A DNA stretch of 64,000 bases from Microgenomates group bacterium (lineage in GTDB: Bacteria; Patescibacteriota; Microgenomatia; UBA1406; GWC2-37-13), in contig JBAQNR010000007.1 in the NCBI GenBank assembly GCA_049304035.1, positions 4,548 to 68,547 on the forward strand, in the 5' to 3' direction. The notes beneath the pieces are model-generated. The model ran no database searches. It had not been told where the DNA came from and saw only the letters and a program-made list of their open reading frames with translations. How positions within the stretch are numbered: position 1 is the first letter of the stretch; the number at the start of each line of letters is the position of its first letter. Both the position numbers and the translations under genes were made by a program. This document shows, piece by piece, positions 1 to 64,000 of this stretch.

Positions 1-124
1 CGAGATATTCTTGAAGTTCTTTTTCTGCTTGACTCCTCGTAGAAAAAGTCACCGGAATATCATCTTCCGTCCATGTGTTTACCCAACCATCACAAAAAGT
101 ATATTGTTGAACTTCCCATTTCAT
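1..124 (-). CDS. hypothetical protein (N-terminal part, ORF runs off left edge)
   Basis: ATG 124-122 preceded by AAAGGAGAA; frame open to window edge. Confidence 0.5.
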   Translation of the reverse strand, partial: MKWEVQQYTFCDGWVNTWTEDDIPVTFSTRSQAEKELQEYL

Positions 125-142
125 TTTATTCTCCTTTTTATA

Positions 143-454
143 TTATAAGGGTTGATTATGCGTAACATATCCGAAATAAATCATTAGCAATTCCACGAAT
201 TCCTTTACTGCGTCTTCATATTCCAAAGATGTTCCACAATATTCTGGAAATTCTTCTACCTCCCAATTTTCAATATTGTTGTTTGTATCCACATAATGAA
301 GATTGATAGTTGCATCATCGTCACAAATTTCATCGTCAAAATATGCCAATCCATCAGATTCCCACTTGTGTTCTAACATCCACTCTGTTAATGTCTTGAA
401 ATTTCTGAAACTTTTCGGTTGATTTTTATCCAAGTTCATATATAGCGTAAACAT
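143..454 (-). CDS. hypothetical protein (103 aa)
   Basis: track ORF; GGAGAA SD just upstream of ATG. Confidence 0.65.
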   Translation of the reverse strand: MFTLYMNLDKNQPKSFRNFKTLTEWMLEHKWESDGLAYFDDEICDDDATINLHYVDTNNNIENWEVEEFPEYCGTSLEYEDAVKEFVELLMIYFGYVTHNQPL

Positions 455-465
455 ATTTTCTCCTT

Positions 466-523
466 TTTATAATAGTTGGCGCATGACCGTACTGGAAAAA
501 TTCCAATACGGATAGAACAACTA
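466..523 (-). promoter_or_regulatory. stem-loop plus TCATG flank (degenerate member of PeSL-like family)
   Basis: arms 487-495/503-511 (one G.U on minus RNA); followed on the minus strand by TCATG and TATTAT box. Confidence 0.4.
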
Positions 524-547
524 TTGATAAAAGATAGATTTTATTCA
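524..547. repeat. AT-palindrome family copy (TGAATAAAA-N-TTTTATCAA)
   Basis: ttgataaaagatagattttattca; contains stop codon of 545-820 ORF. Confidence 0.6.
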
Positions 548-820
548 GGAAGTTCGGACGAATTCTTCAAATAATTCTATTGCCGCATCATTTGTCAAAG
601 TTTCCTCGTTTCCATATTTCTCGAAGTCTCCAACAAAACTCGCACTGGTTGGATAAAAACTCGGTCTTCCCTCTTCCAGTCCGACTATTTCACAAGCAAT
701 ATCGTATTGATTTGTTTTTCCATTGTTCCTGTGGGACATGGTATAAAATGCTTCATATACAAATCCACCATAAATACTTCTTCGATGAATTCCATTGAAC
801 TCAATTTCAATTTTTTCCAT
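545..820 (-). CDS. hypothetical protein (91 aa)
   Basis: track ORF trimmed to ATG 820 with GGAGGGAG SD. Confidence 0.6.
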   Translation of the reverse strand: MEKIEIEFNGIHRRSIYGGFVYEAFYTMSHRNNGKTNQYDIACEIVGLEEGRPSFYPTSASFVGDFEKYGNEETLTNDAAIELFEEFVRTS

Positions 821-1040
821 TTTGTTCTCCCTCCGATAATCCATCATCGAATTCAATGGTGTTGTCATCTGTAAACGTAAAGGTAATTGATTTTTCTCCT
901 TTCTTTTGTGCTTGACGAATTGCGTCTGCGATTTTACAGGGATTTTCTAATCCAGAAGACTCAACGTTCAATGCGCCAACTCGAACCATGCTCAATACCT
1001 CTATCCACGTGGGTTCTAAATTGATATATTTTGTTTCCAT
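807..1040 (-). CDS. hypothetical protein (77 aa)
   Basis: track ORF; GAGGAGAA SD upstream; 14-nt overlap with next gene. Confidence 0.6.
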   Translation of the reverse strand: METKYINLEPTWIEVLSMVRVGALNVESSGLENPCKIADAIRQAQKKGEKSITFTFTDDNTIEFDDGLSEGEQNGKN

Positions 1041-1052
1041 ATAATTCTCCTC

Positions 1053-1208
1053 TTAGTATAACACAGAAATACCAAAGTTATTGTTCCACAAAGAAAATCC
1101 TATAAGTGTTACCATTCTTTGCTTTCTGTTTATTGTAAAGAATTCCATTTCAAAAGCGGAAACGTGTTCTAAATCTTCAAAATAATATCCACCAAAGTTT
1201 TTTATCAT
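1053..1208 (-). CDS. small hypothetical protein (51 aa)
   Basis: ATG overlaps stop of upstream gene (TAATG); fills a gap in the array; below track cutoff. Confidence 0.4.
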   Translation of the reverse strand: MIKNFGGYYFEDLEHVSAFEMEFFTINRKQRMVTLIGFSLWNNNFGISVLY

Positions 1209-1417
1209 TATTCTCCTTTGACTAAAATTCCACCATTATCAAAAACAATGGTTGCAAAACAAAAAGGGCATGAGTGATATAGAGTGTCACCTATTGCATC
1301 ATTCACGTCCTCCCACTCGTCCGATAAAGCCCCACTACTGTTCAAGAGTTGATTTTGAAAATAAGCCGAAACACAAATAACATATTCGAGGCGCGAATCA
1401 CAGTGAGGACAATTCAT
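1208..1417 (-). CDS. zinc-ribbon protein (69 aa)
   Basis: CPHC ... CPFC pairs; GGAGAAAA SD. Confidence 0.6.
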   Translation of the reverse strand: MNCPHCDSRLEYVICVSAYFQNQLLNSSGALSDEWEDVNDAIGDTLYHSCPFCFATIVFDNGGILVKGE

Positions 1418-1418
1418 T

Positions 1419-1622
1419 TTATTTTTCTCCTTTATATTTTGGTAATTCTATCCAGATGCACCGAAATGGAACCATATATCCTATCTTATTCTTTTCTTCC
1501 TCTGTAAAAATGGTGGCAGAACCTAATTCAACATATCCAAAGTCTGCCTCCCAAAATCCATAACATTCTTCTTCCCAATACATATTATTCTTTGATTCTT
1601 CGGGATTGAATAAAACATACAT
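1419..1622 (-). CDS. hypothetical protein (67 aa)
   Basis: track ORF; GAGGAG SD. Confidence 0.6.
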   Translation of the reverse strand: MYVLFNPEESKNNMYWEEECYGFWEADFGYVELGSATIFTEEEKNKIGYMVPFRCIWIELPKYKGEK

Positions 1623-1623
1623 T

Positions 1624-1818
1624 TTATTGACACTCCTCTGTCGTCAAAATTCTGATGTCCTTCATGCAATTTGTACAACTCAATATTATTTTTGTTGGAG
1701 TTATAGTTGTGTTGGATAGCGTTCCCACGCATTCTGCTCCGCAATGAGGACAATCAAAGTTCATCCAAAAATTAATTTCTTTTGATTTGAAGATTTTAAA
1801 CTCTTCTTCTTTTTTCAT
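1624..1818 (-). CDS. zinc-ribbon protein (64 aa)
   Basis: CPHC ... CTNC; GAGGAG SD. Confidence 0.6.
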   Translation of the reverse strand: MKKEEEFKIFKSKEINFWMNFDCPHCGAECVGTLSNTTITPTKIILSCTNCMKDIRILTTEECQ

Positions 1819-1821
1819 TAT

Positions 1822-2037
1822 CTACTCCTCATAACTATCTACGGTTTGACAACATGGGAACAATTTAACTTCTGAAACCACCATGTTTTGATTTTTACAA
1901 ATATCAAAATAATGTTTTCTTGCTTTCTTTTCTGCCTCCTCTCTTGACGTTGCGTGAATACCTCTCAACTCATAGTGTTGTCGAAAAAATCCCTTCTTGC
2001 TTTTTAGTTCCACACGTGCATCATAGAATTCCAACAT
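1822..2037 (-). CDS. hypothetical protein (71 aa)
   Basis: track ORF; AAGGAGAAAA SD. Confidence 0.65.
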   Translation of the reverse strand: MLEFYDARVELKSKKGFFRQHYELRGIHATSREEAEKKARKHYFDICKNQNMVVSEVKLFPCCQTVDSYEE

Positions 2038-2069
2038 AATTTTTCTCCTTTCTAAATGGTTGTTGTTGA

Positions 2070-2130
2070 TATAATCTTACCATGATTGCCTAGTAAAGTC
2101 AAGTTTACTAGGCAAATAAGCAGATTATAT
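2070..2130 (-). promoter_or_regulatory. PeSL-like class I: stem-loop with -35 in loop plus extended -10 promoter
   Basis: minus strand TTGACT (2102-2097), 17 nt, TGgTAAGAT (-10 at 2079-2074); perfect 10-bp arms 2088-2097/2104-2113 flank the -35; outer TATAATCT/AGATTATA inverted flanks. Confidence 0.7.
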
Positions 2131-2151
2131 TGATAAAATTGTTCTTTTATC
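2131..2151. repeat. AT-palindrome family copy
   Basis: gataaaa-ttgttc-ttttatc, 7-bp perfect arms; holds stop of 2147-2389. Confidence 0.6.
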
Positions 2152-2389
2152 TATTCTTATCGATAACGTCTAGAATTTCATCCAATAGCGCATCTTCCGA
2201 CACGTTCAAAGCATCACAAATTTCTCCAACTTCCAACGGGTCTTCAAAGTGATATTCTGAGTTGAAAATATCCCATTGTTTTTCAACAACAATAACTTCT
2301 TTATAACTTTCCCCGAATTCAATATCAATTCGATAAGAACGCTCAATGATTGGCTCCCAACAATTTCCTAGTGAAATATTGTATTCCAT
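2147..2389 (-). CDS. hypothetical protein (80 aa)
   Basis: track ORF; GAGGAGAAGG SD. Confidence 0.6.
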   Translation of the reverse strand: MEYNISLGNCWEPIIERSYRIDIEFGESYKEVIVVEKQWDIFNSEYHFEDPLEVGEICDALNVSEDALLDEILDVIDKNR

Positions 2390-2390
2390 A

Positions 2391-2618
2391 TCAACCTTCT
2401 CCTCGATTATAGTTTTCCAGCATATTTTCCAATTTGAGTACGGCTCTCAAATCGGCATTATAAGATTCTAATCCAATAACAAGAGCGTCACAAGCAAACC
2501 ATTCATCATTTTTATCATCCCAAATCGGAGCATTATCAAAACGAGCCATACAAGTATCATCTGCAACAGAAAATTTTCCAGTATCGTGATTATAAACAAC
2601 TACGAAATGTGATTCCAT
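2391..2618 (-). CDS. hypothetical protein (75 aa)
   Basis: track ORF; GGAGAATAA SD. Confidence 0.6.
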   Translation of the reverse strand: MESHFVVVYNHDTGKFSVADDTCMARFDNAPIWDDKNDEWFACDALVIGLESYNADLRAVLKLENMLENYNRGEG

Positions 2619-2621
2619 TTT

Positions 2622-3134
2622 TTATTCTCCTTTATAAATCAAATATTCAGGCAAAGTATAGCACATAAAATCACCATCTGTTCCAATTGAAACGCCCCAA
2701 GGCGCACATGGACTACATGGTGTTCCACGAGTTGTAAATTTACTCCACAATACAACAACATCATTTTGACTATCGATTTTCGCCGCGAATTCTCCTTCTT
2801 CATCTGGAATATACAATCCTTCATCATCTTTTTTCCAGTCACCAATTAGTTTTGTATGTTCAAAACAATCCCATTCGCCGTTTTCAATATCCTCAATTTC
2901 ATCCATCCAATCATCAATCATATCTGGGCTTGGATTTTCTTTACGCCCTTCAAGTTCGATTTGTTGTGAGATTAATTCCACCTCCTGCCCATTGCATTCA
3001 ATAATTTCCTCGCAATCTAAACAAATTTCTTCTCCCCCAGACAAATATTCATAATTTAACTTATTGAAAGATATGACTCCGGGACTGGGAATTTCTGAAT
3101 CAAGCCATTTTCCGTAATTATTTTTGACAGTCAT
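2622..3134 (-). CDS. hypothetical protein (170 aa)
   Basis: track ORF trimmed to ATG 3134 with AAAGGAGAA SD. Confidence 0.65.
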   Translation of the reverse strand: MTVKNNYGKWLDSEIPSPGVISFNKLNYEYLSGGEEICLDCEEIIECNGQEVELISQQIELEGRKENPSPDMIDDWMDEIEDIENGEWDCFEHTKLIGDWKKDDEGLYIPDEEGEFAAKIDSQNDVVVLWSKFTTRGTPCSPCAPWGVSIGTDGDFMCYTLPEYLIYKGE

Positions 3135-3136
3135 TT

Positions 3137-3553
3137 TTATTCTCCTTTGATATTGTTTTCTAAATCTCGAATATTTACACGACACATATAAATTTCTTCA
3201 TCGTCCCATTTGCCACGACATTTAAATTGAATATCCCCATCTTTTTCAACAAGCACAGTGTAACATTCCAGATATTCTTGTTCCTCTAATTCTTCGTTAA
3301 ACTCTCCGTCAACCCATTCAATTTCTTCTTGTAAATTATCCTCAATCCATTCGTTATAAGCAATCCAAATTCCACCGCCAAAATAATATTTTGCGCTGAT
3401 AAAATCCGCGTCATATATTGCGGAAACATCAGATATATGATGCTTCAACTCATTGATTACTTCTCGTGTGATTTCCAAAACAAAACGACTTGGGGAATAT
3501 TCCTCTCCCCTATCTTCATTATTATAATATGCCTTTGCGACTAAATATGTCAT
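3137..3553 (-). CDS. hypothetical acidic protein (138 aa)
   Basis: track ORF; GGAGAT SD. Confidence 0.65.
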   Translation of the reverse strand: MTYLVAKAYYNNEDRGEEYSPSRFVLEITREVINELKHHISDVSAIYDADFISAKYYFGGGIWIAYNEWIEDNLQEEIEWVDGEFNEELEEQEYLECYTVLVEKDGDIQFKCRGKWDDEEIYMCRVNIRDLENNIKGE

Positions 3554-3816
3554 TCAGAATCTCCTTTTGAACCATATTGTTCTTCCATCAATTTATTGAA
3601 AGCATCAAAAATCATTCCATAAATCATTCCGCTTTCAATTGTCATAACATCAATAAAATGTTCCAGCGCTTTCAAATGATTGGAACCGGTTGAAGAAGAT
3701 TTAATCCATCCAAAATCTTCGTCTAAACACTTCTTCATCTCTCTTTTTGCAATTTCCAAATTGGGCTCATGATATGCTTTCATAAAATCTTTGCGTACTT
3801 CACTTACGGTTTTCAT
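3550..3816 (-). CDS. hypothetical protein (88 aa)
   Basis: track ORF; GGAGAAAA SD; ATGA overlap with next gene. Confidence 0.65.
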   Translation of the reverse strand: MKTVSEVRKDFMKAYHEPNLEIAKREMKKCLDEDFGWIKSSSTGSNHLKALEHFIDVMTIESGMIYGMIFDAFNKLMEEQYGSKGDSE

Positions 3817-4021
3817 TTATTTTCTCCTTATATTCTTCGTATTCTGTCTCAGAGTACATCAGTTGATAAACCGGCGTACCAAAAGCATTTTCAAACCAGT
3901 GCCATATCTCATATTTATTTGTTCCTATTTCAAAATGAAGAAACCGTATCTCTATACATTCATCGTCGTCAATGGGAACATCACCAAGAACATTCCACAA
4001 ATCCTTCACAGTAAAAATCAT
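3800..4021 (-). CDS. hypothetical protein (73 aa)
   Basis: track ORF trimmed to ATG 4021 with AAAGGAGAA SD. Confidence 0.6.
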   Translation of the reverse strand: MIFTVKDLWNVLGDVPIDDDECIEIRFLHFEIGTNKYEIWHWFENAFGTPVYQLMYSETEYEEYKEKINENRK

Positions 4022-4022
4022 C

Positions 4023-4187
4023 TTATTCTCCTTTTTGTTTCCAGTGAACATATTCAAAATTTAAATTTATCCAAAAAATAGAAAATCCCGTATGTGAATT
4101 GTAGTTGTCTCCATAGTGATATAAATCAAGAAACTCTCTAACAATTTTGATAGTCAAAACCCATCTTCTTCCTTGAATAAGAACCAT
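4023..4187 (-). CDS. small hypothetical protein (54 aa)
   Basis: ATG 4187 with GGAGGAAAA SD; fills a gap; below track cutoff. Confidence 0.45.
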   Translation of the reverse strand: MVLIQGRRWVLTIKIVREFLDLYHYGDNYNSHTGFSIFWINLNFEYVHWKQKGE

Positions 4188-4229
4188 TTTTCCTCCAAAA
4201 ATGTGAATAAAATCTCAGTTTTATCAATA

Positions 4230-4505
4230 CTATTTCTCGAATGTCATTCCTTGATAGTTTGTCACGATTGTGTAAACATATGAAAAATCCTCAACAACCA
4301 TGATTTCAATTCCAGAATCTTTCAACATTTCTTCAATGTAATGTTGAACATCATCTCTACATTCTGAAAGCAAAGAAAATTCGAATCCACAATCCCTTTC
4401 TTCAGATAGATAATATTCAAACATAATGCGCCTTGTACGCATGTTAATCCTGATGCGTATGGGAGTTTCCACCTCGTCATATTCACAATCAATAATGAAG
4501 TCCAT
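4230..4505 (-). CDS. hypothetical protein (91 aa)
   Basis: track ORF trimmed to ATG 4505 with AAAGGAGAAAA SD. Confidence 0.6.
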   Translation of the reverse strand: MDFIIDCEYDEVETPIRIRINMRTRRIMFEYYLSEERDCGFEFSLLSECRDDVQHYIEEMLKDSGIEIMVVEDFSYVYTIVTNYQGMTFEK

Positions 4506-4530
4506 TTTATTTTTTCTCCTTTTTATGATT

Positions 4531-4588
4531 ATAATCTTACCACGAATATCCACAATCGTCAAATTGTGGATACATAAGAAGATTATAT
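4531..4588 (-). promoter_or_regulatory. PeSL-like class I: stem-loop with -35 in loop plus extended -10 promoter
   Basis: minus strand TTGACG (4562-4557), 17 nt, TGgTAAGAT (-10 at 4539-4534); 9-bp arms 4548-4556/4563-4571. Confidence 0.7.
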
Positions 4589-5586
4589 CAGTCTATCCAA
4601 AATGTGTGGCAATGGGGACAATGCGTTCCACATGGAAACTCATTCAGATAATACGTATTTCTGTGTCTCCGCATATCCATATCCATTGGAGTACACCCAC
4701 CTTTTTCAAATGTTTCCTTATATCTTTTTTCTCTTGCTAATTCTTCCGCATAAGATTCATTTACCTTTGCCTTTTTTGCTGACGTTTTCTTTTTTCTAAA
4801 AGAAATTCCCGTTCCATCACACCAGTTTGTGGACATTCCACAAACTTCATACGTGTATGAATACTTCACTTCCTTATCGATAAAAAAGTTCTTAATCTCA
4901 AACGGAATTGCAAACTTATGCCCAACCAACTGGCAATTGTCACCCGCCCCATTCCAAGTGTCAATAATTGCAATATTTGGATTTGTAAATTCAACAACAT
5001 TCTTATCAGACAAATGCATCATCTCATTAATGTCACCGGTAAAATAAATCACCAATCTTCCGTTGTCACCTTGACGAATCATCATGTCAATGTCATTATC
5101 CCATTTTGTTTCTTTCAGCGGGATTTTTAATGCTTTCTTGATTTGTTTGCACATTTTATCAACTTCGTCTTGGTCTGATAAGCATCCGTCATAAAATTCT
5201 TCGCCAGTATCATAAAACATTACAATATCCCTTGTGTTTCTGATTAAATCTTTTATTGGGTCGGACTCGTCCCTATCCATAATAACATCCCGAAGATTTT
5301 CCCAGTGTTCTTCCATTAACTCTTCCGCTTCTTCTTCGGTTATGTCGAATTCTTTTTCAATTTCGTCCTTCAATTCTTTTGCAATAAAATCTAAACTATC
5401 GCATTGACATTCCCAAAACCAATCATCGCAATTTTGGTCAATATGACACCAGTCTTGTGTTCTTATTGCTTCCGCGACACTTTCCAGACTATCATCTAAA
5501 TTGCTTCGATAATCAACATAAATCAAATCATAAGACTTATTCAACAATTTTTCAATATCTTCGTAAGTAATTTCCTTAGTTTCCAT
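4588..5586 (-). CDS. hypothetical protein (332 aa), C-terminal CxxC/HCxHC cluster
   Basis: track ORF trimmed to ATG 5586 with AAAGGAGAT SD; no family recognised. Confidence 0.7.
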   Translation of the reverse strand: METKEITYEDIEKLLNKSYDLIYVDYRSNLDDSLESVAEAIRTQDWCHIDQNCDDWFWECQCDSLDFIAKELKDEIEKEFDITEEEAEELMEEHWENLRDVIMDRDESDPIKDLIRNTRDIVMFYDTGEEFYDGCLSDQDEVDKMCKQIKKALKIPLKETKWDNDIDMMIRQGDNGRLVIYFTGDINEMMHLSDKNVVEFTNPNIAIIDTWNGAGDNCQLVGHKFAIPFEIKNFFIDKEVKYSYTYEVCGMSTNWCDGTGISFRKKKTSAKKAKVNESYAEELAREKRYKETFEKGGCTPMDMDMRRHRNTYYLNEFPCGTHCPHCHTFWID

Positions 5587-5809
5587 TTTGAATCTCCTTT
5601 TTGAATTCAGAATATTTTTGTCGAGCAAGCCACAACGGGTCATCGTATCCAGAATCAAACATCTCCCATTTTAACCATTTTTTCCCAGTTTCTCCCATTC
5701 TAATATGATATGTTTCTGCCTCATGCCACAATTGTACCCAATGATTGTTTATCGTTTCTTCTTGAACGCCTCCACATGCTAACTCATATCTTGATAATTC
5801 TCTAAACAT
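5576..5809 (-). CDS. hypothetical protein (77 aa)
   Basis: track ORF; GAGGAGAAAA SD. Confidence 0.6.
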   Translation of the reverse strand: MFRELSRYELACGGVQEETINNHWVQLWHEAETYHIRMGETGKKWLKWEMFDSGYDDPLWLARQKYSEFKKEIQNGN

Positions 5810-6000
5810 TTTTTCTCCTCTATTTCGTCAAGAATTTCGTTTACTCCTACGGAGTACCCTGCGTCAAAAGTTGTTTTTAGACTTCTTAGAACTTGTTTTT
5901 CCAGTTCCTCGTCCGTTATTTCATCCATATAGTGCATTTTTATGCTTAACATAATATTTTTTAAAAATCTCTCAGGTGTTGGTATTGGATAGCGATTCAT
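5779..6000 (-). CDS. hypothetical protein (73 aa)
   Basis: track ORF; AAGGAGATAAC SD. Confidence 0.6.
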   Translation of the reverse strand: MNRYPIPTPERFLKNIMLSIKMHYMDEITDEELEKQVLRSLKTTFDAGYSVGVNEILDEIEEKKCLENYQDMS

Positions 6001-6014
6001 GTTATCTCCTTTTG

Positions 6015-6070
6015 ATTATAATTCATAATACCATGATTGTACAGGAGATTCTCCTGTACAAATAAGACTA
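6015..6070 (-). promoter_or_regulatory. PeSL-like class II: palindromic stem-loop plus extended -10 promoter
   Basis: 25-bp near-perfect palindrome 6037-6061; on the minus strand followed by TCA-TGgTATTAT (-10 at 6030-6025). Confidence 0.6.
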
Positions 6071-6093
6071 TGAATAAAATCGTACTTTTATCA
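6071..6093. repeat. AT-palindrome family copy
   Basis: tgaataaaatcgtacttttatca. Confidence 0.6.
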
Positions 6094-6094
6094 A

Positions 6095-6595
6095 TTATCG
6101 CGCCCAGTATTCCACCCCGTCAAAATCCCCAGATGTATAATCTTGTTGCAATTCTTCTGCCGCTTCTTTCCAGTCTATGCAATTCAACGGCCAACCCTCA
6201 CTTCCATCTATTGTTCCAATATCATTTGCCAATTCTTTTGCATATTCAACAAAATAAGAATCCCTAATCAGAGTTGTTCCATGATTCCAGTCTGGACAAT
6301 ATCCTTCAAATTCATCTTGAAAATCCCTCAGTGATTTCAATTCGATTGCTTCATCCGAGTCTTCCCAGTCTGTTTCCAATTTCTCAATTTGACTTCTTAA
6401 TTCACGAATCTCCTCATCTAACTCATCTATTTTATCTTCAGAATCTTCTCTCGTCAATTCCAAATCTTCAATCTCGTCCTCTAAATCCTGGACTTTATCT
6501 TCAAAAATATCCTCATCGCTTTCTAATTCCTCAATTCGTTCAATAATATCACGACTGTCTAAAATATCTTCTGAATTATCAATATTCCTTCGCAT
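6095..6595 (-). CDS. acidic protein, ArdA-like C-terminal domain (candidate anti-restriction DNA mimic)
   Basis: N-terminal D/E-rich coiled segment; C-terminus DSYFVEYAKE...NCIDWKEAAEELQQDYTSGDFDG resembles my recollection of the Tn916 ArdA tail (DMYDVARYYIEE...NYIDYQAYGRDLDLSG). Confidence 0.4.
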   Translation of the reverse strand: MRRNIDNSEDILDSRDIIERIEELESDEDIFEDKVQDLEDEIEDLELTREDSEDKIDELDEEIRELRSQIEKLETDWEDSDEAIELKSLRDFQDEFEGYCPDWNHGTTLIRDSYFVEYAKELANDIGTIDGSEGWPLNCIDWKEAAEELQQDYTSGDFDGVEYWAR

Positions 6596-6604
6596 ATTTT
6601 CTCC

Positions 6605-6943
6605 TTATGAATAATATGTATAAACTTTCAAAAATTCACCATATTCATCAGACCATTTTATCAGCACACCAGAAAAGAAACTATCGGATTTATGTCCATC
6701 AAACTTAATCGGACATTCTTCAAATGGACAATTTTTTCCATCAACACGCATAAACTCACCCAAATCAAAAACCCAATTCTTATATTTGAAAAAAGCATTA
6801 TTTTCCAATTCTTCTGCGTCATAATAATCGAATTCTTTCTTCCATTTATCAGACAACTCATATCCATAAATAATTGGAACATCATGATTATTTCCGAAAA
6901 TCTTCAATCCATCTTCATTTTGCCAAAGCGGTTTGCTCAACAT
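6605..6943 (-). CDS. hypothetical protein (112 aa)
   Basis: track ORF trimmed to ATG 6943 with AAGGAGAAAA SD. Confidence 0.6.
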   Translation of the reverse strand: MLSKPLWQNEDGLKIFGNNHDVPIIYGYELSDKWKKEFDYYDAEELENNAFFKYKNWVFDLGEFMRVDGKNCPFEECPIKFDGHKSDSFFSGVLIKWSDEYGEFLKVYTYYS

Positions 6944-6956
6944 TTTTTTCTCCTTA

Positions 6957-7289
6957 TTATTTTGCTTCAATAAAAAATCTCGCCCCATCATATTTAATTT
7001 TGTTCCACCACGTCCAAGTATTATTTCTTTTATAAGAGTATTCGTTGTTTTTTAGCCAATCTTCAAATTCATCGAAATGAGCGCTGTGTTGGTCAGAATT
7101 TCCCAGTATTGGAAACAATGAAACATCATAGCAGTCATATACGCCATTATAAGAAACGGAGAACTCCTTTCTTTCCCCGTGCCACGTTCCAAGATAAACA
7201 TTGTCGTGATTTAATCCAGCAAACAACAACTCTTCAATACTCCAATATTCTGGCTCATCCTTTTTCATCTTACACAATACGAGTTTCAT
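6957..7289 (-). CDS. hypothetical protein (110 aa)
   Basis: track ORF; AAGGAGAAAA SD. Confidence 0.6.
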   Translation of the reverse strand: MKLVLCKMKKDEPEYWSIEELLFAGLNHDNVYLGTWHGERKEFSVSYNGVYDCYDVSLFPILGNSDQHSAHFDEFEDWLKNNEYSYKRNNTWTWWNKIKYDGARFFIEAK

Positions 7290-7304
7290 TTTTTTCTCCT
7301 TATA

Positions 7305-7328
7305 TGAATAAAAGCGTCATTTTATTTA
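7305..7328. repeat. AT-palindrome family copy
   Basis: tgaataaaagcgtcattttattta; loop similar to copies at 7751 and 7941. Confidence 0.6.
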
Positions 7329-7735
7329 GAAATATCGACAAGTGCTTTCTGATACTTTTTAATTAGTTGTGTCTTGTTTCCGAGAATACTTTCTTTTAGG
7401 TTACAAATTATGTCGCATATCTTTATAACTTTCGCAACGCTGTGTCTGGAAACTCTTGATATATATTCATCATAAGTTTCTGTTTCATAATGGGTTAGCG
7501 CATGAACATTGTCTCCAACAAAATTCCCAAAATAGTGGCTGATTTCAGCCCATCCCGTTTCTGTGTCCTCAACAACATCGTGCAATATTGCTATAATTTG
7601 ATAATATTCATCATATCCCAATTCTGAAACAAGATTTGAAACTTGTTCAAGATGATAAAAATACGGTTTATTTCCATACATTTGTTTTCCGTGTTTGTTT
7701 TTTGCGAAATATTTTGCCTCATCGAGTAATTTCAT
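7322..7735 (-). CDS. HD-domain phosphohydrolase, SpoT/RelA-hydrolase-like (small alarmone hydrolase candidate)
   Basis: KHGKQMYGNKPYFYHLEQV ... IAILHDVVEDT matches the (p)ppGpp hydrolase HD signature; 137 aa single domain. Confidence 0.7.
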   Translation of the reverse strand: MKLLDEAKYFAKNKHGKQMYGNKPYFYHLEQVSNLVSELGYDEYYQIIAILHDVVEDTETGWAEISHYFGNFVGDNVHALTHYETETYDEYISRVSRHSVAKVIKICDIICNLKESILGNKTQLIKKYQKALVDISK

Positions 7736-7750
7736 TTTTAATCTCCTTTA

Positions 7751-7776
7751 TGAATAAAATAGCGTCATTTTATTCG
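7751..7776. repeat. AT-palindrome family copy (perfect 9-bp arms)
   Basis: gaataaaat-agcgtc-attttattc. Confidence 0.7.
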
Positions 7777-7925
7777 ATTGTGTGAGTCTCAATATAATAA
7801 TGGTTATGCTCATTTTCATATTGTTCCGACAATTGATTTTTTATAGAAATTGCATCATCTTCCTTTTCAAAAACTCCAATAACACTAGTGTATTCTGAAT
7901 CTTCAAATAAAATATGTACTTCCAT
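7770..7925 (-). CDS. small hypothetical protein (51 aa)
   Basis: ATG 7925 with AAAGGAGAT SD; stop lies inside the palindrome; below track cutoff. Confidence 0.45.
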   Translation of the reverse strand: MEVHILFEDSEYTSVIGVFEKEDDAISIKNQLSEQYENEHNHYYIETHTIE

Positions 7926-7940
7926 TTTAATCTCCTTTTA

Positions 7941-7964
7941 TGAATAAAATAGTGTTTTTATTCA
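7941..7964. repeat. AT-palindrome family copy (perfect 9-bp arms)
   Basis: tgaataaaa-tagtgt-ttttattca. Confidence 0.7.
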
Positions 7965-8062
7965 TTCTCTTTGAATTCAGACCTATTCTTGGGCTCAAAA
8001 ATATCATCCCTGACCAGTCCTTTCCTGAAAAGAAAATCAATTATAAAAGACCATAGTTTCAT
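7958..8062 (-). CDS. 34-aa ORF translationally coupled to the radical SAM gene
   Basis: ATGA overlap with radical SAM stop (8062-8059); MKLWSFIIDFLFRKGLVRDDIFEPKNRSEFKENE; no SD of its own. Confidence 0.35.
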   Translation of the reverse strand: MKLWSFIIDFLFRKGLVRDDIFEPKNRSEFKENE

Positions 8063-9030
8063 TTTCTTTTTTCCTCCACCATATTATTATAATCCACGAG
8101 ACAATCTAAACAATTTTGTTTGCAAATTGGGTCGAGATGGGTATCGTGATTTTCACTCCAAATTTTTCTTTGTTCCAACATATTTTCATCAACTCTACCA
8201 ATTGGTTCGCCGCCCTCTCTCATGTGAATAACGCAAGGAAAATGCCAACTTCCGGCGACAACCGAATCATCTACAACCAAGTGACATTTTCTTGTATCAT
8301 TATCAGAAATTCCCCTAACATTTTTTCCAGATAGAAGATTTTTAACTCGATATTTCAAAATCGGATGTGCTTCTAAAATATAATCTGGAATTAATTCCAA
8401 CTTTGATAATGCACCATTGTATTGTGCCGCAGTAATAATCCGAATATCCGAAACTCCCAAATCGTGTGCGAATTTTACCACATCAACAACGGTTGATTGT
8501 GTTTCGTCCGTTAAAACAATTCCAACTGTTACATATGTTTCTTTTGAAAGCCATTCGATATTTGACGCAACTCTTTCAAAAATTCCTTTTCTACCACCGG
8601 ACATTTTTTCCGCATCTTCGGCACAACAGGCATCCAAACTAATTGAAAAATCATTTACGCCAGCGTCCAAAAGATTTCGGTACATTTTTTCTGGCATAGA
8701 ACCATTTGAGGAAATCGCAATTCTTTTTATTCCACCTTCTTTTGCAATTTTCACAAACTCAACAACATTTGGGTGCATTGTTGGCTCACCACCAGAGAAA
8801 CGAATGTTTTTCAATCCGCTTGAAATCCAACTATTCAAAACAGATTTCACAATATCTGGATGTAAATGTCCAGAACAATCCCTGCTGTATGCTTTTACTC
8901 CACGACAATATGGACATTTATAGTTGCACATTTCCGTAATAATAATTTCGCAACGTTCCATATTGAAGTGTTCTTTTATTGCTCTTTCGTCTGTCAATGT
9001 ATAAAATCCAATGTTAGATACCGAAGACAT
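8059..9030 (-). CDS. radical SAM enzyme (MoaA/viperin-like core, Cys-rich C-terminus), substrate unknown
   Basis: CNYKCPYC (CxxxCxxC), FSGGEPT, ISSNGS motifs; C-terminal CKQNCLDC; trimmed to ATG 9030 with AAAGGAG SD. Confidence 0.8.
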   Translation of the reverse strand: MSSVSNIGFYTLTDERAIKEHFNMERCEIIITEMCNYKCPYCRGVKAYSRDCSGHLHPDIVKSVLNSWISSGLKNIRFSGGEPTMHPNVVEFVKIAKEGGIKRIAISSNGSMPEKMYRNLLDAGVNDFSISLDACCAEDAEKMSGGRKGIFERVASNIEWLSKETYVTVGIVLTDETQSTVVDVVKFAHDLGVSDIRIITAAQYNGALSKLELIPDYILEAHPILKYRVKNLLSGKNVRGISDNDTRKCHLVVDDSVVAGSWHFPCVIHMREGGEPIGRVDENMLEQRKIWSENHDTHLDPICKQNCLDCLVDYNNMVEEKRK

Positions 9031-9292
9031 TTTCAAACTCCTTTTTTCTGAAATGTGTCCAACAAAACTCATTATCAATTATACACATTACTGCTACTTC
9101 GTTATTTTTTGGTCTACAAAACAATCTTCCTCCTTCACAATATCCAATGGCATATTTTCGTAAAACATTTGAATTTCTGATTATTTCAACTTCCCTACAT
9201 GCAACCCCTATTTCCCTCCATATTTTCAATCCCTGTCTCCACCTAGACCAATCGAAACTATCTGGTGGTATTTTCGGTATATAGTATTTCAT
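9014..9292 (-). CDS. hypothetical protein (92 aa)
   Basis: track ORF trimmed to ATG 9292 with CAGGAGAA SD; overlaps radical SAM start. Confidence 0.55.
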   Translation of the reverse strand: MKYYIPKIPPDSFDWSRWRQGLKIWREIGVACREVEIIRNSNVLRKYAIGYCEGGRLFCRPKNNEVAVMCIIDNEFCWTHFRKKEFENVFGI

Positions 9293-9310
9293 TGAATTCT
9301 CCTGTTTCAT

Positions 9311-9365
9311 TTATAATTCCATGATTGCACATAAAAATTCTCTTATGTGCAAATAGGACTATAAA
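9311..9365 (-). promoter_or_regulatory. PeSL-like class II stem-loop plus TGn -10-like box
   Basis: 10-bp perfect arms 9325-9334/9343-9352; on the minus strand followed by TCATGGAATTATAAA. Confidence 0.55.
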
Positions 9366-9656
9366 CTATTCTGGATGAAAGTCCGACATTGACATATCCA
9401 GAGTAAATCTTCCATCATATTCCATATTTAAAAATTTAGACACATTTTCTGGAAAATCATCGGTATGTAAGTTCACATGTTTTTTATTTTCTTCTTTATA
9501 ATATATCGCACCCCACCCTCCTCCCACTTGCATGTGAATTTTATTTTTTTGAAAATATGGTTTTACATATTCCTCAAAAACATCGTTGGCAATATCTTCA
9601 ATTTTCTGAAGATAATTATCTCTTGCGTTTTCTATTTCCAATTCTATGTCTCTCAT
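9366..9656 (-). CDS. hypothetical protein (96 aa)
   Basis: track ORF; GAGGAAAA SD. Confidence 0.6.
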   Translation of the reverse strand: MRDIELEIENARDNYLQKIEDIANDVFEEYVKPYFQKNKIHMQVGGGWGAIYYKEENKKHVNLHTDDFPENVSKFLNMEYDGRFTLDMSMSDFHPE

Positions 9657-9664
9657 TTTTCCTC

Positions 9665-10198
9665 TTAATAATCCTGATACAAATCACGAAGTTTTTCCAA
9701 CCCCCCACTTCCAACGACTCGAAGTAGTTTCAATCCAATTTCACGACACTCATTAAAGATTTTTTCTGCTTTCCTAGAATCTTCCTCATATCCATAATTT
9801 CCACACCAATCTTCAAAATCGCATTCAACTGCATCTGAATCCAATGTCAGAGAATACATAACATCTACAATATCGGGTAGAATTGGTTTCTTTTTATTCG
9901 GAAGAAAATATCCACTTGAGAAAGTCCCCTTAGATTCGAATCCACTCTCACATTCTTGTAAAACCGCCTGTCTTTCATCATAAGATTGTTTGAACGCTCT
10001 TTTATACGAGGGGCAATGACCAGAACCCATTCCGTAATCCGTAGTCAAAAATTCTTTTCCGCGAATTAAAAGTGTTACCTTATAATTCAATGATGGATAC
10101 TTTTCTCCAGCATTTCGAGATAAACTCCATGGAACAAATTTTGTTGTCATGGACAATCCCATTTCGTCCAAAACGTTCCTAATCTCATCTTTTTCCAT
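9665..10198 (-). CDS. hypothetical protein (177 aa)
   Basis: track ORF; AGGAGAATAA SD. Confidence 0.65.
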   Translation of the reverse strand: MEKDEIRNVLDEMGLSMTTKFVPWSLSRNAGEKYPSLNYKVTLLIRGKEFLTTDYGMGSGHCPSYKRAFKQSYDERQAVLQECESGFESKGTFSSGYFLPNKKKPILPDIVDVMYSLTLDSDAVECDFEDWCGNYGYEEDSRKAEKIFNECREIGLKLLRVVGSGGLEKLRDLYQDY

Positions 10199-10208
10199 TT
10201 TTATTCTC

Positions 10209-10583
10209 CTATATTGTTTTTCCAGATTCCAATATTTCCCTAGTTTTTGCGGTTATCGGTGTTAATTCTATGTTTAAATAATCTCCACAAATTCTTTTTA
10301 CATCGCCCGGGGTTATTGTGTGAACTTCTGTTTCAAATTCATAGCAAGGATTCCCATGCTTATCGTCATAAATTCTTACGGAAACAGGAGTGTGTTTTGT
10401 AGAAATTGCATCGGCAAGGAGTGTTAGTATTCCAATCATTTCCAATTTTGAACTGCAAATAACTCGAAATTCACTTCCTTGCCACATCAACCACTGAAAA
10501 CAAACAGTGTGTGATTTGTGGTCGGGTGAATAATTACTATAAACCCATGTAAAATGTTTTCCATATGGACTTTTATATAACAT
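10209..10583 (-). CDS. hypothetical protein (124 aa)
   Basis: track ORF; AAGGAGAAAAC SD. Confidence 0.65.
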   Translation of the reverse strand: MLYKSPYGKHFTWVYSNYSPDHKSHTVCFQWLMWQGSEFRVICSSKLEMIGILTLLADAISTKHTPVSVRIYDDKHGNPCYEFETEVHTITPGDVKRICGDYLNIELTPITAKTREILESGKTI

Positions 10584-10594
10584 TGTTTTCTCCT

Positions 10595-10786
10595 TTAAAA
10601 CTCAGTTATTCTTGTAATAATTTCTATTTTGCCACCGTCATAAATTTCTAGGTCATAAATATACCAAATGCTTTTGCGATAGTATTTAGATTTACAAAAT
10701 ATTTTTATCGCATCAAAATATCCTTCGGCAATAATCGGAAATCTAACATTTTCAACATCCAGTTCTTTTATAATATAAGTATTCAT
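10595..10786 (-). CDS. hypothetical protein (63 aa)
   Basis: track ORF; AAAGGATAA SD. Confidence 0.55.
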   Translation of the reverse strand: MNTYIIKELDVENVRFPIIAEGYFDAIKIFCKSKYYRKSIWYIYDLEIYDGGKIEIITRITEF

Positions 10787-10798
10787 AAAATTATCCTT

Positions 10799-10972
10799 TT
10801 ATTCAGGTTTTTCTTCTGCCAATTGTATCGTTTCAATCATTGAAACACACACTTCTTCTAAATTTTCACATGGCTTTTTATCATTGAAATCTAGTTTTCC
10901 ATCTTCCCATATTTCAAAATATAAAAAATATCCCACTTCTTTTATTACAACTTCAAATTTACAGGATTTCAT
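10799..10972 (-). CDS. hypothetical protein (57 aa)
   Basis: track ORF trimmed to ATG 10972 with AAGGAGAAAA SD. Confidence 0.55.
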   Translation of the reverse strand: MKSCKFEVVIKEVGYFLYFEIWEDGKLDFNDKKPCENLEEVCVSMIETIQLAEEKPE

Positions 10973-11195
10973 TTTTCTCCTTGTCATCAAATTTCATCAA
11001 GTTTGTTCCTAATTTCTGCATTTCAATTCCTCTGTGCCAAATTTCCCAAGGAGACAGTATTCCATAGCTTTTGTGTGTGGTTTTTCCATTTTTATCCATA
11101 CTCCAGATAATTAATTCTCCGTTTGACATAATAAATATCTCGTGGATATTATCCTCAGAATCTCTTACGTCTATTCTCACATCATCTCCGCTCAT
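10959..11195 (-). CDS. hypothetical protein (78 aa)
   Basis: track ORF; GAGGAGAAGAA SD. Confidence 0.6.
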   Translation of the reverse strand: MSGDDVRIDVRDSEDNIHEIFIMSNGELIIWSMDKNGKTTHKSYGILSPWEIWHRGIEMQKLGTNLMKFDDKEKNEIL

Positions 11196-11209
11196 TTTAT
11201 TCTTCTCCT

Positions 11210-11434
11210 CTATTCATAATCTGAACCGCGAATTCCATAAATATCCAGACCTAATCCCTCGGAATTCTCTCGATTAATATCAATTTGAAGAGTGTTGAAA
11301 ATAGTTGCAACCCTCATCAAATCTTGATAATTGAAATAATTATCGAATGTTTTGACATACACGGCATTTTTTACCACGCAATAATCTCTAATCTTGAATA
11401 TTCCACCAAGCAATTTTGCAATATTGTTTTCCAT
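11210..11434 (-). CDS. hypothetical protein (74 aa)
   Basis: track ORF trimmed to ATG 11434 with AGGAGAAACC SD. Confidence 0.55.
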   Translation of the reverse strand: MENNIAKLLGGIFKIRDYCVVKNAVYVKTFDNYFNYQDLMRVATIFNTLQIDINRENSEGLGLDIYGIRGSDYE

Positions 11435-11442
11435 GGTTTCTC

Positions 11443-11631
11443 CTATTCCTTTAACCATTTTCCAGAAATCAATTCTTCAAATTTTTCTTCGCACCGCAAA
11501 TGCAAGCGATATGCCCTTGGAAAATTAATAAATTTTTGCAACCAATTTCCCTCATATAAAAGTTTGTGAACCTCCAATTGCATATTCTCCAATTCCTTGA
11601 ATTTTTTGTCGATTTCCTCTGCGTCCGTCAT
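11443..11631 (-). CDS. hypothetical protein (62 aa)
   Basis: track ORF; AAAGGAGAAAA SD. Confidence 0.6.
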   Translation of the reverse strand: MTDAEEIDKKFKELENMQLEVHKLLYEGNWLQKFINFPRAYRLHLRCEEKFEELISGKWLKE

Positions 11632-11652
11632 ATTTTCTCCTTTTGTTTAATT

Positions 11653-11717
11653 ATATAATAATCTTACCATAAAAGCCAATAACCGTCAAGTTATTGGCTC
11701 ATAAGCAGATTATACTA
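11653..11717 (-). promoter_or_regulatory. PeSL-like class I: stem-loop with -35 in loop plus extended -10 promoter
   Basis: minus strand TTGACG (11689-11684), 17 nt, TGgTAAGAT (-10 at 11666-11661); 10-bp arms 11674-11683/11690-11699, followed by TTTTA on the minus strand. Confidence 0.7.
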
Positions 11718-11741
11718 TTGATAAAAGATGTATTTTATACA
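11718..11741. repeat. AT-palindrome family copy
   Basis: ttgataaaagatgtattttataca; holds stop of 11735-12058. Confidence 0.6.
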
Positions 11742-12058
11742 GATATTCTAATTTTTGCATCTGGATTTTCTTTGCAGGCTTTCAAATATGCCTCAACAAA
11801 AATTACCAATCCGTCATAATCCCCCCACCCGTTTGATGGATTGAAAGATTTAAAAAATGTTTCAGCAGATTTTAGTTTCATTAATCCCGATTCGAGAAAA
11901 GGAATCAATTCTCCTGCTGTTTCAATACCCAAGTTTTCTGGGTGCCAACATGGGTCATATAAATCCGCGTGGCTTGCCATCTCATTTAAATTGTGGGTAA
12001 TGTTCCACTCAAAAACTTCCTTAGGTCTGTTTGCAATTAAACTTACATCTAGTGACAT
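11735..12058 (-). CDS. hypothetical protein (107 aa)
   Basis: track ORF; AAGGAGATAAA SD. Confidence 0.65.
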   Translation of the reverse strand: MSLDVSLIANRPKEVFEWNITHNLNEMASHADLYDPCWHPENLGIETAGELIPFLESGLMKLKSAETFFKSFNPSNGWGDYDGLVIFVEAYLKACKENPDAKIRISV

Positions 12059-12068
12059 TTTTATCTCC

Positions 12069-12092
12069 TTGATAAAATAAGTGTTTTATTTA
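12069..12092. repeat. AT-palindrome family copy
   Basis: ttgataaaataagtgttttattta. Confidence 0.6.
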
Positions 12093-12277
12093 CATTTACA
12101 ACCGTAATTTTCCAGTTGATAAGCATTACAAGAACATTTCTTTTTATTTTTTCTTTCATATTTATCAATTTTTTCTTGCGCCTTTCGAATCATTTCAAAA
12201 CACAATAAAATTGCAATTTGACAGTCTAAGTCCGTATCATCGAACCACTTAATTGAAGGTGCAGTTTTTATAGCCAT
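12086..12277 (-). CDS. hypothetical Cys-rich protein (63 aa)
   Basis: track ORF; AAAGGAGTA SD. Confidence 0.55.
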   Translation of the reverse strand: MAIKTAPSIKWFDDTDLDCQIAILLCFEMIRKAQEKIDKYERKNKKKCSCNAYQLENYGCKCK

Positions 12278-12513
12278 AAAATACTCCTTTTATTCAGGTA
12301 AATCAACTAAGCTCAAAGAATATATTTGTACCGCGTGGACTTTTTTGTAATCCTGTCCATCAAAAGATTCCTTAAATGTTCTTAAGGCTTACAGCGCACT
12401 TTCTCCGTTCCAAATCGTCTCATAATTGAAACTTTCTTCAAAATAACTAATCACCCATTTATTTTTCATTCTCTCAATCATATTATCTCCTTGTGGATAG
12501 ATTCCACATTTTA

Positions 12514-12825
12514 TTAATAACACAACCCAAAATTCATTTGAACGAATTCTTCCAACTCTTTTCTTGTTGGATTGTCGATTGCCAATGCGGCATGAAACCA
12601 TCCCTTGAATTCAAAATGACGAGGAATAAGGTTTTTATCGCCAATTCTTCCACAACCAAGAATGTCTTCAAAAACACCCGCCTTAAGCTCTGCGTTTTCT
12701 TTCCAGATGAAGATACATTCTCCATAATATTGTTTTCCATGATAATGTGGAGCAGAAACAAATCCAATCCTGTTTTCTTTTGGAATATCGCATAATTCTC
12801 GAAGCGTTTCTTCTGATATGTTCAT
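12514..12825 (-). CDS. hypothetical protein (103 aa)
   Basis: track ORF; AGAGGAG SD. Confidence 0.6.
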   Translation of the reverse strand: MNISEETLRELCDIPKENRIGFVSAPHYHGKQYYGECIFIWKENAELKAGVFEDILGCGRIGDKNLIPRHFEFKGWFHAALAIDNPTRKELEEFVQMNFGLCY

Positions 12826-12837
12826 AAAACTCCTCTT

Positions 12838-13041
12838 TTATTCATATTCGACTGTTACTTTTTTGCCATAAATATACTTTTTCAAGTCCTCTTGAGTTTC
12901 GTTCTCCGTGAGAGAGGCCGTCTCGGGAATACTTTCCCACGCTTTCCAAAACCAAAGAAAACGTTCTCTTTCTTCTGCCACAAAATGCCACAACATAAGA
13001 ATTCGATTGAATTTTTGTACAATTCTATATTCTTTTTTCAT
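12838..13041 (-). CDS. hypothetical protein (67 aa)
   Basis: track ORF; ACGGAGG SD. Confidence 0.6.
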   Translation of the reverse strand: MKKEYRIVQKFNRILMLWHFVAEERERFLWFWKAWESIPETASLTENETQEDLKKYIYGKKVTVEYE

Positions 13042-13184
13042 GATAAAACCTCCGTTTTATCAACATATTGAAAATAAAACCACTCCATAAAATCCGGAAA
13101 ATCTGTTTCAGTATATTTGATATTATTTCGCCTACAATATTCGCCAGCAATTTCGTGCAATAGTTCGTAAATTTTCCTGTACAT
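13038..13184 (-). CDS. small hypothetical protein (48 aa)
   Basis: track ORF trimmed to ATG 13184 with AAAGGAGAAAA SD; the longer track version reads through the regulatory hairpin. Confidence 0.45.
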   Translation of the reverse strand: MYRKIYELLHEIAGEYCRRNNIKYTETDFPDFMEWFYFQYVDKTEVLS

Positions 13185-13198
13185 ATTTTCTCCTTTAT

Positions 13199-13260
13199 AT
13201 ATAATATGGCTCATGACTATCCACGAAAGAAATTTCGTGAATAGATAGAGAATATTATAA
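13199..13260 (-). promoter_or_regulatory. PeSL-like class II stem-loop with TCATG flank
   Basis: 12-bp arms 13217-13228/13233-13244 (one G.U on minus RNA); upstream TATAAT-ATTCTCTAT flank on the minus strand. Confidence 0.5.
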
Positions 13261-13905
13261 TTCCATCTTAATTTGGCAACCACACGAACCGAATCTGTCG
13301 TCATATTCATAGTCACGCCAAGAATCATCGTGTTCTTCATTGTATTTTTTACAGGTTTTACAAATCTTCAAATGAATTACTCGGTCATATAATGCAGTAA
13401 AATCTTTTTCTTGCGGAATAGATTCCATTAAATTTGTATCTTGGCAAAACCAATAGTTCATCTGGTCGAATTGTTCATCGGTTAAATCTTCCTCAATATC
13501 GAAATCTCGTCCCGCCAAGTATCTTAATTCATAATCCACCGACTTATATTGTGCCTCAGATTCTCTTTGTGAAAAATCATTATCATCATAAACGGGATAA
13601 TTATCGTGCAGTTGATGATAAATTTCGTCACAAATTTTAAGATTTTCATAATCTGATTCGTGAATATAAATCGTATCTACCCACCCCACCGCCCAGTGGG
13701 AGGCGCGTTCAACTAAAATTCCTTTTTTATTATCCCAATCAAATCCTTCTGGATAATCACGTAAAAAAGATTCCCAATTGGATTCCTCGAGAATATCAGA
13801 ATCTCGAGTTATTGACATAAAAACATAAAATTCCTCAAAAGTATCCCCAAGATAACTATCGGGATATTTCCACTTGTGCATATATTGTGGCTCATATTTT
13901 TCCAT
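13255..13905 (-). CDS. hypothetical protein (216 aa), C-terminal Cys cluster
   Basis: track ORF; AAGGAGAATTAG SD. Confidence 0.65.
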   Translation of the reverse strand: MEKYEPQYMHKWKYPDSYLGDTFEEFYVFMSITRDSDILEESNWESFLRDYPEGFDWDNKKGILVERASHWAVGWVDTIYIHESDYENLKICDEIYHQLHDNYPVYDDNDFSQRESEAQYKSVDYELRYLAGRDFDIEEDLTDEQFDQMNYWFCQDTNLMESIPQEKDFTALYDRVIHLKICKTCKKYNEEHDDSWRDYEYDDRFGSCGCQIKMEL

Positions 13906-13906
13906 T

Positions 13907-14131
13907 CTAATTCTCCTTTATAAAAGAAATTGGGGTGTCTAATTCTTTTTTCAAAGAACGTGCAAATTCTAAATGTGTATTCTTATAAATCAATCCAAAA
14001 CTCGCGTGATTTTTATTTGCAAACCATAATTCATGAAATCCCCATTGATTTTCTAAAACGTGTCCACCATAATAAGACGAGTAATAACAATATGTGTATC
14101 CTTCTTCCTTAAATGTTTTCTTATTGCCCAT
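13907..14131 (-). CDS. hypothetical protein (74 aa)
   Basis: track ORF; AAGGAGAAAAC SD. Confidence 0.6.
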   Translation of the reverse strand: MGNKKTFKEEGYTYCYYSSYYGGHVLENQWGFHELWFANKNHASFGLIYKNTHLEFARSLKKELDTPISFIKEN

Positions 14132-14146
14132 TGTTTTCTCCTTGTG

Positions 14147-14169
14147 TGAATAAAAACCTCATTTTATCA
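14147..14169. repeat. AT-palindrome family copy
   Basis: tgaataaaaacctcattttatca. Confidence 0.6.
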
Positions 14170-14184
14170 ATTGTAGAATACAAC

Positions 14185-14221
14185 TGAAAACAGTAGACAT
14201 TTATTCCCCAAATATCTACTG
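14185..14221 (-). terminator. rho-independent terminator (minus strand)
   Basis: 12-bp stem 14191-14202/14210-14221 (one G.U on minus RNA), followed by UUUUC on the minus strand; downstream of 14235-14588. Confidence 0.65.
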
Positions 14222-14234
14222 ATGTTCAATTATT

Positions 14235-14588
14235 CTATATACAACCGCCGCACGAATTGCTTCGCCAATCCTTCTCGTTAATAAGATTATATAAATTTTC
14301 TAAATCTTCCATCGTAATTTGCTCAAGAACCCCAGAATCTTTGAACATTTTATAAATCCACCCGTAGTTTTTTCCAATCCAATCTTCAAAATCTAATCCA
14401 TCATAATAATTATCAAAAACCTCCATCCAATCTTCAAAATGCCAAGATTGATAATCTCTTGCGGTATTCATATTTTCCCCAATTACTTCATCTGGAATTT
14501 TCAACTGATTTCCATTCATAGAAATTATCCACTCCCCCATACACAAACAGGGGTATCTTCCAGTCCATTCTACTTCAAATTTATTCAT
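14235..14588 (-). CDS. hypothetical protein (117 aa)
   Basis: track ORF; AAGGAGAATT SD. Confidence 0.65.
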   Translation of the reverse strand: MNKFEVEWTGRYPCLCMGEWIISMNGNQLKIPDEVIGENMNTARDYQSWHFEDWMEVFDNYYDGLDFEDWIGKNYGWIYKMFKDSGVLEQITMEDLENLYNLINEKDWRSNSCGGCI

Positions 14589-14599
14589 AATTCTCCTTA

Positions 14600-14815
14600 T
14601 TATTTGTGTAATTCAATTCCCAAAGCGAGAGGCCACAAAATATAGACTAAAATAATACTTACAATTTTTTGGAACCAACCAAGCGTTGAAAACGTTGCTC
14701 CAAATCCACCACAAAAACCAAGGGTAAACAAAAATCCCGCCGTCCACAATGCGGCAACAACGCCCTTGATTGCTGAAACAATTTCTTGTGTCTTTTTATT
14801 CATCAATTCTTTCAT
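14600..14815 (-). CDS. small membrane protein (71 aa)
   Basis: two hydrophobic segments; AAAGGAGAATC SD. Confidence 0.6.
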   Translation of the reverse strand: MKELMNKKTQEIVSAIKGVVAALWTAGFLFTLGFCGGFGATFSTLGWFQKIVSIILVYILWPLALGIELHK

Positions 14816-14832
14816 GATTCTCCTTTATAGTA

Positions 14833-14856
14833 TTGATAAAACTGGTATTTTATTCA
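14833..14856. repeat. AT-palindrome family copy
   Basis: ttgataaaactggtattttattca. Confidence 0.6.
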
Positions 14857-15017
14857 TGTATCAACCAAATTACTTCTAAAACACGATGAAATATCCCAAT
14901 CTGGAAAATAAAAAACCAAACGCCTTTTAACCCTAGCCAGTTTTCATCTTTTCCAAAATGAAAATGGATAAACTTATCCATAGGTCTAAAAGAAACACTG
15001 TAGTTTTTCCCTTTCAT
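14850..15017 (-). CDS. small hypothetical protein (55 aa)
   Basis: ATG 15017 with AGGAGATAG SD; below track cutoff. Confidence 0.45.
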   Translation of the reverse strand: MKGKNYSVSFRPMDKFIHFHFGKDENWLGLKGVWFFIFQIGIFHRVLEVIWLIHE

Positions 15018-15046
15018 TTTACTATCTCCTAGATAAATTCTCTATT

Positions 15047-15283
15047 TTATCCATTAAACGGGATTTCTACTCCCAAAACCTCGGTACCGTTTTCTTTAGT
15101 CCATTTTGCTACAACCAAAAACGCCGGTTTAGTTTTCCAAGAAAAACAATGTTCACGAATTTCCTCCACCTCCGAAATACCGAAAACATAAGGCTCTTCA
15201 CCCTCACTTTTTTCATGATTATACCAGAATTTCTCTCTTGTTAAATTATTTCCTCTTGCGTCTTTTACAATGTATCCGTACAT
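15047..15283 (-). CDS. hypothetical protein (78 aa)
   Basis: track ORF; GGAGGATAAAA SD. Confidence 0.6.
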   Translation of the reverse strand: MYGYIVKDARGNNLTREKFWYNHEKSEGEEPYVFGISEVEEIREHCFSWKTKPAFLVVAKWTKENGTEVLGVEIPFNG

Positions 15284-15315
15284 ATTTTTATCCTCCAGAT
15301 AAAATGATGATTTTA

Positions 15316-15588
15316 TTAATTCTTATAAAACGGATGTAAAAGATTGATAGACCTTTCAGAGAGTTTGTAACTATTTTCTTCAACTCCTTTTATCAAAAAG
15401 CCTTCCTGAACCAAATCATCGTGCCAAAACTTCATTTTTATAAATTCAAACTCTTCAGGATTTTTCTCAATAGAATCTTTCAAAAGAAAAACAAGAATAT
15501 TTTCTTTCTCGCTAGCCTGTCGAGTTTTTCCTTCTAACATCCCATAGGGATGTTGTGTTGGAATATTGAAATTTTTTGGTTTTAACAT
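15316..15588 (-). CDS. hypothetical protein (90 aa), possible winged-helix
   Basis: track ORF (TTG) trimmed to ATG 15588 with AAAGGAGAAAA SD; wHTH guess based only on the LVQEGFLIKG...YKLSERS pattern. Confidence 0.55.
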   Translation of the reverse strand: MLKPKNFNIPTQHPYGMLEGKTRQASEKENILVFLLKDSIEKNPEEFEFIKMKFWHDDLVQEGFLIKGVEENSYKLSERSINLLHPFYKN

Positions 15589-15630
15589 TTTTTCTCCTTT
15601 TTCTGCATAAAATTGTTGTTTTATCAATAG

Positions 15631-15654
15631 TGAATAAAATCCCCCTTTTATTCA
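15631..15654. repeat. AT-palindrome family copy with GGGGG loop
   Basis: tgaataaaatcccccttttattca; a second weaker copy lies at 15605-15626. Confidence 0.6.
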
Positions 15655-15656
15655 GA

Positions 15657-15920
15657 CTAAAGCGTATCTACAAATTCAAAAGCCTTAACTTTTTCATTGC
15701 TTCTTACCCTAAAAATTTCACTGTCTTTTCCGTTTTCCCAAATTGATATGATATAAATGTCTTTTCCTCCCCAATAATTTCCTGGAAAATAATCCTCATC
15801 CTCTAAAACCTCTTGGATTTTCTTTGCGACCAATTTAGAATCTTCGGTGATAAGAATTGTGTCACGCGAATAATCCTCATATTCTTGCTGATTATCTTTT
15901 TCAACTTGATATATTTTCAT
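15657..15920 (-). CDS. hypothetical protein (87 aa)
   Basis: track ORF; AAGGAGAAAAA SD. Confidence 0.6.
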   Translation of the reverse strand: MKIYQVEKDNQQEYEDYSRDTILITEDSKLVAKKIQEVLEDEDYFPGNYWGGKDIYIISIWENGKDSEIFRVRSNEKVKAFEFVDTL

Positions 15921-15929
15921 TTTTTCTCC

Positions 15930-16370
15930 TTATTCACAAAGTTTTTCGTAAACTAAATCCATAATGTCCTGATATTCGTACCATTCTTTTACACAATCAG
16001 GTTTTGAATATACCGTTGTACATTTTCCATTTTCTTTTGGAACAACTCCTTTTCCGCCTTTTGGACGTTTTTCAAATGATAATGGGCATCCCTTTCCGTC
16101 TACAAATAAAACGCAGGCTTTTCCTCCCCAACTTGCATCAATTATTCCAGAATTAACATTTCTCATTCTAAGGAAAAAAACCCTATTCCTATCTTTTCCA
16201 AAAATATCCCCTTCCCACCAATCAATAGAAACATTTCCAGAATCTAAAACATTCATTATACTTTCAACAGAAATTTTTCCAATATCTTCGGGCGAAAAAT
16301 GACATCCCATTCCCCTACAACATTCACCATTGCACTTGCTGCAAATAGTTTTATTCTCGTTATTTTTCAT
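15930..16370 (-). CDS. YkgJ-like CxxCxxCC cysteine-cluster protein
   Basis: CSKCNGECCRGMGCHF near N-terminus matches the CxxCxxCC zinc/iron-chelating family; trimmed to ATG 16370 (GAGGTG SD). Confidence 0.55.
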   Translation of the reverse strand: MKNNENKTICSKCNGECCRGMGCHFSPEDIGKISVESIMNVLDSGNVSIDWWEGDIFGKDRNRVFFLRMRNVNSGIIDASWGGKACVLFVDGKGCPLSFEKRPKGGKGVVPKENGKCTTVYSKPDCVKEWYEYQDIMDLVYEKLCE

Positions 16371-16374
16371 GATT

Positions 16375-16644
16375 TTACCACACCTCAATTTCTATTTCAT
16401 AACTGCTACCAAAATCGCAGGTTTCACATCCTCCCTGACAATATCCATTTTCCCAATCAATATTCTTTGTGTCAAAGAAAATAGAAAGTTCTTCCAATTG
16501 AGAAAACGTGCATGAAACATATTCGTACATTTGTTCAATCTTAATCACAACTTTTCCTGATTCGGATTTCAAAATCTCTATGTTCATATCTCCCCAAATT
16601 TTCACTACTTTTTCTTTGATTTCTTTTTCTGTGTGTTCTATCAT
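16375..16644 (-). CDS. hypothetical protein (89 aa)
   Basis: track ORF trimmed to ATG 16644 with AAAGGAGAAAA SD. Confidence 0.6.
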   Translation of the reverse strand: MIEHTEKEIKEKVVKIWGDMNIEILKSESGKVVIKIEQMYEYVSCTFSQLEELSIFFDTKNIDWENGYCQGGCETCDFGSSYEIEIEVW

Positions 16645-16655
16645 TTTTTCTCCTT

Positions 16656-16727
16656 TGATATAATTTTGACTTATATTTATACTCAAAACAACTTTGAGTA
16701 TAAATATAAATCCCCCTTCTTTAACTT
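16656..16727 (-). promoter_or_regulatory. class III element: GGGGGAT plus 16-bp AT-rich stem-loop plus AGTCAAAAT
   Basis: perfect arms 16672-16687/16693-16708; atccccc at 16710-16716; same flanks as the 22355 copy. Confidence 0.55.
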
Positions 16728-17093
16728 TTACAGATTATATACTGCGTCACGAATTTTGTACATGAATTCTTGTGCATCAACTGGACTAACATAACTTGAA
16801 TTTCTTATTCTTTCTTTCATTGAATCTAAGACGGTTGATTGATTCATTTCCGTTAAATCTGATAAAGAGTGAAAATCCTCAAACGGAGTTGGACAAGAAC
16901 ATCCCGAGTCGCTTGCGGTATAAATCTTTCCATTTTTTGCTTTCCAAACAACGATATAATCAAACTCGTAACTTCCAGAAGACAAATCTATTTGGGCAAC
17001 AATTTCGAGCCCACATTTTTCTGGATTATAATATGGATTTTCATTAAAAACCCAGTTGTTTTCATCCAATGAAAAATCATAATCTCTGAACAT
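16728..17093 (-). CDS. hypothetical protein (121 aa)
   Basis: track ORF; AAGGAGAAGAA SD. Confidence 0.65.
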   Translation of the reverse strand: MFRDYDFSLDENNWVFNENPYYNPEKCGLEIVAQIDLSSGSYEFDYIVVWKAKNGKIYTASDSGCSCPTPFEDFHSLSDLTEMNQSTVLDSMKERIRNSSYVSPVDAQEFMYKIRDAVYNL

Positions 17094-17112
17094 TTCTTCT
17101 CCTTATAAAGTG

Positions 17113-17134
17113 TGAATAAAATCAGCCTTTTATA
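17113..17134. repeat. AT-palindrome family copy
   Basis: tgaataaaatcagccttttata. Confidence 0.55.
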
Positions 17135-17369
17135 GATTCTTTACCAAAGAAAATCCATTTGCTTCCAAAACCTCAATGCAATTTGACATAATAAAATCCT
17201 CGGCGCTATCAAAAATCCTCATTGGATTTCTTTCCTTTAGAGGATATTTATACCACAAAATGCATCTTCCATCTGAAAATAATTCAAATGTAAAAAAGGA
17301 ACCGACAGAATACTTTTCATATTCCTTTATTTTGTTCGTAATTTCGCACAAATATTCATTTTGCCACAT
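17130..17369 (-). CDS. hypothetical protein (79 aa)
   Basis: track ORF trimmed to ATG 17369 with CGGAGGAAAA SD. Confidence 0.6.
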   Translation of the reverse strand: MWQNEYLCEITNKIKEYEKYSVGSFFTFELFSDGRCILWYKYPLKERNPMRIFDSAEDFIMSNCIEVLEANGFSLVKNL

Positions 17370-17382
17370 TTTTCCTCCGATG

Positions 17383-17406
17383 TTGATAAAATACAAATTT
17401 TATTTA
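17383..17406. repeat. AT-palindrome family copy
   Basis: ttgataaaatacaaattttattta. Confidence 0.6.
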
Positions 17407-17558
17407 TAGTCGACGAATTCTTTGATTAGTTTTCCACCAAAGAATAAAAAACATCCCGCAAAGAAGAATCCCACTTCTGCACCCTTCCAAGATTCGGGAA
17501 AAATCTCTGTAAAAAAGTAAATCAGAATAATCAATCCAAACTTTTCATAGTTATTCAT
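17400..17558 (-). CDS. small membrane protein (52 aa)
   Basis: ATG 17558 with GGAGGAAAA SD; hydrophobic; below track cutoff. Confidence 0.45.
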   Translation of the reverse strand: MNNYEKFGLIILIYFFTEIFPESWKGAEVGFFFAGCFLFFGGKLIKEFVDYK

Positions 17559-17574
17559 TTTTCCTCCAACAGAA

Positions 17575-17598
17575 TTGATAAAACATAGATTTTATTGA
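17575..17598. repeat. AT-palindrome family copy
   Basis: ttgataaaacatagattttattga. Confidence 0.55.
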
Positions 17599-17822
17599 TA
17601 GTGATTTTCAATTGCTTCTGTTACTTTTTTCTTGAAATAATCCAACAAATCCAATTCATCACTCGAAACTCTGAAATAAACCACCTCAGAAAACCAACCA
17701 GAAGATTCGGTTGTTATTTCATCAACATCTAGCCCTAAATCCCAACACGCAGTTCTAATAAAATTTGGAATTCTGTTTGCTTTTGTCCCCTCAATCTTTC
17801 CACCAATCGAATATCTTCCCAT
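17592..17822 (-). CDS. hypothetical protein (76 aa)
   Basis: track ORF; CGGAGTA SD inside the upstream gene end. Confidence 0.6.
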   Translation of the reverse strand: MGRYSIGGKIEGTKANRIPNFIRTACWDLGLDVDEITTESSGWFSEVVYFRVSSDELDLLDYFKKKVTEAIENHYQ

Positions 17823-17823
17823 A

Positions 17824-18039
17824 TCAATACTCCGTTATAAAAAGCGCACATTCCTGTAATTTTTTGCTATCATAAAACGGGTCATATTCCGTTCCACGAA
17901 TTGAATTTGCAATATCAGGATGCAAATCATACAAGAAGTTGAAAAAACATTGACCCATTCTCAAATATGAATGAGCCGCATGTTCAGCACGAGCCAATTC
18001 TAATATTTTTGATACTTCCTCGATTGTTAGTTTTTGCAT
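17824..18039 (-). CDS. hypothetical protein (71 aa)
   Basis: track ORF; AAGGAGAAAAT SD. Confidence 0.6.
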   Translation of the reverse strand: MQKLTIEEVSKILELARAEHAAHSYLRMGQCFFNFLYDLHPDIANSIRGTEYDPFYDSKKLQECALFITEY

Positions 18040-18049
18040 TATTTTCTCC

Positions 18050-18343
18050 TTATAAATTTACTTTGAAATTTCCAATTAAATTTCCAAAATATTTCCGTGG
18101 ATTTTGTTCAATGATTTTGGAAACTTCTATAATCAAATCCACAGGAAGATGAAAATATTCTGCAATTTGATATTTATCTAAACTAATCCCCCATTTTCCC
18201 TTATTGTTTCCGTGGTCGCTTATTTTTCGGATAATAATTGCCGTCATGTGATTTGCTATGGTCTCGACAATTTTTGGGTCAATATTCCATTGCCGAGAAA
18301 TTATTTCAGCATCAATTATATCACTTTTTGCAAGATTAGTCAT
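18050..18343 (-). CDS. hypothetical protein (97 aa)
   Basis: track ORF; TAGGAGAAAAAC SD. Confidence 0.6.
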   Translation of the reverse strand: MTNLAKSDIIDAEIISRQWNIDPKIVETIANHMTAIIIRKISDHGNNKGKWGISLDKYQIAEYFHLPVDLIIEVSKIIEQNPRKYFGNLIGNFKVNL

Positions 18344-18440
18344 GTTTTTCTCCTATGTGAAAGAATTCCAAAAGTGAAACAAAAACTAGCATAACAAATC
18401 CATATCCAACAACTTCCAGGATTTTTGCAAAAATGTGCAT
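18336..18440 (-). CDS. small membrane peptide (34 aa)
   Basis: ATG 18440 with AAAGGAGTT SD; hydrophobic core; below track cutoff. Confidence 0.35.
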   Translation of the reverse strand: MHIFAKILEVVGYGFVMLVFVSLLEFFHIGEKHD

Positions 18441-18442
18441 TT

Positions 18443-18787
18443 TTATAACTCCTTTATTTGTTTCAGAATTTCTTCCATTTCTTCATCGTTTTCCAATCTG
18501 ATAACATCATCGGTAATTGGTGTATCATAAACAATTTTCCACTTGTTCATAAAACCATATTTTGTTACTGCCAATTCCATTTCAAAATTTGTTCCGAGAT
18601 GAGATACGACACTTGCCCCATATCCGTTTGGAAATTTAAATTCTTCGCAATATCCGTCAAATAATTTTCCAGATTTCACAACGTAGTTTCTGATATTCTC
18701 AGAAAAATGAACGGGTGCGCCGCATTGAGGACACGTTCTTTCATCCCCTTTTAATCCACTTCCACAAAACCTACAACTTGTAATCAT
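18443..18787 (-). CDS. zinc-ribbon protein (114 aa)
   Basis: CRFCGS...CPQCGAP at N-terminus; trimmed to ATG 18787 with AAAGGAGAAAA SD. Confidence 0.6.
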   Translation of the reverse strand: MITSCRFCGSGLKGDERTCPQCGAPVHFSENIRNYVVKSGKLFDGYCEEFKFPNGYGASVVSHLGTNFEMELAVTKYGFMNKWKIVYDTPITDDVIRLENDEEMEEILKQIKEL

Positions 18788-18799
18788 TTTTTCTCCTTT

Positions 18800-18877
18800 G
18801 TGATTATGAAAATTAAATATATCATGATTGTACAGAATTCTCCCCATTATTGATTCTGTACAAATTGATTATTTAAC
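18800..18877 (-). promoter_or_regulatory. PeSL-like class II stem-loop plus extended -10 promoter
   Basis: 11-bp perfect arms 18828-18838/18853-18863; on the minus strand followed by TCA-TGaTATATT; paralogous to the 20226 copy (shared TTTAATTTTCATAA). Confidence 0.55.
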
Positions 18878-18900
18878 TTGATAAAATGGTTGTTTTATTC
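18878..18900. repeat. AT-palindrome family copy
   Basis: ttgataaaatggttgttttattc. Confidence 0.6.
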
Positions 18901-19092
18901 GGGAAACCAAGAGTATGAGCAAACAATAATAATATCTCCACGATAATCTGCTTTATCAATTTCTTTTAGCGCTTCTTCTTCTGATTTGTATCCATAGATA
19001 TTGAAAACACTTTTTCCCCATCTTTTTGGATGTTTTAGCAATCCGTTTTCATCAATATCATAAACAATATATCTTTTTTCACGTTTATGCAT
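18895..19092 (-). CDS. hypothetical protein (65 aa)
   Basis: track ORF; GGAGGACTAAAA SD. Confidence 0.6.
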   Translation of the reverse strand: MHKREKRYIVYDIDENGLLKHPKRWGKSVFNIYGYKSEEEALKEIDKADYRGDIIIVCSYSWFPE

Positions 19093-19094
19093 TT

Positions 19095-19451
19095 TTAGTC
19101 CTCCGTATGATTTTCTGGAAAAGCAGGATTATCTTCCACATGTCTTTTATTGCCGATTTTTTGTGTTAACAAAAGATTTTGTTCTTCTTTCGTCAACATT
19201 GGAAAATATTTTTCCCTAAACTTTTCCTGATTTTTATCCCATAAAGTTTGTGGCTCATAATAATATTCGTGCTTGAGCCAATTTGCAAATGGTAAATCCC
19301 CACGAGTCCAGAAAAATTTCGCAATTGTTTCTGCCCCATCTGGAATTCTCTGCATAGCATAAAACTCTGGATAAATATCATTTAACTTTATTGCTTGACG
19401 ATGAATTTTTCCATTAAGAAAATAGACATAATAATTCTTTGGGGTTTTCAT
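19095..19451 (-). CDS. hypothetical protein (118 aa)
   Basis: track ORF; AAGGACATG SD-like. Confidence 0.6.
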   Translation of the reverse strand: MKTPKNYYVYFLNGKIHRQAIKLNDIYPEFYAMQRIPDGAETIAKFFWTRGDLPFANWLKHEYYYEPQTLWDKNQEKFREKYFPMLTKEEQNLLLTQKIGNKRHVEDNPAFPENHTED

Positions 19452-19460
19452 TTCATGTCC

Positions 19461-19577
19461 TTAAAAATTGTCATAAACATCGCAACAATATGAATATGAT
19501 ATTCCATAGAAATTATGCCAAATCAATTTCTTTCCTGGAATTATTGACGCAATCTTTTTCACGTTTATGATTTTCAT
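19461..19577 (-). CDS. small hypothetical protein (38 aa)
   Basis: ATG 19577 with TAGGAGAATAA SD; below track cutoff. Confidence 0.35.
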   Translation of the reverse strand: MKIINVKKIASIIPGKKLIWHNFYGISYSYCCDVYDNF

Positions 19578-19579
19578 GA

Positions 19580-19753
19580 TTATTCTCCTATTGTCCAATA
19601 ATAGCCATTCCAAACCCAAAACGAAATTTCCTTATCCAAATAAATTTCATTCTGGAGTCCATCAAACATTTTTTGGATTGAAGAAAATTCCTCAACCATA
19701 TTGCAAACAATCCCCTTGTCAATTGAAATCCCGTACTTTTTTCGTGTTGCCAT
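19580..19753 (-). CDS. small hypothetical protein (57 aa)
   Basis: ATG 19753 with AAAGGAGAAAA SD; below track cutoff. Confidence 0.45.
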   Translation of the reverse strand: MATRKKYGISIDKGIVCNMVEEFSSIQKMFDGLQNEIYLDKEISFWVWNGYYWTIGE

Positions 19754-19762
19754 TTTTCTCCT

Positions 19763-19930
19763 TTAGAATATCAGAGTGAACAAATACACAATCAACAAAA
19801 CAACCGCCGCTGGAATTGTGAAGTACAAACTTACCCAGAAAAATCCAATCACACCCAAAAGAAAATCCGCGATATTATGTTTCTTTTTGAAACAGTCAAT
19901 TTCTGTTGTTCCCAATATTCGTGTTTTCAT
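19763..19930 (-). CDS. small membrane protein (55 aa)
   Basis: ATG 19930 with AGGAGAAAAAA SD; C-terminal hydrophobic segments. Confidence 0.45.
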   Translation of the reverse strand: MKTRILGTTEIDCFKKKHNIADFLLGVIGFFWVSLYFTIPAAVVLLIVYLFTLIF

Positions 19931-19939
19931 TTTTTTCTC

Positions 19940-20209
19940 CTATTGAAATAGACATGGGTATTCCGAAATTTTATTTACTTTCAAAGATTGTTTAGTTATG
20001 GATTGCGTTTTTCTCCTGTACTCAATTGTTATGGCGGTGTAATTTCTAACAATCAAAATAATCCAACATCTATCTCCGAGATTTTCCCCATCTCCCAAAA
20101 TAAACGCTGTATCAATTCCTTCTGATTTTTTTGTTAGAAATTCAACCATTTCAATATCTACCGGTATATTTCTGTTGATTATCTGATTTCGGGCATGTTG
20201 ATTTATCAT
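19940..20209 (-). CDS. hypothetical protein (89 aa)
   Basis: track ORF; AAGGAGTCAAA SD. Confidence 0.6.
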   Translation of the reverse strand: MINQHARNQIINRNIPVDIEMVEFLTKKSEGIDTAFILGDGENLGDRCWIILIVRNYTAITIEYRRKTQSITKQSLKVNKISEYPCLFQ

Positions 20210-20225
20210 TTTGACTCCTTTCCTT

Positions 20226-20295
20226 TATGAAAATTAAATGTCCATGACCGTACAAAATCTTGCCCCGTTGATTTTGTACAGATTGGTATTTAATT
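20226..20295 (-). promoter_or_regulatory. PeSL-like class II stem-loop with TCATGG flank
   Basis: 10-bp perfect arms 20250-20259/20270-20279; on the minus strand followed by TCATGGACATTTAATTTTCATAA. Confidence 0.5.
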
Positions 20296-20484
20296 CTAAT
20301 CCAGCGCTCTTTTTTTCCAGATTTCAAAAAATCGCTCTTTTGGTTCTTTTACCACACAAATATTGTATTCTTCTGGGGTTATTTCAAATAGTTTTCCATT
20401 ATGAAAAATATACAGTGGCTCTGGATAATTCTTCAATTCTAAAATATCACCTTCTCCAAATTGTCCATCTATTCTAATAATCAT
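20296..20484 (-). CDS. hypothetical protein (62 aa)
   Basis: track ORF; GAGGAAAAA SD. Confidence 0.6.
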   Translation of the reverse strand: MIIRIDGQFGEGDILELKNYPEPLYIFHNGKLFEITPEEYNICVVKEPKERFFEIWKKRALD

Positions 20485-20633
20485 TTTTTCCTCAGAGTCA
20501 AGATATATTCTTCACCGCCAAAAACAATTGTGATTGAGTTTTTTTCCGAGAAAACTTCGGCGCATCCTGATTCAATTCGACTCTCGGTGGTTCCGTTTAT
20601 CAAATCAAATAAGTGGTAAAGCAAATATTTCAT
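20481..20633 (-). CDS. small hypothetical protein (50 aa)
   Basis: ATG 20633 with GGAGGATAAAA SD; ATGA overlap with next gene. Confidence 0.45.
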   Translation of the reverse strand: MKYLLYHLFDLINGTTESRIESGCAEVFSEKNSITIVFGGEEYILTLRKK

Positions 20634-20646
20634 TTTATCCTCCGTG

Positions 20647-20670
20647 TTGATAAAATATTAGTTTTATTTA
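20647..20670. repeat. AT-palindrome family copy
   Basis: ttgataaaatattagttttattta. Confidence 0.6.
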
Positions 20671-20838
20671 TACTTTGATGATGTAAAATCCACCATGTTT
20701 CAATTCGATTTTGAAATTGAATGTGTCAAATTTATTCGACAACATCCTCAAAACTTCTGACAATTCGGTTTTATAGCAAAAACATTCCCCGAATGTCTCA
20801 TATTGAAGAGACAAATATTCTTCCACTTCTTTTGACAT
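20668..20838 (-). CDS. hypothetical protein (56 aa)
   Basis: track ORF (TTG) trimmed to ATG 20838 with GGAGGTTGAT SD. Confidence 0.55.
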   Translation of the reverse strand: MSKEVEEYLSLQYETFGECFCYKTELSEVLRMLSNKFDTFNFKIELKHGGFYIIKV

Positions 20839-20853
20839 ATCAACCTCCAAATA

Positions 20854-20877
20854 TTGATAAAATAATGTTTTTATCTA
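20854..20877. repeat. AT-palindrome family copy
   Basis: ttgataaaataatgtttttatcta. Confidence 0.6.
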
Positions 20878-20879
20878 TA

Positions 20880-21083
20880 CTATTTTTCCAGAATATATTC
20901 CCGTTGTCCATGAAAAACAATAAACATTCCTTTTGTATTTTCATAGAGTTGGTATACTCTTCCAATGGTAGTCTTACCAGAATCATCCACAATAAAAACA
21001 CTTTCGGGAATACCTTCTTCATTCAATGAAATATCATCTTGCTTGAACCAGTAATCTCTTCCATATTTATGTTTTTCTGGCAT
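20880..21083 (-). CDS. hypothetical protein (67 aa)
   Basis: track ORF trimmed to ATG 21083 with GAGGAGAGTT SD. Confidence 0.55.
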   Translation of the reverse strand: MPEKHKYGRDYWFKQDDISLNEEGIPESVFIVDDSGKTTIGRVYQLYENTKGMFIVFHGQREYILEK

Positions 21084-21101
21084 GTTAACTCTCCTCATCC
21101 A

Positions 21102-21125
21102 TTGATAAAATGGATATTTTATTTA
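21102..21125. repeat. AT-palindrome family copy
   Basis: ttgataaaatggatattttattta. Confidence 0.6.
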
Positions 21126-21470
21126 TGTTTTCAGATTTACAACGGTTCTATCTTCATCCCCAATAAAACACGTTCCTTCTTCTTCCCAATATTCAGGAAG
21201 ATTCCCTTCAACATTTAAAGCGAATTCAATTTCTTTTTCGTTTTCATCATCGTAACAAATCGCAATTTCCCCATATCTTCCAAAATCATGAGATTGCCAA
21301 TGGATTTTAAAATAACAACTCAAATCATCTGAAATTGGAAACAATTTTTCCAAATAGGATTTATAGCGATTTAATTCCTGACGCATAGCGGGAATATAAT
21401 CCTCATTTGGATTTACTTGCACACAGTCTTCTCCGCAGGGGGTACAACCCAATTCAAAAGAATCTCTCAT
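21123..21470 (-). CDS. hypothetical protein (115 aa)
   Basis: track ORF; GGAGAAAAATA SD. Confidence 0.65.
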   Translation of the reverse strand: MRDSFELGCTPCGEDCVQVNPNEDYIPAMRQELNRYKSYLEKLFPISDDLSCYFKIHWQSHDFGRYGEIAICYDDENEKEIEFALNVEGNLPEYWEEEGTCFIGDEDRTVVNLKT

Positions 21471-21712
21471 TATTTTTCTCCAAGAATTTCATCAATCAAA
21501 TTAACATTGTTGTTGGTGTCAAATCCAAACAAAACGTTCTCCACTTGAACCAAGGCAACCATTCTTTCACGATTCTTTTCTTTTTCGGCTTTTCCTATTT
21601 CCATCTTGAGAAATTCCACGGTGTTTAGGTAATTTTTCTCCATTCTTTCTTCTTCATTGAGAAATTTGCTTTTTAATTCCTTGAATTTAAGAACGTCACC
21701 GACCGTTATCAT
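21470..21712 (-). CDS. hypothetical coiled-coil protein (80 aa)
   Basis: track ORF; AAGGAGAAAAATC SD. Confidence 0.6.
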   Translation of the reverse strand: MITVGDVLKFKELKSKFLNEEERMEKNYLNTVEFLKMEIGKAEKEKNRERMVALVQVENVLFGFDTNNNVNLIDEILGEK

Positions 21713-21723
21713 GATTTTTCTCC

Positions 21724-21891
21724 TTAGAAAACTAATTCAACTTCATCCCAAGTGAAATATCCTACGCCAACCTTGAGTTCCACTTTAATAACTTCCTGCT
21801 CCAAAAAAAGACGAGCGGGAAAAGTTTCCACAATTGTTCCAATTTGCCCATGATTATAACATTCTTTCAAGATTTTTACTTTTTGTAACAT
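21724..21891 (-). CDS. small hypothetical protein (55 aa)
   Basis: track ORF trimmed to ATG 21891 with AAAGGAGAAAA SD. Confidence 0.5.
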   Translation of the reverse strand: MLQKVKILKECYNHGQIGTIVETFPARLFLEQEVIKVELKVGVGYFTWDEVELVF

Positions 21892-22343
21892 TATTTTTCT
21901 CCTTTCAATATATTCCTGATTTTCAACAATCTTGAACAAAATTCTCGTTGAGTTAAAACAGTGTGGCTTTCATCATTTTTTCCCATAGAATGAGTCAATG
22001 ACGAATTTCCAGTTGCCAGCAAAGCATTTTTGAAACTTGAATTTTTTGACAATTCAAAAAATGCCCTGTCTAACAAATCCTGATAATCTTGTGAATGACG
22101 ATTGATTTCTTTTCCCTGCCAAAATAATGTTTGAGTCTTCCACCATTTTTTTGGCTTTCCCTTAAATTTTGCTTGCTTTCCTACTAAAGTGCAAACAAAT
22201 TTTTGCATTTCCACATCCTTAAATTTCAAGGATTGCAGAAATCCTTCCATGGAATTGCATGGAATTCCGTCAATAATGAACGGATGCGGCGCAAAATTTG
22301 AGAGACTCGAAGCAGGAAAACCATTTCCGCTTCCAATATCCAT
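21891..22343 (-). CDS. NADAR (YbiA/DUF1768)-like protein, candidate ADP-ribose-processing enzyme
   Basis: LSNFAPHPFIIDGIPCNSMEGFLQSLKF ... ALLATGNSSLTHS parallels E. coli YbiA FSNFAAWPIKVDGKTWPTSEHYFQAQKF ... LLATAPAKLVEHT (from memory); trimmed to ATG 22343. Confidence 0.6.
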   Translation of the reverse strand: MDIGSGNGFPASSLSNFAPHPFIIDGIPCNSMEGFLQSLKFKDVEMQKFVCTLVGKQAKFKGKPKKWWKTQTLFWQGKEINRHSQDYQDLLDRAFFELSKNSSFKNALLATGNSSLTHSMGKNDESHTVLTQREFCSRLLKIRNILKGEK

Positions 22344-22354
22344 TTTTTTCTCCT

Positions 22355-22425
22355 TTTGGTTATATTTTGACTTATAAATATCCACAAACGAATTTGCGAA
22401 TATTTATAAATCCCCCTGAATAAAA
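22355..22425 (-). promoter_or_regulatory. class III element: GGGGGAT plus 17-bp AT-rich stem-loop plus AGTCAAAAT
   Basis: arms 22372-22388/22393-22409 with two non-WC positions, both G.U on minus RNA; atccccc at 22410-22416. Confidence 0.55.
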
Positions 22426-22662
22426 CTATATATTAAGAAATCTAAAGATTAATTCCGCGTCCCATTTTTCAACCTCTATTGTTAAATCCTTGGTTGTCTT
22501 TTCACAGGCATCGCAGAAAAGATAATGGGAATTCGTTGATAAAACTTCATCCCATAAATGTTTTCCATCACAGCAATTTCTTTTTTTCCAATATTCTAAT
22601 TCTTTTTCCGTCCACTCCCTTTCTCCATCTATTTGGTAACTTTTTCCGAGATAAGAGTCCAT
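22426..22662 (-). CDS. hypothetical Cys-containing protein (78 aa)
   Basis: track ORF trimmed to ATG 22662 with GGAGGAAAA SD. Confidence 0.6.
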   Translation of the reverse strand: MDSYLGKSYQIDGEREWTEKELEYWKKRNCCDGKHLWDEVLSTNSHYLFCDACEKTTKDLTIEVEKWDAELIFRFLNI

Positions 22663-22676
22663 TTTTCCTCCAAGTG

Positions 22677-22700
22677 TTGATAAAACGAAGATTTTATACA
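22677..22700. repeat. AT-palindrome family copy
   Basis: ttgataaaacgaagattttataca. Confidence 0.6.
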
Positions 22701-22869
22701 GAATATGCACTATGCCAAATCATTTTCGCAAAAGAAATTTTCCTCGGAAAATTTGGGTCATCATAAAATTCCTCGGAAAAGGTTACGAATGGAAGTTGTG
22801 AAAACCAAGGGGTTTCATGTCCAATTGAAATCGAAAAATTTCTTTCCTTGAACTTGAATTTTATCTCCA
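22693..22869 (-). CDS. small hypothetical protein (58 aa)
   Basis: ATG 22869 with AAGGAAAAAAC SD-like; below track cutoff. Confidence 0.4.
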
Positions 22870-22882
22870 TAATGTTTTTTCC

Positions 22883-23050
22883 TTATGCGTCAATCGATTC
22901 GATTTCACAGTTTTCCCTGCGGATTAATTCCCTTTCAATTTCCCGTAGGTTATACGGAATATATGACAATGAGATTCTGTCATCATCGTAGCACAAAATT
23001 TCCTCCATCCATTTTACCAGTTGTTTTTTATCTTCCAGTTCTAATTCCAT
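22883..23050 (-). CDS. small hypothetical protein (55 aa)
   Basis: ATG 23050 with GGAGAAATAAAA SD; below track cutoff. Confidence 0.45.
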   Translation of the reverse strand: MELELEDKKQLVKWMEEILCYDDDRISLSYIPYNLREIERELIRRENCEIESIDA

Positions 23051-23052
23051 TT

Positions 23053-23199
23053 TTATTTCTCCTTTTCAATTTCTGATATTTCCACAGTTATCCTGTGGAT
23101 TTTTCCCATATATTTAAAAGTGATAACATTACCTTCAATATTGGGACGCGCAAAACGAAATATATCCCTGATTCTCGACAGTATCATAATTATGTCCAT
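23053..23199 (-). CDS. small hypothetical protein (48 aa)
   Basis: track ORF trimmed to ATG 23199 with AGGAGAAGAT SD. Confidence 0.45.
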   Translation of the reverse strand: MDIIMILSRIRDIFRFARPNIEGNVITFKYMGKIHRITVEISEIEKEK

Positions 23200-23230
23200 A
23201 TCTTCTCCTAATTTGAAAATTGACAAAAGC

Positions 23231-23272
23231 CTGCCGATAATATTTCCCCGTAAATTCATCAATTATCGGCAG
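23231..23272 (-). promoter_or_regulatory. 11-bp perfect inverted repeat just downstream of promoter (operator or 5' UTR hairpin)
   Basis: ctgccgataat (23231-23241) / attatcggcag (23262-23272), 20-nt loop. Confidence 0.5.
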
Positions 23273-23283
23273 ATATTTCGTTA

Positions 23284-23312
23284 ATTTTACAACTTATTTG
23301 TTATTTTGTCAA
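23284..23312 (-). promoter_or_regulatory. sigma70/sigmaA-type promoter (minus strand)
   Basis: TTGACA (23312-23307), 17 nt, TAAAAT (23289-23284). Confidence 0.6.
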
Positions 23313-23313
23313 G

Positions 23314-23520
23314 TTAATTTTCAATCAGTCCATTATCAAAAAGGATTTGTTCCATCTTGATTTTCAAAAATTCCTCATGGCGTTTTTCACCAAGAGATTT
23401 TCCAGGATTCCACTGAACATATCCCTTTTTACTTGCGCCATGCTTTGTTGTGATTCTTTTTCCCTTCTTTTTGTTATTCTTGCTGTTATTTCCATCAAAA
23501 GATTTATTTGTTGTTTGCAT
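23314..23520 (-). CDS. basic Lys/Asn-rich protein (68 aa)
   Basis: track ORF; AAGGAGAAAATC SD. Confidence 0.6.
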   Translation of the reverse strand: MQTTNKSFDGNNSKNNKKKGKRITTKHGASKKGYVQWNPGKSLGEKRHEEFLKIKMEQILFDNGLIEN

Positions 23521-23531
23521 GATTTTCTCCT

Positions 23532-23732
23532 TTAAGAAAATTTTACCAAAATAATTCCGTCAAAAATATCAGAATAAACAACGGGAAATCCATTGTTATT
23601 CAAATATTCCAGAACGGACGAATCGGTTGTAGAAAGTGTGAACAGAGTCCACCAACCATTTGAAATTACGGTGAATTCTTCCACGTGATTCGGTTTTTCC
23701 GCAAGCCAAATCTTCATGTCTTCAACTTTCAT
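23532..23732 (-). CDS. hypothetical protein (66 aa)
   Basis: track ORF trimmed to ATG 23732 with AGGAGAAAAAATC SD. Confidence 0.55.
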   Translation of the reverse strand: MKVEDMKIWLAEKPNHVEEFTVISNGWWTLFTLSTTDSSVLEYLNNNGFPVVYSDIFDGIILVKFS

Positions 23733-23743
23733 GATTTTTTCTC

Positions 23744-23938
23744 CTATTGCTGACAAATTTCCAAAATATCTTCTTGCGGAATAATTCCAGTTTCCGCAAG
23801 ATTTGCGACACAATCCGCCTCGAAATCTGATGGTTGGATTTTCGAAATTGAATCCACCATAAAAAATATGGCGATTGTAAGAGCCAATAGAATGACGGTT
23901 TTATTTCTGTTTTTCATGAGTAAATTTGTAAAATCCAT
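23744..23938 (-). CDS. small protein with N-terminal signal/TM segment (64 aa)
   Basis: track ORF trimmed to ATG 23938; weak SD; start uncertain. Confidence 0.4.
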   Translation of the reverse strand: MDFTNLLMKNRNKTVILLALTIAIFFMVDSISKIQPSDFEADCVANLAETGIIPQEDILEICQQ

Positions 23939-24047
23939 AATCTTCCATTTCTGCGTTGTCCAGCATAGCAATTGTCACGAATTGCCGCCTTTAATTCGAT
24001 TTGAAATTCCATATAGTTATCAAACTCGTATTCAATCATTTTTGACA
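23913..24047 (-). CDS. small hypothetical protein (44 aa)
   Basis: ATG 24047 with AAGGAGAAAAA SD; below track cutoff. Confidence 0.4.
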
Positions 24048-24145
24048 TTTTTTCTCCTTATGGATATAATGATGCTAAAACCCAAATTACAAAACACAAA
24101 ACAACTCCGACCTTTTGCCACATTGGAATTCTTTTAGATGCCATA

Positions 24146-24340
24146 TTATTGCCCAAGATTTCTTTTCAAAGATTCAATTTGAGACTCTACATACATGAGC
24201 CTTGATGGTTTAGGAACAAAATATATAAACCCATTCCTTTTATTTGCCTCAAGACTTTCTTCATGCATCTTTTTCAGAGTCTCAAACTCTTTTTCAAACT
24301 TTGAGAGAATTTCTTCTCTCTTTTGCTTTTTTGTTTTCAT
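24146..24340 (-). CDS. hypothetical coiled-coil protein (64 aa)
   Basis: track ORF; TGGAGAAAAAC SD. Confidence 0.6.
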   Translation of the reverse strand: MKTKKQKREEILSKFEKEFETLKKMHEESLEANKRNGFIYFVPKPSRLMYVESQIESLKRNLGQ

Positions 24341-24374
24341 AGTTTTTCTCCATTTGAATTTATTTTTGAAACAG

Positions 24375-24454
24375 TGGCAATGGGGAGATTCGAACTCCGC
24401 AATTCTTCCTTTCGGCGATTTCCCAGAATCATTTGGAAATTGTGCGCCATTGCC
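24375..24454 (-). ncRNA. tRNA-like element (canonical acceptor stem and T-arm, non-canonical D/anticodon region)
   Basis: minus strand GGCAATG...CGGAGTTCGAATCTCCC-CATTGCC-A: perfect 7-bp (extendable to 9-bp) acceptor stem and GTTCGAATC T-loop; the middle folds as one long arm (ATTTCCAA/TGGGAAAT, loop AUGAUUC) plus CCGAAAGG hairpin; no cloverleaf found by hand. Confidence 0.45.
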
Positions 24455-24459
24455 ATTTA

Positions 24460-24777
24460 TTAATTTATTCTCATTTCAAACATTTGGATAAAATCAATCT
24501 CTAAATTTTGCACGTATTCAAATCCAATTTTCTCATAACTTTTCCGCGCAGGAATATTTTCCTTTGCAACATACAAGGTATATTTTCCAGGAAATTCCTG
24601 TAAAAATTCCATCAACATTTTTACACAATATCCATTTCCCCGATACTTTTTGAAAATCTTCACGCTCCAAATTTCATCTTTGATAATCGCAAATGTTCCC
24701 ACAAATTTTCCATCATCAGAAAAATATACAAATTTTTCCTCATCAGGATAATGCTGGATTGCTTTTGGAATAATCAT
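24460..24777 (-). CDS. GNAT-family N-acetyltransferase (minimal, 105 aa)
   Basis: KKYRGNGYCVKMLMEF (acetyl-CoA R-x-x-G-x-G motif) and NIPARKSYEKIGF. Confidence 0.65.
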   Translation of the reverse strand: MIIPKAIQHYPDEEKFVYFSDDGKFVGTFAIIKDEIWSVKIFKKYRGNGYCVKMLMEFLQEFPGKYTLYVAKENIPARKSYEKIGFEYVQNLEIDFIQMFEMRIN

Positions 24778-24855
24778 AATATTTCTCCATACAAATTTAA
24801 TCTTTCAAAGTTTATCCTGAATTCCTCATAAAAATTCAGGATATAATTTGAAGTA

Positions 24856-25152
24856 TTAAACCGGTTCGGGATGGTAATTGTCCCACTCTTCCATATTCCC
24901 ATCCAACCACTTAAAATAATCGTAGTAAGAGGGCATTTCGGAAATTTCCGCAGGGTAACACTCACTCATCTCCTCATCCGAATAGTATTCCATGCGGGAA
25001 TAAAATTCGTTGCAGAATTCCGACGATTTGTTGAATCTCTGCAAGTGTATTCGTTCTACAAAATTTCTGCGATTCTGTCGCCAAATTTCGTAGAATTTTT
25101 CCTTGCGTTCCGCTTTCCTTTCCTCTTTTTTGAGGCGTTCACGTTCATTCAT
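24856..25152 (-). CDS. hypothetical protein (98 aa)
   Basis: track ORF; AAGGAGAAAAAAC SD. Confidence 0.6.
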   Translation of the reverse strand: MNERERLKKEERKAERKEKFYEIWRQNRRNFVERIHLQRFNKSSEFCNEFYSRMEYYSDEEMSECYPAEISEMPSYYDYFKWLDGNMEEWDNYHPEPV

Positions 25153-25162
25153 GTTTTTTCTC

Positions 25163-25229
25163 CTTATACAAATTTATTAGACTAATCAGAATCTACAAAT
25201 GATTTTGCAAATTCTGATTAATCCCCCTA
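25163..25229 (-). promoter_or_regulatory. class III element: GGGGGAT plus 17-bp stem-loop
   Basis: arms 25183-25199/25204-25220 with two non-WC positions, both G.U on minus RNA; atccccc at 25221-25227. Confidence 0.55.
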
Positions 25230-25253
25230 TTTATAAAATTCTGGTTTTATTCA
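25230..25253. repeat. AT-palindrome family copy
   Basis: tttataaaattctggttttattca. Confidence 0.55.
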
Positions 25254-25255
25254 GA

Positions 25256-25450
25256 CTATGCGTTTTTTGAAATAATCACAACCTCGTTGACAACTCCCCC
25301 ATTTTTCAAAAGAGAATCTGAAACGGGGTCGTTGTTTTCCGCAACCAACCAAGTAATAAATTCCTGATTGTGCCAAAAATATTCCAAATGTATTTGGGCA
25401 TCTGGAGACAAAAAACGAATAGAAAAAACTTTTTTCATCTGGTAATTCAT
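25256..25450 (-). CDS. hypothetical protein (64 aa)
   Basis: track ORF; CAGGAGAAAAT SD. Confidence 0.6.
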   Translation of the reverse strand: MNYQMKKVFSIRFLSPDAQIHLEYFWHNQEFITWLVAENNDPVSDSLLKNGGVVNEVVIISKNA

Positions 25451-25671
25451 TATATTTTCTCCTGTTGAAAATCTTCTGGAATAGATTGATAATTTTCTGA
25501 TATATCCTCGAAAAAATACGCCATAGAAGTTAATTCCTCATCGGAATATTTTTCAGGATTTTTTACTTCTGACATTTTGATTGCCTTATAATCTATATCC
25601 CATAAAGGAATAAATCCCGCAGGATTTACGTTTTTATAGAATACAATGAAAGGCTCTTCAAATCTAAACAT
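25450..25671 (-). CDS. hypothetical protein (73 aa)
   Basis: track ORF; GGAGGAAAA SD. Confidence 0.6.
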   Translation of the reverse strand: MFRFEEPFIVFYKNVNPAGFIPLWDIDYKAIKMSEVKNPEKYSDEELTSMAYFFEDISENYQSIPEDFQQEKI

Positions 25672-25690
25672 TTTTCCTCCATTGATATTA

Positions 25691-25714
25691 TGTATAAAAT
25701 CCCCGTTTTATTCA
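25691..25714. repeat. AT-palindrome family copy with CGGGG loop
   Basis: tgtataaaatccccgttttattca. Confidence 0.6.
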
Positions 25715-26025
25715 GGGTATCCGCACAAAACTTTTACGCAATCTGAAAACTTGTAATACAGGTCAACAATCCCAGATAAAAATCTTCCATTTTCCAAAGG
25801 TTGAATAAACCATCCTTCTTCTTCAAAATCATATGAAATCATGGAATTTGAAAAAAGGTCACATTTCCACAAACCATCCTGGATTTGTGTCCATTCGGAA
25901 AAGTGTACTTTGCTGCACGTTCTGGAAATTACTGCAAAGTGTTCTTTGGCATTTTCACCATCCGAAAATGCTTTTGAAACTATTTCCCCTGCGATATTTT
26001 CCCAAATCAATATATATTTTTCCAT
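25708..26025 (-). CDS. hypothetical protein (105 aa)
   Basis: track ORF; TAAGGAAAAAT SD. Confidence 0.6.
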   Translation of the reverse strand: MEKYILIWENIAGEIVSKAFSDGENAKEHFAVISRTCSKVHFSEWTQIQDGLWKCDLFSNSMISYDFEEEGWFIQPLENGRFLSGIVDLYYKFSDCVKVLCGYPE

Positions 26026-26037
26026 GACAATTTTTCC

Positions 26038-26151
26038 TTATAAATTTATTCCAATTAGCGACGATCCGGCTTTAATCAATAAAGCCATAATCCCAACAAA
26101 TACGGGCGCGACTACAAAAAACAGAATTGCAAGCATTTTATTTGTGGACAT
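26038..26151 (-). CDS. small membrane peptide (37 aa)
   Basis: ATG directly abuts the upstream stop (TAAATG); hydrophobic core; below track cutoff. Confidence 0.4.
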   Translation of the reverse strand: MSTNKMLAILFFVVAPVFVGIMALLIKAGSSLIGINL

Positions 26152-26292
26152 TTATTTTACCTCTTCGCAGGAAATAAATCTTCCATTGATGAATGAGAAA
26201 AAATAGGCGCGTGCTATCGTTTCCGATTCTGCTGGAATTGTCTTCGTTTCCACTCGCCCACTCGTATAACTGGTGTAAGTTAATTTGTACAT
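26152..26292 (-). CDS. small hypothetical protein (46 aa), first gene of the leftward array
   Basis: ATG 26292 with CAGGAGAATAT SD; below track cutoff. Confidence 0.45.
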   Translation of the reverse strand: MYKLTYTSYTSGRVETKTIPAESETIARAYFFSFINGRFISCEEVK

Positions 26293-26325
26293 TTTATATT
26301 CTCCTGTTTTTTATTAGAATTAGAA

Positions 26326-26387
26326 TCACTTATAGATTCTCATAGATATTTTATTTTTATAAACTACCTATGAGAGTCTATAAGTGA
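26326..26387. promoter_or_regulatory. 20-bp inverted repeat upstream of the first leftward gene (operator/control hairpin candidate)
   Basis: tcacttatagattctcatag (26326-26345) / ctatgagagtctataagtga (26368-26387), 1 mismatch, 22-nt AT loop. Confidence 0.5.
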
Positions 26388-26446
26388 CATATAACACCTT
26401 GTACTATTATTGCAGTGTTATCTTATAAACTCTCGTGAATAATACA

Positions 26447-26474
26447 TTGACTATATACGATAACTTTTTATAAT
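26447..26474 (+). promoter_or_regulatory. sigma70-type promoter (plus strand)
   Basis: TTGACT (26447-26452), 16 nt, TATAAT (26469-26474). Confidence 0.5.
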
Positions 26475-26766
26475 ACCCGTATAAACTTCTTTCAGGCGTC
26501 CACTTTGAATTATCTATTTTTATATGTAACGGGATTTATTTATTCGATGTTATGTGCGCCGAATAATTCCTATACATCAATAGTTTATTCAAGAACCTTA
26601 CTCGTTATTTATTTTCTTTTTATTGGGAAGTTTGAAACGTATACAGAAAATTGTATTATATATGTGATTTTATTTTTATCTGGTATAAACACGGATTATT
26701 ATATAAAATCTAATTTTTAGGATAATACTAGAAAATATTAATCTTTTTTTGTTATCCACGTTATTT

Positions 26767-26810
26767 GTTAATAAAAGAATACCCCACCCGTTATAACGGG
26801 TGGGGTATTC
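26767..26810 (-). terminator. strong rho-independent terminator (minus strand; possibly bidirectional)
   Basis: perfect 14-bp GC-containing stem 26777-26790/26797-26810, followed by UUUUAUU on the minus strand; 24 nt after stop of 26834-27241. Confidence 0.8.
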
Positions 26811-26833
26811 TGTTTCACTTCTTGCGGGTTGTG

Positions 26834-27241
26834 CTACTTGCTCTGTTTCGCAACCTTGCTCGCTTGTAAGGCTGTTGCGCGTGCGTGAGTTTCACGAATG
26901 GCTTGACGTTCGGCCAGCTTTTGGGCAATTTTCTTGTCACGTGATTCACGTACAAGAACACTTGCCAGTTGATTGAAATTAACTTTCTTTACGCTGTTAA
27001 TGCGTTTCTGGAGTGTTTCAAGACCGTTAACAATCATGCGGGCGTAAATTTGACCTTGCGCGAATTCGAGAGTATTCTCTTTCGCATCGCTGAAAGAAAG
27101 ATAACCCGCGACATTGACACGCACTTCTTTCACTTTGCGAGTGAAGATTGTATCATTTCGGCCTTTCTCACTTGCGCTTGCAATGAGTGATTCAATCTTC
27201 GCATTTACTTCACTTTCATTCAATACTAAATTCTGTTTCAT
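26834..27241 (-). CDS. orphan hypothetical protein (135 aa) with basic Ala/Lys/Gln-rich C-terminal tail
   Basis: track ORF trimmed to ATG 27241 (AAAGGATAA SD); visibly GC-richer than its very AT-rich surroundings; own terminator. Confidence 0.65.
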   Translation of the reverse strand: MKQNLVLNESEVNAKIESLIASASEKGRNDTIFTRKVKEVRVNVAGYLSFSDAKENTLEFAQGQIYARMIVNGLETLQKRINSVKKVNFNQLASVLVRESRDKKIAQKLAERQAIRETHARATALQASKVAKQSK

Positions 27242-27454
27242 GTCTATTATCCTTTGCTTATATCCGTTTGTGTCATTGACACATACTATAATGCGGATAT
27301 TCGCTTTAACACAGAGAATTAACATTCTCTGATATTATCCTAAAAATTATGTTTTGGCTATTCCGTTTTATCAGATATGTCTTGCATCCGTTGAATCGCC
27401 TATGTGAGACAATATTATCATGTAAAGCGTTGATCAAACGTACCAGTTGCCACA

Positions 27455-27472
27455 CCTTACAATATTGTAAGG
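27455..27472. promoter_or_regulatory. perfect 18-bp palindrome (operator-like)
   Basis: ccttacaatattgtaagg. Confidence 0.5.
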
Positions 27473-27566
27473 TAGTACATTTATTAAGGTAGGGCTATTG
27501 ACATATTATATTTTATGCCGGTGTATATTGTACTAATTGTATCATGCTGCGCTGCGTTTATATATG

Positions 27567-27654
27567 TTTATTTAGGTTAGACTAAATTATTATTTAGCTT
27601 ATACTTATTATTTATTTAGTCTATGCTTATTGTTTATTTAGTTATATATAACTA
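27567..27654. repeat. four tandem 22-bp iterons (TTTATTTAG-N13), replication-origin candidate
   Basis: (T/A)TTATTTAG cores at 27567, 27589, 27611, 27633: exact 22-bp phasing. Confidence 0.65.
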
Positions 27655-27820
27655 GTTAACAACAAAATAAAATCTAAAATTATAAACCTGTGCAAAACAT
27701 AGACAAAATAAATCATAACATATTAGAATTGTCAATGGGCAAAATATAAATTTATAAATTGATACTTGACAGATATATAATACTATGGTGATACCGGTAT
27801 AGTCATATAACTATATAGAT

Positions 27821-27841
27821 ATACTAATAAATTATTAGTAT
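27821..27841. repeat. perfect 21-bp palindrome
   Basis: atactaataa-a-ttattagtat. Confidence 0.5.
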
Positions 27842-27897
27842 AGTTTACATACTAGTAGTAAGTTGATAGTAGCCAGGTGCCTATAGTTACTCAACTC

Positions 27898-27933
27898 ACA
27901 CATAATAAAATAACAAAACACATAATAAAATAA
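27898..27933. repeat. 16-bp direct repeat x2
   Basis: acacataataaaataa at 27898-27913 and 27918-27933. Confidence 0.6.
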
Positions 27934-28210
27934 ACTCAAAAAATACTAAAAATAATCATATAGACTATATATGAACCAAGAAGATTACCAATAGAAACTG
28001 CCAACACTTTGCCAATAGTTTTACATAATCAGAGAATACATATCCGAATATACATACTCCGTCAGAATATCGAAGTACCTATATGTAGACCAATAATATC
28101 CGAATAGAATTAATTGCCAATACAAAAAATAAAACCTAACACAAACAAAAAAATATTTTACAACCATGCTCAACACATAAACAAGATAAGCATTGTCGTA
28201 ATTGACCAGT

Positions 28211-28240
28211 AAAAATAAAAAGAGGTCGAATACGAACCTC
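28211..28240 (-). terminator. rho-independent terminator (minus strand)
   Basis: GAGGUU...GACCUC stem (28222-28240, G.U only on minus RNA), followed by UUUUUAUUUUU. Confidence 0.55.
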
Positions 28241-28667
28241 AAAAATAAAATAAACAATATAGACTATATCAATATAAAACTTGTGATAAATCTGAATAAT
28301 ATCAAAAAAGTCATATTACCGTATAAACAATAGGATAACAGTTTACATTCGGCATATTTGATAAATCCATGGATTTGCAGGTATAAATTTAAGTGTTCTG
28401 GCTCCGCCATGTTTCATACCTTTAATGGAAGGTTATTTTGGTTTTTTCCAGTATGACTAAATTTTGCATTGTTTTCCACAACACTATGAAAACTCTTTAT
28501 CTGGGGCAAATTTGAACTTCAATTTTCAACGTATAATGTAAACATGGGGAAATCATTGTACAGCAACATAAACTCAACCTTGAGGCTCCTGTTGACTTTC
28601 AATGGAACAACTAGGACTTACAAGGTATTATTACGGAGGAGATAAACTTTGTCCTATTTATATTAAC

Positions 28668-28699
28668 AAAAAAAGACACCTCGATTTGAGATGTCTTTT
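28668..28699 (-). terminator. rho-independent terminator of the helicase operon (minus strand)
   Basis: 11-bp stem 28672-28682/28688-28698 (G.U on minus RNA), followed by UUUUUUUG; about 125 nt after the helicase stop. Confidence 0.65.
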
Positions 28700-28824
28700 A
28701 AGGGGTGGAGCAAGTTGTCTAGATGCGTTATACTCGACATTTATCAATAGTATATATATAATAATATAGTTAACTTATGACAGATGTCGAAAATAACGCA
28801 GATGTGTTCCTTCGCGTATTCTGA

Positions 28825-30282
28825 CTATTTTGTATTCGGACTATCCTTATCCACAATCATCCACCACCTCTTATGTCTATCTTCACCTTTCGTTTCCTGT
28901 TCGGATATGAGTTCCAGGGGTATTCCGTCTTCGGCTATGATTGAGTTGATACTGTTGATTCCTCTATTCCTGTAGTTTGTATTCTTGGGGGAGAATATGA
29001 GATAAAAGAACTTGTCCTTGAATGTTTCCTGCTCACTCTTGAACATCTTGATGTTCTTCTTGGATAGCAGGAACTCCGCCAGTCCTATGATTTCAAACTG
29101 TTTGTCGGCGTTCTCTTCGTCATCCTCCCATTTGGCTTGAAAGTATTCCACCAGATACTTCTTGTACCCATTGTATTCTTTCATGACCTTTTCAAGAAAA
29201 TCAACCTGATAGGAATAGTTATAGTATTTTGCTTTGTTGATGTTGAAGTCATTGTCCACAATATCATCGAACATTGCCTTTCTATGTTTCTGCTGGAACT
29301 CCTCTTCCCCGAACTGTTCCCTTTCTTCAGCAATATCCAGTTTCATCTTAAGGCTCCCCAGATGATAGTTCAACTCTCTGTTGTGGTGGTTCTTAACAAA
29401 CACCCTTATCTTATCATTCTCGTTCAGGATGCGTTTTCTACCTAACGCTTGAATAAGAGTAATCGGATTGATAAAGTCCAATATGATTGTTTTTACCGAT
29501 TCGTCACAGATGGATATTCCATTTTCCATAACCTTTGTGGTGCAGAGTATTCTTGCAGAAAAGTATTGATTCTCAATGATTTCCTTTTCTGTATTCTGGT
29601 CGGAATATTTATAGAACTCCTTATTGGATTCTGCACAAATAAAAACCGCATCATCGAAACTCTGAGATAGCGCCAACGCCTCTGCCGCACTCGAAGAAAA
29701 ATATATTGCTTTTTCCTCATGTTCCAGGTTTTGTAGGATTGCTTCTGGCGTCCTGTCTTTATAGTAAAACGACAGGGATGAGATATAAGAATAATCCTTT
29801 TCTGCTGTATAGATAAAATCAAACTTGTTTCCAGCGAATAGGGACATCTCTGGTGTAGCTGAAATAAAAACAAATATCTTGTTGGGATAGTCTGTTTCGA
29901 ATATGTCCAGCAGCAGGTCTGTATTCCTATTGAAATCAGAGTCGGCATAGATATAGTGGAACTCATCACATACAATTGCATCAAACTTTGAAAATAAATA
30001 CTGGAGGTCTTCCCTTGTCTCAAGTATTCCATTCTCAATAGACTGGTAATTTCTTACAGTGATGAAATCAGCCTTTTCACGGATGTCTTCTATGATTTGA
30101 TTTTTTAACAGCGTCCTATTTGAAAGAATAAGAATTCTCTTGTTGTTTCTTAAGCACCATTCATACAGAGTATTCTTCGTCCAGTAACTTTTGCCGGTTC
30201 CCGTTTGAGCAGAGATAAGAACCTTCTTTCCTATCCAACTATCAATCTCGCCTATTGGAATTATGTCTGATATATATTTCAT
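28825..30282 (-). CDS. SF2 DEAD/DEAH-box-type helicase
   Basis: Walker A AQTGTGKSYW, DExH box VCDEFHY, FISATP, motif VI QALGRKRI; start set to ATG 30282 (ATGA coupling with the upstream gene). Confidence 0.8.
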   Translation of the reverse strand: MKYISDIIPIGEIDSWIGKKVLISAQTGTGKSYWTKNTLYEWCLRNNKRILILSNRTLLKNQIIEDIREKADFITVRNYQSIENGILETREDLQYLFSKFDAIVCDEFHYIYADSDFNRNTDLLLDIFETDYPNKIFVFISATPEMSLFAGNKFDFIYTAEKDYSYISSLSFYYKDRTPEAILQNLEHEEKAIYFSSSAAEALALSQSFDDAVFICAESNKEFYKYSDQNTEKEIIENQYFSARILCTTKVMENGISICDESVKTIILDFINPITLIQALGRKRILNENDKIRVFVKNHHNRELNYHLGSLKMKLDIAEEREQFGEEEFQQKHRKAMFDDIVDNDFNINKAKYYNYSYQVDFLEKVMKEYNGYKKYLVEYFQAKWEDDEENADKQFEIIGLAEFLLSKKNIKMFKSEQETFKDKFFYLIFSPKNTNYRNRGINSINSIIAEDGIPLELISEQETKGEDRHKRWWMIVDKDSPNTK

Positions 30283-30611
30283 TCTTTGGTTATACCCCAA
30301 GTCCAATCTTCTTTTGTTTGAAATGTGTGCAAAATTATTTTATATGGTAAATTTCTTTCTTTCAAAAATCTTTCGACAACAGCAATGCTATAACCAGAAA
30401 AATCAAATCTTTTTCCTGTAACAAACTGCTCGGAAATCAATTTCACAAATTCGCCAAGTTCTTCTTTGGTGTGAGTATATCCATATTCCATGGAACACTC
30501 CCACATATCTAAGACATCGATAATCCTACTTTGTTCCAGATGCTTAAGTTCATCTATGTCCAGTTTGACATCATACTTTCTATCCAGCATCTTACCATTC
30601 TTTTTATACAT
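30279..30611 (-). CDS. hypothetical protein (110 aa), first gene of the helicase operon
   Basis: track ORF; CAGGAGGAATAA SD. Confidence 0.65.
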   Translation of the reverse strand: MYKKNGKMLDRKYDVKLDIDELKHLEQSRIIDVLDMWECSMEYGYTHTKEELGEFVKLISEQFVTGKRFDFSGYSIAVVERFLKERNLPYKIILHTFQTKEDWTWGITKE

Positions 30612-30636
30612 TTTTTTATTCCTCCTGTCTCCATGT

Positions 30637-30713
30637 GAAAATAAAAGCGGCTCAGGTCGATGCGGAGATTTACACCATTCATCTTACTGTACGGGCAAAA
30701 CTATCCCGAGCCA
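30637..30713 (-). promoter_or_regulatory. structured GC-richer leader ending in a U-tract (attenuator or small RNA candidate)
   Basis: 8-bp long-range stem 30705-30712/30649-30656 (G.U on minus RNA) encloses about 48 nt, followed by GCUUUUAUUUUC, then the SD of 30611 gene; begins at the predicted TSS of the 30720-30748 promoter. Confidence 0.4.
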
Positions 30714-30719
30714 CTTTGA

Positions 30720-30748
30720 ATTATATCATACTATTCTTTTTAAGTCAA
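30720..30748 (-). promoter_or_regulatory. consensus extended -10 promoter (minus strand)
   Basis: TTGACT (30748-30743), 17 nt incl. TGa, TATAAT (30725-30720). Confidence 0.75.
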
Positions 30749-30791
30749 TACCATATAAGACCCAAATAGTCCAAATTACGATATATGGGGC

Positions 30792-30820
30792 TTGACAAAT
30801 AATATATTTAATGATATAAT
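30792..30820 (+). promoter_or_regulatory. consensus extended -10 promoter (plus strand)
   Basis: TTGACA (30792-30797), 17 nt incl. TGa, TATAAT (30815-30820). Confidence 0.75.
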
Positions 30821-30853
30821 ATGGCAATATTTAATAAAAAGGAGCAACCATGG

Positions 30854-31369
30854 ATGACTGAACCATACCTTCAAGGTGATTTCAATAATACTTGTGGAAT
30901 TTTTTCAATACTAAATGCTTATAAAATAATATATGAGGCAAATGAAGATTCAACATATTTTCTGTACGAGGAAATAGTTCGATATTTCATCAAAAAAAGA
31001 ATGTGGGCGGATATTAGTCTTGATGGGATGAACTTTAAACAAATGAATATGGTCATGAGAGACGTTGGTTCAAAATATCTTGATTATAAAGTTTCATGGA
31101 TGTCATTTCCAACACCAACGCTGACCATTTTCTGGAACTCAATGAAATCACACTTAAGAGACAATAAAGGATGTGTTATATTGGGGATAAGTAATAGAGA
31201 GGAACACTGGACAGTGGCAGAAAAATCAACTCCCCGGGGGATTCGTTTATGCGATAGTAATGGGTGGAAATATTTAAGAAAACATATGTGTACTATGTAT
31301 AAGACAGAGTGGAACAGGTACTACTTGACCCCGGCTCAGAATTTTTTTATTTTTGGAAAAGGAGAATAG
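30854..31369 (+). CDS. papain-fold (C39-like) cysteine peptidase candidate
   Basis: Q-x6-CGIFSILNA (oxyanion Gln plus Cys) and EEHWTVA...IRLCDSNG (His, Asp/Asn) arrangement; start moved to ATG 30854 (GGAG SD), because the track ATG 30821 lies at the promoter -10. Confidence 0.45.
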   Translation: MTEPYLQGDFNNTCGIFSILNAYKIIYEANEDSTYFLYEEIVRYFIKKRMWADISLDGMNFKQMNMVMRDVGSKYLDYKVSWMSFPTPTLTIFWNSMKSHLRDNKGCVILGISNREEHWTVAEKSTPRGIRLCDSNGWKYLRKHMCTMYKTEWNRYYLTPAQNFFIFGKGE

Positions 31370-31468
31370 ATGGACGTAACATTTTTAGTCACACGAGCAA
31401 TCCTAATTATCGTGGGACTTCTGGCGATTTATTTTATGAATTTATATCATAACAAGAGAGGAACCTAA
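31370..31468 (+). CDS. small membrane peptide (32 aa)
   Basis: AAAGGAGAATAG-ATG; one TM helix; TAATG overlap with next gene. Confidence 0.4.
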   Translation: MDVTFLVTRAILIIVGLLAIYFMNLYHNKRGT

Positions 31469-31665
31469 TGAACGAATTCGAAGAAGAATTCATTGAGCGA
31501 CGATATTTAGAAATTATGGAAGAGATAAAGGGAAGTTTTGTTTATGGAATTCCAATTGAGGTGGAGGACGAGAGGATGCTTGTTGTTGCGGCGTATATGG
31601 CGGGTCTTCAATCAACATTATATAATCCTACTGAAAAAACAGGAAAAGTGGAGCGTAGACAATGA
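31468..31665 (+). CDS. hypothetical protein (65 aa)
   Basis: track ORF; AGAGAGGAA SD. Confidence 0.6.
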   Translation: MNEFEEEFIERRYLEIMEEIKGSFVYGIPIEVEDERMLVVAAYMAGLQSTLYNPTEKTGKVERRQ

Positions 31666-32123
31666 AAGTAAAAATAGAGTGCGAGTTAAAAATTAACGAA
31701 AAAGAATTGAGCAAAGACAAGAAAGAGAGAGAAAGGGATATAAAAAGCCAAATAAAATGGGCAAAACAAAGAGTTCAAAGGGGCTATGATGAACGAATTT
31801 CATGGAGTATAGACTGGTACTTAAATAGGATGATGCCAAAATGGTTGAAAGAACTGAGACCAGTTGAGGGTAAAACTCAAGGAACACCCATGGAATTTTT
31901 TACTGATGAAGAATGCTCAACATCAGATGGTATTTCAAAAGAAGCGGAAGTCAGGGCAAGAGATGCTTGGAAAAAAGAAATTGATATTATGATTTCTGGA
32001 TTTGAAGCAGCACAAAGACTAAACGATTCTTGGAAGCCTGAAAGTGAAGACAGCGAAGATTGGAAATTGTTCAACGCTGGTTTTGACTCATTCAAAAAAT
32101 ATTATTTTTGTTTATGGGACTAG
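31662..32123 (+). CDS. hypothetical protein (153 aa)
   Basis: track ORF; ATGA overlap; GGAG SD. Confidence 0.65.
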   Translation: MKVKIECELKINEKELSKDKKERERDIKSQIKWAKQRVQRGYDERISWSIDWYLNRMMPKWLKELRPVEGKTQGTPMEFFTDEECSTSDGISKEAEVRARDAWKKEIDIMISGFEAAQRLNDSWKPESEDSEDWKLFNAGFDSFKKYYFCLWD

Positions 32124-32133
32124 GAGACCATAT

Positions 32134-32370
32134 ATGAGCAACCTAAAAAATATTATAAATGTAATTGATATGAAATCAATTATGCTCGAAGAAGAAGTTG
32201 ATAATCTTGAAATCGATGATGATGAGTACTGGGAACAGTTTGAAGAAGACATCGATGGATACGACGAGGAAACTGGTGAATGCCGTTGGGTAGAGATGAG
32301 TTATTACAGCATTCCTTCCAAGACAAATTGGGTAGAAGAATTTATTTCAAAACAAAGGAGCGAAAAATGA
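32134..32370 (+). CDS. acidic hypothetical protein (78 aa)
   Basis: track ORF trimmed to ATG 32134 with TAGGAGACC SD. Confidence 0.6.
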   Translation: MSNLKNIINVIDMKSIMLEEEVDNLEIDDDEYWEQFEEDIDGYDEETGECRWVEMSYYSIPSKTNWVEEFISKQRSEK

Positions 32371-32582
32371 GTTGGAGCAATGAGCCCGAAAAAGATTTTA
32401 TGTCAAGTTTAAAAGCGTTGATGGTTAGATATAACGTAAAGTTGGAAAGAACACTGGTTGAAACATTAGATGGTGATTTTTCGTTATGGGCATTTTGTAA
32501 TGATGAGCCAGTTCGAGCAAATGAAATCTATCTGACCTTGGATGAGATTGGCGAAGAAGTCGGATACGAGAAGGCTGAATAA
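32367..32582 (+). CDS. hypothetical protein (71 aa)
   Basis: track ORF trimmed to ATG 32367 (AAAGGAGCG SD; ATGA overlap). Confidence 0.6.
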   Translation: MSWSNEPEKDFMSSLKALMVRYNVKLERTLVETLDGDFSLWAFCNDEPVRANEIYLTLDEIGEEVGYEKAE

Positions 32583-32599
32583 AATAGCGGTTTTATCCA
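32576..32599. repeat. AT-palindrome family copy (plus-arm)
   Basis: tgaataaaatagcggttttatcca, then TAGGAGAG SD. Confidence 0.6.
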
Positions 32600-32613
32600 T
32601 AGGAGAGTGAGAC

Positions 32614-32823
32614 ATGTTTTATAGAGGTGGCGGAACAGGATTTTTTATAAGAGGTGCGGTTCGAGAACTTCTGAGAGAAAGAGACCGAAGAAGGGCACAT
32701 GAAGAAAAACATCCTTCTCCAAAACCGGAACCTCGGGCTTGGACTAAAGAAGAGTTCTGGATGGTGGCATGGTTGATTGCTATATTTGCTATTAGTTTTT
32801 ACATTGCAGTTATCACATTGTAG
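32614..32823 (+). CDS. small membrane-anchored protein (69 aa)
   Basis: track ORF; C-terminal TM helix; AGGAGAG SD. Confidence 0.6.
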   Translation: MFYRGGGTGFFIRGAVRELLRERDRRRAHEEKHPSPKPEPRAWTKEEFWMVAWLIAIFAISFYIAVITL

Positions 32824-32836
32824 AGGAGATAATATT

Positions 32837-33148
32837 TTGGATTCTAAATCTATTGGGATGTTGTTATGGATTTTAGGTGCTTTGGTAGTAAACGATTTGA
32901 TTGTACTTTACACTGGACATTTGGTATACAAGAAACTACTGGGAATTATAGAATTTATGTGTGACATAAAAGTGATGCACTGCGAACGTTGCCACAGGCC
33001 AACGTTGGTTTATGGTGGAACCGATGCTTTAAAAACATGTTCGTACTGCACTCCTCAATACTGTGATGATTGTGGAACAAGCCATGGAATCGTTGACGAC
33101 GGATACGTTGGATACAAAAATAAATTGAAATCAAAAAAGTCTGTATGA
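32837..33148 (+). CDS. membrane protein with C-terminal zinc ribbon (103 aa)
   Basis: GAGGAGA SD then TTG 32837 (alternative ATG 32858); CERCH...CSYC...CDDCG. Confidence 0.55.
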   Translation: MDSKSIGMLLWILGALVVNDLIVLYTGHLVYKKLLGIIEFMCDIKVMHCERCHRPTLVYGGTDALKTCSYCTPQYCDDCGTSHGIVDDGYVGYKNKLKSKKSV

Positions 33149-33165
33149 AACTCTGATTTTATTCA
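33146..33165. repeat. AT-palindrome family copy (degenerate left half)
   Basis: tgaaactctgattttattca, then TAGGAGAAC SD. Confidence 0.45.
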
Positions 33166-33177
33166 TAGGAGAACATA

Positions 33178-33594
33178 ATGAAGTTAGAAGATATAGTAAT
33201 ATCTGCAATAAACATAAACAAAGACAATCGAAAATATATGCCTGAGTCAACGTTCCACTCCCTTTCGACAGTGGGTTATGTTCTTGATTTTTGTACTATT
33301 CATATTGATATTGGCAGGCAAACTGGAAAAACTTATTTTATTCAAAATTATGCCCGCAGTTGGGACTTGATTATTGTTCCAAATGAAAGTTTGAAGAGAA
33401 TTTACCTCATGAGTACGCCCTCGGATTTGTTGGTGTTGACACCAGAAGAGGTTATGGGTTATAAATTCGAGACCCCTCCTGAAACCATATATTTTGACGA
33501 ACCAAAATTATGTTTTAAGCGTGTTCCAAAAGAAGACTTGTTTTATAAGTTTATCAAGAATAAAAATCAAACGGTGGTTATGCTAGGACAATAA
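33178..33594 (+). CDS. small P-loop NTPase-like protein (138 aa)
   Basis: Walker A-like GRQTGKTY and hhhhDE-like IYFDEP. Confidence 0.45.
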   Translation: MKLEDIVISAININKDNRKYMPESTFHSLSTVGYVLDFCTIHIDIGRQTGKTYFIQNYARSWDLIIVPNESLKRIYLMSTPSDLLVLTPEEVMGYKFETPPETIYFDEPKLCFKRVPKEDLFYKFIKNKNQTVVMLGQ

Positions 33595-33616
33595 AAGAAA
33601 AGGAGGTCGTTTATAA

Positions 33617-36256
33617 TTGCGGAAACTACAGCAGTTTTATATCATGTCGTTGCAATCTGCAAGAATCAAGAAGGTTGGAAAAATAGTTTCAACACTTCAA
33701 GATGCGAGAAAAAATAACGAGATTATTTCTGCGGGCGACTCCCAGTTATTTCGGACGTTGAGAAAGGTGTCTAATCACCCCTATGAGGAATCCGAACTGT
33801 TGCGGTTGTGGAATGAAAGAACAAGATTAAAGAAAAAGAAAAACAAAAAAGAGAACGTAAGCAGGATGTCCGAACTTACCTCAAAGATTGACGAGATGTT
33901 ATTTGTTCCAGAGATTGTTTCCATAACCTTCAATCACGTTGCACACTACAAGCAATTTGTGAAAGAGGGCGTGTGGATAAATGGAACAAAATTTGTCCGA
34001 TTTATGGGTAGTGCGGGGCAATTGAGGCGTTCAACCGTCCTTTTTATTCAAGAACAATATTTGGAAAAGGTAAGAGAGATTATCGAGAACGGGTTCAATA
34101 AAGAGGTTCCAGTAAATTTTGGGAAGTTCAATGCGTACTACTCGCTGGTTTCAAGCAGTAGTATTCCTGTCTCGACGCCCAACTACGTTGTCATTCCAGA
34201 TTTGGAAGAAACAAGAGATACTGAGGTTGACTTTGTTGAAGACGACAATGAAACAGTAAACAGAAAAGTTCTTCCCATCGTTCACAATCTTTTTGATGGT
34301 GCTGGAATTATCTCCATGGATTTTGCAAAGCAATGGAGTTTCGATTTAGGATTGGATTATGATGCGTGTTCTTTTATTTTCAGGGCTCCTTGGTGCAAGG
34401 GTCTGTTGACTTCGTTTCCTTTTAGGACACTTGCTGCTGAACTCGGAGTTTCAGAGATTACCGATATTTATGGGGATGTTCACCAGATAGACAACGTTGA
34501 TGTTGTTATGACAAAATCCCAGTTTAAACTGAGTGAGGGGTATTCTTCTATTGCTGAACACAAAACAAACTCCCTAGAGAACAATCTATCTTGGAACGTT
34601 ACAAGAGTCAATCCGAATAAAGACAAAAAATCTTTTATGAGTTCCTACCAGTATATTCAGGTTCTCAAGGATGACGTAGATATAGAAAAACTATGCCGAC
34701 CAACATTGGACTACTTCAATGATGTGTCAATTTTGGACGGAGAAAAAGCGCTAATCTATTTGATGGGTTCTGATATAGAAGACGACTTGAAGTTCAACAA
34801 AATAGAAAATCCGATAGTGAAAGCGCTGTGTTTGAACAAAGATGTGATTCAAGACCCCCACATTAGAAAATCGATTATAAAAAGTCTCAACAGAAAGATA
34901 CGAGATAGTTACTTCGGAAAACTCCTGATAAGCCCAGGAAATTATCAGTTTGTTTTGTTTGACCCCTATGCGATAGCGCAACACGCCTTCGGGTTCGAGG
35001 CAACTGGTCTTTTGGGTGCAGGAGAGCATTATTCACAATACTGGAATAACATGGGCTCAAATCAGGTTGTTGCAGGCAGAAGTCCTTTGACATGGCGCTC
35101 AGAGATGTTGAGGTTGGACTTCAAGAACAACCAGAAGATGGAGAAATATTTTGGGCATCTGTATAGTGGAATAGTGTTTAATGTTCATTCGCCAGATATG
35201 ATGTGCCTTGCGGACGGAGATGGGGACGGAGACGCAGTATTCACATCCGATAATGACGAATTGTTGAAGAACTGTTATGGCGGGGTTCCTGTGACATACA
35301 ACAGAAAGGCGACAACAAAGAATAAAATTTCATACGATGAGTTGTCGGTTTTTGATGCAATGAGTTTTAATTCAAAGATTGGTCTGGTAACGAACAACAG
35401 TAGCACATACTATTCCATGTTGTCTTTATTTCCAGAAGATTCCAAAGAACACCAACTAATTCTAAAGAGACTTGTTATTTGCAGAAAGCAACAGGGAATG
35501 GAAATCGATAAAACAAAAGGTCTTCTTATCGACAGACTCCCAGAATGGAATAAGAAATCAGACGACCCAGTTCACAACAACATCCTGACAAATCGAAGAC
35601 CAATGTGGATGAACTGGCTCTACCCCCATAGAAAGAAAGATTACGACTCCTATAATGAAATGTACGATGTTTATTGCTACGCCAAATACGGGTTCGGTAT
35701 AGACTTTTTATTGAAGAAGGAAGTCGTCACAGAAGAGCAATCAAAAATTATAGAAAGACATAGGAAGTTTTGTCCAGTGGTTGTTGGTTCAACCTCTATA
35801 ATGCAGAGGATTTCAGATTACATGGTTTCAGAGGTAAAAGAACTTAAGGTGTCGGTAAACAACAAAGAATTTGACTATTCGGTATATTTCGATAAATCGG
35901 TTGGTCTAAACGAATCTATTCGTGAACCGCTAAGAGACTTGATGAAATTATATAATAAGTTGAAAAAGAACCTGTTCTTCTCTCCAGACGGAGAAAAATC
36001 GGAAATCGTAGAGTTCATAAAGAACAAGGCTTTTGAAATAAGTTCAGACTTGTCCGAATTGACCAATATGGCTCTGGATATAAACTATGGAACGGGATAC
36101 TCTCAGTCATTCGTGTGGGAAATATTTTCCGATGGAATATTGGACGCCATGAAAAAGAAAACCAGGACTTTTGATTTTCCTGTCCCAAAGGAAAACGGAA
36201 GGATTTCGTTTGCCGGAAGAAGGTTCAACATGGTAAAAGGTGGTGTCGATGAGTAA
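33617..36256 (+). CDS. YonO/RdRP-like two-barrel single-subunit RNA polymerase
   Basis: FIFRAPWCKGLL (compare FQIRxxGxKGvv of DPBB1 in cellular RdRPs) and VVAGRSPLTWRSE...IVFNVHSPDMMCLADGDGDGDAVFTS (compare RxPxxxxGD...DxDGD catalytic loop, related to beta-prime NADFDGD); AGGAGG SD 10 nt before TTG 33617. Confidence 0.7.
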   Translation: MRKLQQFYIMSLQSARIKKVGKIVSTLQDARKNNEIISAGDSQLFRTLRKVSNHPYEESELLRLWNERTRLKKKKNKKENVSRMSELTSKIDEMLFVPEIVSITFNHVAHYKQFVKEGVWINGTKFVRFMGSAGQLRRSTVLFIQEQYLEKVREIIENGFNKEVPVNFGKFNAYYSLVSSSSIPVSTPNYVVIPDLEETRDTEVDFVEDDNETVNRKVLPIVHNLFDGAGIISMDFAKQWSFDLGLDYDACSFIFRAPWCKGLLTSFPFRTLAAELGVSEITDIYGDVHQIDNVDVVMTKSQFKLSEGYSSIAEHKTNSLENNLSWNVTRVNPNKDKKSFMSSYQYIQVLKDDVDIEKLCRPTLDYFNDVSILDGEKALIYLMGSDIEDDLKFNKIENPIVKALCLNKDVIQDPHIRKSIIKSLNRKIRDSYFGKLLISPGNYQFVLFDPYAIAQHAFGFEATGLLGAGEHYSQYWNNMGSNQVVAGRSPLTWRSEMLRLDFKNNQKMEKYFGHLYSGIVFNVHSPDMMCLADGDGDGDAVFTSDNDELLKNCYGGVPVTYNRKATTKNKISYDELSVFDAMSFNSKIGLVTNNSSTYYSMLSLFPEDSKEHQLILKRLVICRKQQGMEIDKTKGLLIDRLPEWNKKSDDPVHNNILTNRRPMWMNWLYPHRKKDYDSYNEMYDVYCYAKYGFGIDFLLKKEVVTEEQSKIIERHRKFCPVVVGSTSIMQRISDYMVSEVKELKVSVNNKEFDYSVYFDKSVGLNESIREPLRDLMKLYNKLKKNLFFSPDGEKSEIVEFIKNKAFEISSDLSELTNMALDINYGTGYSQSFVWEIFSDGILDAMKKKTRTFDFPVPKENGRISFAGRRFNMVKGGVDE

Positions 36257-37004
36257 AAAGGCATCCAGAATAATCTTGGATGAAGAAGCAGAAGCAGAAA
36301 GATTGTTTTCCATTGTTCCAACCTCTATCCGCTATAAAGATATTTTTATTATGGCAAAATATCTTTATAGCAAAGGGGAAAACACAATGTCGGTAAAAAA
36401 CAAACTTTTGGGTTATTGCGAATCCTCTGAGACATATAACTATGTGGTAGAGGGAAACACGCTTGATTCTGCGATAAAGAACGCCAAGTTATACGACATA
36501 AAAAAATCTGGGCTAAAGATAGGGATAACCAAAAAAGAAACCGATATTCTTGGAAAACTAAGCCACAGAGATTATCGAGTTGCCTTGTATATATTATATG
36601 TTTCAAAATTAGAAAAATATCAAAGTTCAGACGGAGATAAGAATAAGCCAAAAAGATTTGAATGTTACTTTAGCCATGGAATTGAGGATGCGGTAAAAAG
36701 TTGCTCGAACACAAAGATGAGCAGGAACGCCATTTATGATTTGTCACACAGGTTATTTTTGGCAAACGTACTGGTTCCAAAAATTGGAAGAAACTGGGTA
36801 TATTGGGAGGTCATTTGTTCGGATTTTGACAGTAAAAAATTCGAATTCATAATTGATTCCTCTTGTGATTTTAACTCCCAAATACAATATTATTGCGTGA
36901 ATTGTGGCAAAAAACTAGAAAAAAAGTCAAAAATGCATGAGTTATGTGACGAGTGCCACAGTACACAAGTAAAAGAAAAAGACAGAATCAGAAAGTCTTT
37001 GTGA
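36249..37004 (+). CDS. hypothetical protein with C-terminal zinc ribbon (251 aa)
   Basis: ATG 36249 with GGTGG SD, overlaps RNAP stop; CVNCGKK...CDECH. Confidence 0.6.
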   Translation: MSKKASRIILDEEAEAERLFSIVPTSIRYKDIFIMAKYLYSKGENTMSVKNKLLGYCESSETYNYVVEGNTLDSAIKNAKLYDIKKSGLKIGITKKETDILGKLSHRDYRVALYILYVSKLEKYQSSDGDKNKPKRFECYFSHGIEDAVKSCSNTKMSRNAIYDLSHRLFLANVLVPKIGRNWVYWEVICSDFDSKKFEFIIDSSCDFNSQIQYYCVNCGKKLEKKSKMHELCDECHSTQVKEKDRIRKSL

Positions 37005-37058
37005 AAAAATTCCAGAGAGTGGCTACCGGTAATATACTATGGAAAGGAGACCCAAATT

Positions 37059-37418
37059 GTGGTAAATAAAAAGAAAAGTGAGAAGGAATTTCTCGACACG
37101 GATAGTTTTGTAACCGTCTTGGCTCAGAAAGCGGGGTTTACAAAAGGAGACATAAAGGTTGTAATAAACACCTTTAAAGATATTTTAGAAGAGTGCGTAA
37201 AAAACGACATTGATGTTGACCTGAAGGGACTCTTCCATATGAGCGTGATTGATATTGAATATACAAAACCACCCGGAATTGTCGCATTTAAGGGCGGAAC
37301 GGATTTCAATAGGAACGCGAAAAGGGTCAAGTTTGTGACACCCTTAAATCTACGCGATATTGCGAAGGCAAGTTCGGAGAAACAAAACAATGAATCTTCT
37401 AACCGAGAGGTTGTGTGA
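37059..37418 (+). CDS. HU/IHF-family DNA-binding protein
   Basis: FVTVLAQKAGFTKGDIKVVINTFKDILEECV...VDLKGLF...RVKFVTPLNLRD matches the HU fold pattern; GTG start with AAAGGAGA SD. Confidence 0.65.
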   Translation: MVNKKKSEKEFLDTDSFVTVLAQKAGFTKGDIKVVINTFKDILEECVKNDIDVDLKGLFHMSVIDIEYTKPPGIVAFKGGTDFNRNAKRVKFVTPLNLRDIAKASSEKQNNESSNREVV

Positions 37419-37593
37419 AATAGATAGAATATCTAAACAAATTCAAGAGGCAAAGATATTGCTATGTCAAGTTGAATGGCTCTATGATACTGGAGCCAAA
37501 ACATATAGATGCCCGATATGTCTATGTCTGAAAGATGGTGGGCATTCGGAAGATTGTAAATTGAATGAGTTTTTGAATGAAAACGAAGTATGA
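37390..37593 (+). CDS. small CxxC protein (67 aa)
   Basis: track ORF trimmed to ATG 37390 (GGAGAAAC SD); CPICLC...C. Confidence 0.5.
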   Translation: MNLLTERLCEIDRISKQIQEAKILLCQVEWLYDTGAKTYRCPICLCLKDGGHSEDCKLNEFLNENEV

Positions 37594-37614
37594 ATAAAAT
37601 GGTAATTTTATAAA
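37591..37614. repeat. AT-palindrome family copy (plus-arm)
   Basis: tgaataaaatggtaattttataaa; TGA is the stop of 37390-37593. Confidence 0.6.
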
Positions 37615-37631
37615 CAAAAGGAGAATATAAA

Positions 37632-37853
37632 ATGGAAAAATTTTTGGTTTGGTTTGCTGATTCACCGATTGCTAGTTTCTTGCGTGTTGCCCTCTCTTTC
37701 GTGATTGCCGCTGCTGTCGCTGATTTTGCCAAGATTGGCAGTTTCGACGTTTCCAACTGGCAGACTTGGTTTATTGGGGCACTTGTTTCTTCTATTCCTC
37801 TGTTGCTCCGTTGGTTGAACCCAATGGATTATGCCTTCGGAAAGGGTTCGTAA
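37632..37853 (+). CDS. small two-TM membrane protein, r1t-type holin-like
   Basis: LRVALSFVIAAAVADF...W..W..ALVSSIPLLLRWL pattern resembles the r1t holin family; far from the endolysin, so the role is uncertain. Confidence 0.35.
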   Translation: MEKFLVWFADSPIASFLRVALSFVIAAAVADFAKIGSFDVSNWQTWFIGALVSSIPLLLRWLNPMDYAFGKGS

Positions 37854-37863
37854 TAATGGCAAA

Positions 37864-37934
37864 TCTTACTTCTTTTTAGAAGTAAGACAAATACAACAAA
37901 GTTTATCTGATTTTGTTATATTTGTCTTGTTTTT
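37864..37934 (+). terminator. tandem terminator hairpins
   Basis: perfect 10-bp stem 37864-37873/37878-37887; second 15-bp stem 37886-37900/37912-37926, followed by TTGTTTTT. Confidence 0.6.
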
Positions 37935-37937
37935 AAC

Positions 37938-37966
37938 TTGACTTATTTCAGTTCATATGATATAAT
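37938..37966 (+). promoter_or_regulatory. consensus extended -10 promoter (plus strand)
   Basis: TTGACT (37938-37943), 17 nt incl. TGa, TATAAT (37961-37966). Confidence 0.75.
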
Positions 37967-38010
37967 TGCCTTAATTGGCATATTATCCGTATAAAAAAGG
38001 AGATTTATAA

Positions 38011-39360
38011 ATGCAGAAAAAGTTATATGATGATTGTAAAGCTAAAGAGGACGGCTCTCTCGACATTACATGGTCGGAGTTAGCATCGAGATATAATATT
38101 TTCTCTGGGAAGATTCTTTCAGATAGATGGTACCGTATAAAATCGAAACCAAATCCGGAACTCGAAGATGTAGAAGATATTTCTTCTAATCCAGTGAAAC
38201 AATCTCTTGAAAACTTTTTTGAATCACAGCCAGACGTTATTGACGATGACTTAGATGACGATACTCCAGAATACAAAGAAACTATCGAAATGAAATCAGA
38301 TGGCTCTATGTATAGCGACAGGCTTATCGAGATTTGTGAACAAGATTTGAAATCTCCAAGGTCAATCCTCATCGCTCACAAGTTTGACCCCGAACTGTGG
38401 GAGGTTGTAAACTGTAAAAACAATCTTTGGCACTCTCCAAGGGTGAAAGACTTAGGATTGAGAGTTTTATACCAGTCAAAGCTCACCACCAAACCGAGAA
38501 TTCCAGAATGGACGGAAGAACGATTGCTGTCAATGTTTGACTCTTTGGCCGCCAAAGATTTTTCTCCTGTGGAAATTCTTCCATCTTCTTATTCAATCAA
38601 TGGAAAATCACTCGTCATTCCAATTGCGGATTTGCACATTGGGCTTCTTGCGACAATGCAGGCGAATAACAATGAATATAATATGGAGATTATGGAAAAA
38701 CTATATCGTTCAACCATATCTCAAATAAAAGAACGTGTATCAGGACAGAAATTTGAAGAGGTGGTGTTTGTTGTTGGAAACGACTTTCTAAACACAGATA
38801 ATCTCGCAAATACAACTTCTCATGGAACACCTCAAGATAGCGCCACATTTTGGTATTCTATCGTAGATAAGGCAATTGAACTGATTTCTGTTGGAATAAA
38901 CAGTTTTCTAGAGATTGCGCCCGTATATGTTTATAACATCGTTTCAAATCACGACGGTCAATCTATGTACGGCGTTATGAAAGTTATTGAACAGATGTAC
39001 AAGAATAATAGGTATGTTCATATTGATGTGTCTCCTCTCCCGAGGAAGTATCATCAGTTTGGTAGAACCCTGTTGGCGCTTACGCATGACATGAAGATTG
39101 CAAAAGGTCTTGAGACAATGACCGTGGAAGCAAAAGATAAATGGAGTGAGTGCAATAAATTCTATTGGATTTTAGCACATCTTCACACTGAGATGCAATA
39201 TCAGAAAAGTGGACTGATGGAAATCTATCGGGTTCCAACTATCTCTGGATATTCCAGATGGTCTAACGACAAGGCTTTTGTTCAAACAGAAAAAAAGACA
39301 CAGTGCTTCGTTGTTGACGAAGAAAGCGGCATTGTGGACACAATGTATATAATCGTGTAA
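38011..39360 (+). CDS. calcineurin-like metallophosphoesterase-like protein (449 aa)
   Basis: ordered motifs IADLHIG, VVGNDFLN, VSNHDG, LTHD, LAHLHTE resemble DxH / GDxxD / GNHD / H / GH blocks (second block has N for D). Confidence 0.45.
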   Translation: MQKKLYDDCKAKEDGSLDITWSELASRYNIFSGKILSDRWYRIKSKPNPELEDVEDISSNPVKQSLENFFESQPDVIDDDLDDDTPEYKETIEMKSDGSMYSDRLIEICEQDLKSPRSILIAHKFDPELWEVVNCKNNLWHSPRVKDLGLRVLYQSKLTTKPRIPEWTEERLLSMFDSLAAKDFSPVEILPSSYSINGKSLVIPIADLHIGLLATMQANNNEYNMEIMEKLYRSTISQIKERVSGQKFEEVVFVVGNDFLNTDNLANTTSHGTPQDSATFWYSIVDKAIELISVGINSFLEIAPVYVYNIVSNHDGQSMYGVMKVIEQMYKNNRYVHIDVSPLPRKYHQFGRTLLALTHDMKIAKGLETMTVEAKDKWSECNKFYWILAHLHTEMQYQKSGLMEIYRVPTISGYSRWSNDKAFVQTEKKTQCFVVDEESGIVDTMYIIV

Positions 39361-39436
39361 TTTATTTTTATTGACCCTTTTATTCTAGGGGGAAATTTAC
39401 TTTTAGCCTCACGTACCAAGAGTACGAAGAGTTCTT

Positions 39437-39475
39437 AATACCCACACTTTTGAATAAGTGTGGGTATTTTGTTAT
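39437..39475 (+). terminator. rho-independent terminator
   Basis: perfect 13-bp stem 39437-39449/39456-39468, followed by TTTGTT. Confidence 0.7.
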
Positions 39476-39581
39476 GTCGGGATTGATGCAAGGAAGCATT
39501 CATCTTTATGGTGATATGAAGGTATCGAAGTCCTTCATTCCGATTATGTGTTCAGAAATAAAGTAATAAAAGGAGTTTATA

Positions 39582-40586
39582 ATGTCAGGAAAAAGCAGAA
39601 GAATTAGTTCAACACTGTCAGTTGGTGTTGGAGATAAACTTTCAGAAGAGCATGGATACTGTCGCAAATGTACGACAATAAAAAAGGGGGTTGATTTTTA
39701 TGCGGCTACGGATAAATTTTTAGATACGAATGGAAAGTTTTCTGTATGTAAAGCATGTGTGTCTGATATTTTTGTTGGATTTTTAAACAGCGAAAGAGAT
39801 GTAAAGAAAGCGATGTTTTTAACTTGTAAGACTTTGAATATTATGTATTCAGAATCTCATCTTGAAGCCGCAATATCTCAACTATCCACAAAGATGGGCT
39901 CCGAAGCGAATATTGATTATTCTAAGTTATTTGGTATATATAAGACCAAATTAGTCACAATTACATCTGCTTCTGGGGATGGTTCAGTTGGAACATTTGA
40001 ATACAATCCCGGTTTAACATTTAATCAGGAAGATGAACAGATTATATCTGACAATGAAGGTGAGGATTTTGCTAATTATTTAAAGAAGACCTGGGGTTCT
40101 GGACTCAGTATTGATGACTATGATTTCTTGGAAAGCACACTTGCGGAATGGCAGTCTACGCACAACTGCAATACAACCACAGAACTTCACCTTATGAAAC
40201 TTATTTGCCATGCCGAATTAGATATTCGCAAAGCAAGAGAGACCGGTGGTGATACAAAATCCATGGTGAAGGCGCTTCAGGATTTAATCAAAACAAGCAA
40301 TCTGTCTCCTGCCCAATCAAGTATGAGTTCCATGAACAAATCACAAGAGGCGCTCGGGGTTAGACTTAAGGAAATTGAAGAACTCGAGCCGTTAGAATGG
40401 TTGGAAAAACATAAGAACCCATTCGAAGACGTTGATAATCTATCACAATATCTTGATGATTTTATAGCAAGACCAATTAGAAATCTTATTACCGGTTCTC
40501 GTGATTTTAATATTAAATCGGTTGATGAAGACGGAAGATTTGACATAGAGATTAGGGAGCCGGAGGACGAGGGGGATATTTTATGA
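39582..40586 (+). CDS. putative terminase small subunit (334 aa, N-terminal Cys4 element)
   Basis: position immediately upstream of and ATGA-coupled to the large terminase; CRKC...CKAC; no family motif recognised. Confidence 0.4.
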   Translation: MSGKSRRISSTLSVGVGDKLSEEHGYCRKCTTIKKGVDFYAATDKFLDTNGKFSVCKACVSDIFVGFLNSERDVKKAMFLTCKTLNIMYSESHLEAAISQLSTKMGSEANIDYSKLFGIYKTKLVTITSASGDGSVGTFEYNPGLTFNQEDEQIISDNEGEDFANYLKKTWGSGLSIDDYDFLESTLAEWQSTHNCNTTTELHLMKLICHAELDIRKARETGGDTKSMVKALQDLIKTSNLSPAQSSMSSMNKSQEALGVRLKEIEELEPLEWLEKHKNPFEDVDNLSQYLDDFIARPIRNLITGSRDFNIKSVDEDGRFDIEIREPEDEGDIL

Positions 40587-42394
40587 GCATTCAACCCGGC
40601 GCGATAACTTCTCAGCAGAGAAATAACGAGAGAAGACAAAACCCTCTTCTTAGACCAAAATTCATGGTCAAATCAAAAGAAGTAACAGAAGAGAAAAGAA
40701 AAAGACTTATAAGATGGGCTATATTCTATAGAAGAAACACCCATAGATTTGTTGAGCACTATCTTGGAATAAAACTTTACCCATATCAAAAACTTTGGAT
40801 TTATATGATGGGAATAAAGGACTCTATGGTTTCTGTTGCAGCACGTTCTTCCGCAAAGACATGGCTTATTGGTGTGTATGCAGTTGCAAGATGCATCCTT
40901 TATCCAAACAGTAGCGTTGTCATTGTGAGTTCTACTTTGGCTCAAGCGGCAATTATTCTATCCGAAAAGATACGGGGGCTAATAAATGACTATCCCGCAG
41001 TTGCAAGAGAAATAGAATCCATTACGGTAGGTCAAAACAAGAACGAGGCAATATTCTATAATGGTTCAACCATTAGGGTTTGTGCCAGTAGAGACTCTGC
41101 TCGCGGGGCACGTGCAACTTTTATTATTGTGGAAGAGTCGAGACTTGTAAATCTTGATATTCTTAACAGTGTTATTAGACCGTTCGCGTTTGTTAGACCA
41201 ACGCCATATTCAAAACTAAAAAAATACTCATACCTTCCTCCAGAAGAACCAAAAGAGATGCATATTACATCTGCACATTATTCATCTGGTTGGTGGTATA
41301 AAGAAATGCTTGTTGCAATCAAAAACATGCTTCAAGGGAAAAATGTTGGATTCTTCGCAACGGACTATCTTACCGCAATTTTTCATAAAATAAAGACAAA
41401 GGCGGTAATTGAAAAAGATAGGGAAGTCATGGATGAAATAACTTTTCAACATGAGTATCTGAATTTGAGTTCTGGAGAGTCTAGCTCAAGTTATTTCAAG
41501 AACAAAATGTTTCAAAAAAATAGAAGTATGAAAAAATCATTTTATCCTCTGAGACCAGAAGAATACGCGAATAAAAATCAAAAGTCTTCTCTTCCTAAAA
41601 AAGAGGGTGAAATCAGGGTGGTTAGTGTTGATATTGCTACACGCGCAGGAAAGCAAAACGATAATTCTATTTTATCTTGCTTTAGATTATTTCCTACTAC
41701 AAAGGGATATGAAAAAGAAGTTCCTTATATGGAATCTCATTCTGGCTCAAACACTGGCATTCAGGCTCTTAGGGTAAAACAATTGTTCTATGAGTTCGAA
41801 GCAGATTACATTGTACTCGATGTGGCCAACGCGGGAATTTCCGTGTATGATTCTCTCACGAGTATTACTCATGATTTAGAAAAGGGAATTGAGTATCCTG
41901 CGATGACATGTATGATTCATCCGTCAATATCAGAAAAAATGTACGACGACCTAAAGAACAGAACGATTGGATTGAACGCTCTACCTGTTATTTATCCTAT
42001 TTATGGTTCATCTCAATTGAACTCTGACATTGCGGTTCAGATGAGAAACTCCCTCCAGAGAAAAACAATAACATTTCTCGTGGGAGAAAATGATGCAGAA
42101 GACTATCTTTCTAAGAATATCAAAGGATATTTGGACGCGGAGGATAGTGAGACAAGAGCCAACGCCCTTTCACCATTTGTTGAAACGGGTTTATTTGTAT
42201 ATGAATCAATAAATCTATCTATGACCATAGTTTCGGGGCTTATCAAATTATCGGAACCACCCGGAAATAGAAAAGATAGGTATACTTCGGTTTCATATGG
42301 AAACTACTTTATTTCCATATTGGAACAGGATTTATTAAAAGAATCTGAGCCAAACGATTTGGAAGATTGGCTGAATTCAACAGTTACTTGTTAA
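40583..42394 (+). CDS. terminase large subunit
   Basis: 603 aa; Walker A-like AARSSAKTW, Walker B FIIVEES, C-terminal RNaseH-like VVSVDIATRAG; position before the head genes. Confidence 0.7.
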   Translation: MSIQPGAITSQQRNNERRQNPLLRPKFMVKSKEVTEEKRKRLIRWAIFYRRNTHRFVEHYLGIKLYPYQKLWIYMMGIKDSMVSVAARSSAKTWLIGVYAVARCILYPNSSVVIVSSTLAQAAIILSEKIRGLINDYPAVAREIESITVGQNKNEAIFYNGSTIRVCASRDSARGARATFIIVEESRLVNLDILNSVIRPFAFVRPTPYSKLKKYSYLPPEEPKEMHITSAHYSSGWWYKEMLVAIKNMLQGKNVGFFATDYLTAIFHKIKTKAVIEKDREVMDEITFQHEYLNLSSGESSSSYFKNKMFQKNRSMKKSFYPLRPEEYANKNQKSSLPKKEGEIRVVSVDIATRAGKQNDNSILSCFRLFPTTKGYEKEVPYMESHSGSNTGIQALRVKQLFYEFEADYIVLDVANAGISVYDSLTSITHDLEKGIEYPAMTCMIHPSISEKMYDDLKNRTIGLNALPVIYPIYGSSQLNSDIAVQMRNSLQRKTITFLVGENDAEDYLSKNIKGYLDAEDSETRANALSPFVETGLFVYESINLSMTIVSGLIKLSEPPGNRKDRYTSVSYGNYFISILEQDLLKESEPNDLEDWLNSTVTC

Positions 42395-42396
42395 GC

Positions 42397-42432
42397 AAAC
42401 AGGCTATCCCAACCGATAGCCTGTTTTAATTT
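42397..42432 (+). terminator. rho-independent terminator
   Basis: perfect 12-bp stem 42397-42408/42415-42426, followed by TTAATTT. Confidence 0.65.
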
Positions 42433-42452
42433 AAGAACGTTGGAGGTGTTGA

Positions 42453-43265
42453 TTGTATAATGGATTTTATGAGTTGGTTTGCAACAGCGAAGAGGAAATT
42501 GCTGGATTTTATCAAGGCGAAATGGATTTAGATTTAAAGACAAATCAATATCTTATCTTGAAGAACAGCAAAGGCGACATACTAGACAAACTTAGGTGGG
42601 ATGGAAAGGAGTTCAAACAACTTTCCAGAACTAAATTACAGGCAATCAAACCAAAAACAGCGCGGCAGGAATGTTTATTCGACCTACTCGCAAACAAGAG
42701 TATTCCGATAAAGATTATCGCGGGAGTTGCAGGAAGTGGAAAAAGCAAACTGGCAATCTCACACGGACTACATTTTGTATTGAAGGGCGATTATCAAAAA
42801 ATATTCATCGTGCGACATAATGTTGCAGTAGGTGAAAAGAACGGATATGTCAAGGGCTCCAAGTTCGATAAGGCAATGGCGTGGTTGGGATTCTTTGAAG
42901 ACAATATTGAAGACCAACAACTTAGCATGGCTGAGATGTTCGACAGAAAAACTTTAGACACGGACTTTGTTGAAGCAATGAAGGGTCGAGACTTAAAGAA
43001 CTCTTTCATTATTGTTGATGAATGCGAAGACTTAACAGTAGAACAGTTCCGAATGTTGGGTGAGCGGGTATCCTATGGTAGTACGGTTTGTTTTGTGGGA
43101 GACTATAATCAAACAACACAAGAAAAATATAAATCAAATAGCGGGCTATGTAGAGCAATCGAAAATTTATCTGGAAGTCCGCTAGTTGGAGTAATCGTGT
43201 TTGATGATGTCGTAAACGACAATGTAAGAAGCGATGCCAGCAAGGTGTTCACTTCTTTATATTAA
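42453..43265 (+). CDS. PhoH-like ATPase
   Basis: Walker A GVAGSGKSKLA, Walker B IIVDECED, GDYNQT; TTG start 6 nt after GGAGG. Confidence 0.65.
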   Translation: MYNGFYELVCNSEEEIAGFYQGEMDLDLKTNQYLILKNSKGDILDKLRWDGKEFKQLSRTKLQAIKPKTARQECLFDLLANKSIPIKIIAGVAGSGKSKLAISHGLHFVLKGDYQKIFIVRHNVAVGEKNGYVKGSKFDKAMAWLGFFEDNIEDQQLSMAEMFDRKTLDTDFVEAMKGRDLKNSFIIVDECEDLTVEQFRMLGERVSYGSTVCFVGDYNQTTQEKYKSNSGLCRAIENLSGSPLVGVIVFDDVVNDNVRSDASKVFTSLY

Positions 43266-43284
43266 TTAAATAAAGGAATATTAT

Positions 43285-44043
43285 ATGAATATTACAAAAG
43301 AAGTAGAATTTCCGGACATCTCGTTTTGGCAAGGAAATGTGGACTTCGCAAAAATGTCATCCAAAACAAAAAACATAATTCTTCGTGCGGGTCAGGGAAA
43401 TTTTATAGATAGTAAATTTGAAAGAAATAGAAGTGAAGCAAAAAAATATGGAATGAATTGGGGAATGTATTGGTTTTTTGATGGAAGATATTCTCCAAAG
43501 TCTCAAATTGAGGCAATCGCAAGGCTGATAAGACAAAACGATAATATTCCGAATGTTGGATTATGGATTGACTGGGAACGTAACTATTCCGGAAATTATG
43601 AGGGAATAAAAAATGTTATTGCCGTAATGGAAGGAATAGAGGAAGAGTTTCCTTATATGAAGGTTGGGATTTACACGGGTTATTATTTTTTTATTGGAAA
43701 CACAAATAGAATTCTGAACTATTATCAGTTACAATATTTAAAAAATAAACCACTGTGGCTTGCTAGTTACACCGACTATCCTCAATACGTAAAAGTTCCT
43801 TTTCCGTGGACTAACGATACCGTAACAGTTTGGCAGTGGGGTACTCCTCCACTTGGAAAAGAATACGGATGCGAGGATTCCGTCGAGATAGATATGAACT
43901 GGTGGACGAAATCAAAAGAAGAATTTGAACAATTCATAGGAAAATCAAATTCAAATACCAACGTCGGAGAAAAATATGTTCAAATAGAATCTATATCGTT
44001 GAGATTGGAAAACGGTGTAAAAAGAGAATTTATAAAAAAATAG
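43285..44043 (+). CDS. GH25-family muramidase (endolysin)
   Basis: FPDISFWQGNVDF...IILRAGQG...D..F..N...A...GM.WG.YWF pattern typical of GH25 lysozymes. Confidence 0.7.
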   Translation: MNITKEVEFPDISFWQGNVDFAKMSSKTKNIILRAGQGNFIDSKFERNRSEAKKYGMNWGMYWFFDGRYSPKSQIEAIARLIRQNDNIPNVGLWIDWERNYSGNYEGIKNVIAVMEGIEEEFPYMKVGIYTGYYFFIGNTNRILNYYQLQYLKNKPLWLASYTDYPQYVKVPFPWTNDTVTVWQWGTPPLGKEYGCEDSVEIDMNWWTKSKEEFEQFIGKSNSNTNVGEKYVQIESISLRLENGVKREFIKK

Positions 44044-44053
44044 GAGGTTTCCC

Positions 44054-44425
44054 ATGGCGAGATATACTTTTTTAACAAAATACAATATGGCATTACGTTC
44101 TGGAGTGGGAATCTCTTTTCCTGTTGTGAAGATAGTTGGAAATCCAAAAATCATAAATGGATATATTTCATATGGAACAACAATTTTATCAGATGAGATG
44201 ATTGAAAATAATAAAGGGGAATCTTGGCTAAAAGTTCTTCAAGTAAACGGAAAAGACGTTGTTGTTGAAGGATATGTTGCATATAGGATTGGACTGAACA
44301 TTTTTGGAAAATTGACAGACTCTATGGAAGACCCAAATCTGATAGAAGTAGAAAGCATAACGGTTATTCCAACCTACAAAAATGGTGTAATTGGAACCGC
44401 TTCAACGTACTATTTAAATAAATAA
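44054..44425 (+). CDS. SH3-like domain protein (possible separately encoded cell-wall-binding module)
   Basis: LRSGVGISFPVV...GESWLKVLQVNGKDVVVEGYVAY resembles bacterial SH3b; adjacent to the endolysin. Confidence 0.35.
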   Translation: MARYTFLTKYNMALRSGVGISFPVVKIVGNPKIINGYISYGTTILSDEMIENNKGESWLKVLQVNGKDVVVEGYVAYRIGLNIFGKLTDSMEDPNLIEVESITVIPTYKNGVIGTASTYYLNK

Positions 44426-44426
44426 A

Positions 44427-44458
44427 CAAAACCCCCTATTGATAAAATAGGGGTTTTA
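44427..44458 (+). terminator. terminator hairpin (overlaps an AT-palindrome copy at 44439-44462)
   Basis: aaaaccccctatt/aataggggtttt stem with one bulge, followed by TTTTAT. Confidence 0.55.
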
Positions 44459-44484
44459 TACATAGTAACAATATTCAGATTCAT

Positions 44485-44520
44485 AAATACCACTATTTAA
44501 AGATAGTGGTATTTCTCAAT
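44485..44520 (+). terminator. second terminator hairpin
   Basis: perfect 12-bp stem 44485-44496/44503-44514, followed by CTCAATTTT. Confidence 0.5.
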
Positions 44521-44560
44521 TTTAATATTACATTATCGTAACTGATAGGAGGAATATATC

Positions 44561-45502
44561 ATGTTTAATACTTTTGCAAAACCTTTTGTTCAGTTATTTA
44601 AGGTTGTATCTGAGGGAGTTCGCTATCTGCTCTATGACCGTTTCACAGATACAGCACCGACTACGTTATATACGAGTCCTGCTGTAACTGCACCTGTACC
44701 TAGTTTGGGGAGTGACCTTGTTGTGAATGGTGGATTTGCAACAGATACAGATTGGACTAAAGAGGCTACATGGACAATAAGTGGAAATGTAGCGAATGCG
44801 CTTGGAAGTGGAAACATTACTGCAACTGTTCCTCCACTCACTGTTGATGTATGGTATCAATCGTCATACGACAATATTAGTAGAGTTTCTGGAAGTACAA
44901 ACATAAGAATTGGTGCAGTAAACAATCCGTTACACAATAACATAGGGACATTTGTTGAGACACAGAAAGCAGGAACTTCTGGTTTATTAGTTAGGTCTGT
45001 TGGTTTTGAAGGAAGTATTGATAACGTTATAGTCAAACCCCTAACCCTAAGCACACTCTTTGCTTCAATCACAACACAACTTGCCAACATATCATGTTCA
45101 GTCAAAGCAACTCTAACCGCAGGAACACAAGCAGGCGTAGTTGCAAGACTGGACTCATCTTCATCTCCTGCAAATTTCCTTATCGCTTATCACGATGGGA
45201 CAAATATTGTATTGGATAAATGTGTAGGTGGAGTTTATACCAACCTAATCAACACAGCCGCTACTTATGCCGCAGATAGAAAACTCAGAGTAATTACCTA
45301 CCACTCAGATGCTACAACTTTGAAGGTGAGGGTTTACTACAACGATGTTCTAATAGGTGCGGAACAGACTGTGACAGACGCAGGAATTAGACAGAATGTT
45401 CTTCATGGTAACTTCTCTACTTATGTAGGAAACACCTTTGACTATATCAATGTTTATCCTCGCGGAAGCGACAACGAGTATTCAAAACTAGATGACTATT
45501 AG
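44561..45502 (+). CDS. tail fibre/receptor-binding-like protein, paralogue of 48229-49167
   Basis: Ala/Thr/Gly-rich; C-terminus VYYNDVLIGAEQTVTDAGIR...F aligns with LWYNGAQIGADQTISDATIR...F of 48229-49167. Confidence 0.5.
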   Translation: MFNTFAKPFVQLFKVVSEGVRYLLYDRFTDTAPTTLYTSPAVTAPVPSLGSDLVVNGGFATDTDWTKEATWTISGNVANALGSGNITATVPPLTVDVWYQSSYDNISRVSGSTNIRIGAVNNPLHNNIGTFVETQKAGTSGLLVRSVGFEGSIDNVIVKPLTLSTLFASITTQLANISCSVKATLTAGTQAGVVARLDSSSSPANFLIAYHDGTNIVLDKCVGGVYTNLINTAATYAADRKLRVITYHSDATTLKVRVYYNDVLIGAEQTVTDAGIRQNVLHGNFSTYVGNTFDYINVYPRGSDNEYSKLDDY

Positions 45503-45520
45503 AAGAAATCAACTAAATAA

Positions 45521-45554
45521 ATGTCCCTTTTATCTTCCGGGGTAAAAGGGACAT
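45521..45554 (+). terminator. hairpin (terminator-like, no clear U-tract)
   Basis: perfect 12-bp stem 45521-45532/45543-45554. Confidence 0.4.
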
Positions 45555-45582
45555 AACATTAAAAATTAACAAGGAGGTGCTT

Positions 45583-47079
45583 ATGCCAAGATTGAGTTCG
45601 GACTCTTTGAGCAATCAGAATATATCATCTGCCTTGCTTGTAAAAACTTTTACGGCTGGTCAAAATTATTCTTCGCTGATGTTTCAGATTTTTTTAGACC
45701 AAATTGCTGGAGGTGGAGATTATAAAATTTATCTCACTCATCAAATTACTGGTATCGGGAGTGAATATAAAACAGCAGTAACTACCGATAGTCTCGCTGT
45801 TGGAGAAACTTCACACAAGTTTGGAAGTATTCAAATTCCAGCAAATAATACAGACGTAATAAGAATATACGTTCAAGGTTTGACTGGAGATACAACAACT
45901 CCAGATATAACCGTTGAAGTTTGGGATTTAGCAGTTTTAACACCAACCGTTCAAGGAAGAACTTTGAACGTTTCTGCGACAGGGGAAGCAGATATAAGTG
46001 CAGGTGCAGTAGATTTGATTTGGGACGAGCCTTTGACTGGCGCGACCCACAATGTATCAACTAGCGCAGGACGTAGGCTTAGACAACTTGCTGGAAACAT
46101 CGTTATTGATGGTACTGCTGTTGGAGCGGGGGTAAACGGAAATCAAATAATATTAGATTCAACAGCGAGTTCTGTTGATGGTTCATATGACCCCTCATTA
46201 ATTGCAATTGTTAGTGGAACGGGAGCGGGACAATGTAGATTAATATTACAATATGAGGGTGCAACCAAGTTAGCAACGGTAGATAGAACTTGGAGAGTCT
46301 TACCCGATGCCACCTCTGATTATATCATATATGCTGATGCTGGCAGAGAACACGTGAATGAAGGATTGGCAAGAGGTGGAACAATCAACACAATTCGGTT
46401 GAATTCTGATGCTTCAGTTACGGACAACGAGTATGCTGGACAATTAATATTTATTCGCTCAGGGGTGGGAGAAGACCAAGTGGGTCTAGTATCTACTTAT
46501 GATGGAACAACAAAGTGGGCAACGGTTTCAAGAGATTGGGGTATTATACCAGATACAACTTCTGCATATGTGGTGTTACCAGCAAAAGCCAATTTACCAG
46601 CGGATAATGCGGTGGCTGTTTGGAGTCATGCAACCAGAACATTGAGTTCTTACGGAACACTGATTGCAGATATTTGGAATTATGTAAGGAGAACCCTTAC
46701 TTCTTCAACCGCGATTTCTTCGACTGACGTTGGAAGATATGGCGAGTTGTCACAAGAACCTGGTGTTTTGAATATAACCATGGTTCACGATGATGATTTG
46801 AGTTTTGACCTTTTGCTCAATCTCGATGTTACAAACTATGATTATTTTGCGGAAATCCAACCCCTCGGGGGCGGAACCCCAATAGTTATAACCGTTACAG
46901 CAACAGATGTGGCAACTGGAAATCTTCATTTCTACATATCTGATACGAGCATAGCAACGCTAGCAATCGTTAAGGAACGCCATAAGTGGTACTTCAAATT
47001 ATCCACGCCCAAACAAGAAACTCCTCCAATTACAACGTTCGAAAGAACAATATTGGCGGGTTATTTAAATTTAATATAA
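45583..47079 (+). CDS. tail fibre-like protein with internal tandem repeat (498 aa)
   Basis: two copies of G.G.(G/E)(Q).....Y(E/D)G.TK.ATV.R.W...PD.TS.Y motif; ATG 45583 with AAGGAGG SD. Confidence 0.5.
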   Translation: MPRLSSDSLSNQNISSALLVKTFTAGQNYSSLMFQIFLDQIAGGGDYKIYLTHQITGIGSEYKTAVTTDSLAVGETSHKFGSIQIPANNTDVIRIYVQGLTGDTTTPDITVEVWDLAVLTPTVQGRTLNVSATGEADISAGAVDLIWDEPLTGATHNVSTSAGRRLRQLAGNIVIDGTAVGAGVNGNQIILDSTASSVDGSYDPSLIAIVSGTGAGQCRLILQYEGATKLATVDRTWRVLPDATSDYIIYADAGREHVNEGLARGGTINTIRLNSDASVTDNEYAGQLIFIRSGVGEDQVGLVSTYDGTTKWATVSRDWGIIPDTTSAYVVLPAKANLPADNAVAVWSHATRTLSSYGTLIADIWNYVRRTLTSSTAISSTDVGRYGELSQEPGVLNITMVHDDDLSFDLLLNLDVTNYDYFAEIQPLGGGTPIVITVTATDVATGNLHFYISDTSIATLAIVKERHKWYFKLSTPKQETPPITTFERTILAGYLNLI

Positions 47080-47102
47080 TTGTATTTTAGGAGGTAAAAA
47101 AT

Positions 47103-47387
47103 ATGACAGAGCCAAATAAAATACCAATTCTGGTTACATTACAGGGAGAGACGTTTACGGTTTTATCAAGTTCTCTTGGAACGCTGGTTGTAAGTGAAAA
47201 TTTTACGCCATTCGTTCAGCAAGCCTCAAACTGGAACTCAACAACAAATCCAACTCAAATACTAAACAAACCCACAATCCCAACCGTCGAGCCCAGTACG
47301 GTTTTAAATGACGTACTAGTGGGAGACGGAACGGGTGGGTGGGTTAAGAAAACGTTGGCAGAATTCAAAACAATACTTGGAATTTAA
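47103..47387 (+). CDS. hypothetical structural protein (94 aa)
   Basis: track ORF; TAGGAGG SD. Confidence 0.6.
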   Translation: MTEPNKIPILVTLQGETFTVLSSSLGTLVVSENFTPFVQQASNWNSTTNPTQILNKPTIPTVEPSTVLNDVLVGDGTGGWVKKTLAEFKTILGI

Positions 47388-47390
47388 ACA

Positions 47391-47414
47391 TAAATAAAAC
47401 ACGTATTTTATTCA
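47391..47414. repeat. AT-palindrome family copy (plus-arm)
   Basis: taaataaaacacgtattttattca. Confidence 0.6.
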
Positions 47415-47473
47415 TACTATAAAAAAACAAAATTCTTTGTTTTTTCCGTTAATAGCGGGCAAGGAGGTTTTAA

Positions 47474-48190
47474 ATGGCAATTGTTTTTACGGGACGAATG
47501 AACGTCCCAAACTATACGGCTCTAACAACTGATTTGGCGGGTGGAATCCTGCCGGGCGCACAGCCCGGAATGGTCATATTTCTTTCGGATAATGCAACGT
47601 GGAAAATTGTACAACACGACTTGAGTTTGGCAACATATGCTCTTCCTGTTACACTGTCTCCATCTGCGTCTATTGACATTGGTGATGTGACCCTTTTGGC
47701 AGGTGAAGCATATATTGGAAAAACTGGTGGAAGCACAACCGTTGTAACTGTCGCTCCCGTTTTAACTGTTGCCGCAACGTATGCTACGGGGGATTACGTA
47801 GGAACAAGCGCCGCACCGATGACCTTTTCTAGTTGTGCCAGAGTTGCTGGTGGAACCGGATTAATCACGGGCTGTATGCTTATTGATTATAATTTGCAGT
47901 CTGTTTCTGGAGAACTCTGGCTATTTGATGCCAGCGTAAGCGCACCCGCTGATTCTGCGGCATGGAGTTTAAGTGATGCTGACATGCTAAAATGCATCGG
48001 TGTAATTCCGTTTTCAACATATTACGCTAGTGCATTGAACAGCGTGTCATTTGGTGTTCCTACCTCTGCTCCAATTGTATTTAAATGTGGAAGCGCCCTG
48101 AGAGAACTATACGGATGTTTTGTAACTCGTGGTGCTCCCGCTTACGCTTCTGGAGATTTGACCTTTAGATTATCCGTATTACAGGATTAA
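47474..48190 (+). CDS. hypothetical structural protein (238 aa)
   Basis: track ORF; AAGGAGG SD; GC-richer Ala/Gly/Thr-rich composition. Confidence 0.6.
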   Translation: MAIVFTGRMNVPNYTALTTDLAGGILPGAQPGMVIFLSDNATWKIVQHDLSLATYALPVTLSPSASIDIGDVTLLAGEAYIGKTGGSTTVVTVAPVLTVAATYATGDYVGTSAAPMTFSSCARVAGGTGLITGCMLIDYNLQSVSGELWLFDASVSAPADSAAWSLSDADMLKCIGVIPFSTYYASALNSVSFGVPTSAPIVFKCGSALRELYGCFVTRGAPAYASGDLTFRLSVLQD

Positions 48191-48195
48191 AACTA

Positions 48196-48219
48196 TGAAT
48201 AGAAACATTGTTTTATTCG
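48196..48219. repeat. AT-palindrome family copy (plus-arm)
   Basis: tgaatagaaacattgttttattcg, then GAGGTG SD. Confidence 0.5.
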
Positions 48220-48228
48220 AGGTGTGTC

Positions 48229-49167
48229 ATGGATGATAGGCGGCGCAGACTGATTGGGGCGGGGGTGTTGGGGCGAGGCGGGGCAACATTCGCTCGCACC
48301 ATTAGTCCAACGTGGGGCAGTGAACTACTGTCAGACCCCGGACTTGAGGGAATATACACGGCTGGATTATGTGCTGGATTTTCCAAAGGAGGAAGCCCAA
48401 CCGTGTCGCAATCTGCTGATGTGCATGGCGGGGCAAAGGCTCAGGAATTCACGGCAGTCGCAAACAGCAACGGCATCCATTATGGCTCACTCGCGTCTGT
48501 TGTGGGGTTTGAGAAAATATCCGCTTGGTCAAAACGCACCGCAGGGGCAAGTGGAAAAACCAATATCCAACATATCACAACCTTTGGAACAATAAAACAA
48601 ATTTTTAGTATAACTTGGGCAGATTACACGCAAATAGAACTCGTGGCGAGGAATAATGGGGCATCAGACTTATATCCATGTATTAACCGTGATGCCTCTG
48701 TATTTGACACGGTTATCGTAGACGACATCAGCCACAAGAAATTAACTCTATCAACAGCACTAGCCACTCCCAAAACGCATGACAGTGATGCGATTGTCAG
48801 AGCGGGAGTAACCGTGCCTGTTTGCTATCAGGGGGGCGTGGCAATGAATCTGAACAGCCTATCTACTCCGACTTATGGAGTATTGGCTTATGTGGATGGG
48901 AATCCGCTTGGAACTGTTGGGACTTATGCCGCCACTCTCGACCAAATTATCAATAACGTATGGACACGCCTTGTCCATGCAGTAATAACCTATGTCGCAG
49001 GTGCGAGTATCGAGGTACGAAACGTTGGTAATACCTATCAACTCTGGTACAACGGCGCACAAATTGGAGCAGACCAGACCATCAGTGACGCGACCATTAG
49101 GGCTGGGACGATTGCCACTCAATTCGCCACATCACCCAATGTTATTTTTGCGAGTTACGCGCCATGA
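48229..49167 (+). CDS. tail fibre/receptor-binding-like protein, paralogue of 44561-45502
   Basis: track ORF trimmed to ATG 48229; C-terminal similarity to 44561-45502; the most GC-rich stretch of the window. Confidence 0.5.
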   Translation: MDDRRRRLIGAGVLGRGGATFARTISPTWGSELLSDPGLEGIYTAGLCAGFSKGGSPTVSQSADVHGGAKAQEFTAVANSNGIHYGSLASVVGFEKISAWSKRTAGASGKTNIQHITTFGTIKQIFSITWADYTQIELVARNNGASDLYPCINRDASVFDTVIVDDISHKKLTLSTALATPKTHDSDAIVRAGVTVPVCYQGGVAMNLNSLSTPTYGVLAYVDGNPLGTVGTYAATLDQIINNVWTRLVHAVITYVAGASIEVRNVGNTYQLWYNGAQIGADQTISDATIRAGTIATQFATSPNVIFASYAP

Positions 49168-50147
49168 ATGGATTTGAGGTAAGCACCAACACCTACGCCG
49201 TTAAAGAACTGCTTGGACTTGGCGGATCAATCACCAACAATACGGGCGCAACGGGAGCAGATGGATTCCTTCCAAAAATAGGTAGATGGCTAAACGTCTA
49301 CAGCCTTGACAGATACGCCGTCACCAACAAAGGGATTGATGGCAAGGACTCCTGGTATAGCCTGATACGACTGCAAACAGACGTTATTGACCTTGCGCCA
49401 GATTTGATTATTTACGACTGCGCTATCAACGATAACGACCAGTCGCCTTATGCAAAATGCGAGGAAGCGGTAATCCGCAGGCTAAGAACTGCCCTGCCAG
49501 ACGCGAAAATAGCAGGCATTATTTTCGGGACAACTGCCAACAGGCTCGGAACTGACCCAACCAACACAAAAGCAACAACAGCGGCGCAGGTGCGGGAAAT
49601 TCTCACACATTATGGGATTTTATATGCAGACCAAACTGCCGCCGTTGTTACTAGTGTTAACGCAGGCACTTATACACTCGCTCAAATATTTGCAGACACC
49701 ATCCATCCCGCTGATGTAGGTCACTTGCTAGGCAAACAAACTTTGGATGATGTAATTCCAACGGCATTAACCCAAACATTGCCTTCCCTGCCTACACCAT
49801 TGCATGATACTGCCGGAGATTATTCTCAAACCCCAATAATTAGAGTCGCAAATGATAATGATGGCGAGACGGGTGTATGGGCAGAGAGTGGAACAGACGA
49901 GGCATCAAGTACCGCAGATTCAACAATCACATGGACAGGAGCATTTTCAAGTTTTGGATTTGATACTGGATACGGAGCCTCGCAAACATATGCATGGCAA
50001 ATAGATGGCGGAGCATGGACAAATGTTTCTCCATCCACAGTGGGATATACCAATAACCTGCTATGGAGTGGAGCGCGGGGAGCACATACTGTGGTTGTGA
50101 AAGTTGTAACTGGAACCATTACGGTTAAAAGATTTTTAGCTGTATAA
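49164..50147 (+). CDS. SGNH/GDSL-type hydrolase domain tail protein (putative esterase)
   Basis: IIYDCAINDN (GxND block) and ADTIHPADVGH (DxxH block); ATGA-coupled to the previous gene. Confidence 0.55.
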   Translation: MNGFEVSTNTYAVKELLGLGGSITNNTGATGADGFLPKIGRWLNVYSLDRYAVTNKGIDGKDSWYSLIRLQTDVIDLAPDLIIYDCAINDNDQSPYAKCEEAVIRRLRTALPDAKIAGIIFGTTANRLGTDPTNTKATTAAQVREILTHYGILYADQTAAVVTSVNAGTYTLAQIFADTIHPADVGHLLGKQTLDDVIPTALTQTLPSLPTPLHDTAGDYSQTPIIRVANDNDGETGVWAESGTDEASSTADSTITWTGAFSSFGFDTGYGASQTYAWQIDGGAWTNVSPSTVGYTNNLLWSGARGAHTVVVKVVTGTITVKRFLAV

Positions 50148-50163
50148 AATAAGCATTTTATTA
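50143..50163. repeat. AT-palindrome family copy (plus-arm)
   Basis: tataaaataagcattttatta. Confidence 0.5.
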
Positions 50164-50217
50164 ATACACAAAGGATAAAATGAAAAATAAAAATCTTAGA
50201 AAGGAGGTAAAAAATTA

Positions 50218-51858
50218 ATGGCAAATACAAAAACAATTAAAAAGAAAGTTGCCCCTCCTCAAGAAAAAAAAGTTCTTTTAACAGAGCAGGAAACGTGGGA
50301 TGTCTTGCGGTTTGCATCTGAGTTATATGGCGGACAGATGGGATATAATCCCATGCTTGTAAATGCAAGAATGCAAGACATGACAATGAATATAAAGAAT
50401 GGAACAAGCGTTCAAATAGACGCGGCTCTCGCTGAACCAAAATTGAATGAGGCTTTTCTTACTGGACAATCTGAGTTCTTTGAATTAACGTCGATGCTGT
50501 ATAAGCGTATATTGTATTATCTGAGCGGAATCCCCGCTTTTGATTTTACTTATACTTGTACAAATGCAACTGATAAGGATTATAAGTCCCCCGCGTATAA
50601 AAAAGATTTAGAAGCAGTAAAAGAATTTTTTGATAAATTCAATCCAAAACAAGAGTTCAGAACAATTCTAAAGCAAATGGTTCGTCAAGAAACATTTTTT
50701 GGATTCTTCAGAGATGATGGGGAAAGATATTTGTTTCAGGAGATTCCAGAAAATTATTCAATGATAACTGGTCGTTGGGAAAACGGATTGCTTTGGGATT
50801 TGAACATGTATTTATTTTTACAACCCGGATTTGTTCTCGATATGTTTCCTGATATTTTCAAGAAATTATGGAAGAAAGCGTTTGGTAATAAACAACCCAA
50901 GGAAATATATGACCCCGCTACCGGCGTTGATAAAAGAGATTCTTCTTGGATTTACTGGGTTCAGACATCACCAAAAGATGGTTTTTGGTGTTTCAAACTG
51001 CAACCAGAACTAGCAACGAGAATTCCTTTCTTAGCACCAATGTTCCCAGATGTTGTTTTACAAAAAACAATGCGGGAATTGCAAACCAACACCTATATTG
51101 CAGCTGCGTCGAAGATAATCTCGGGTCGTGTTCCCATGCTGAATAAAGACACGAAAGCGGCGGTGAGAGACAGTGTTGCTATTTCTCCAGAGTTGCTTGG
51201 AAAATTCCTTGCTCTTATGAAATCAGGTTTATCTGATGCAATCAAGGTAACCTCAAGCCCATTGGAAGACCAAGCGGCAATTGAGTTCTCCGGTGCCGAT
51301 TCTGATTTTTATCAGAATTATTTAAAAACAACAACCTCATCTTCTGGTGTGAACTCACGCTTGATTTACACTCTTGATAAGAATAATGCGGTTGAATCAC
51401 AACTATCAATTAACGTTGATGAGTTTTTGATGTTTGGTTTATATCCTCAGTTTGAAAATTTCTTAGATTATCAAACGAACAAGTTGACAAAGAAATTTAA
51501 GTTTAAATTCAAATTTGAAGGTAGTGAATTCTATACCAATAGAAAAGAGAGATTTGATACTCAGATGTCTCTTATTCCTTTGGGTATAGTTATGCCACAA
51601 AAAATTGCGGCGGCTATTGGAATGTCTCCATTTGCTTTTATTAGACAAATTGAAGAATCAAAAGCAATGGGATTTACCGATATGCTGACTCCAATAGAAA
51701 CAGCGATGGGTGGATTGGCTGGAGCGGGCGGAAAAACGAAAGGGTCAAACCCATCGGGCAAAGAAGGAGCGCCTAAAAAAGATGCTTCGGAACTGAGTGA
51801 AGGTGGAGAAAATACTCGTGACGCCGCAGGCAACGCTGGACGTGGGGGAGATGAATAA
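50218..51858 (+). CDS. putative portal protein (546 aa)
   Basis: size and position at the start of the head module; Gly-rich C-terminal tail; no motif-level support. Confidence 0.5.
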   Translation: MANTKTIKKKVAPPQEKKVLLTEQETWDVLRFASELYGGQMGYNPMLVNARMQDMTMNIKNGTSVQIDAALAEPKLNEAFLTGQSEFFELTSMLYKRILYYLSGIPAFDFTYTCTNATDKDYKSPAYKKDLEAVKEFFDKFNPKQEFRTILKQMVRQETFFGFFRDDGERYLFQEIPENYSMITGRWENGLLWDLNMYLFLQPGFVLDMFPDIFKKLWKKAFGNKQPKEIYDPATGVDKRDSSWIYWVQTSPKDGFWCFKLQPELATRIPFLAPMFPDVVLQKTMRELQTNTYIAAASKIISGRVPMLNKDTKAAVRDSVAISPELLGKFLALMKSGLSDAIKVTSSPLEDQAAIEFSGADSDFYQNYLKTTTSSSGVNSRLIYTLDKNNAVESQLSINVDEFLMFGLYPQFENFLDYQTNKLTKKFKFKFKFEGSEFYTNRKERFDTQMSLIPLGIVMPQKIAAAIGMSPFAFIRQIEESKAMGFTDMLTPIETAMGGLAGAGGKTKGSNPSGKEGAPKKDASELSEGGENTRDAAGNAGRGGDE

Positions 51859-51875
51859 AATCAATATTTTATTCA
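51852..51875. repeat. AT-palindrome family copy (plus-arm)
   Basis: tgaataaaatcaatattttattca; TGA is the portal stop. Confidence 0.65.
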
Positions 51876-51967
51876 CAAAGTAAGACGAGGAACGAATGTG
51901 AAATTGGTTGTTCGATAATCCTCTAAGGATAAGGTAAAAAACCACATATATAAGGAGAAATAAAAAA

Positions 51968-52639
51968 ATGACAGCTTTAACAAGCAAAGAAATCTCAGAT
52001 TTAAATAGAATGAATCGCTCCGCTCAAAATGCGGTATTGGGCACTCGTCTTGGTGCAATTGATGGCTCGGTAACAAGTGGTACAACTTTAGTTGCGGTGA
52101 GTTTCTCTCCCGCGGCAAGTGCAACCACTACCAGCATCAATGCCCACAAGTTATTTGCGATTGGTGATGTAACGGGCAATACCGCCTATGGTATGGGAGA
52201 CCCCGCCAAACCGACTACTGGTATAATGGCATCTTTTGGACGTACCGCATTGGCCACAGGAACATTTACCGATACCGCCGCTGATTTTCGTATCATCAAT
52301 AAACTTGTTGACACAACGGGCGTCCACTCCATGCAAGGTTTGTATGTAAAAGCAAAGAACTATTCTGGGGCAACCTTGACTGGTAATCTCTATGGTGCTT
52401 TTATCGAAACAGTTGCAGATGGAACCGTGGATGGTCAAAGTGCGGCAATCAAACTTGGAACCGATGCAACTCGCGTTAACAGAATGATTGATGCTGGCGA
52501 TATGCTTTTGACAAAATATACTAGCAACAAAGCAGTTGTTCTTTTGAAATTTGTGGATGCCGCTGGCACTACACAGTATCTTGTTCACAATACCGATGCC
52601 GCAACAGTTCTTGCAGTAACTTCGTCTGCCCCATCATAA
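51968..52639 (+). CDS. hypothetical structural protein (223 aa)
   Basis: track ORF; TAAGGAGAAAT SD; Ala/Thr/Gly-rich. Confidence 0.6.
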   Translation: MTALTSKEISDLNRMNRSAQNAVLGTRLGAIDGSVTSGTTLVAVSFSPAASATTTSINAHKLFAIGDVTGNTAYGMGDPAKPTTGIMASFGRTALATGTFTDTAADFRIINKLVDTTGVHSMQGLYVKAKNYSGATLTGNLYGAFIETVADGTVDGQSAAIKLGTDATRVNRMIDAGDMLLTKYTSNKAVVLLKFVDAAGTTQYLVHNTDAATVLAVTSSAPS

Positions 52640-52650
52640 AAAAGGATTTC

Positions 52651-52818
52651 ATGAATATCACAATTGAAGACTTAGAGAATCGTAAGAAAACACTTCAAGA
52701 AGAGTTAGACGGGCTTTTGAGTAAAGCCAATGCCATCAGTGGGGCGATTCAGGATTGTGACTATTGGCTTGAACAAATAAAATTAGAGAAAGAAGACCCT
52801 AATTTATCGGAAGGTTAG
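52651..52818 (+). CDS. small coiled-coil protein (55 aa)
   Basis: ATG 52651 after AAAAGGA; below track cutoff. Confidence 0.45.
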   Translation: MNITIEDLENRKKTLQEELDGLLSKANAISGAIQDCDYWLEQIKLEKEDPNLSEG

Positions 52819-52823
52819 CAAAA

Positions 52824-52856
52824 AAGAGGTGTGTCCAAGTTGTGGACACACCTCTT
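52824..52856. terminator. strong hairpin (terminator candidate)
   Basis: perfect 14-bp stem 52824-52837/52843-52856; A-run before it and a short T-run after it. Confidence 0.5.
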
Positions 52857-52900
52857 ATATTATACATCCTTTCACCAAAAGGAAAGGAGGATAAAAATTA

Positions 52901-53395
52901 ATGAATGAAAAAATAATTAGTGAAAATCTCGTTCAAGCAATAATCGGACAGATGAGAGAAGAAAAAATAAATGCTCATGTCTACTTATTTATTTCTGGTT
53001 TTCTAAAAGGAAAAGGATTAGACAATCTTGCCTCTATTTTTGAAAATCAATACAAGGAAGAAAATGAACATTTTCATAAATTCTTCGATATACTAACCGA
53101 TTTTAACGTTGTTCCAAATATTCCAGATATTCCCAATGTTCAATTTGATTTCACATCGATTGTGGATATTGCGAATAAATTTCTGGAAAGGGAACTTCTT
53201 ACAACTGAAAGTATAACAGAAATTAGGGATTTATCTATTGATGAATCTTATCCTATTGCGGAAGAATTCTTGCGCGATATGATTTCTTTACAGCGTTTGG
53301 AATACGAAGAAGCATTAACAATGGTCGATAAAGCAGAGTTATGTGGCTCCAATTGGATGAACGTATTTATTTGGGATTTGGGATTGAAGGGTTAG
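52901..53395 (+). CDS. ferritin-like protein
   Basis: QMREEKINAHVY..., YKEENEHFHKFFDIL (ExxH), FLERELLT, SLQRLEYEE align with FtnA ferroxidase-centre helices (from memory). Confidence 0.65.
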   Translation: MNEKIISENLVQAIIGQMREEKINAHVYLFISGFLKGKGLDNLASIFENQYKEENEHFHKFFDILTDFNVVPNIPDIPNVQFDFTSIVDIANKFLERELLTTESITEIRDLSIDESYPIAEEFLRDMISLQRLEYEEALTMVDKAELCGSNWMNVFIWDLGLKG

Positions 53396-53398
53396 CAT

Positions 53399-53626
53399 AT
53401 GTATATATCTAACCCCTCAATATTGAAATCCGATTTAATAGAATGCGGTAGAACCATTGCCGAATATCTTGAGGGAAAAAGTATTCCGATGTTATCACAT
53501 GATAATGGAAAATATTATTTTTCTTATACTGAGTTAACAAAAGAATTGTTGCTTCAAATACCACTTGAAGTAAAAGTAAAAAGATATTTCTTAGGAGAGG
53601 AGGATTACAAAATAAAACATGTCTAA
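53399..53626 (+). CDS. hypothetical protein (75 aa)
   Basis: track ORF; weak AAGGG SD. Confidence 0.5.
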   Translation: MYISNPSILKSDLIECGRTIAEYLEGKSIPMLSHDNGKYYFSYTELTKELLLQIPLEVKVKRYFLGEEDYKIKHV

Positions 53627-55214
53627 ATTGCTGAAATTTACAGTAAATGATTATACAGTAGAAGAAAATCCTCAATCTCACTTTGCGATACTCAATATGA
53701 AAATTGTTTCTGATGGCGATAATATGCACAGTTTGCCAATTGAGACCGATGCTATTAGAAAAGCATCCTCAACATTATTTGGTAAACCTGTATTAGCGGA
53801 TTACTTGGAAGATGGAACGTTGGGCGGACACGGGGAGACAGAAATCCCAATCGGAACCTTCCTCGATAGGGACGTTAAAATTCAAAAAGAGTCCGATGGG
53901 AAAACATGGATGTACGGCGTTGCTTATATTTGGAAAAGATATTTTCCACATATTATGGATGTTTTCAAAAAGAATGATGGGAAGACAGATATTTCAATGG
54001 AAATTGAAGTAACAGAATCCCGCTTCGCTCTTGATGGAAAAGAACATATTTATGGATTTAATTTTCTAGGCGTAACCACGATTGGTGTGACACCCGCGAT
54101 TACCGGTAGTGGGGCAACTGTTTTGCAATTCTCTGCTTTAAAACAAAAAGCAGAAGAAGAATTTTCAAGTAAGTACTCAGAAATAGATTTTACAATACCC
54201 CAAGGTGTTAAAGATTGGTGCAATAAAGGATTGAGTTTTCAGTCATCGAAAGGCGGACACCCCGTATCACTAGCGGTTGCAAGACACATTGTAAAAAATG
54301 ATATTGCTAACCCAAAGAAAGTGCAACAAATGAAAAAGTTCTTCGAGAAAAATAAAGACTTTGAATTTACCGAATCTGATAATCCAGATGGAAAATCATT
54401 GTCATTTATGTTGCATGGCGCTGGTGAAGGGAGAGTTTGGTCTAATGATGTTTGGATGTCGATGCAGGAAGCGAACAATAAAAAAAGTTCGTTCTTCTCT
54501 GCGGAGGAAAATAAAATGAAGGAGGACGAAGAAGATATGGATGAGAAAAAGAAAGTTGAAGCCTCATCTCCCCCGCCTGAAAAAGAAGAAGAAAAGGTAG
54601 AGGAAAAAATGAGCGCCGAGGAAGTTCCTGCTGAAAAGGAAGAAGAAAAGAAAGAAGAAATGTCAGCGGAAAAAGAACCCGAAGGTGTGGAAGACTCTCC
54701 AGAAGAAGAGAAGAAAGAAACACCAGAAGAGGAAAAGAAAGAGGAAATGTCTCTCGATGCTTATGCTGATGTTCCCGCTTTCTTATCAATGCTTGAATCT
54801 GAAACAGAGCAACATCAAGCCATGGCTGGTATGTTTGCCGCTGGAAATGTTCAGGCTCCCACTATGTATTCGGCTTTTTATGCTTTGGCAAAAAAATTCG
54901 CTGATATGAAGGGCGAATTTGAAGCATTGAAGAAATTCAAGGCAGATAAAGAAGCAGAAGAGTTTGGTTTGAAAGTTGAAGCATCTCTCAAAGATGTCTA
55001 TGCTTTCTTGCCAAAAGAAGAAGTTGACCAGCAAAAAGAAGAATCAAAGAAATTTACCCTTGAAACTTTTAGCGCTTGGGAAACAGGCTTAAAGGCAAAA
55101 GCCTTTGAAGCGTCTAAGAATATAAAGCACGAAGATAAGAAAGAAGAAGATGTAAAACGCTTCCCCTTTGGAAATCTGAATGCCAAAAAATCAAATAAAA
55201 AATCTTTATGGTAA
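53619..55214 (+). CDS. scaffolding / prohead-core-like protein with Glu/Lys-rich linker (531 aa)
   Basis: position between portal and capsid genes; long EEKKEEMS-type low-complexity acidic segment; helical C-terminus. Confidence 0.45.
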   Translation: MSKLLKFTVNDYTVEENPQSHFAILNMKIVSDGDNMHSLPIETDAIRKASSTLFGKPVLADYLEDGTLGGHGETEIPIGTFLDRDVKIQKESDGKTWMYGVAYIWKRYFPHIMDVFKKNDGKTDISMEIEVTESRFALDGKEHIYGFNFLGVTTIGVTPAITGSGATVLQFSALKQKAEEEFSSKYSEIDFTIPQGVKDWCNKGLSFQSSKGGHPVSLAVARHIVKNDIANPKKVQQMKKFFEKNKDFEFTESDNPDGKSLSFMLHGAGEGRVWSNDVWMSMQEANNKKSSFFSAEENKMKEDEEDMDEKKKVEASSPPPEKEEEKVEEKMSAEEVPAEKEEEKKEEMSAEKEPEGVEDSPEEEKKETPEEEKKEEMSLDAYADVPAFLSMLESETEQHQAMAGMFAAGNVQAPTMYSAFYALAKKFADMKGEFEALKKFKADKEAEEFGLKVEASLKDVYAFLPKEEVDQQKEESKKFTLETFSAWETGLKAKAFEASKNIKHEDKKEEDVKRFPFGNLNAKKSNKKSLW

Positions 55215-55232
55215 TAACGGAGGAATAATAAA

Positions 55233-55775
55233 ATGACTTACCCTGTACTTATTCAAAAATCCGCGATGGCGAAGGATGTTCTGTCCCTCAATCGCTATGC
55301 TGAATGTGCTTCAATTGTTGGTAATGGATATTTGGTCAGTGTTGCCGCCAAATCCGCAACCGCCGGTGAAGGCGAAGTTTGGACTGGTGTTTTGCCCGTA
55401 ACTGGAACTCTCCCCAAACTTTGGATGGTTTACCAGCCTGAAATCAACCTCACTGTTGATGGAACCAAAGAGTTCCGTGGTATCAATGTTGACCCGCGTG
55501 ATTTCTATGTTCCTGCTGGAGCAAAATTTGGTATCTTTAAGCCCCAAGTTGGTGATATTATTCGCATGACTGGTGATGGATTTGCTACTGGTACTGGCGC
55601 CGCTTCTGCGTTTGCAGTCGCCGTTGACCAAGCATTTAAATTGACATGGGCTTCGGGTGCCATTTCCGGTCTTTCGTTTGCTTATCTTGCCACCACGTAT
55701 ATCAGTATTTCTGATGGTAGCATTGGCACACAAAGAGTAACCGCATATGATATGGAATGCGTTGCCGTAGCTTAG
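55233..55775 (+). CDS. head-associated structural protein (decoration-like by position, 180 aa)
   Basis: directly upstream of the capsid gene; ACGGAGGAATAA SD. Confidence 0.45.
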   Translation: MTYPVLIQKSAMAKDVLSLNRYAECASIVGNGYLVSVAAKSATAGEGEVWTGVLPVTGTLPKLWMVYQPEINLTVDGTKEFRGINVDPRDFYVPAGAKFGIFKPQVGDIIRMTGDGFATGTGAASAFAVAVDQAFKLTWASGAISGLSFAYLATTYISISDGSIGTQRVTAYDMECVAVA

Positions 55776-55843
55776 TCTATAAATCAACAATGATGATTTA
55801 TTTAAAAAATAAGAACAATAAAAAGATGGAGGAATAAAAAGAT

Positions 55844-56959
55844 ATGATTAAAATGCCTAGCAACGTACTTGCCTTTTCCGGTGGCAAGACCGACGTTTAT
55901 GAAAAATTTGTTGATTACTACAATCACTCGATGTCTCGCATCGACAAAACTCGCACTTATTTTTTCCAAGACAAGCGCGATGATGGTTCATTGATTTCTC
56001 TCGATGAAAAAGAAGCCGAAATGAATGACGCCTTCAAGACGGAAATCATGCGTGTGGCTGGAATCGCTTCTTTCGAAGGATTCCCTCTTCAGACTTGGAG
56101 CAATCACCCCTCGCTTAAATTTGCAACATTTGCCGTTGTAAGCGCCATGGTTGACATGGTGCTTCCCGATGCTTTGATTCAGTCAACTGGTCTCTATGCC
56201 GATGTTCGCTCAATCGGCTTTGGCGATTCTGCTTCATTCGAAGTTGCTCCTCGTGACCTGTTTGTGGTCTCGAAGGGTAGTTTGACCAAACGCGCTGGAG
56301 AAATTCAGAAGCAGTTCAATGGTCAAGTGACCATTCTTCCCGAATTCAGAAGCCTTTCAACCGAAGTTGCTTTAGCCAAAGTTCTCGCTGGAAAAGAAAG
56401 CCTTGCTTTGTTTGTCATGAAGATTGCAAAATCGATGGAAGTTGCACTTGCTTCCGATGTTTATAGCACCTTCAATACCGCTATGGCGGCTTTGGACAAC
56501 GCTGGCGACGACCTTCTTCGCGTGGCTGGATACACCCAGACCGACTTGGTTTCTCTCGGTCAGAAAGTTACCTCATGGAATGGCGGAAACAAAGCCATGA
56601 TTTGTGGAACTCAATTGGCTCTCCAGAACATTCTTCCTGCCGATGCTAACTATCGCTATACCTTGGAATCTGCTTATGCCACACTCGGCTATGTTCAGAA
56701 TTTCGCTGGTTTCGATGTTATGCTTCTCCCGCAGGTTGCTGATTGGGCTACGCCTTTCAAGACCTTGCTTGATGATACCAAGATTTATATCATCTCCCCG
56801 GGCGCTCAGAAACTCGTAAAAGTTGTCCTCGAAGGAAGCACTCTTGCCAACACAGACGCTCCTTATGCCAACGCCAATCTTTCTCAGAGTGCTACAATCT
56901 GGAAATCTTGGGGCACTGCAATTTGTACCAATGCCGTGGCAGCGGTTTTGACCTTATAA
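55844..56959 (+). CDS. putative major capsid protein (371 aa)
   Basis: size, position after scaffold, GC-richer and biased composition consistent with a highly expressed structural gene. Confidence 0.6.
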   Translation: MIKMPSNVLAFSGGKTDVYEKFVDYYNHSMSRIDKTRTYFFQDKRDDGSLISLDEKEAEMNDAFKTEIMRVAGIASFEGFPLQTWSNHPSLKFATFAVVSAMVDMVLPDALIQSTGLYADVRSIGFGDSASFEVAPRDLFVVSKGSLTKRAGEIQKQFNGQVTILPEFRSLSTEVALAKVLAGKESLALFVMKIAKSMEVALASDVYSTFNTAMAALDNAGDDLLRVAGYTQTDLVSLGQKVTSWNGGNKAMICGTQLALQNILPADANYRYTLESAYATLGYVQNFAGFDVMLLPQVADWATPFKTLLDDTKIYIISPGAQKLVKVVLEGSTLANTDAPYANANLSQSATIWKSWGTAICTNAVAAVLTL

Positions 56960-56965
56960 TTTAAG

Positions 56966-56994
56966 TTGACATATTAGAGATAGTGTGTTATAAT
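56966..56994 (+). promoter_or_regulatory. consensus extended -10 promoter (plus strand)
   Basis: TTGACA (56966-56971), 17 nt incl. TGt, TATAAT (56989-56994); flanked by direct repeat TTATAATT(T)AAG at 56953 and 56988. Confidence 0.75.
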
Positions 56995-57040
56995 TAAGTT
57001 ATCAAAGCAGATAGAATCCTTGGACGCAGGGAATTTCGAC

Positions 57041-57077
57041 AAGGGGTTTGTGCCTCTTCATAAACCCCTTCTGTTTT
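57041..57077 (+). terminator. terminator/attenuator hairpin between promoter and HNH gene
   Basis: 9-bp stem aaggggttt/aaacccctt, 12-nt loop, followed by CTGTTTT. Confidence 0.55.
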
Positions 57078-57105
57078 GAAATATTATAATAAGAGGATTA
57101 TAAAA

Positions 57106-58137
57106 ATGACAATGGGAAAAAGAAAGACAAAAAAAGAGATTCAATCCCAAATAGATTTGATGCATGGTGTCGGAAAAATTAAAATAACAAAATACACTGC
57201 CGTTAGGAACAAGGGCGGCTTCAAGTGTTTAGTTTGCGGGCATAGATGGACAACTTTTGTCGCCAACGTTATAAAAAGAACGGGTTGCCCAATATGTGCC
57301 ACCGATGGTCTTCGCCTTTCAATGGATGAGGTAAGAAAAATTGTTGAAGACAACGGAGCGGAACTTATATCTAAAAAATATAAGAACACAAAAGAACACC
57401 TAAAAATAAAATTTACAGAATGTGGACATGTTAGAAAAATGTCTCTGTATGCAATCCAACAACGACAAGGATGCAAATGCCGAGCCCAAGATAAATTCAA
57501 AGAAACATTGTCGGAAAAATGTTCCGATAAATTAAATGTTATTTTAAAAGAAAAGAACTATGTTCTACTCAAAAGAGAAGCCATCATGAATTGGGATTCT
57601 TTTATATCTTATAAATGCGATATTGGACACATAGTAGAAAATCAAACATATAGAGATTTTTCAAGAAGAAAAAAATGCAAACAATGTTGCCAAGATTCTT
57701 GGGGAGAAAAACAAAGAGGATGTCTCGGAAACAATTGGAAAGGTGGGATAACATTTTTTAGAATCCATGCTCGAAAATATTTGACCCAATGGAAAAAGGA
57801 TTCTATGAAAGAATCTAATTATAAGTGTATAATAACCGGTGACAGATTTGATGACATACACCATTTATATTCCATGGACAAAATATTACGGGACGCACTT
57901 TATGAACTAGGAATTGACATGAGAGAGTTCGTAAAAGACTATTCCCAAGAGGAAATAGATGCTGTTTCCAAAAAAATAGTCGAACTTCACGATTCCCATC
58001 CTCTGGGTGTTTGCCTGAGAAAAGATATTCACGCTTTGTTCCATAGTGTTTATGGATATGGAAATACCGACGAAGTTCAATTTTATGAATTTAAAGAAAA
58101 AATAAAATCCGGCGAAATTATAATACCGGAAATATAA
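57106..58137 (+). CDS. HNH homing-endonuclease-like protein with N-terminal zinc ribbons
   Basis: CLVCGHRW...CPICA repeats; C-terminal ITGDRFDDIHHLYS ... DIHALFH HNH-like; ATG 57106 with AGAGGA SD. Confidence 0.55.
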   Translation: MTMGKRKTKKEIQSQIDLMHGVGKIKITKYTAVRNKGGFKCLVCGHRWTTFVANVIKRTGCPICATDGLRLSMDEVRKIVEDNGAELISKKYKNTKEHLKIKFTECGHVRKMSLYAIQQRQGCKCRAQDKFKETLSEKCSDKLNVILKEKNYVLLKREAIMNWDSFISYKCDIGHIVENQTYRDFSRRKKCKQCCQDSWGEKQRGCLGNNWKGGITFFRIHARKYLTQWKKDSMKESNYKCIITGDRFDDIHHLYSMDKILRDALYELGIDMREFVKDYSQEEIDAVSKKIVELHDSHPLGVCLRKDIHALFHSVYGYGNTDEVQFYEFKEKIKSGEIIIPEI

Positions 58138-58160
58138 AACATATAAAAAAGGATAAAAAA

Positions 58161-58751
58161 GTGAATAAAAAAACAAATACCACGAAGTCCGAATCGGACA
58201 ACGATAGAATTTTAAAGCAAAGAATTGCGGAACTGGAATTACAACTTGAAAACAAGGAAGCGTCTGGAGAGAATATTTCTATAGCCTCTGATTTCAATGT
58301 TCCAGTGATGTCTTTGTTTATGGGTAAATTGAATCTTTCAACTGAAGGATTTGGAAAAGGTCATAAATATTGGTGGTCTGAATTTGGACAAAAGAAAACA
58401 GTGCCATATTCTGACTTGGCTCAAATCATAAACGCGGAAGAAAGCCTTCTTGGAAAAGGATATTTTTATATTATGGATGAGCGTGTAATAAAGAAACACG
58501 GTCTTACTCAAACATATGAAAGCATCCTTGACAAAAAGAAATTAGAACAAGTATTCTCACTATCCCCGAATGCGGTTGAACTATATCAGTCCGCAAACCA
58601 ACCACAAAAAGATATTATGAACACATTCATAATTCAAAAAATCGTAAAAGACGAATCTATTGATTTAAACGTCGTGAATAAAATCTCAAAGGTTGCGGGT
58701 TTCGATTTGTTCTCAAAAGCACAGGAACTAAAAGAAAGACAAAATAAATAA
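58161..58751 (+). CDS. hypothetical protein (196 aa)
   Basis: GTG start after AAAAGGATAAAAAA. Confidence 0.55.
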   Translation: MNKKTNTTKSESDNDRILKQRIAELELQLENKEASGENISIASDFNVPVMSLFMGKLNLSTEGFGKGHKYWWSEFGQKKTVPYSDLAQIINAEESLLGKGYFYIMDERVIKKHGLTQTYESILDKKKLEQVFSLSPNAVELYQSANQPQKDIMNTFIIQKIVKDESIDLNVVNKISKVAGFDLFSKAQELKERQNK

Positions 58752-58765
58752 TAAAGGAGGTGTAA

Positions 58766-59236
58766 ATGCCTGAACCAACGGGAACTCCGTATTCGAGCAT
58801 CTTTGACCTCTTCATATCACAAATTGAAGATTATAGATTAATTGATTTATATCGAGATAATCCTGATAGCTTTACAACATATTTGACGGGATTTATGATA
58901 TTGGCAATACCTGAATTTTCAAATTGTACCCAAGACTTAAGTTTGAGAGATGATACGACACATTATTTTACAGATGTTATCACTGATGAAAACATAAAAA
59001 TACTCTCAAAGTTAATGGTCAAAGAGTGGCTATCAAAAGAAGTAAAAGATATAATGCAAATGAGATGGAATCTAACCGATTCCGATTTCAAACATTATTC
59101 AGAAGCACAAAATACAAAATCAAAACAAGATTTATTGTTGGAACTCAAAGAAGAATGTTCTCAAATGCTATCTGATTATGGAATGAAAAATAATGATTGG
59201 GCATCTTGGTTAACTGGAACCTTTTATGTACCATAA
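58766..59236 (+). CDS. hypothetical head-tail joining-region protein (156 aa)
   Basis: track ORF; AAAGGAGGTG SD; position. Confidence 0.55.
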   Translation: MPEPTGTPYSSIFDLFISQIEDYRLIDLYRDNPDSFTTYLTGFMILAIPEFSNCTQDLSLRDDTTHYFTDVITDENIKILSKLMVKEWLSKEVKDIMQMRWNLTDSDFKHYSEAQNTKSKQDLLLELKEECSQMLSDYGMKNNDWASWLTGTFYVP

Positions 59237-59248
59237 GGAGGTTTGACT

Positions 59249-60529
59249 ATGGCATACAAATATTTGGAGTCAAGCCTCCCTTTAAAAAAAAGTCCAAAAG
59301 AAACTTACACCAATCATTTTCAGCACATTCTAGACGCTGAATTTAAAAATTCTTCTGATTGGTATACGATTCAAGAAGAAACATATCAGGGCTCTGGAGA
59401 ATTTCAAAATGTAGACGTAAGAGTAACAAAAGCTATCGCCATGAAAACCAGTGGGAATGTTGGTGATGACTTTAAAATTCTATCGTTTCAAAGTATGGAG
59501 CATCAATCACCCCCTGGAACCATGTATTTTTTCGATGATAACTACTGGATAACGGTAAATAGCGAGGAAATAAAAAATCTTGCGGCTTCTTGTACCATTC
59601 GAAGATGCAACAATGTCTTGAGATGGAAAGACCCAACAACGGGGAGGGTCTACAATGAAAAATGTATAATTGATTATCTAATCAAGGAAACAAGAGACTA
59701 TAGCACCGCTGGTTCATCGTTGGTTCAACCATCTGGTTTTATTGAAGTGTTTTGTCAATCAAATGATAGAACAAATTTGATAAAACAAAATCAGAGGTTT
59801 CTATTTGGAAATACTAACAATTGGGTCTCATATAAGATTCAGGGCGGTGGTTTAAATAATTTTATTAACTTAAAAACACTTGACAACAATAGCAATGGAA
59901 TAATAAGATTGAGTATGCTTGTTGTTCAGGTCAACGCGGAACTTGACGATATTGTCAACGGAATAGCCGACTCTCTCGAGAGCGTTTATACTTTGACTCT
60001 TGACTACTCCACTTTGAGTTTGAACATTGGAGACGCTTTAACATTTACTCCAACCATCAAGAAGAATGATGAAACCATATCTTCAACTGTTTTGTGGACA
60101 TCAAGTGATACTAGATATGCCACAGTAAACAGTTCTGGCAAAGTGACCGCCATAGCAAACGGTATGGCATATATTACCGCAACGCTTGAAGATGCTCCAG
60201 AAGTAACTGCAACCTGCGATATTACTGTTTCAGCAACCCCGGTTAGCAATAAGAAAGTTGTTGTTTCTCCGAACGTAAACTATGTTTATGAAGGTGCAAC
60301 ACAAATATTCTCGTGCTATCTTTATATTGATGATACGGTTCAAGCAGATGCGTTTGTGTTCGAGATAGATGGTGCGGTTCCGCCCGGGAACTTTACTTTT
60401 ACTGTCATTGACGATAATCATTTTTCAATCAAAAATATTAAAAAATATTTAGATGAAAATCTTGTTGTGACATCAACATCTGGAACCAACGTAAAAACAT
60501 CCCCGATAACTTTGCTTGGAGGATGGTAA
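59249..60529 (+). CDS. structural protein with Big_2 Ig-like domain (426 aa)
   Basis: LTLDYSTLSLNIGDALTFTPT...WTSSDTRYATVNSSGKVTAIANGMAYITAT matches the Big_2 pattern; ATG 59249 with AAGGAGG SD. Confidence 0.6.
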   Translation: MAYKYLESSLPLKKSPKETYTNHFQHILDAEFKNSSDWYTIQEETYQGSGEFQNVDVRVTKAIAMKTSGNVGDDFKILSFQSMEHQSPPGTMYFFDDNYWITVNSEEIKNLAASCTIRRCNNVLRWKDPTTGRVYNEKCIIDYLIKETRDYSTAGSSLVQPSGFIEVFCQSNDRTNLIKQNQRFLFGNTNNWVSYKIQGGGLNNFINLKTLDNNSNGIIRLSMLVVQVNAELDDIVNGIADSLESVYTLTLDYSTLSLNIGDALTFTPTIKKNDETISSTVLWTSSDTRYATVNSSGKVTAIANGMAYITATLEDAPEVTATCDITVSATPVSNKKVVVSPNVNYVYEGATQIFSCYLYIDDTVQADAFVFEIDGAVPPGNFTFTVIDDNHFSIKNIKKYLDENLVVTSTSGTNVKTSPITLLGGW

Positions 60530-60530
60530 A

Positions 60531-61106
60531 ATGACAGATTTTAATAACAAGGGAATCAAAAACCCAGATGATAATTATGGATATTCACAGATAGAGGGAT
60601 TTGATGATTATTCATATAATATTATTTCGAAACTGATGACCGAGAATGAAGCAATTTGGAAGCTGTTAAAACACAACACCCCCGATGCGTGGAAAGAATC
60701 AAACCTAACAACGCAAGAAAAAAGAGATATGATATACGCCGGGCAACCCGATGAAACATTATATAATGTATTTACTGGAGACGGTCAAATTTCAGCGTGG
60801 GTAAAAGAGGTTTGTATTCTTAGAATCTTCCCTCTTTCATTATTTCCTCAGAATAGAACAGTAACAACTACCACAATTGCCCTAGATATATATTGCCACT
60901 ATAGAACATCAACTCTTTCAAACTATAAAAACAGGGTGGATGTTATAGTAAAAGAATTGATTCAATCTCTTAACGGAAAAGACATTGGGGTTGGACTTGG
61001 AAAAATATTCTTTAATGCTGTTGCAGCAAAAGAAAGCAGAATTTACGAGTCTGGTCAGATTCCATATAAGGGAAAAAGAATGGTAATGTCAACCTTACAA
61101 GGATAA
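60531..61106 (+). CDS. hypothetical structural protein (191 aa)
   Basis: track ORF trimmed to ATG 60531 (GGAGGATGG SD). Confidence 0.55.
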   Translation: MTDFNNKGIKNPDDNYGYSQIEGFDDYSYNIISKLMTENEAIWKLLKHNTPDAWKESNLTTQEKRDMIYAGQPDETLYNVFTGDGQISAWVKEVCILRIFPLSLFPQNRTVTTTTIALDIYCHYRTSTLSNYKNRVDVIVKELIQSLNGKDIGVGLGKIFFNAVAAKESRIYESGQIPYKGKRMVMSTLQG

Positions 61107-61107
61107 A

Positions 61108-61863
61108 ATGAAAACACCATATGAACTGGACTATATATTTGACGAGCCAGTAAAATATAAAACACTCAGGCTCCATCCGGTTAGGATGCGGGACTATTTT
61201 TATTTCTTTGGTGTTTCCGATATTCTTACTGTTGATAAAAACTCAATACCAGATATGAACATTATTTCAATGAGTTATTTGGATTATCTTATGGCTTATT
61301 CTAATGATGAAAATATCTATGTTCAGAAGGTTTTGGGTATTCTCAGTATTTGTACGAAAGAAGAAGATATTTCTGTGTACAAAACTGGAGAGAATAAATT
61401 TACATTGAACATAAAAAAGGAGACGTATACTCCAAATGATTTTGATGAAATCATAAAAATTATATGTGAACAAAATCTGGTTGAAGTTCCAGATTTTAGT
61501 ATTCAGAAAGAAATACGAGATAGAATGGAAGAGGGAAAAAGATTGAAGTCCAGAGAGAGTGGACATAAAATGGCTCCACTTGAAGACCAAATGGTGTCCT
61601 TAGCCATGGCGACAGGTGTTCCCATAGAGTCCATTTACAATATGACCTTTAGAAAATTCTCCAAGGCTCTCGAAAGAGTCGACTTGAGAATGCACTATGA
61701 GATATATTTATCGGCTAGTATGAGCGGATTCGTGTCTTTTAAGGATAAAAGTTTTATTAAGCATTGGCTTTCTGATACAGAAAAAGAAGATACTTCAATG
61801 ATTAACGTTCAATCATTGGAGAATAAAATTAGTTTTAAAGATAAAATGAATGGAGGAGAATAA
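61108..61863 (+). CDS. hypothetical structural protein (251 aa)
   Basis: track ORF; AAGGATAAA SD. Confidence 0.55.
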   Translation: MKTPYELDYIFDEPVKYKTLRLHPVRMRDYFYFFGVSDILTVDKNSIPDMNIISMSYLDYLMAYSNDENIYVQKVLGILSICTKEEDISVYKTGENKFTLNIKKETYTPNDFDEIIKIICEQNLVEVPDFSIQKEIRDRMEEGKRLKSRESGHKMAPLEDQMVSLAMATGVPIESIYNMTFRKFSKALERVDLRMHYEIYLSASMSGFVSFKDKSFIKHWLSDTEKEDTSMINVQSLENKISFKDKMNGGE

Positions 61864-61866
61864 AAC

Positions 61867-62892
61867 ATGACTAAAAAGTTTTTAGTTTCTACAGCAGATG
61901 TTTATGGATATGACTCAAGTTATAACCTAATTCTGTCTGGTAAGACCCTGCTCGATTCCTCAATTGAAACGACCCTCGGAAATACCGATGTTCGTGGTGG
62001 TCGAGGCAATCAGTTGCAGTATGTATATTATCATACTGCCGAAATGAATCTCAAGATTTCTGATGCACAATGGAATCTTGATTTTCTTGCCGCCAACGTT
62101 GGTCAGAGTAAGACTACTGGCGCAAATATTTTCCAAGAAGAGACAATCGTTCTCAATGCTGGAAAAGGTGGAAGCGTTACCGACACGCCTCTTGCTGTAT
62201 CTGGAACAACGGTTTATGGTTGGGTTACTCTTGCGAGTGGCGTTGTTGAACGTGTTACGTTCTCAACCAAGGCTTTCACAACCTCTGGTGGCGCAGAAAA
62301 CGAATCTGTTTGTGTTCGTTATTATGCCCTCGATTCTGCTGCAACATCGTTGACCATTCCTGCAAACGTTGTTCCTAGCGTTGTAAATCTGGTTCTCGTG
62401 GCTCAGTTGGCTTCAAGTGATTCCAGCACGAATATCATCGGTGAAGTTCAAATCAATGTTCCGAAGGCTGTTTTAAGTGGCGCATTTACGATTTCTTTAA
62501 CACCCGATGGTGTTGCTTCGACTCCCTTGAATGCCCGGGCTCTTGCCTCAAGCAATGTGGTTGGCTGCGCTGACACTCCCACATATGCTACAATCAAAGA
62601 AATCATCTATAACACCAATTGGTATGACAACGTTGTCGGTCTTTCAATTGTGGGTGGCGATTTCACTATCGCATCTGGAACAAGACAACTTACCGTATAT
62701 GCCATTCCTTCTAGCGGAGCGGCTTTTGTTCCTCCGGTTGCAGATTTGACATTCGCAAGTTCTGATGCAACAAAAGCAACCGTGAGTGCGGGTGGACTTG
62801 TAACATTCGTTGCAAGTGGAACCACAACCGTAAAGGCTTCGATTACTGCCGCAACTTCGATAGACGCAAACATCGTTGTGACTTGTTCGTAA
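61867..62892 (+). CDS. putative major tail protein with C-terminal Big_2 Ig-like domain (341 aa)
   Basis: C-terminus LTFASSDATKATVSAGGLVTFVASGTTTVKASI matches Big_2; GC-richer composition; position after the connector genes. Confidence 0.45.
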   Translation: MTKKFLVSTADVYGYDSSYNLILSGKTLLDSSIETTLGNTDVRGGRGNQLQYVYYHTAEMNLKISDAQWNLDFLAANVGQSKTTGANIFQEETIVLNAGKGGSVTDTPLAVSGTTVYGWVTLASGVVERVTFSTKAFTTSGGAENESVCVRYYALDSAATSLTIPANVVPSVVNLVLVAQLASSDSSTNIIGEVQINVPKAVLSGAFTISLTPDGVASTPLNARALASSNVVGCADTPTYATIKEIIYNTNWYDNVVGLSIVGGDFTIASGTRQLTVYAIPSSGAAFVPPVADLTFASSDATKATVSAGGLVTFVASGTTTVKASITAATSIDANIVVTCS

Positions 62893-62908
62893 CATAGAAC
62901 AATCTTTT

Positions 62909-62939
62909 TTTGTGGGGTAGATAAGCTCTACCCCACAAA
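62909..62939. terminator. strong hairpin (terminator candidate)
   Basis: perfect 13-bp stem 62909-62921/62927-62939, flanked by T-run/A-run. Confidence 0.5.
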
Positions 62940-62960
62940 ATTATAAAGGAGAATAACAAA

Positions 62961-63182
62961 ATGAAATTGAAAAAACTTCTCAAGATAGTTCTTGTTGCCC
63001 CCTCATATATTATCGTAGATGACAACGGAAACAATGTCAGCATCCATACAAATACAGATAATAAAAAAATTGGCGATTTTTTCGAGGTTGAATACGAAAT
63101 AGAAGACAAGAAACCAAGTAAGACTTCCTATAAGCGTGAAGAAAAACAATCATTCTTAAAGGAAGAAAATAATGAAGAATAA
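62961..63182 (+). CDS. hypothetical protein (73 aa)
   Basis: track ORF; AAAGGAGAATAAC SD. Confidence 0.6.
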   Translation: MKLKKLLKIVLVAPSYIIVDDNGNNVSIHTNTDNKKIGDFFEVEYEIEDKKPSKTSYKREEKQSFLKEENNEE

Positions 63183-63214
63183 TATCATCCCAAAAATAAG
63201 GCGGAAAAACCGAT

Positions 63215-63496
63215 ATGGTCAGCGAGGAACCTAATACAACTCAGAGAAGACAGCAGGATGAAAATCGCCAAAGTCTTCATGAGGAATTATATTTACAAAA
63301 AGGTTATTCCAAAGCAGAGGTTGAGATTCTTTTGAAACTTGAAAGAATGGAAACAAAGATGGAATCTTTTGAGGAAGCAAAAAAATCCTACATCAGAAGA
63401 GAAGAATTTGAGCCAATCAAACAGATTGTTTATGGAATGGTGGGTATAATTCTAATTGGGTTCATCGGAGCCGTAATAGCTTTGGTAATAAGGTAA
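63215..63496 (+). CDS. C-terminally membrane-anchored protein (93 aa)
   Basis: track ORF; C-terminal TM helix. Confidence 0.5.
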   Translation: MVSEEPNTTQRRQQDENRQSLHEELYLQKGYSKAEVEILLKLERMETKMESFEEAKKSYIRREEFEPIKQIVYGMVGIILIGFIGAVIALVIR

Positions 63497-63504
63497 TAAA
63501 AAAT

Positions 63505-63999
63505 ATGAAAAATCAAAAAAGAAGAAAAACTGATTTCGATGATGAAAAGTTATCAAAAAAGATAAAAGTTGAGAAAACATTAAATAAAATCCTGATAGGA
63601 ATTCTTGTTTTGATTGCAATGAGCATGGGTGCGGGAATGTACTTGTATCTTTTTGATATGAACCCTCCCTTAATAATTCACAACAACCCTATTCCAACAG
63701 ATAAGTCAACCTATCATTTGGGAGAGGACATATATGTTACCTTCGATTACTGTCGATATACAGATGCACCAGTTGAAAGATATATTTCGTTTATTGATGG
63801 AATGACTTTTCAACTTCCACCAGTGTATTCGGCGGGAGGAGAGATAGGTTGCAACATAAACAAAACAAAAATAGCAACTGTACCGTTATCTTTGCCAACT
63901 GGAATATATCATCTACGCGGAAAAAGCGAATACGATGTGAATTTCTTGGCTACAAGATACGTCACTTGGGAATCCGAGGAGTTCCAAGTGGTAAAATAG
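63505..63999 (+). CDS. N-terminally membrane-anchored protein (164 aa)
   Basis: track ORF; basic N-terminus then a TM helix. Confidence 0.5.
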   Translation: MKNQKRRKTDFDDEKLSKKIKVEKTLNKILIGILVLIAMSMGAGMYLYLFDMNPPLIIHNNPIPTDKSTYHLGEDIYVTFDYCRYTDAPVERYISFIDGMTFQLPPVYSAGGEIGCNINKTKIATVPLSLPTGIYHLRGKSEYDVNFLATRYVTWESEEFQVVK

Positions 64000-64000
64000 C

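Follow-up and report, generated by a model that had tools for sequence, protein, structure and literature searches.

Several described groups of radical SAM enzymes provide points of comparison for the phage protein analyzed in this study. MoaA combines a radical SAM core containing CX3CX2C, GGEP and SLD-type strands with a C-terminal cysteine-bearing domain of the pattern CX2CX13C. DesII, a TDP-sugar deaminase/dehydrogenase, and BlsE, a cytosylglucuronate decarboxylase, act on nucleoside- or nucleotide-linked sugars and are not known to require an auxiliary cluster. Auxiliary clusters are a feature of SPASM domains, which have a seven-cysteine motif and two such clusters, and of Twitch domains, which are a truncated SPASM fold (a beta-hairpin plus helix) with one auxiliary [4Fe-4S] cluster. 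Twitch enzymes such as BtrN, SkfB and SpeY have this single-cluster arrangement. Viperin and pVip are host radical SAM proteins that, like the enzyme described here, are found in settings of virus-host conflict. Lastly, in the SkfB/SkfA, SuiB/SuiA and PqqE/PqqA pairs of ribosomally synthesized and post-translationally modified peptide (RiPP) systems, a radical SAM gene is located beside small ORFs.

We have analyzed a locus in a 64-kb stretch of DNA (the window) in which a radical SAM gene is likewise flanked by small ORFs. A preliminary description had proposed that the enzyme either matures a 34-aa peptide encoded immediately downstream or modifies nucleotides, and it had treated a 92-aa ORF immediately upstream as incidental. 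The radical SAM assignment, the MoaA- and viperin-like core and the placement outside housekeeping families all stand, whereas the RiPP pairing and the incidental status of the 92-aa ORF do not. We give about an even chance to the reading that 9292-9014 and 9030-8059 constitute a two-protein unit acting on a nucleotide-type substrate, in which a radical SAM enzyme restricted to phages is paired with a partner of about 90 aa and unrecognized fold, with the 34-aa ORF lying outside of the unit. The nucleotide-modifying alternative of the preliminary description appears to be the preferable one.

The radical SAM gene

Three minus-strand ORFs, at 9030-8059, 9292-9014 and 8062-7958, are present as first described. 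The central one (8059..9030, 323 aa) runs from an ATG at 9030 to a stop codon at 8061-8059, as read both from the ORF list and directly from the sequence, with AAGGAG located 7 nt 5' of the ATG. The ORF lister also reports a longer frame from a TTG at 9078; homologue N-termini and a deposited 323-aa protein place the start at 9030. The overlaps that had been noted at both ends are present as well, with 17 nt shared with the 92-aa ORF at the start and an ATGA shared with the 34-aa ORF at the stop. The gap 3' of the enzyme gene measures 133 nt with no promoter- or terminator-like site wholly inside it, and no Rfam family was detected in the whole window.

The encoded protein contains a CX3CX2C motif (C35, C39 and C42 in CNYKCPYC, 8905..8928, minus strand) that provides the ligands of the SAM-binding [4Fe-4S] cluster and is invariant in 60 homologues. 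It also contains FSGGEPT and ISSNGS, and its C-terminal extension carries the cysteine-containing sequences WHFPCV and CKQNCLDC, both of which had been pointed out previously. The Pfam radical SAM model PF04055 matches at 86.5 bits against a cut-off of 29.5. The ORF is far beyond chance and is a genuine member of the radical SAM superfamily, as had been claimed.

Family assignment and distribution

None of the NCBIfam curated cut-offs is reached by the enzyme. Among curated families the N-terminal core scores highest against MoaA, yet TIGR02666 scores 91.3 over residues 29-203 only, which is a third of its equivalog cut-off of 284.05, and the second MoaA model (NF001199) scores 75.6 against 231. 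The viperin model NF038283 scores 52.1 against 180 over residues 31-144 only, and the PADLOC pVip model gives 60.7 bits in the N-terminal half only. Scores are similarly low for NrdG2 (TIGR02495, 52 against 131.15), BlsE (56.6 against 400) and the Twitch/SPASM model NF033640 (35.7 against 170). QueE is absent from the best 25 NCBIfam families and is represented only by a partial match to PHROG 2076 (27.7 bits, residues 33-146), while TYW1 gives only a weak partial match. RlmN/Cfr, MiaB and QueE are all absent from the top sequence and fold matches. The only Pfam domains are PF04055 and PF13353, with no RRE (PqqD-like) domain and no match to SPASM (PF13186) at E values up to 1, and the segment ahead of the first core strand is only about 25 residues long. 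The core resembles both MoaA and viperin at sub-threshold scores (91 and 52 bits), as had been proposed, and the profiles place the enzyme in no housekeeping family (NrdG2 at 52 against 131, MoaA at 91 against 284, viperin at 52 against 180, and QueE as a weak partial match).

Many members of this family carry the automated JGI label "MoaA", but the evidence says that the enzyme is not MoaA. The two proteins have in common CX3CX2C, GGEP, SLD-type strands, a C-terminal cysteine-bearing domain and an arginine immediately ahead of the first strand, with R26 of the enzyme probably corresponding to R17 of MoaA. In contrast, the enzyme alone has a Cys135-Cys136 pair, is distributed only in phages, and replaces the MoaA-type C-terminal CX2CX13C with C249...C266...C303-x3-C307 plus C310/311. 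Additionally, neither MoaB, MoaC, MoaD and MoaE nor other molybdenum cofactor genes occur among the called genes of 12 contexts or the recurrent neighbor clusters of 99 loci. Under its present label the family could be miscounted among auxiliary metabolic genes for molybdenum cofactor or folate, and a non-MoaA identity would alter the interpretation of such viral genes in viromics.

The enzyme is a member of an uncharacterized family that occurs almost only in large uncultured phages. At least 120 full-length homologues exist, with those listed being at least 54% identical, and the family as a whole numbers several hundred distinct sequences or more, with identity above about 45% throughout. 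Their contigs range from about 5 to 735 kb and have very different GC content, with none coming from cultured phages or bacterial isolates. For example, IMG/VR contains 237 matches on contigs of up to 545 kb, and matches among GenBank phages are confined to three huge uncultured phages. A megablast search of GenBank phages with positions 7000-10500 of the window gave no match. The GTDB matches amount to about 26 MAG contigs of incoherent taxonomy and no isolates, and these members sit in mis-binned MAGs. No paper on the family was found in the literature on phage radical SAM proteins, GGDEF plus radical SAM, jumbo and huge phages, or anti-defence. Strong conservation across phages implies that the target is important and probably universal.

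Predicted fold and conserved residues of the enzyme

An AF2 model of the enzyme (pLDDT 90) shows a predicted core that is a MoaA/BlsE/DesII-like partial barrel. The closest folds are BlsE, DesII, SkfB and MoaA, with SuiB, viperin, SpeY and anSME also recovered. The best whole-chain matches are to BlsE/DesII (7vob, E 4.4e-14, TM 0.67 over 333 columns; 8hzv, E 3e-11); MoaA matches at E 5e-10 and viperin structures at a TM of about 0.5. BlsE, which acts on a nucleoside-linked sugar (PMC3715490), is also the best PDB sequence match (E 1.4e-10), with identity to BlsE/DesII of only 17-20%. The best fold matches are either Twitch/SPASM enzymes or enzymes with a nucleoside, nucleotide or nucleotide-sugar as substrate.

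Two sets of cysteines outside of the SAM-binding motif are conserved. Cys135 and Cys136 are vicinal residues in an SLDACC motif (8623..8628, minus strand) that are invariant in both alignments examined (A1 and A3), and they are candidate active-site hydrogen-atom or redox residues. The second set lies in the C-terminal region (C249, C266, C303, C307 and C310; 8101..8286, minus strand), where four to five cysteines are conserved and C249, C266, C303 and C307 are invariant. In the AF2 model a beta-hairpin (E255-259/E262-264) lies between C249 and C266, and helices surround C303 and C307. This order of cysteine, beta-hairpin, cysteine and helices with two cysteines resembles the layout of BtrN and the other Twitch enzymes and suggests a putative Twitch-like auxiliary [4Fe-4S] site. 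SkfB and SpeY are themselves fold matches, yet no Twitch or SPASM model is significant. The four invariant C-terminal cysteines appear to distinguish this family from BlsE and DesII. Seven arginines (R16, R26, R77, R197, R228, R239 and R271) are also invariant.

A conserved 92-aa partner

The 92-aa ORF (9014..9292, minus strand) extends from an ATG at 9292, with AGGAG 7 nt 5' of it, to a TAA at 9016-9014; an alternative start at ATG 9310 would give 98 aa. Contrary to the preliminary description, this ORF is not incidental but is the true companion of the enzyme. The same 17-nt overlap with the enzyme gene is present in relatives that are 73% and 69% identical (L003 and L007), and across the family the partner adjoins the enzyme in either order, being immediately downstream in L016, L017 and L018. 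It is present at 26 of the 105 non-redundant enzyme loci and is on the same strand every time. When enzyme and partner were sought in two independent searches, 17 pairs were recovered with identical lengths of the longest contig. Furthermore, the partner is fused to the C-terminus of the enzyme in several lineages (P0082, P0272, P0349, P0343, P0371 and L119) and in some sequences is instead fused to a sulfotransferase-like protein.

The partner family comprises about 280 clusters at 50% identity. Its AF2 model (pLDDT 92) is a compact and confident fold that has no Foldseek match in the PDB or BFVD below E 0.16; a resemblance to SRP9/14-like alpha-beta3-alpha proteins was considered and is not significant. 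Residues F13, W18, A48, G50, W78, H80 and E85 are invariant and an R60-P61 loop is nearly so. Pfam assigns no domain, Gly_radical included, and tblastn against GenBank phages gave no match. The invariant YAIG(Y/W) prompted us to consider a glycyl-radical spare part, and the missing Pfam match led to rejection of this candidate. Alignment of the partner profile with a manually entered GrcA sequence likewise gave an hhalign probability of 0.1%.

The 34-aa ORF

The 34-aa ORF (7958..8062, minus strand) starts at 8062 within the ATGA overlap and has a GGAGG 10 nt 5' of its ATG, so its translation is possible. It is predicted by no gene caller. The preliminary description had held that lack of conservation would speak against a precursor role, and the ORF is in fact missing downstream of the enzyme in the 73% and 69% identical relatives; there the following gene begins 32 nt or 121 nt past the enzyme stop. 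Tblastn found no similarity in 180 related or candidate loci (best E 1.8), and the exact sequence is absent from about 15 billion predicted proteins. Two near-identical Logan contigs stop short of the enzyme stop and so leave this region uncovered. The window contains 539 ORFs of at least 34 aa, whereas a non-overlapping set has about 151, and in this AT-rich DNA most ORFs of such a size are spurious; a small ORF overlaps the stop of 2 of 84 longer ORFs. Judged on these grounds the 34-aa ORF is not far beyond chance and is probably not a conserved gene.

It follows that the enzyme is exceedingly unlikely to be a RiPP maturase with 8062-7958 as its precursor peptide. The ATGA overlap, the upstream GGAGG and the presence of the maturases SkfB and SuiB among the fold matches are what this pairing has in its favor. 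Against it are the lack of a counterpart in close relatives or in any of the 180 loci, the absence from predicted proteins, the excess of ORFs of this size, and an enzyme with neither an RRE nor a SPASM domain. Unlike the described RiPP pairs, this locus has no conserved short precursor, and its conserved small neighbor is instead a folded domain of 90 aa, in some cases fused to the enzyme.

Neighboring genes

Same-strand neighbors of the enzyme in related loci are typically close, with 103 of 157 lying within 25 nt or overlapping, and these tightly coupled neighbors are almost all unrelated to one another. A substitute for the partner was sought among the tightly coupled neighbors of partner-less loci and none was recurrent, the genes being mutually unrelated. 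A limited set of genes does recur. A minimal GGDEF protein (PF00990, 47 bits) is encoded 3' of the enzyme in 18 of 105 loci, and in a 735-kb phage a degenerate GGDEF domain is fused to the N-terminus of the enzyme. The N-terminal domain of L001 is GGDEF-like according to a family HMM and jackhmmer convergence, without Pfam support. Other recurrent neighbors are HD_4, a sulfotransferase-like protein and a GT4 glycosyltransferase, with the GT4-like gene being directly after the enzyme in several loci. RtcB (9 loci), RNA ligase (5 loci) and 2H-phosphoesterase-like proteins (5 loci, assigned from sub-threshold Pfam matches) occur within 6 kb, and replication and nucleotide genes (Thy1, ligase, RuvB and ParB) are also found around the enzyme. 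However, 59 of the 105 loci have no recurrent accessory gene within about 6 kb, so these associations are facultative and could reflect shared genome neighborhoods.

In the window, a gene for an HD_4 protein (SpoT/RelA-type HD hydrolase-like, 137 aa; PF13328, 34.5 bits against a cut-off of 27.2) is located two genes downstream of the enzyme (7322..7735, minus strand). HD_4 is found again in the L003-L006 group and, immediately 3' of the enzyme, in L093; with only three non-redundant loci the link to the enzyme is tentative. No GGDEF, sulfotransferase-like, GT4, RtcB, RNA-ligase or 2H gene is present anywhere in the 64 kb. The window also encodes its own RdRP-fold RNA polymerase candidate.

Proposed function and alternatives

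In the two-protein reading that we prefer, the partner would be a subunit with an accessory or specificity role that docks on the C-terminal cysteine domain of the enzyme. It would not be an obligate substrate, as most members of the enzyme family have no partner nearby. The C-terminal cysteines would hold a Twitch-type auxiliary [4Fe-4S] cluster, and the 5'-deoxyadenosyl radical would take a hydrogen atom from a substrate that is small and anionic, with a nucleotide, guanine nucleotide or nucleotide-sugar being the likeliest. As in MoaA, this substrate would be held by the auxiliary cluster together with the numerous invariant arginines, and a hydrogen atom may be given back by Cys135/136. 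During infection of anaerobic hosts the phage would benefit from the product, either through manipulation of nucleotide pools or signals or through modification of a nucleic acid or glycan. The nucleotide theme is borrowed by analogy from the neighborhoods of relatives, as the window has no GGDEF, glycosyltransferase or sulfotransferase-like gene, and RNA-repair genes (RtcB, RNA ligase and 2H) recur about as often, such that an RNA substrate would fit equally well.

The tight adjacency and co-conservation of the two genes would also suit a partner that is itself the protein substrate, with the enzyme installing a crosslink, epimerization or methylation at the YAIG(Y/W) strand or CRPK loop and the modified small protein being the functional product. 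The invariant partner residues and near-invariant R60-P61 loop, as well as the peptide- or protein-modifying enzymes SkfB, SuiB and anSME among the fold matches, point the same way. We nevertheless regard this as unlikely. About 75% of non-redundant enzyme loci have no partner nearby, which means that the enzyme must act on something else. Rather than a leader-core peptide, the partner is a compact domain predicted with confidence, and its profile has no likeness to GrcA. Fusion to the enzyme or to a sulfotransferase-like protein is typical of subunits rather than of turnover substrates, and the missing RRE and SPASM domains count against a protein substrate as well. Modification of a nucleic acid, be it hypermodification of phage DNA or modification of host or phage tRNA or rRNA, is quite unlikely. 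Here the partner would be a nucleic-acid-binding adaptor and the GT4 and sulfotransferase-like neighbors would decorate the base. RtcB, RNA ligase and the sub-threshold 2H proteins near the enzyme, the GT4-like gene directly 3' of it, seven invariant arginines that suit a polyanionic substrate, and a setting amid Thy1, ligase, RuvB and ParB genes are all consistent with such a role. However, no fold or sequence likeness favors the known RNA- or DNA-modifying radical SAM families (TYW1 being a weak partial match), transglycosylase and DNA-binding domains show no recurrent linkage, and the partner has no significant match to nucleic-acid-binding folds (best E 0.16).

We consider it very unlikely that the enzyme is a viperin-like synthase whose dehydro-nucleotide product terminates chains, or a genuine MoaA, carried as an auxiliary metabolic gene for molybdenum cofactor supply. 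Such a role would agree with the core scoring best against MoaA (91 bits), with the viperin and pVip matches (52 and 60.7 bits), with the JGI labels and with viromics papers that list viral "moaA" among auxiliary metabolic genes (PMC12032784, PMC12647753). One may also speculate that the RdRP-fold polymerase candidate of the window could in principle tolerate a terminator. The scores are far below the MoaA (284 and 231) and viperin (180) cut-offs and reflect only a shared core, the MoaA cysteine pattern has been replaced, and MoaB, MoaC, MoaD and MoaE are missing from every neighborhood examined. Viperins to our knowledge lack an auxiliary cysteine domain, whereas this enzyme has a different, cysteine-rich C-terminal domain and is encoded by a virus rather than its host.

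A bolder reading, which we view as rather doubtful, is a phage-specific nucleotide-chemistry module consisting of the enzyme and its 90-aa adaptor of new fold, often with GGDEF and sulfotransferase-like proteins, that makes or rewrites a guanine-nucleotide-derived molecule for host control or for evading nucleotide-based immunity. If true, its product could be a modified second messenger, decoy or chain terminator used by large phages of anaerobes, and the module would mirror, on the viral side, the viperin or CBASS-type chemistry of hosts. The reaction of the enzyme could reveal both new radical chemistry and a new route of host manipulation by large phages. The recurrent fusions, in which the enzyme is joined to a GGDEF-like domain or to the partner and the partner to a sulfotransferase-like protein, delineate a defined and testable multi-protein system, one member of which is a small, confidently predicted fold that is unmatched among solved or viral structures.

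A phage-restricted radical SAM family

All three open reading frames (ORFs) of the preliminary description were recovered on the minus strand with the boundaries claimed for them. The enzyme, a 323-aa protein, initiates at the ATG at 9030, 7 nt downstream of AAGGAG, and terminates at 8061-8059. This start, rather than a longer TTG start at 9078, agrees with the N-termini of homologues and with the deposited protein MFZ2992435.1. Every motif previously quoted was found in its sequence, Pfam PF04055 is matched at 86.5 bits, and the enzyme is beyond doubt a genuine radical SAM protein. Assignment to a housekeeping family, which the preliminary description had held to be at odds with its reading, was not seen, as the enzyme falls below the NCBIfam cut-offs for MoaA (91 versus 284), archaeal MoaA (80 versus 325), viperin (52 versus 180), NrdG2 (52 versus 131) and BlsE (57 versus 400). 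All of these matches are confined to the common N-terminal core. Homologues are of similar size and 54-100% identical to the enzyme among the 120 matches listed, and a literature search found no published description of this phage family. We conclude that the enzyme represents a new phage-restricted radical SAM family that is not MoaA, viperin, NrdG, QueE or a RiPP maturase. Many family members among the matches listed carry the JGI label "MoaA", which that curated model does not support; viral "moaA" is given as an auxiliary metabolic gene in viromics papers (PMC12032784, PMC12647753).

Across 60 sequences the core retains C35/C39/C42, the GGEP motif and a vicinal C135-C136 pair within SLDACC, the last 75 residues retain C249, C266, C303 and C307, and seven arginines are invariant. 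In the structural model (pLDDT 90) a beta-hairpin separates C249 from C266, and C303 and C307 are surrounded by helices, a layout that resembles a Twitch-type site and suggests a candidate single auxiliary cluster. Foldseek ranks BlsE as the top match (E 4e-14, TM 0.67) followed by DesII, SkfB, MoaA, SuiB, PqqE, viperin and anSME. A 485-kb phage (LR745208, locus L002, 3767-4825) encodes a homologue that is 58% identical across residues 72-320 with an unrelated N-terminus and a GT4-like gene directly following. The 4 kb to each side contain no credible radical SAM CX3CX2C motif, only a spurious, off-frame pattern match, and this homologue may be a cluster-less pseudo-radical-SAM protein or an assembly artefact.

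A conserved partner and an incidental 34-aa ORF

The 92-aa ORF (ATG at 9292, end at 9014, minus strand; MFZ2992436.1) overlaps the enzyme start by 17 nt, and an identical overlap is found in two relatives, L003 (73% identical) and L007 (69% identical). Partner homologues lie within the fetched flanks of 26 of 105 non-redundant enzyme loci, on the same strand every time, and directly downstream of the enzyme in the distant members L016, L017 and L018. The partner is also fused to the enzyme C-terminus in P0082, P0272 and P0349, in the fragments P0343 and P0371, and on a Dehalococcoidia-binned contig (L119). Additionally, two independent searches gave 17 enzyme/partner pairs with a longest contig of the same size, many of only 1.4-4 kb. 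The partner is thus a real companion, and enzyme and novel ~90-aa partner form a unit. Its family comprises ~180 clusters at 90% identity by profile search and 280 clusters at 50% identity by exhaustive HMMER search, with no match in Pfam, NCBIfam, PHROG or PADLOC. An AlphaFold model (pLDDT 92) runs from helices through a three-stranded sheet to a C-terminal helix, with no fold match in the PDB (best E 0.16) or in BFVD (best E 0.29).

The 34-aa ORF (8062-7958, minus strand), which overlaps the enzyme stop at ATGA and had been proposed as a possible RiPP precursor, cannot be told apart from a chance occurrence. With a GC content of 36%, the window holds 539 ORFs that reach 34 aa or more; a non-overlapping set has ~151. 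Of 157 same-strand enzyme neighbours in loci from related phages, 103 overlap the enzyme or lie within 25 nt of it, yet almost all are mutually unrelated, so overlap by itself says little. The expected co-conservation with the enzyme did not hold up: in L003 the next gene begins 32 nt past the enzyme stop with no overlapping ORF, the 121-nt gap in L007 contains no counterpart, tblastn searches of all 180 fetched loci with the peptide reached E 1.8 at best, and the exact sequence is absent among ~15 billion predicted proteins. Because GGAGG precedes its ATG by 10 nt, translation in this one phage is possible; the ORF is nonetheless irrelevant to the enzyme-partner unit. A 51-aa ORF further downstream (7770-7925, minus strand) has a good Shine-Dalgarno sequence and weakly matches two families of small phage proteins, DUF7204 and DUF7336, the latter also present upstream of the enzyme in L007.

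Recurrent neighbours and proposed function

Eighteen of 105 loci have a minimal ~140-aa GGDEF protein (PF00990, 47 bits; RY[AG]GDEF retained) downstream, which directly follows the partner wherever both occur. In a 735-kb phage (LR756501, locus L001, 3506-4972) a 488-aa ORF ends in the radical SAM domain, and its N-terminal 159 residues resemble a degenerate GGDEF domain (SGDEL) with family HMM but no Pfam support. Since jackhmmer from these residues converges on the minimal GGDEF set, the ORF represents a fusion of a degenerate GGDEF domain with the enzyme. A GT4-type glycosyltransferase (PF00534) occurs in 12 loci, often directly adjoining the enzyme, and a ~195-aa protein in 5 loci, its profile weakly matching sulfotransferases (SULT1C3, E 0.008; Teg12; Teg14) with aligned PAPS-loop motifs. 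In L039 and P0304 this sulfotransferase-like protein and the partner form a single fusion protein. Some phages have an extended four-gene module of radical SAM, sulfotransferase-like, partner and minimal GGDEF genes, in that order (L035, 727-2936; L039, 26-2415; L026, L027 and L030). Less frequent neighbours are RtcB, RNA ligase, HD_4 and a 2H-phosphoesterase-like protein with a sub-threshold Pfam match only; 59 of 105 loci have no recurrent neighbour. Of all these associated genes the window has only the partner and, two genes downstream of the enzyme, one for a 137-aa HD_4 (SpoT/RelA-type HD hydrolase-like) protein (7322-7735, minus strand), with homologues that are found repeatedly in the L003 group and immediately after the enzyme in L093, a distant relative. 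Nucleotide-sugar genes cluster close to the enzyme in some relatives: GT1, nucleoside hydrolase and CMP-sugar-type cytidylyltransferase genes in L012 and L013, and GT2 with three NDP-sugar epimerase/dehydratase genes on the opposite strand in L018.

We favour a small nucleotide-type substrate that would be held close to the putative auxiliary cluster, with the partner acting as an accessory or specificity subunit. The nearest folds act on nucleosides, nucleotides or nucleotide-sugars, the core most resembles MoaA, the invariant residues are rich in arginine, as suits an anionic ligand, and the linked GGDEF, HD_4, GT4 and sulfotransferase-like genes all use nucleotides or nucleotide-activated groups. 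The partner could instead be the protein substrate of the enzyme, which we consider rather unlikely since it is not nearby in most family members and fusions are typical of subunits. Action on nucleic acid, which the RtcB and RNA ligase neighbours would fit, is unlikely. Viperin-like or MoaA-like chemistry, with the MoaA-like core on one side and the sub-cut-off model scores on the other, appears quite improbable.

Distribution and genomic context

Among 50,697 GenBank phage records the enzyme occurs in only three metagenomic huge phages (735 kb, listed twice; 485 kb). IMG/VR gave 237 matches, 80 of which were fetched on contigs of 5-545 kb. Full-length members in 185,579 GTDB species genomes are limited to ~26 MAG contigs with no coherent taxonomy (Omnitrophota, Methanothrix, Pacearchaeota, Bacillota and Chloroflexi among others), with no isolates; subsequent matches are partial, at 25-31%. 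Genes neighbouring the enzyme are phage-like (Thy1, DNA ligase, RuvB, ParB, HNH and RtcB). The contig of the window (130,778 bp at NCBI) was deposited as part of a Microgenomates MAG, with proteins identical to the enzyme and the partner among its entries, yet contains phage-type genes, including an RdRP-fold polymerase, a Big_2 protein and a DEAD helicase, as well as long series of small ORFs. It is probably phage DNA, either mis-binned into a CPR genome or from a CPR phage. The polymerase is an 879-aa ORF (33617-36256, plus strand; Pfam RdRP PF05183, 58.5 bits, residues 108-648) that opens a plus-strand gene block after a long minus-strand block of small genes, and may be a two-barrel phage RNA polymerase of the YonO/crAss type.

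What the first reader, a model, noticed from the sequence alone, without database searches (positions are those of the whole stretch)
24375..24777. Non-canonical tRNA-like element directly upstream of a minimal GNAT acetyltransferase
On the minus strand an 80-nt element has a perfect 7-bp (extendable to 9-bp) acceptor stem (GGCAATG/CATTGCC), discriminator A, and a textbook T-arm (CGGAG-TTCGAAT-CTCCC). I could not fold a D-arm or a 5-bp/7-nt anticodon arm. Instead the centre forms one long arm (ATTTCCAA/TGGGAAAT, loop AUGAUUC with U33-like U and GAU in the anticodon position) plus a CC-GAAA-GG mini-hairpin. It could be a D-arm-less or otherwise aberrant tRNA, a decoy or mimic, or a remnant of a tRNA attachment site. 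Its 5' neighbour in the same transcript is a 105-aa GNAT. Some GNAT toxins acetylate aminoacyl-tRNAs, so the adjacency is worth noting, but a functional link is pure speculation.
Basis: partly seen in the sequence, partly recalled or inferred. Interest (0 to 1): 0.6.

Follow-up and report, generated by a model that had tools for sequence, protein, structure and literature searches.

The report
Phage tRNA look-alike without an anticodon
A large SPbeta-like phage and two relatives carry a conserved 80-base RNA that copies the top half of a tRNA (acceptor stem, T arm, elbow) but has no anticodon arm, so it is probably a tRNA look-alike rather than a working or broken tRNA; its job is unknown.

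Summary
The element is real (window 24375-24454, minus strand) and not chance. A strict acceptor plus T-arm descriptor hits it once in the window and never in 300 shuffles. ARAGORN (all modes) and Rfam do not call it.

It recurs directly after the same small GNAT gene in two other viral contigs. There it is 76-86% identical. The GNAT coding DNA is 64-74% identical and the downstream flank 43-48%.

All 23 differences between the copies are compensatory, wobble-compatible or unpaired in one fold:
- an 8-bp acceptor stem and a 4-bp T stem with loop UUCGAAU;
- a 6-bp helix closing a three-way junction;
- a hairpin with a D-loop-like YUGG(G)A loop;
- a 2-bp GNRA mini-hairpin.

No conserved 7-nt anticodon loop exists.

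Not supported:
- a tRNA attachment-site remnant;
- a small ORF on either strand;
- a link to tRNA-acetylating GNAT toxins. The GNAT resembles SpeG or protein acetyltransferases and occurs without the element in five of eight loci with DNA.

Best reading: a non-decoding mimic of the tRNA top half, probably cut out by tRNA-processing enzymes. Its role is unknown, only three copies are known, and there are no expression data.

The parts
24375..24454 (-). Whole 80-nt tRNA-like element. Position p of the RNA equals window coordinate 24455-p. A conserved U(-1) lies at 24455 and a conserved C after the discriminator at 24374.
   Evidence: Conserved in L010:4325-4403 and L011:3182-3261.
24447..24454 (-). 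Acceptor stem, 5' strand (positions 1-8, GGCAAUGG).
   Evidence: It forms 8 bp with positions 72-79. Pair 7-73 changes from G-C to A-U in L011, and pair 5-75 from A-U to G-U in L010.
24437..24442 (-). Helix Y, 5' strand (positions 13-18, CAAUUU). It follows the 4-nt linker CGNA (positions 9-12).
   Evidence: It pairs with positions 50-55. Pair 16-52 changes from U-A to A-U in L010. Pair 18-50 reads U-G, U-A and C-G in the three copies.
24417..24430 (-). Hairpin A (positions 25-38): stem GAUU/AAUC with a D-loop-like loop CUGGGA. The loop reads CUUGG in L010 and UUGGAA in L011. It follows the conserved A-rich junction at positions 19-24.
   Evidence: Pair 28-35 changes from U-A to G-U in L011. 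A GG is kept in all three loops.
24408..24415 (-). Hairpin B (positions 40-47): a 2-bp stem capped by a GNRA tetraloop. The loop is GAAA here and GUGA in L010.
   Evidence: Pair 41-46 changes from C-G to U-A in L011. Both loop variants fit GNRA.
24400..24405 (-). Helix Y, 3' strand (positions 50-55, GAAUUG). A single C (position 56) follows before the T stem.
24384..24398 (-). T arm (positions 57-71): GGAG-UUCGAAU-CUCC.
   Evidence: The stem is invariant. The loop is invariant except U62 to G in L010.
24375..24383 (-). Acceptor stem, 3' strand (positions 72-79, CCAUUGCC) plus discriminator A (position 80).
24460..24777 (-). The 105-aa minimal GNAT acetyltransferase. Its stop codon lies 5 nt before the element. 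It is the upstream neighbour in all three element loci.
   Evidence: PF00583 match, E 1.7e-7. AF2 model with pLDDT 88.8. Nearest folds are SpeG, HP0935 and PAT. Nine close homologues are known.
24146..24340 (-). The 64-aa downstream ORF with its own SD sequence. It is not conserved at this position in L010 or L011.

Best explanation
This is a conserved, structured, non-decoding tRNA-like RNA that mimics the top half of a tRNA.

Shown:
- The RNA keeps what tRNA-handling enzymes measure. It has a 12-bp coaxial stack (8-bp acceptor plus 4-bp T stem), a canonical T loop, discriminator A, and C at the next position.
- In place of the D and anticodon arms it has a 6-bp helix (Y). Y closes a three-way junction carrying a 4-bp hairpin with a D-loop-like YUGG(G)A loop and a 2-bp GNRA-capped hairpin.
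- It lies 5-9 nt after the stop codon of a small GNAT gene and 20-40 nt before the next gene's ribosome-binding site. No convincing promoter or terminator of its own was found.

Inferred (about 60%):
- It is co-transcribed with the early genes.
- It is recognised through its acceptor to T-loop ruler and elbow by the host RNase P-type enzyme and the 3'-end machinery.
- It is cut out and CCA-completed to a stable RNA of about 80-83 nt.
- The D-like hairpin folds back along helix Y so that its GG meets the T loop and forms an elbow.

Inferred, weaker:
- Because it has no anticodon it cannot decode.
- It most likely acts in trans as a look-alike that occupies or is used by a factor reading the acceptor end or elbow of tRNAs. 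Candidates are a decoy for a tRNA-targeting host enzyme or a carrier. I rate this at about 25-30%.
- Its excision may also simply punctuate the early transcript.
For: Real and selected:
- The strict descriptor gives 1 hit against 0 in 300 shuffles.
- The same element follows the GNAT gene in L010 and L011.
- Element identity is 76-86%. The GNAT coding DNA is 64-74% identical, with third codon positions at 52-62%. The 120-nt downstream flank is 43-48% identical.

Fold:
- In the RNAalifold structure 100% of 71 cells are paired.
- Five pairs changed on both sides, spread over four of five helices.
- 6 of 500 column shuffles reach this, and slid controls give 32-56% paired.
- By my count from the alignment, variable columns are 4 of 32 in the top half and 16 of 48 in the body.
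- G-U pairs exist only on the gene-sense strand. These are L010 5-75, window 18-50 and L011 28-35.

tRNA-gene grammar:
- U(-1), G+1, A73 and C74 are conserved while the flanks diverge.
- C74 is present in 48 of 48 tRNA genes of the assembly, including the phage tRNA-Met.
- A CCA-adding enzyme is present in the assembly.

Not a decoder: ARAGORN and Rfam are negative.

Literature: the minimal protein RNase P (HARP) reads only the backbone of the T arm or elbow, the acceptor stem and the cleavage site. It works as a ruler between the acceptor 5' end and the T loop (PMC12217051).
Against: - Only three copies are known, and two come from one ENA sample. Covariation counts are therefore small, and the structure was derived from the same alignment.
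- An alternative central helix (15-20 with 32-37) has similar computed energy in each copy.
- L010 has G at the T-loop position equivalent to U55. That is unusual for a true T loop.
- Hairpin B has only 2 bp.
- The elbow contact is a model and is not tested.
- The real host is uncertain. The phage contig is circular and only co-binned with the 1.3-Mb genome, and no related terminase was found in 188 genomes of that family.
- The element is dispensable for the GNAT module.
Confidence: 0.5

Rival explanations
1. It is purely a cis-acting processing signal (tRNA punctuation). The tRNA-like fold exists only so that RNase P-type and 3' enzymes cut the early polycistronic RNA between the GNAT and the next cistron. 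The excised RNA has no function of its own.
For: - It is embedded in an operon with no promoter or terminator of its own.
- The features best conserved are exactly those processing enzymes read (PMC12217051).
- It is optional: GNAT loci without it carry a hairpin or the next gene instead.
Against: - The body is also under pairing constraint. Helix Y, the GNRA cap and the D-like loop all keep their pairs.
- A minihelix alone would be a substrate, so this is more structure than a cut site needs.
- The downstream genes differ in all three loci. No specific cistron pair needs separating.
Confidence: 0.2
2. It is a decaying tRNA gene. A former phage tRNA lost its D and anticodon arms by internal rearrangement and is now neutral sequence.
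For: - Phages gain and lose tRNA genes.
- This phage keeps only one canonical tRNA, Met-CAU.
- The covariance model's next-best hits are tRNA-Ser genes, through the acceptor and T arm only.
Against: - It is more conserved than synonymous sites of the adjacent gene.
- All 23 differences respect one fold, including five double changes.
- Neutral decay would not keep a GNRA loop through GAAA to GUGA, or compensate stem changes.
Confidence: 0.08
3. It is the RNA partner of the adjacent mini-GNAT. It could be an RNA antitoxin or decoy for a tRNA-acetylating toxin. It could also be a dedicated aminoacyl carrier for a GNAT-fold transferase.
For: - All three known copies sit 5-9 nt after this GNAT's stop codon, although the downstream genes differ.
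- From general knowledge, GNAT-fold enzymes include aminoacyl-tRNA acetylating toxins (TacT, AtaT) and aminoacyl-tRNA transferases (Fem, L/F-transferase, MprF).
Against: - The copies were found by looking at GNAT loci, so the linkage is biased by how they were found.
- Five of eight GNAT loci with DNA lack the element.
- The GNAT has the acetyl-CoA motif region of PF00583. Its nearest sequences and folds are SpeG, RimI, Naa or protein acetyltransferases, not TacT, AtaT or Fem.
- There is no PADLOC hit.
Confidence: 0.07
4. It is a working decoding tRNA with an unusual architecture. This could be D-armless, or a re-wired D stem enclosing the anticodon arm, as in other phage tRNA classes noted by this scan.
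For: - Helix Y lies where a re-wired D stem would lie, with its 5' strand after the acceptor and its 3' strand before the T arm.
- Earlier notes of this scan describe phage tRNAs of that layout that tRNA finders miss.
- The window copy alone can show a 7-nt loop AUGAUUC with U33.
Against: - No 5-bp stem with a 7-nt loop is conserved.
U33 is lost in two copies and the 'anticodon' is not kept.
- Hairpin A has 4 bp with a 5-6-nt loop.
- The ARAGORN mitochondrial modes are negative.
- The phage's large late ORFs read open in the standard code. Nothing points to a need for a special decoder.
Confidence: 0.04
5. It is an attachment-site remnant or other DNA-level site, or an artefact of a small ORF.
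For: - tRNA 3' halves are common phage attachment cores.
- An ATG precedes G1 in all three copies.
- One antisense frame is open across the element in all three copies.
Against: - Both acceptor strands are present.
- The best match to any tRNA in the assembly is 13 nt.
- The phage contig is circular with a 21-bp end overlap.
- The sense ORF stops after 7 codons in L010 and 14 in L011.
- The antisense frame loses its ATG in L011 and is shifted by the 1-nt deletion in L010. By my count, variable columns fall 3, 9 and 8 on codon positions 1, 2 and 3.
- G-U pairs work on one strand only.
Confidence: 0.02

Closest known systems
tRNA-like domain of tmRNA (with SmpB)
   Same: The order of elements matches. 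A 5' acceptor strand is followed by a short linker in place of the D arm, then a long helix, then the T arm and the 3' acceptor strand with discriminator A. Neither has an anticodon arm.
   Different: - This RNA is 80 nt long, with no mRNA-like reading frame and no pseudoknots.
- Pair 3-70 is C-G, not the G-U that alanyl-tRNA synthetase needs.
- Its D-like loop sits on a nested hairpin, not in the linker.
- Rfam tmRNA gives only a 4.9-bit local match.
YrlA / bacterial Y RNAs (tRNA-mimicking module bound by Ro60; PMC4201824)
   Same: Both are non-decoding bacterial or phage RNAs that copy the tRNA T arm, D arm and acceptor-like stem.
   Different: - From general knowledge, YrlA has its ends in the Ro-binding stem and a closed acceptor-like stem.
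- Here the ends are at the acceptor.
- No Ro60 (TROVE) gene is present in the assembly.
- There is no Rfam match.
Canonical and D-armless (mitochondrial-type) tRNAs
   Same: Shared features are the acceptor stem, T arm with UUCGAAU loop, discriminator, C74, and a 12-bp acceptor plus T stack.
   Different: - There is no D arm in the normal place.
- There is no conserved 5-bp stem with a 7-nt anticodon loop.
- It is not called by ARAGORN in any mode or by Rfam RF00005.
Allo-tRNAs / tRNA-Sec-type 8/4 and 9/4 tRNAs (from general knowledge: Mukai et al., Nucleic Acids Res 2017)
   Same: Both divide the stack as an 8-bp acceptor plus a 4-bp T stem.
   Different: Allo-tRNAs keep a D arm, an anticodon arm and a long variable arm, and they decode. 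This RNA has none of these.
Re-wired D-arm phage tRNAs noted earlier in this scan (e1-4040528, e1-4040102, e1-124062; unpublished AI notes)
   Same: Both are phage-borne, missed by tRNA finders, and have a helix formed between a strand just after the acceptor and a strand just before the T arm.
   Different: Those keep an intact anticodon hairpin and are read as decoders. This one has only a D-loop-like hairpin and a GNRA cap inside that helix.

Membership tests
Canonical tRNA (Rfam RF00005 / ARAGORN) | Cloverleaf with a D arm at positions 10-25 | tested here: not met
   No D stem can be formed after positions 8-9. ARAGORN and Rfam are negative.
Canonical tRNA (Rfam RF00005 / ARAGORN) | 5-bp anticodon stem with a 7-nt loop, U33 and a conserved anticodon | tested here: not met
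   Candidate loops differ between the three copies and lack U33 in two of them (alignment).
Canonical tRNA (Rfam RF00005 / ARAGORN) | Acceptor stem plus T arm with a T loop, 12-bp stack and discriminator | tested here: met
   8 + 4 bp, loop UUCGAAU and A73. The acceptor changes compensate.
D-armless mitochondrial-type tRNA | Detected by the ARAGORN/ARWEN metazoan modes, with an anticodon arm directly after a D-replacement loop | tested here: not met
   The -mt, -mtx and -mtmam modes find nothing.
tmRNA | G3-U70 alanine identity pair, tag reading frame, pseudoknots, about 260-400 nt | tested here: not met
   Pair 3-70 is C-G and the RNA is 80 nt. ARAGORN -m is negative. Rfam tmRNA scores 4.9 bits against a gathering score of 47.
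YrlA / Y RNA | A Ro60 (TROVE) partner gene, and RNA ends forming the Ro-binding stem | tested here: not met
   PF05731 is absent from the whole assembly, and the controls respond. There is no Rfam hit.
tRNA-derived phage attachment site | Identity to the 3' part of a host tRNA gene, located at a prophage end or next to an integrase | tested here: not met
   The longest match to a tRNA is 13 nt of T arm. The element lies inside the early gene array of a circular contig. The true host's tRNAs could not be tested.
GNAT toxin-antitoxin (TacAT / AtaRT type) | The GNAT is related to tRNA-acetylating toxins | tested here: not met
   PDB sequence and fold neighbours are SpeG, Naa, RimI, PAT and HP0935. 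There is no PADLOC hit.
GNAT toxin-antitoxin (TacAT / AtaRT type) | Obligate pairing of toxin and partner | tested here: not met
   The GNAT occurs without the element in L017, L018, L019, L026 and L027.
Substrate of tRNA end-processing (RNase P type, 3' trimming, CCA addition) | Cleavage at -1/+1 and after position 73 or 74, with CCA at the 3' end | not testable with these tools
   Only the sequence grammar fits: U-1, G+1, a 12-bp ruler, a T loop and C74.

The most novel reading that the evidence does not exclude
The phage makes an anticodon-less body double of a tRNA. Its elbow is built from a D-loop-like hairpin nested inside a re-wired helix. The RNA is matured like a tRNA. It then works in trans in one of two ways. 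It could be a decoy that soaks up a host defence enzyme attacking tRNA acceptor ends or elbows. It could instead be a dedicated, non-ribosomal aminoacyl carrier, possibly for the neighbouring GNAT-fold enzyme. Either would be a new class of phage RNA counter-measure or cofactor.
Probability: 0.12. Interest if true: 0.8.

Novelty: new variant of a known kind. Interest (0 to 1): 0.55.

Why it matters
tRNA look-alikes are known as parts of larger RNAs, such as tmRNA, plant-virus 3' ends and YrlA. I found no description of a free-standing, 80-nt, anticodon-less mimic of the tRNA top half in a phage. It is absent from Rfam 15, and two full-text literature searches found nothing.

If it is matured and stable, it would be a minimal natural test object for what RNase P-type enzymes, CCA-adding enzymes, EF-Tu or tRNA-targeting defence nucleases actually read. 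It would also be a candidate phage decoy RNA.

The evidence base is thin: three sequences and no expression data. For now it is a well-documented lead rather than a discovery.

Tried and rejected
Searches for more copies all failed:
- Exact and degenerate patterns in IMG/VR.
- JGI metagenomes, which gave 2 chance hits.
- GTDB genomes, which gave 3 chance hits.
- blastn against GenBank phages, which returned only T-arm matches to tRNAs.
- DNA and covariance-model searches of the 150-189 genomes of the co-binned family.
- Protein-seeded locus searches in IMG/VR with the GNAT and the helicase.

Three rounds of GNAT homologue search gave nine close proteins. Only L010 and L011 carry the element.

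Readings rejected:
- tRNA-Ser ancestry. The model's hits to tRNA-Ser rest on the acceptor and T arm only.
- An allo-tRNA or re-wired D-arm decoder.
- A D stem formed by 10-12 with 54-56. It is broken in L010 by A11-G55.
- A pseudoknot 11-31/12-30. It is only 2 bp, and column 11 seems free.
- Sense and antisense small ORFs.
- A promoter of its own. L010 has TTGAAA-17-TAGTAT at the right spot, but the window and L011 have nothing comparable, and such matches are at chance level in this AT-rich DNA.

The GNAT tree was unresolved, so gains and losses of the element cannot be ordered.

No expression or end evidence could be obtained.

Full report
**Setting**

The window lies on contig C7 of a 1.30-Mb, 14-contig assembly. 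C7 is 130.8 kb and 36% G+C. Its two ends share a 21-bp direct repeat, so it is a closed phage genome rather than a prophage.

Its rightward half encodes a terminase, a portal and tail proteins. The terminase is 42% identical to Thomasclavelia phages TR-TP1 and TR-TP2 and 38% identical to the Bacillus SPbeta group.

The finding sits in the leftward array of small early genes.

**Observation**

On the minus strand, window 24454 to 24375 reads:

GGCAAUGGCGCACAAUUUCCAAAUGAUUCUGGGAAAUCGCCGAAAGGAAGAAUUGCGGAGUUCGAAUCUCCCCAUUGCCA

- The acceptor pairing is perfect. With G8-C72 it reaches 8 bp.
- The T stem is GGAG/CUCC, which is 4 bp.
- The stack is therefore 8 + 4 = 12 bp, as in a tRNA.
- ARAGORN finds nothing in the window, nor in bacterial, intron, mitochondrial or tmRNA modes on the excised region. 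Only meaningless calls appear at 60-70% thresholds.
- Rfam 15 finds nothing at gathering score. At E<=10 on 351 nt there is no tRNA hit, only a 4.9-bit T-arm match to tmRNA.
- Single-sequence folding is not exceptional, with a z-score of -1.2.
- A strict acceptor plus T-arm descriptor hits only this site. None of 300 shuffled windows gives a hit.

**Conservation**

The GNAT just upstream (24460-24777, minus strand, 105 aa, PF00583) has nine close homologues among 5.8 billion protein clusters.

Two homologues have the element right after the stop codon. These are L010 (a 61.5-kb viral contig syntenic with this phage) and L011 (an 8.9-kb contig). The element lies at L010:4325-4403 and L011:3182-3261. 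Covariance-model scores are 99-105 bits.

| Region compared | Pairwise identity |
|---|---|
| Element | 76-86% |
| GNAT coding DNA | 64-74% |
| GNAT third codon positions | 52-62% |
| Next 120 nt downstream | 43-48% |

The genes downstream of the element differ in all three loci.

Five other GNAT loci with DNA lack the element: L017, L018, L019, L026 and L027. They carry a terminator-like hairpin or the next gene instead. A sixth locus, without DNA, has the next gene 5 nt after the stop codon.

The element is therefore an optional module under purifying selection. No further copy was found in IMG/VR, JGI metagenomes, GTDB genomes, GenBank phages or the co-binned family.

**Fold**

The window and L011 copies align without gaps, and L010 has a single 1-nt deletion. 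RNAalifold gives five helices:

- acceptor, 1-8 with 72-79;
- helix Y, 13-18 with 50-55;
- hairpin A, 25-28 with 35-38;
- hairpin B, 40-41 with 46-47;
- T stem, 57-60 with 68-71.

On this structure all 71 cells are standard pairs, and five pairs changed on both sides:

| Pair | Change |
|---|---|
| 7-73 | G-C to A-U |
| 16-52 | U-A to A-U |
| 18-50 | U-G, U-A and C-G in the three copies |
| 28-35 | U-A to G-U |
| 41-46 | C-G to U-A |

Only 6 of 500 column shuffles do as well, and slid controls reach 32-56% pairing.

Each of the 11 window/L011 and 12 window/L010 differences is compensatory, wobble-compatible or in an unpaired column. This is my reading of the alignment.

- The tetraloop changes from GAAA to GUGA, and both fit GNRA.
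- Hairpin A's loop (CUGGGA, CUUGG, UUGGAA) keeps a YUGG(G)A motif like a D loop.
- The junction before hairpin A keeps AAA.

It survives in the other two copies only in a shifted 5-bp register. Its computed energy is similar to that of the Y fold. I therefore cannot exclude that both conformations exist. The substitution pattern favours Y.

Variable columns are 4 of 32 in the acceptor and T-arm half and 16 of 48 in the body. Selection is strongest on the tRNA-like half. G-U pairs occur only on the gene-sense strand, so the folded molecule is the sense RNA.

**What it is not**

- *Not a decoder.* Neither fold offers a conserved 7-nt loop with U33.
- *Not an ORF.* The sense ATG-frame stops after 7 codons in L010 and 14 in L011. 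The one antisense frame open in all three copies loses its ATG in L011 and is shifted by the L010 deletion. Its variable sites fall 3, 9 and 8 on codon positions 1, 2 and 3.
- *Not an attachment remnant.* Both acceptor strands are present. The best match to any tRNA of the assembly is 13 nt. The phage genome is circular.
- *Not tmRNA or YrlA.* Pair 3-70 is C-G, there is no tag frame, and there is no TROVE gene.
- *Not visibly tied to a tRNA-acetylating toxin.* The GNAT model (pLDDT 88.8) is closest to SpeG spermidine acetyltransferases, HP0935 and PAT. By sequence it is closest to RimI, Naa or SpeG-type enzymes. It has no PADLOC match.

**tRNA-gene grammar and likely processing**

U(-1), G1, A73 and a C after the discriminator are invariant in all three copies, while the flanks diverge at once.

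In the assembly, all 48 tRNA genes have C at position 74. This includes the phage's own tRNA-Met. Only 10 of the 48 encode a full CCA. A CCA-adding enzyme is present.

I saw no convincing promoter or terminator belonging to the element. It is probably transcribed with the GNAT.

All RNase P types measure the acceptor-end to T-loop distance and read the elbow. For the minimal protein enzyme HARP this was shown structurally, with backbone-only contacts (PMC12217051). I therefore infer that the element is cut out and CCA-completed like a tRNA. That step is inference, not observation.

**Caveat on the host**

The 1.3-Mb genome in which the contig was binned is bacterial. It has sigma-70 factors and no TBP. 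Its tRNA 5'- and 3'-processing genes read as follows:

- no RNase P RNA;
- no RnpA;
- no RNase Z;
- a HARP-type PIN_5 protein is present.

Across its family, 57 of 61 genomes have HARP and 1 of 61 has RnpA.

None of 188 other genomes of that family has a related terminase. The phage's relatives infect Bacillota. The binning may therefore be wrong, and the true host's enzymes are unknown.

**Function**

The shown facts are shape, selection and context. The role is open.

I commit to a non-decoding mimic of the tRNA top half that is matured by tRNA enzymes. It then acts as a look-alike, either a decoy or a carrier, and may also punctuate the transcript. Overall confidence is about 0.5 for 'mimic, matured' and well below that for any specific trans role.

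The closest known architecture is the tRNA-like domain of tmRNA. Earlier notes of this scan describe phage tRNAs with re-wired D arms. This RNA shares the enclosing helix with them but lacks their anticodon hairpin.

Noticed in passing
L010:4739-4795 (+), with promoter at 4707-4735 and terminator at about 4813-4845: The relative L010 carries a second, different 57-nt tRNA-like sequence. It has a 7-bp acceptor TCCCGTT/AGCGGGA with one G-U, a 6-bp stem with loop TAAAAAT, and a T arm TGGG-TTCGAAT-CCCA. It lies between a TTGACA-17-TAAAAT promoter and an intrinsic terminator. The likely transcription start falls inside its 5' acceptor strand, so it may be a tRNA fragment or chance. ARAGORN does not call it.
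   Followed up: partly
G000 whole genome; HARP at G000:C8:152919-153506 (L024): The co-binned 1.3-Mb bacterial genome has no RNase P RNA (type A or B), no RnpA and no RNase Z, but it has a HARP-type PIN_5 protein (149 bits). In its family 57 of 61 genomes have HARP and 1 of 61 has RnpA. This is a whole family of small-genome bacteria that apparently relies on protein-only RNase P.
   Followed up: partly
All 48 tRNA genes of G000 (listed): Every tRNA gene has C at position 74, but only 10 encode CCA. Most of the others read N73-C-A. This uniform partial 3' end may reflect the 3'-maturation route of an organism without RNase Z.
   Followed up: no
G000:C7 (whole contig, 130,778 bp): The phage contig has a 21-bp terminal direct repeat, so it is a closed genome. 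No related terminase was found in 188 other genomes of the family. Its assignment to this genome bin is doubtful.
   Followed up: partly
window 24042-24070 (+) and 24303-24330 (+): A perfect consensus rightward promoter (TTGACA-17-TATAAT) sits opposite the leftward gene array. About 230 nt downstream lies a plus-strand terminator-like hairpin with a T run. Together they would give an antisense RNA covering the 64-aa ORF 24146-24340 and stopping just short of the tRNA-like element.
   Followed up: no
window 23215-23312 (-); L010:4707-4845; L011:3435-3500: At the same syntenic spot the three phages carry a TTGACA-17-TAAAAT promoter followed by different short structured inserts. The window has an 11-bp-stem hairpin with a T run. 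L010 has the 57-nt tRNA-like sequence plus a CCCCG...CGGGG terminator. L011 has that terminator alone. This looks like a promoter-hairpin cassette with exchangeable contents.
   Followed up: no
window 24375-24454 (-), element positions 7, 41, 46, 73 and 31, 62: In L011 four positions change together (G7A, C41U, G46A, C73U). This also preserves an alternative 4-bp pairing, 7-10 with 38-41. In L010 the T-loop U62G change coincides with G31U in the D-like loop. Either could hint at a second conformation or a tertiary contact, but each rests on one lineage.
   Followed up: partly
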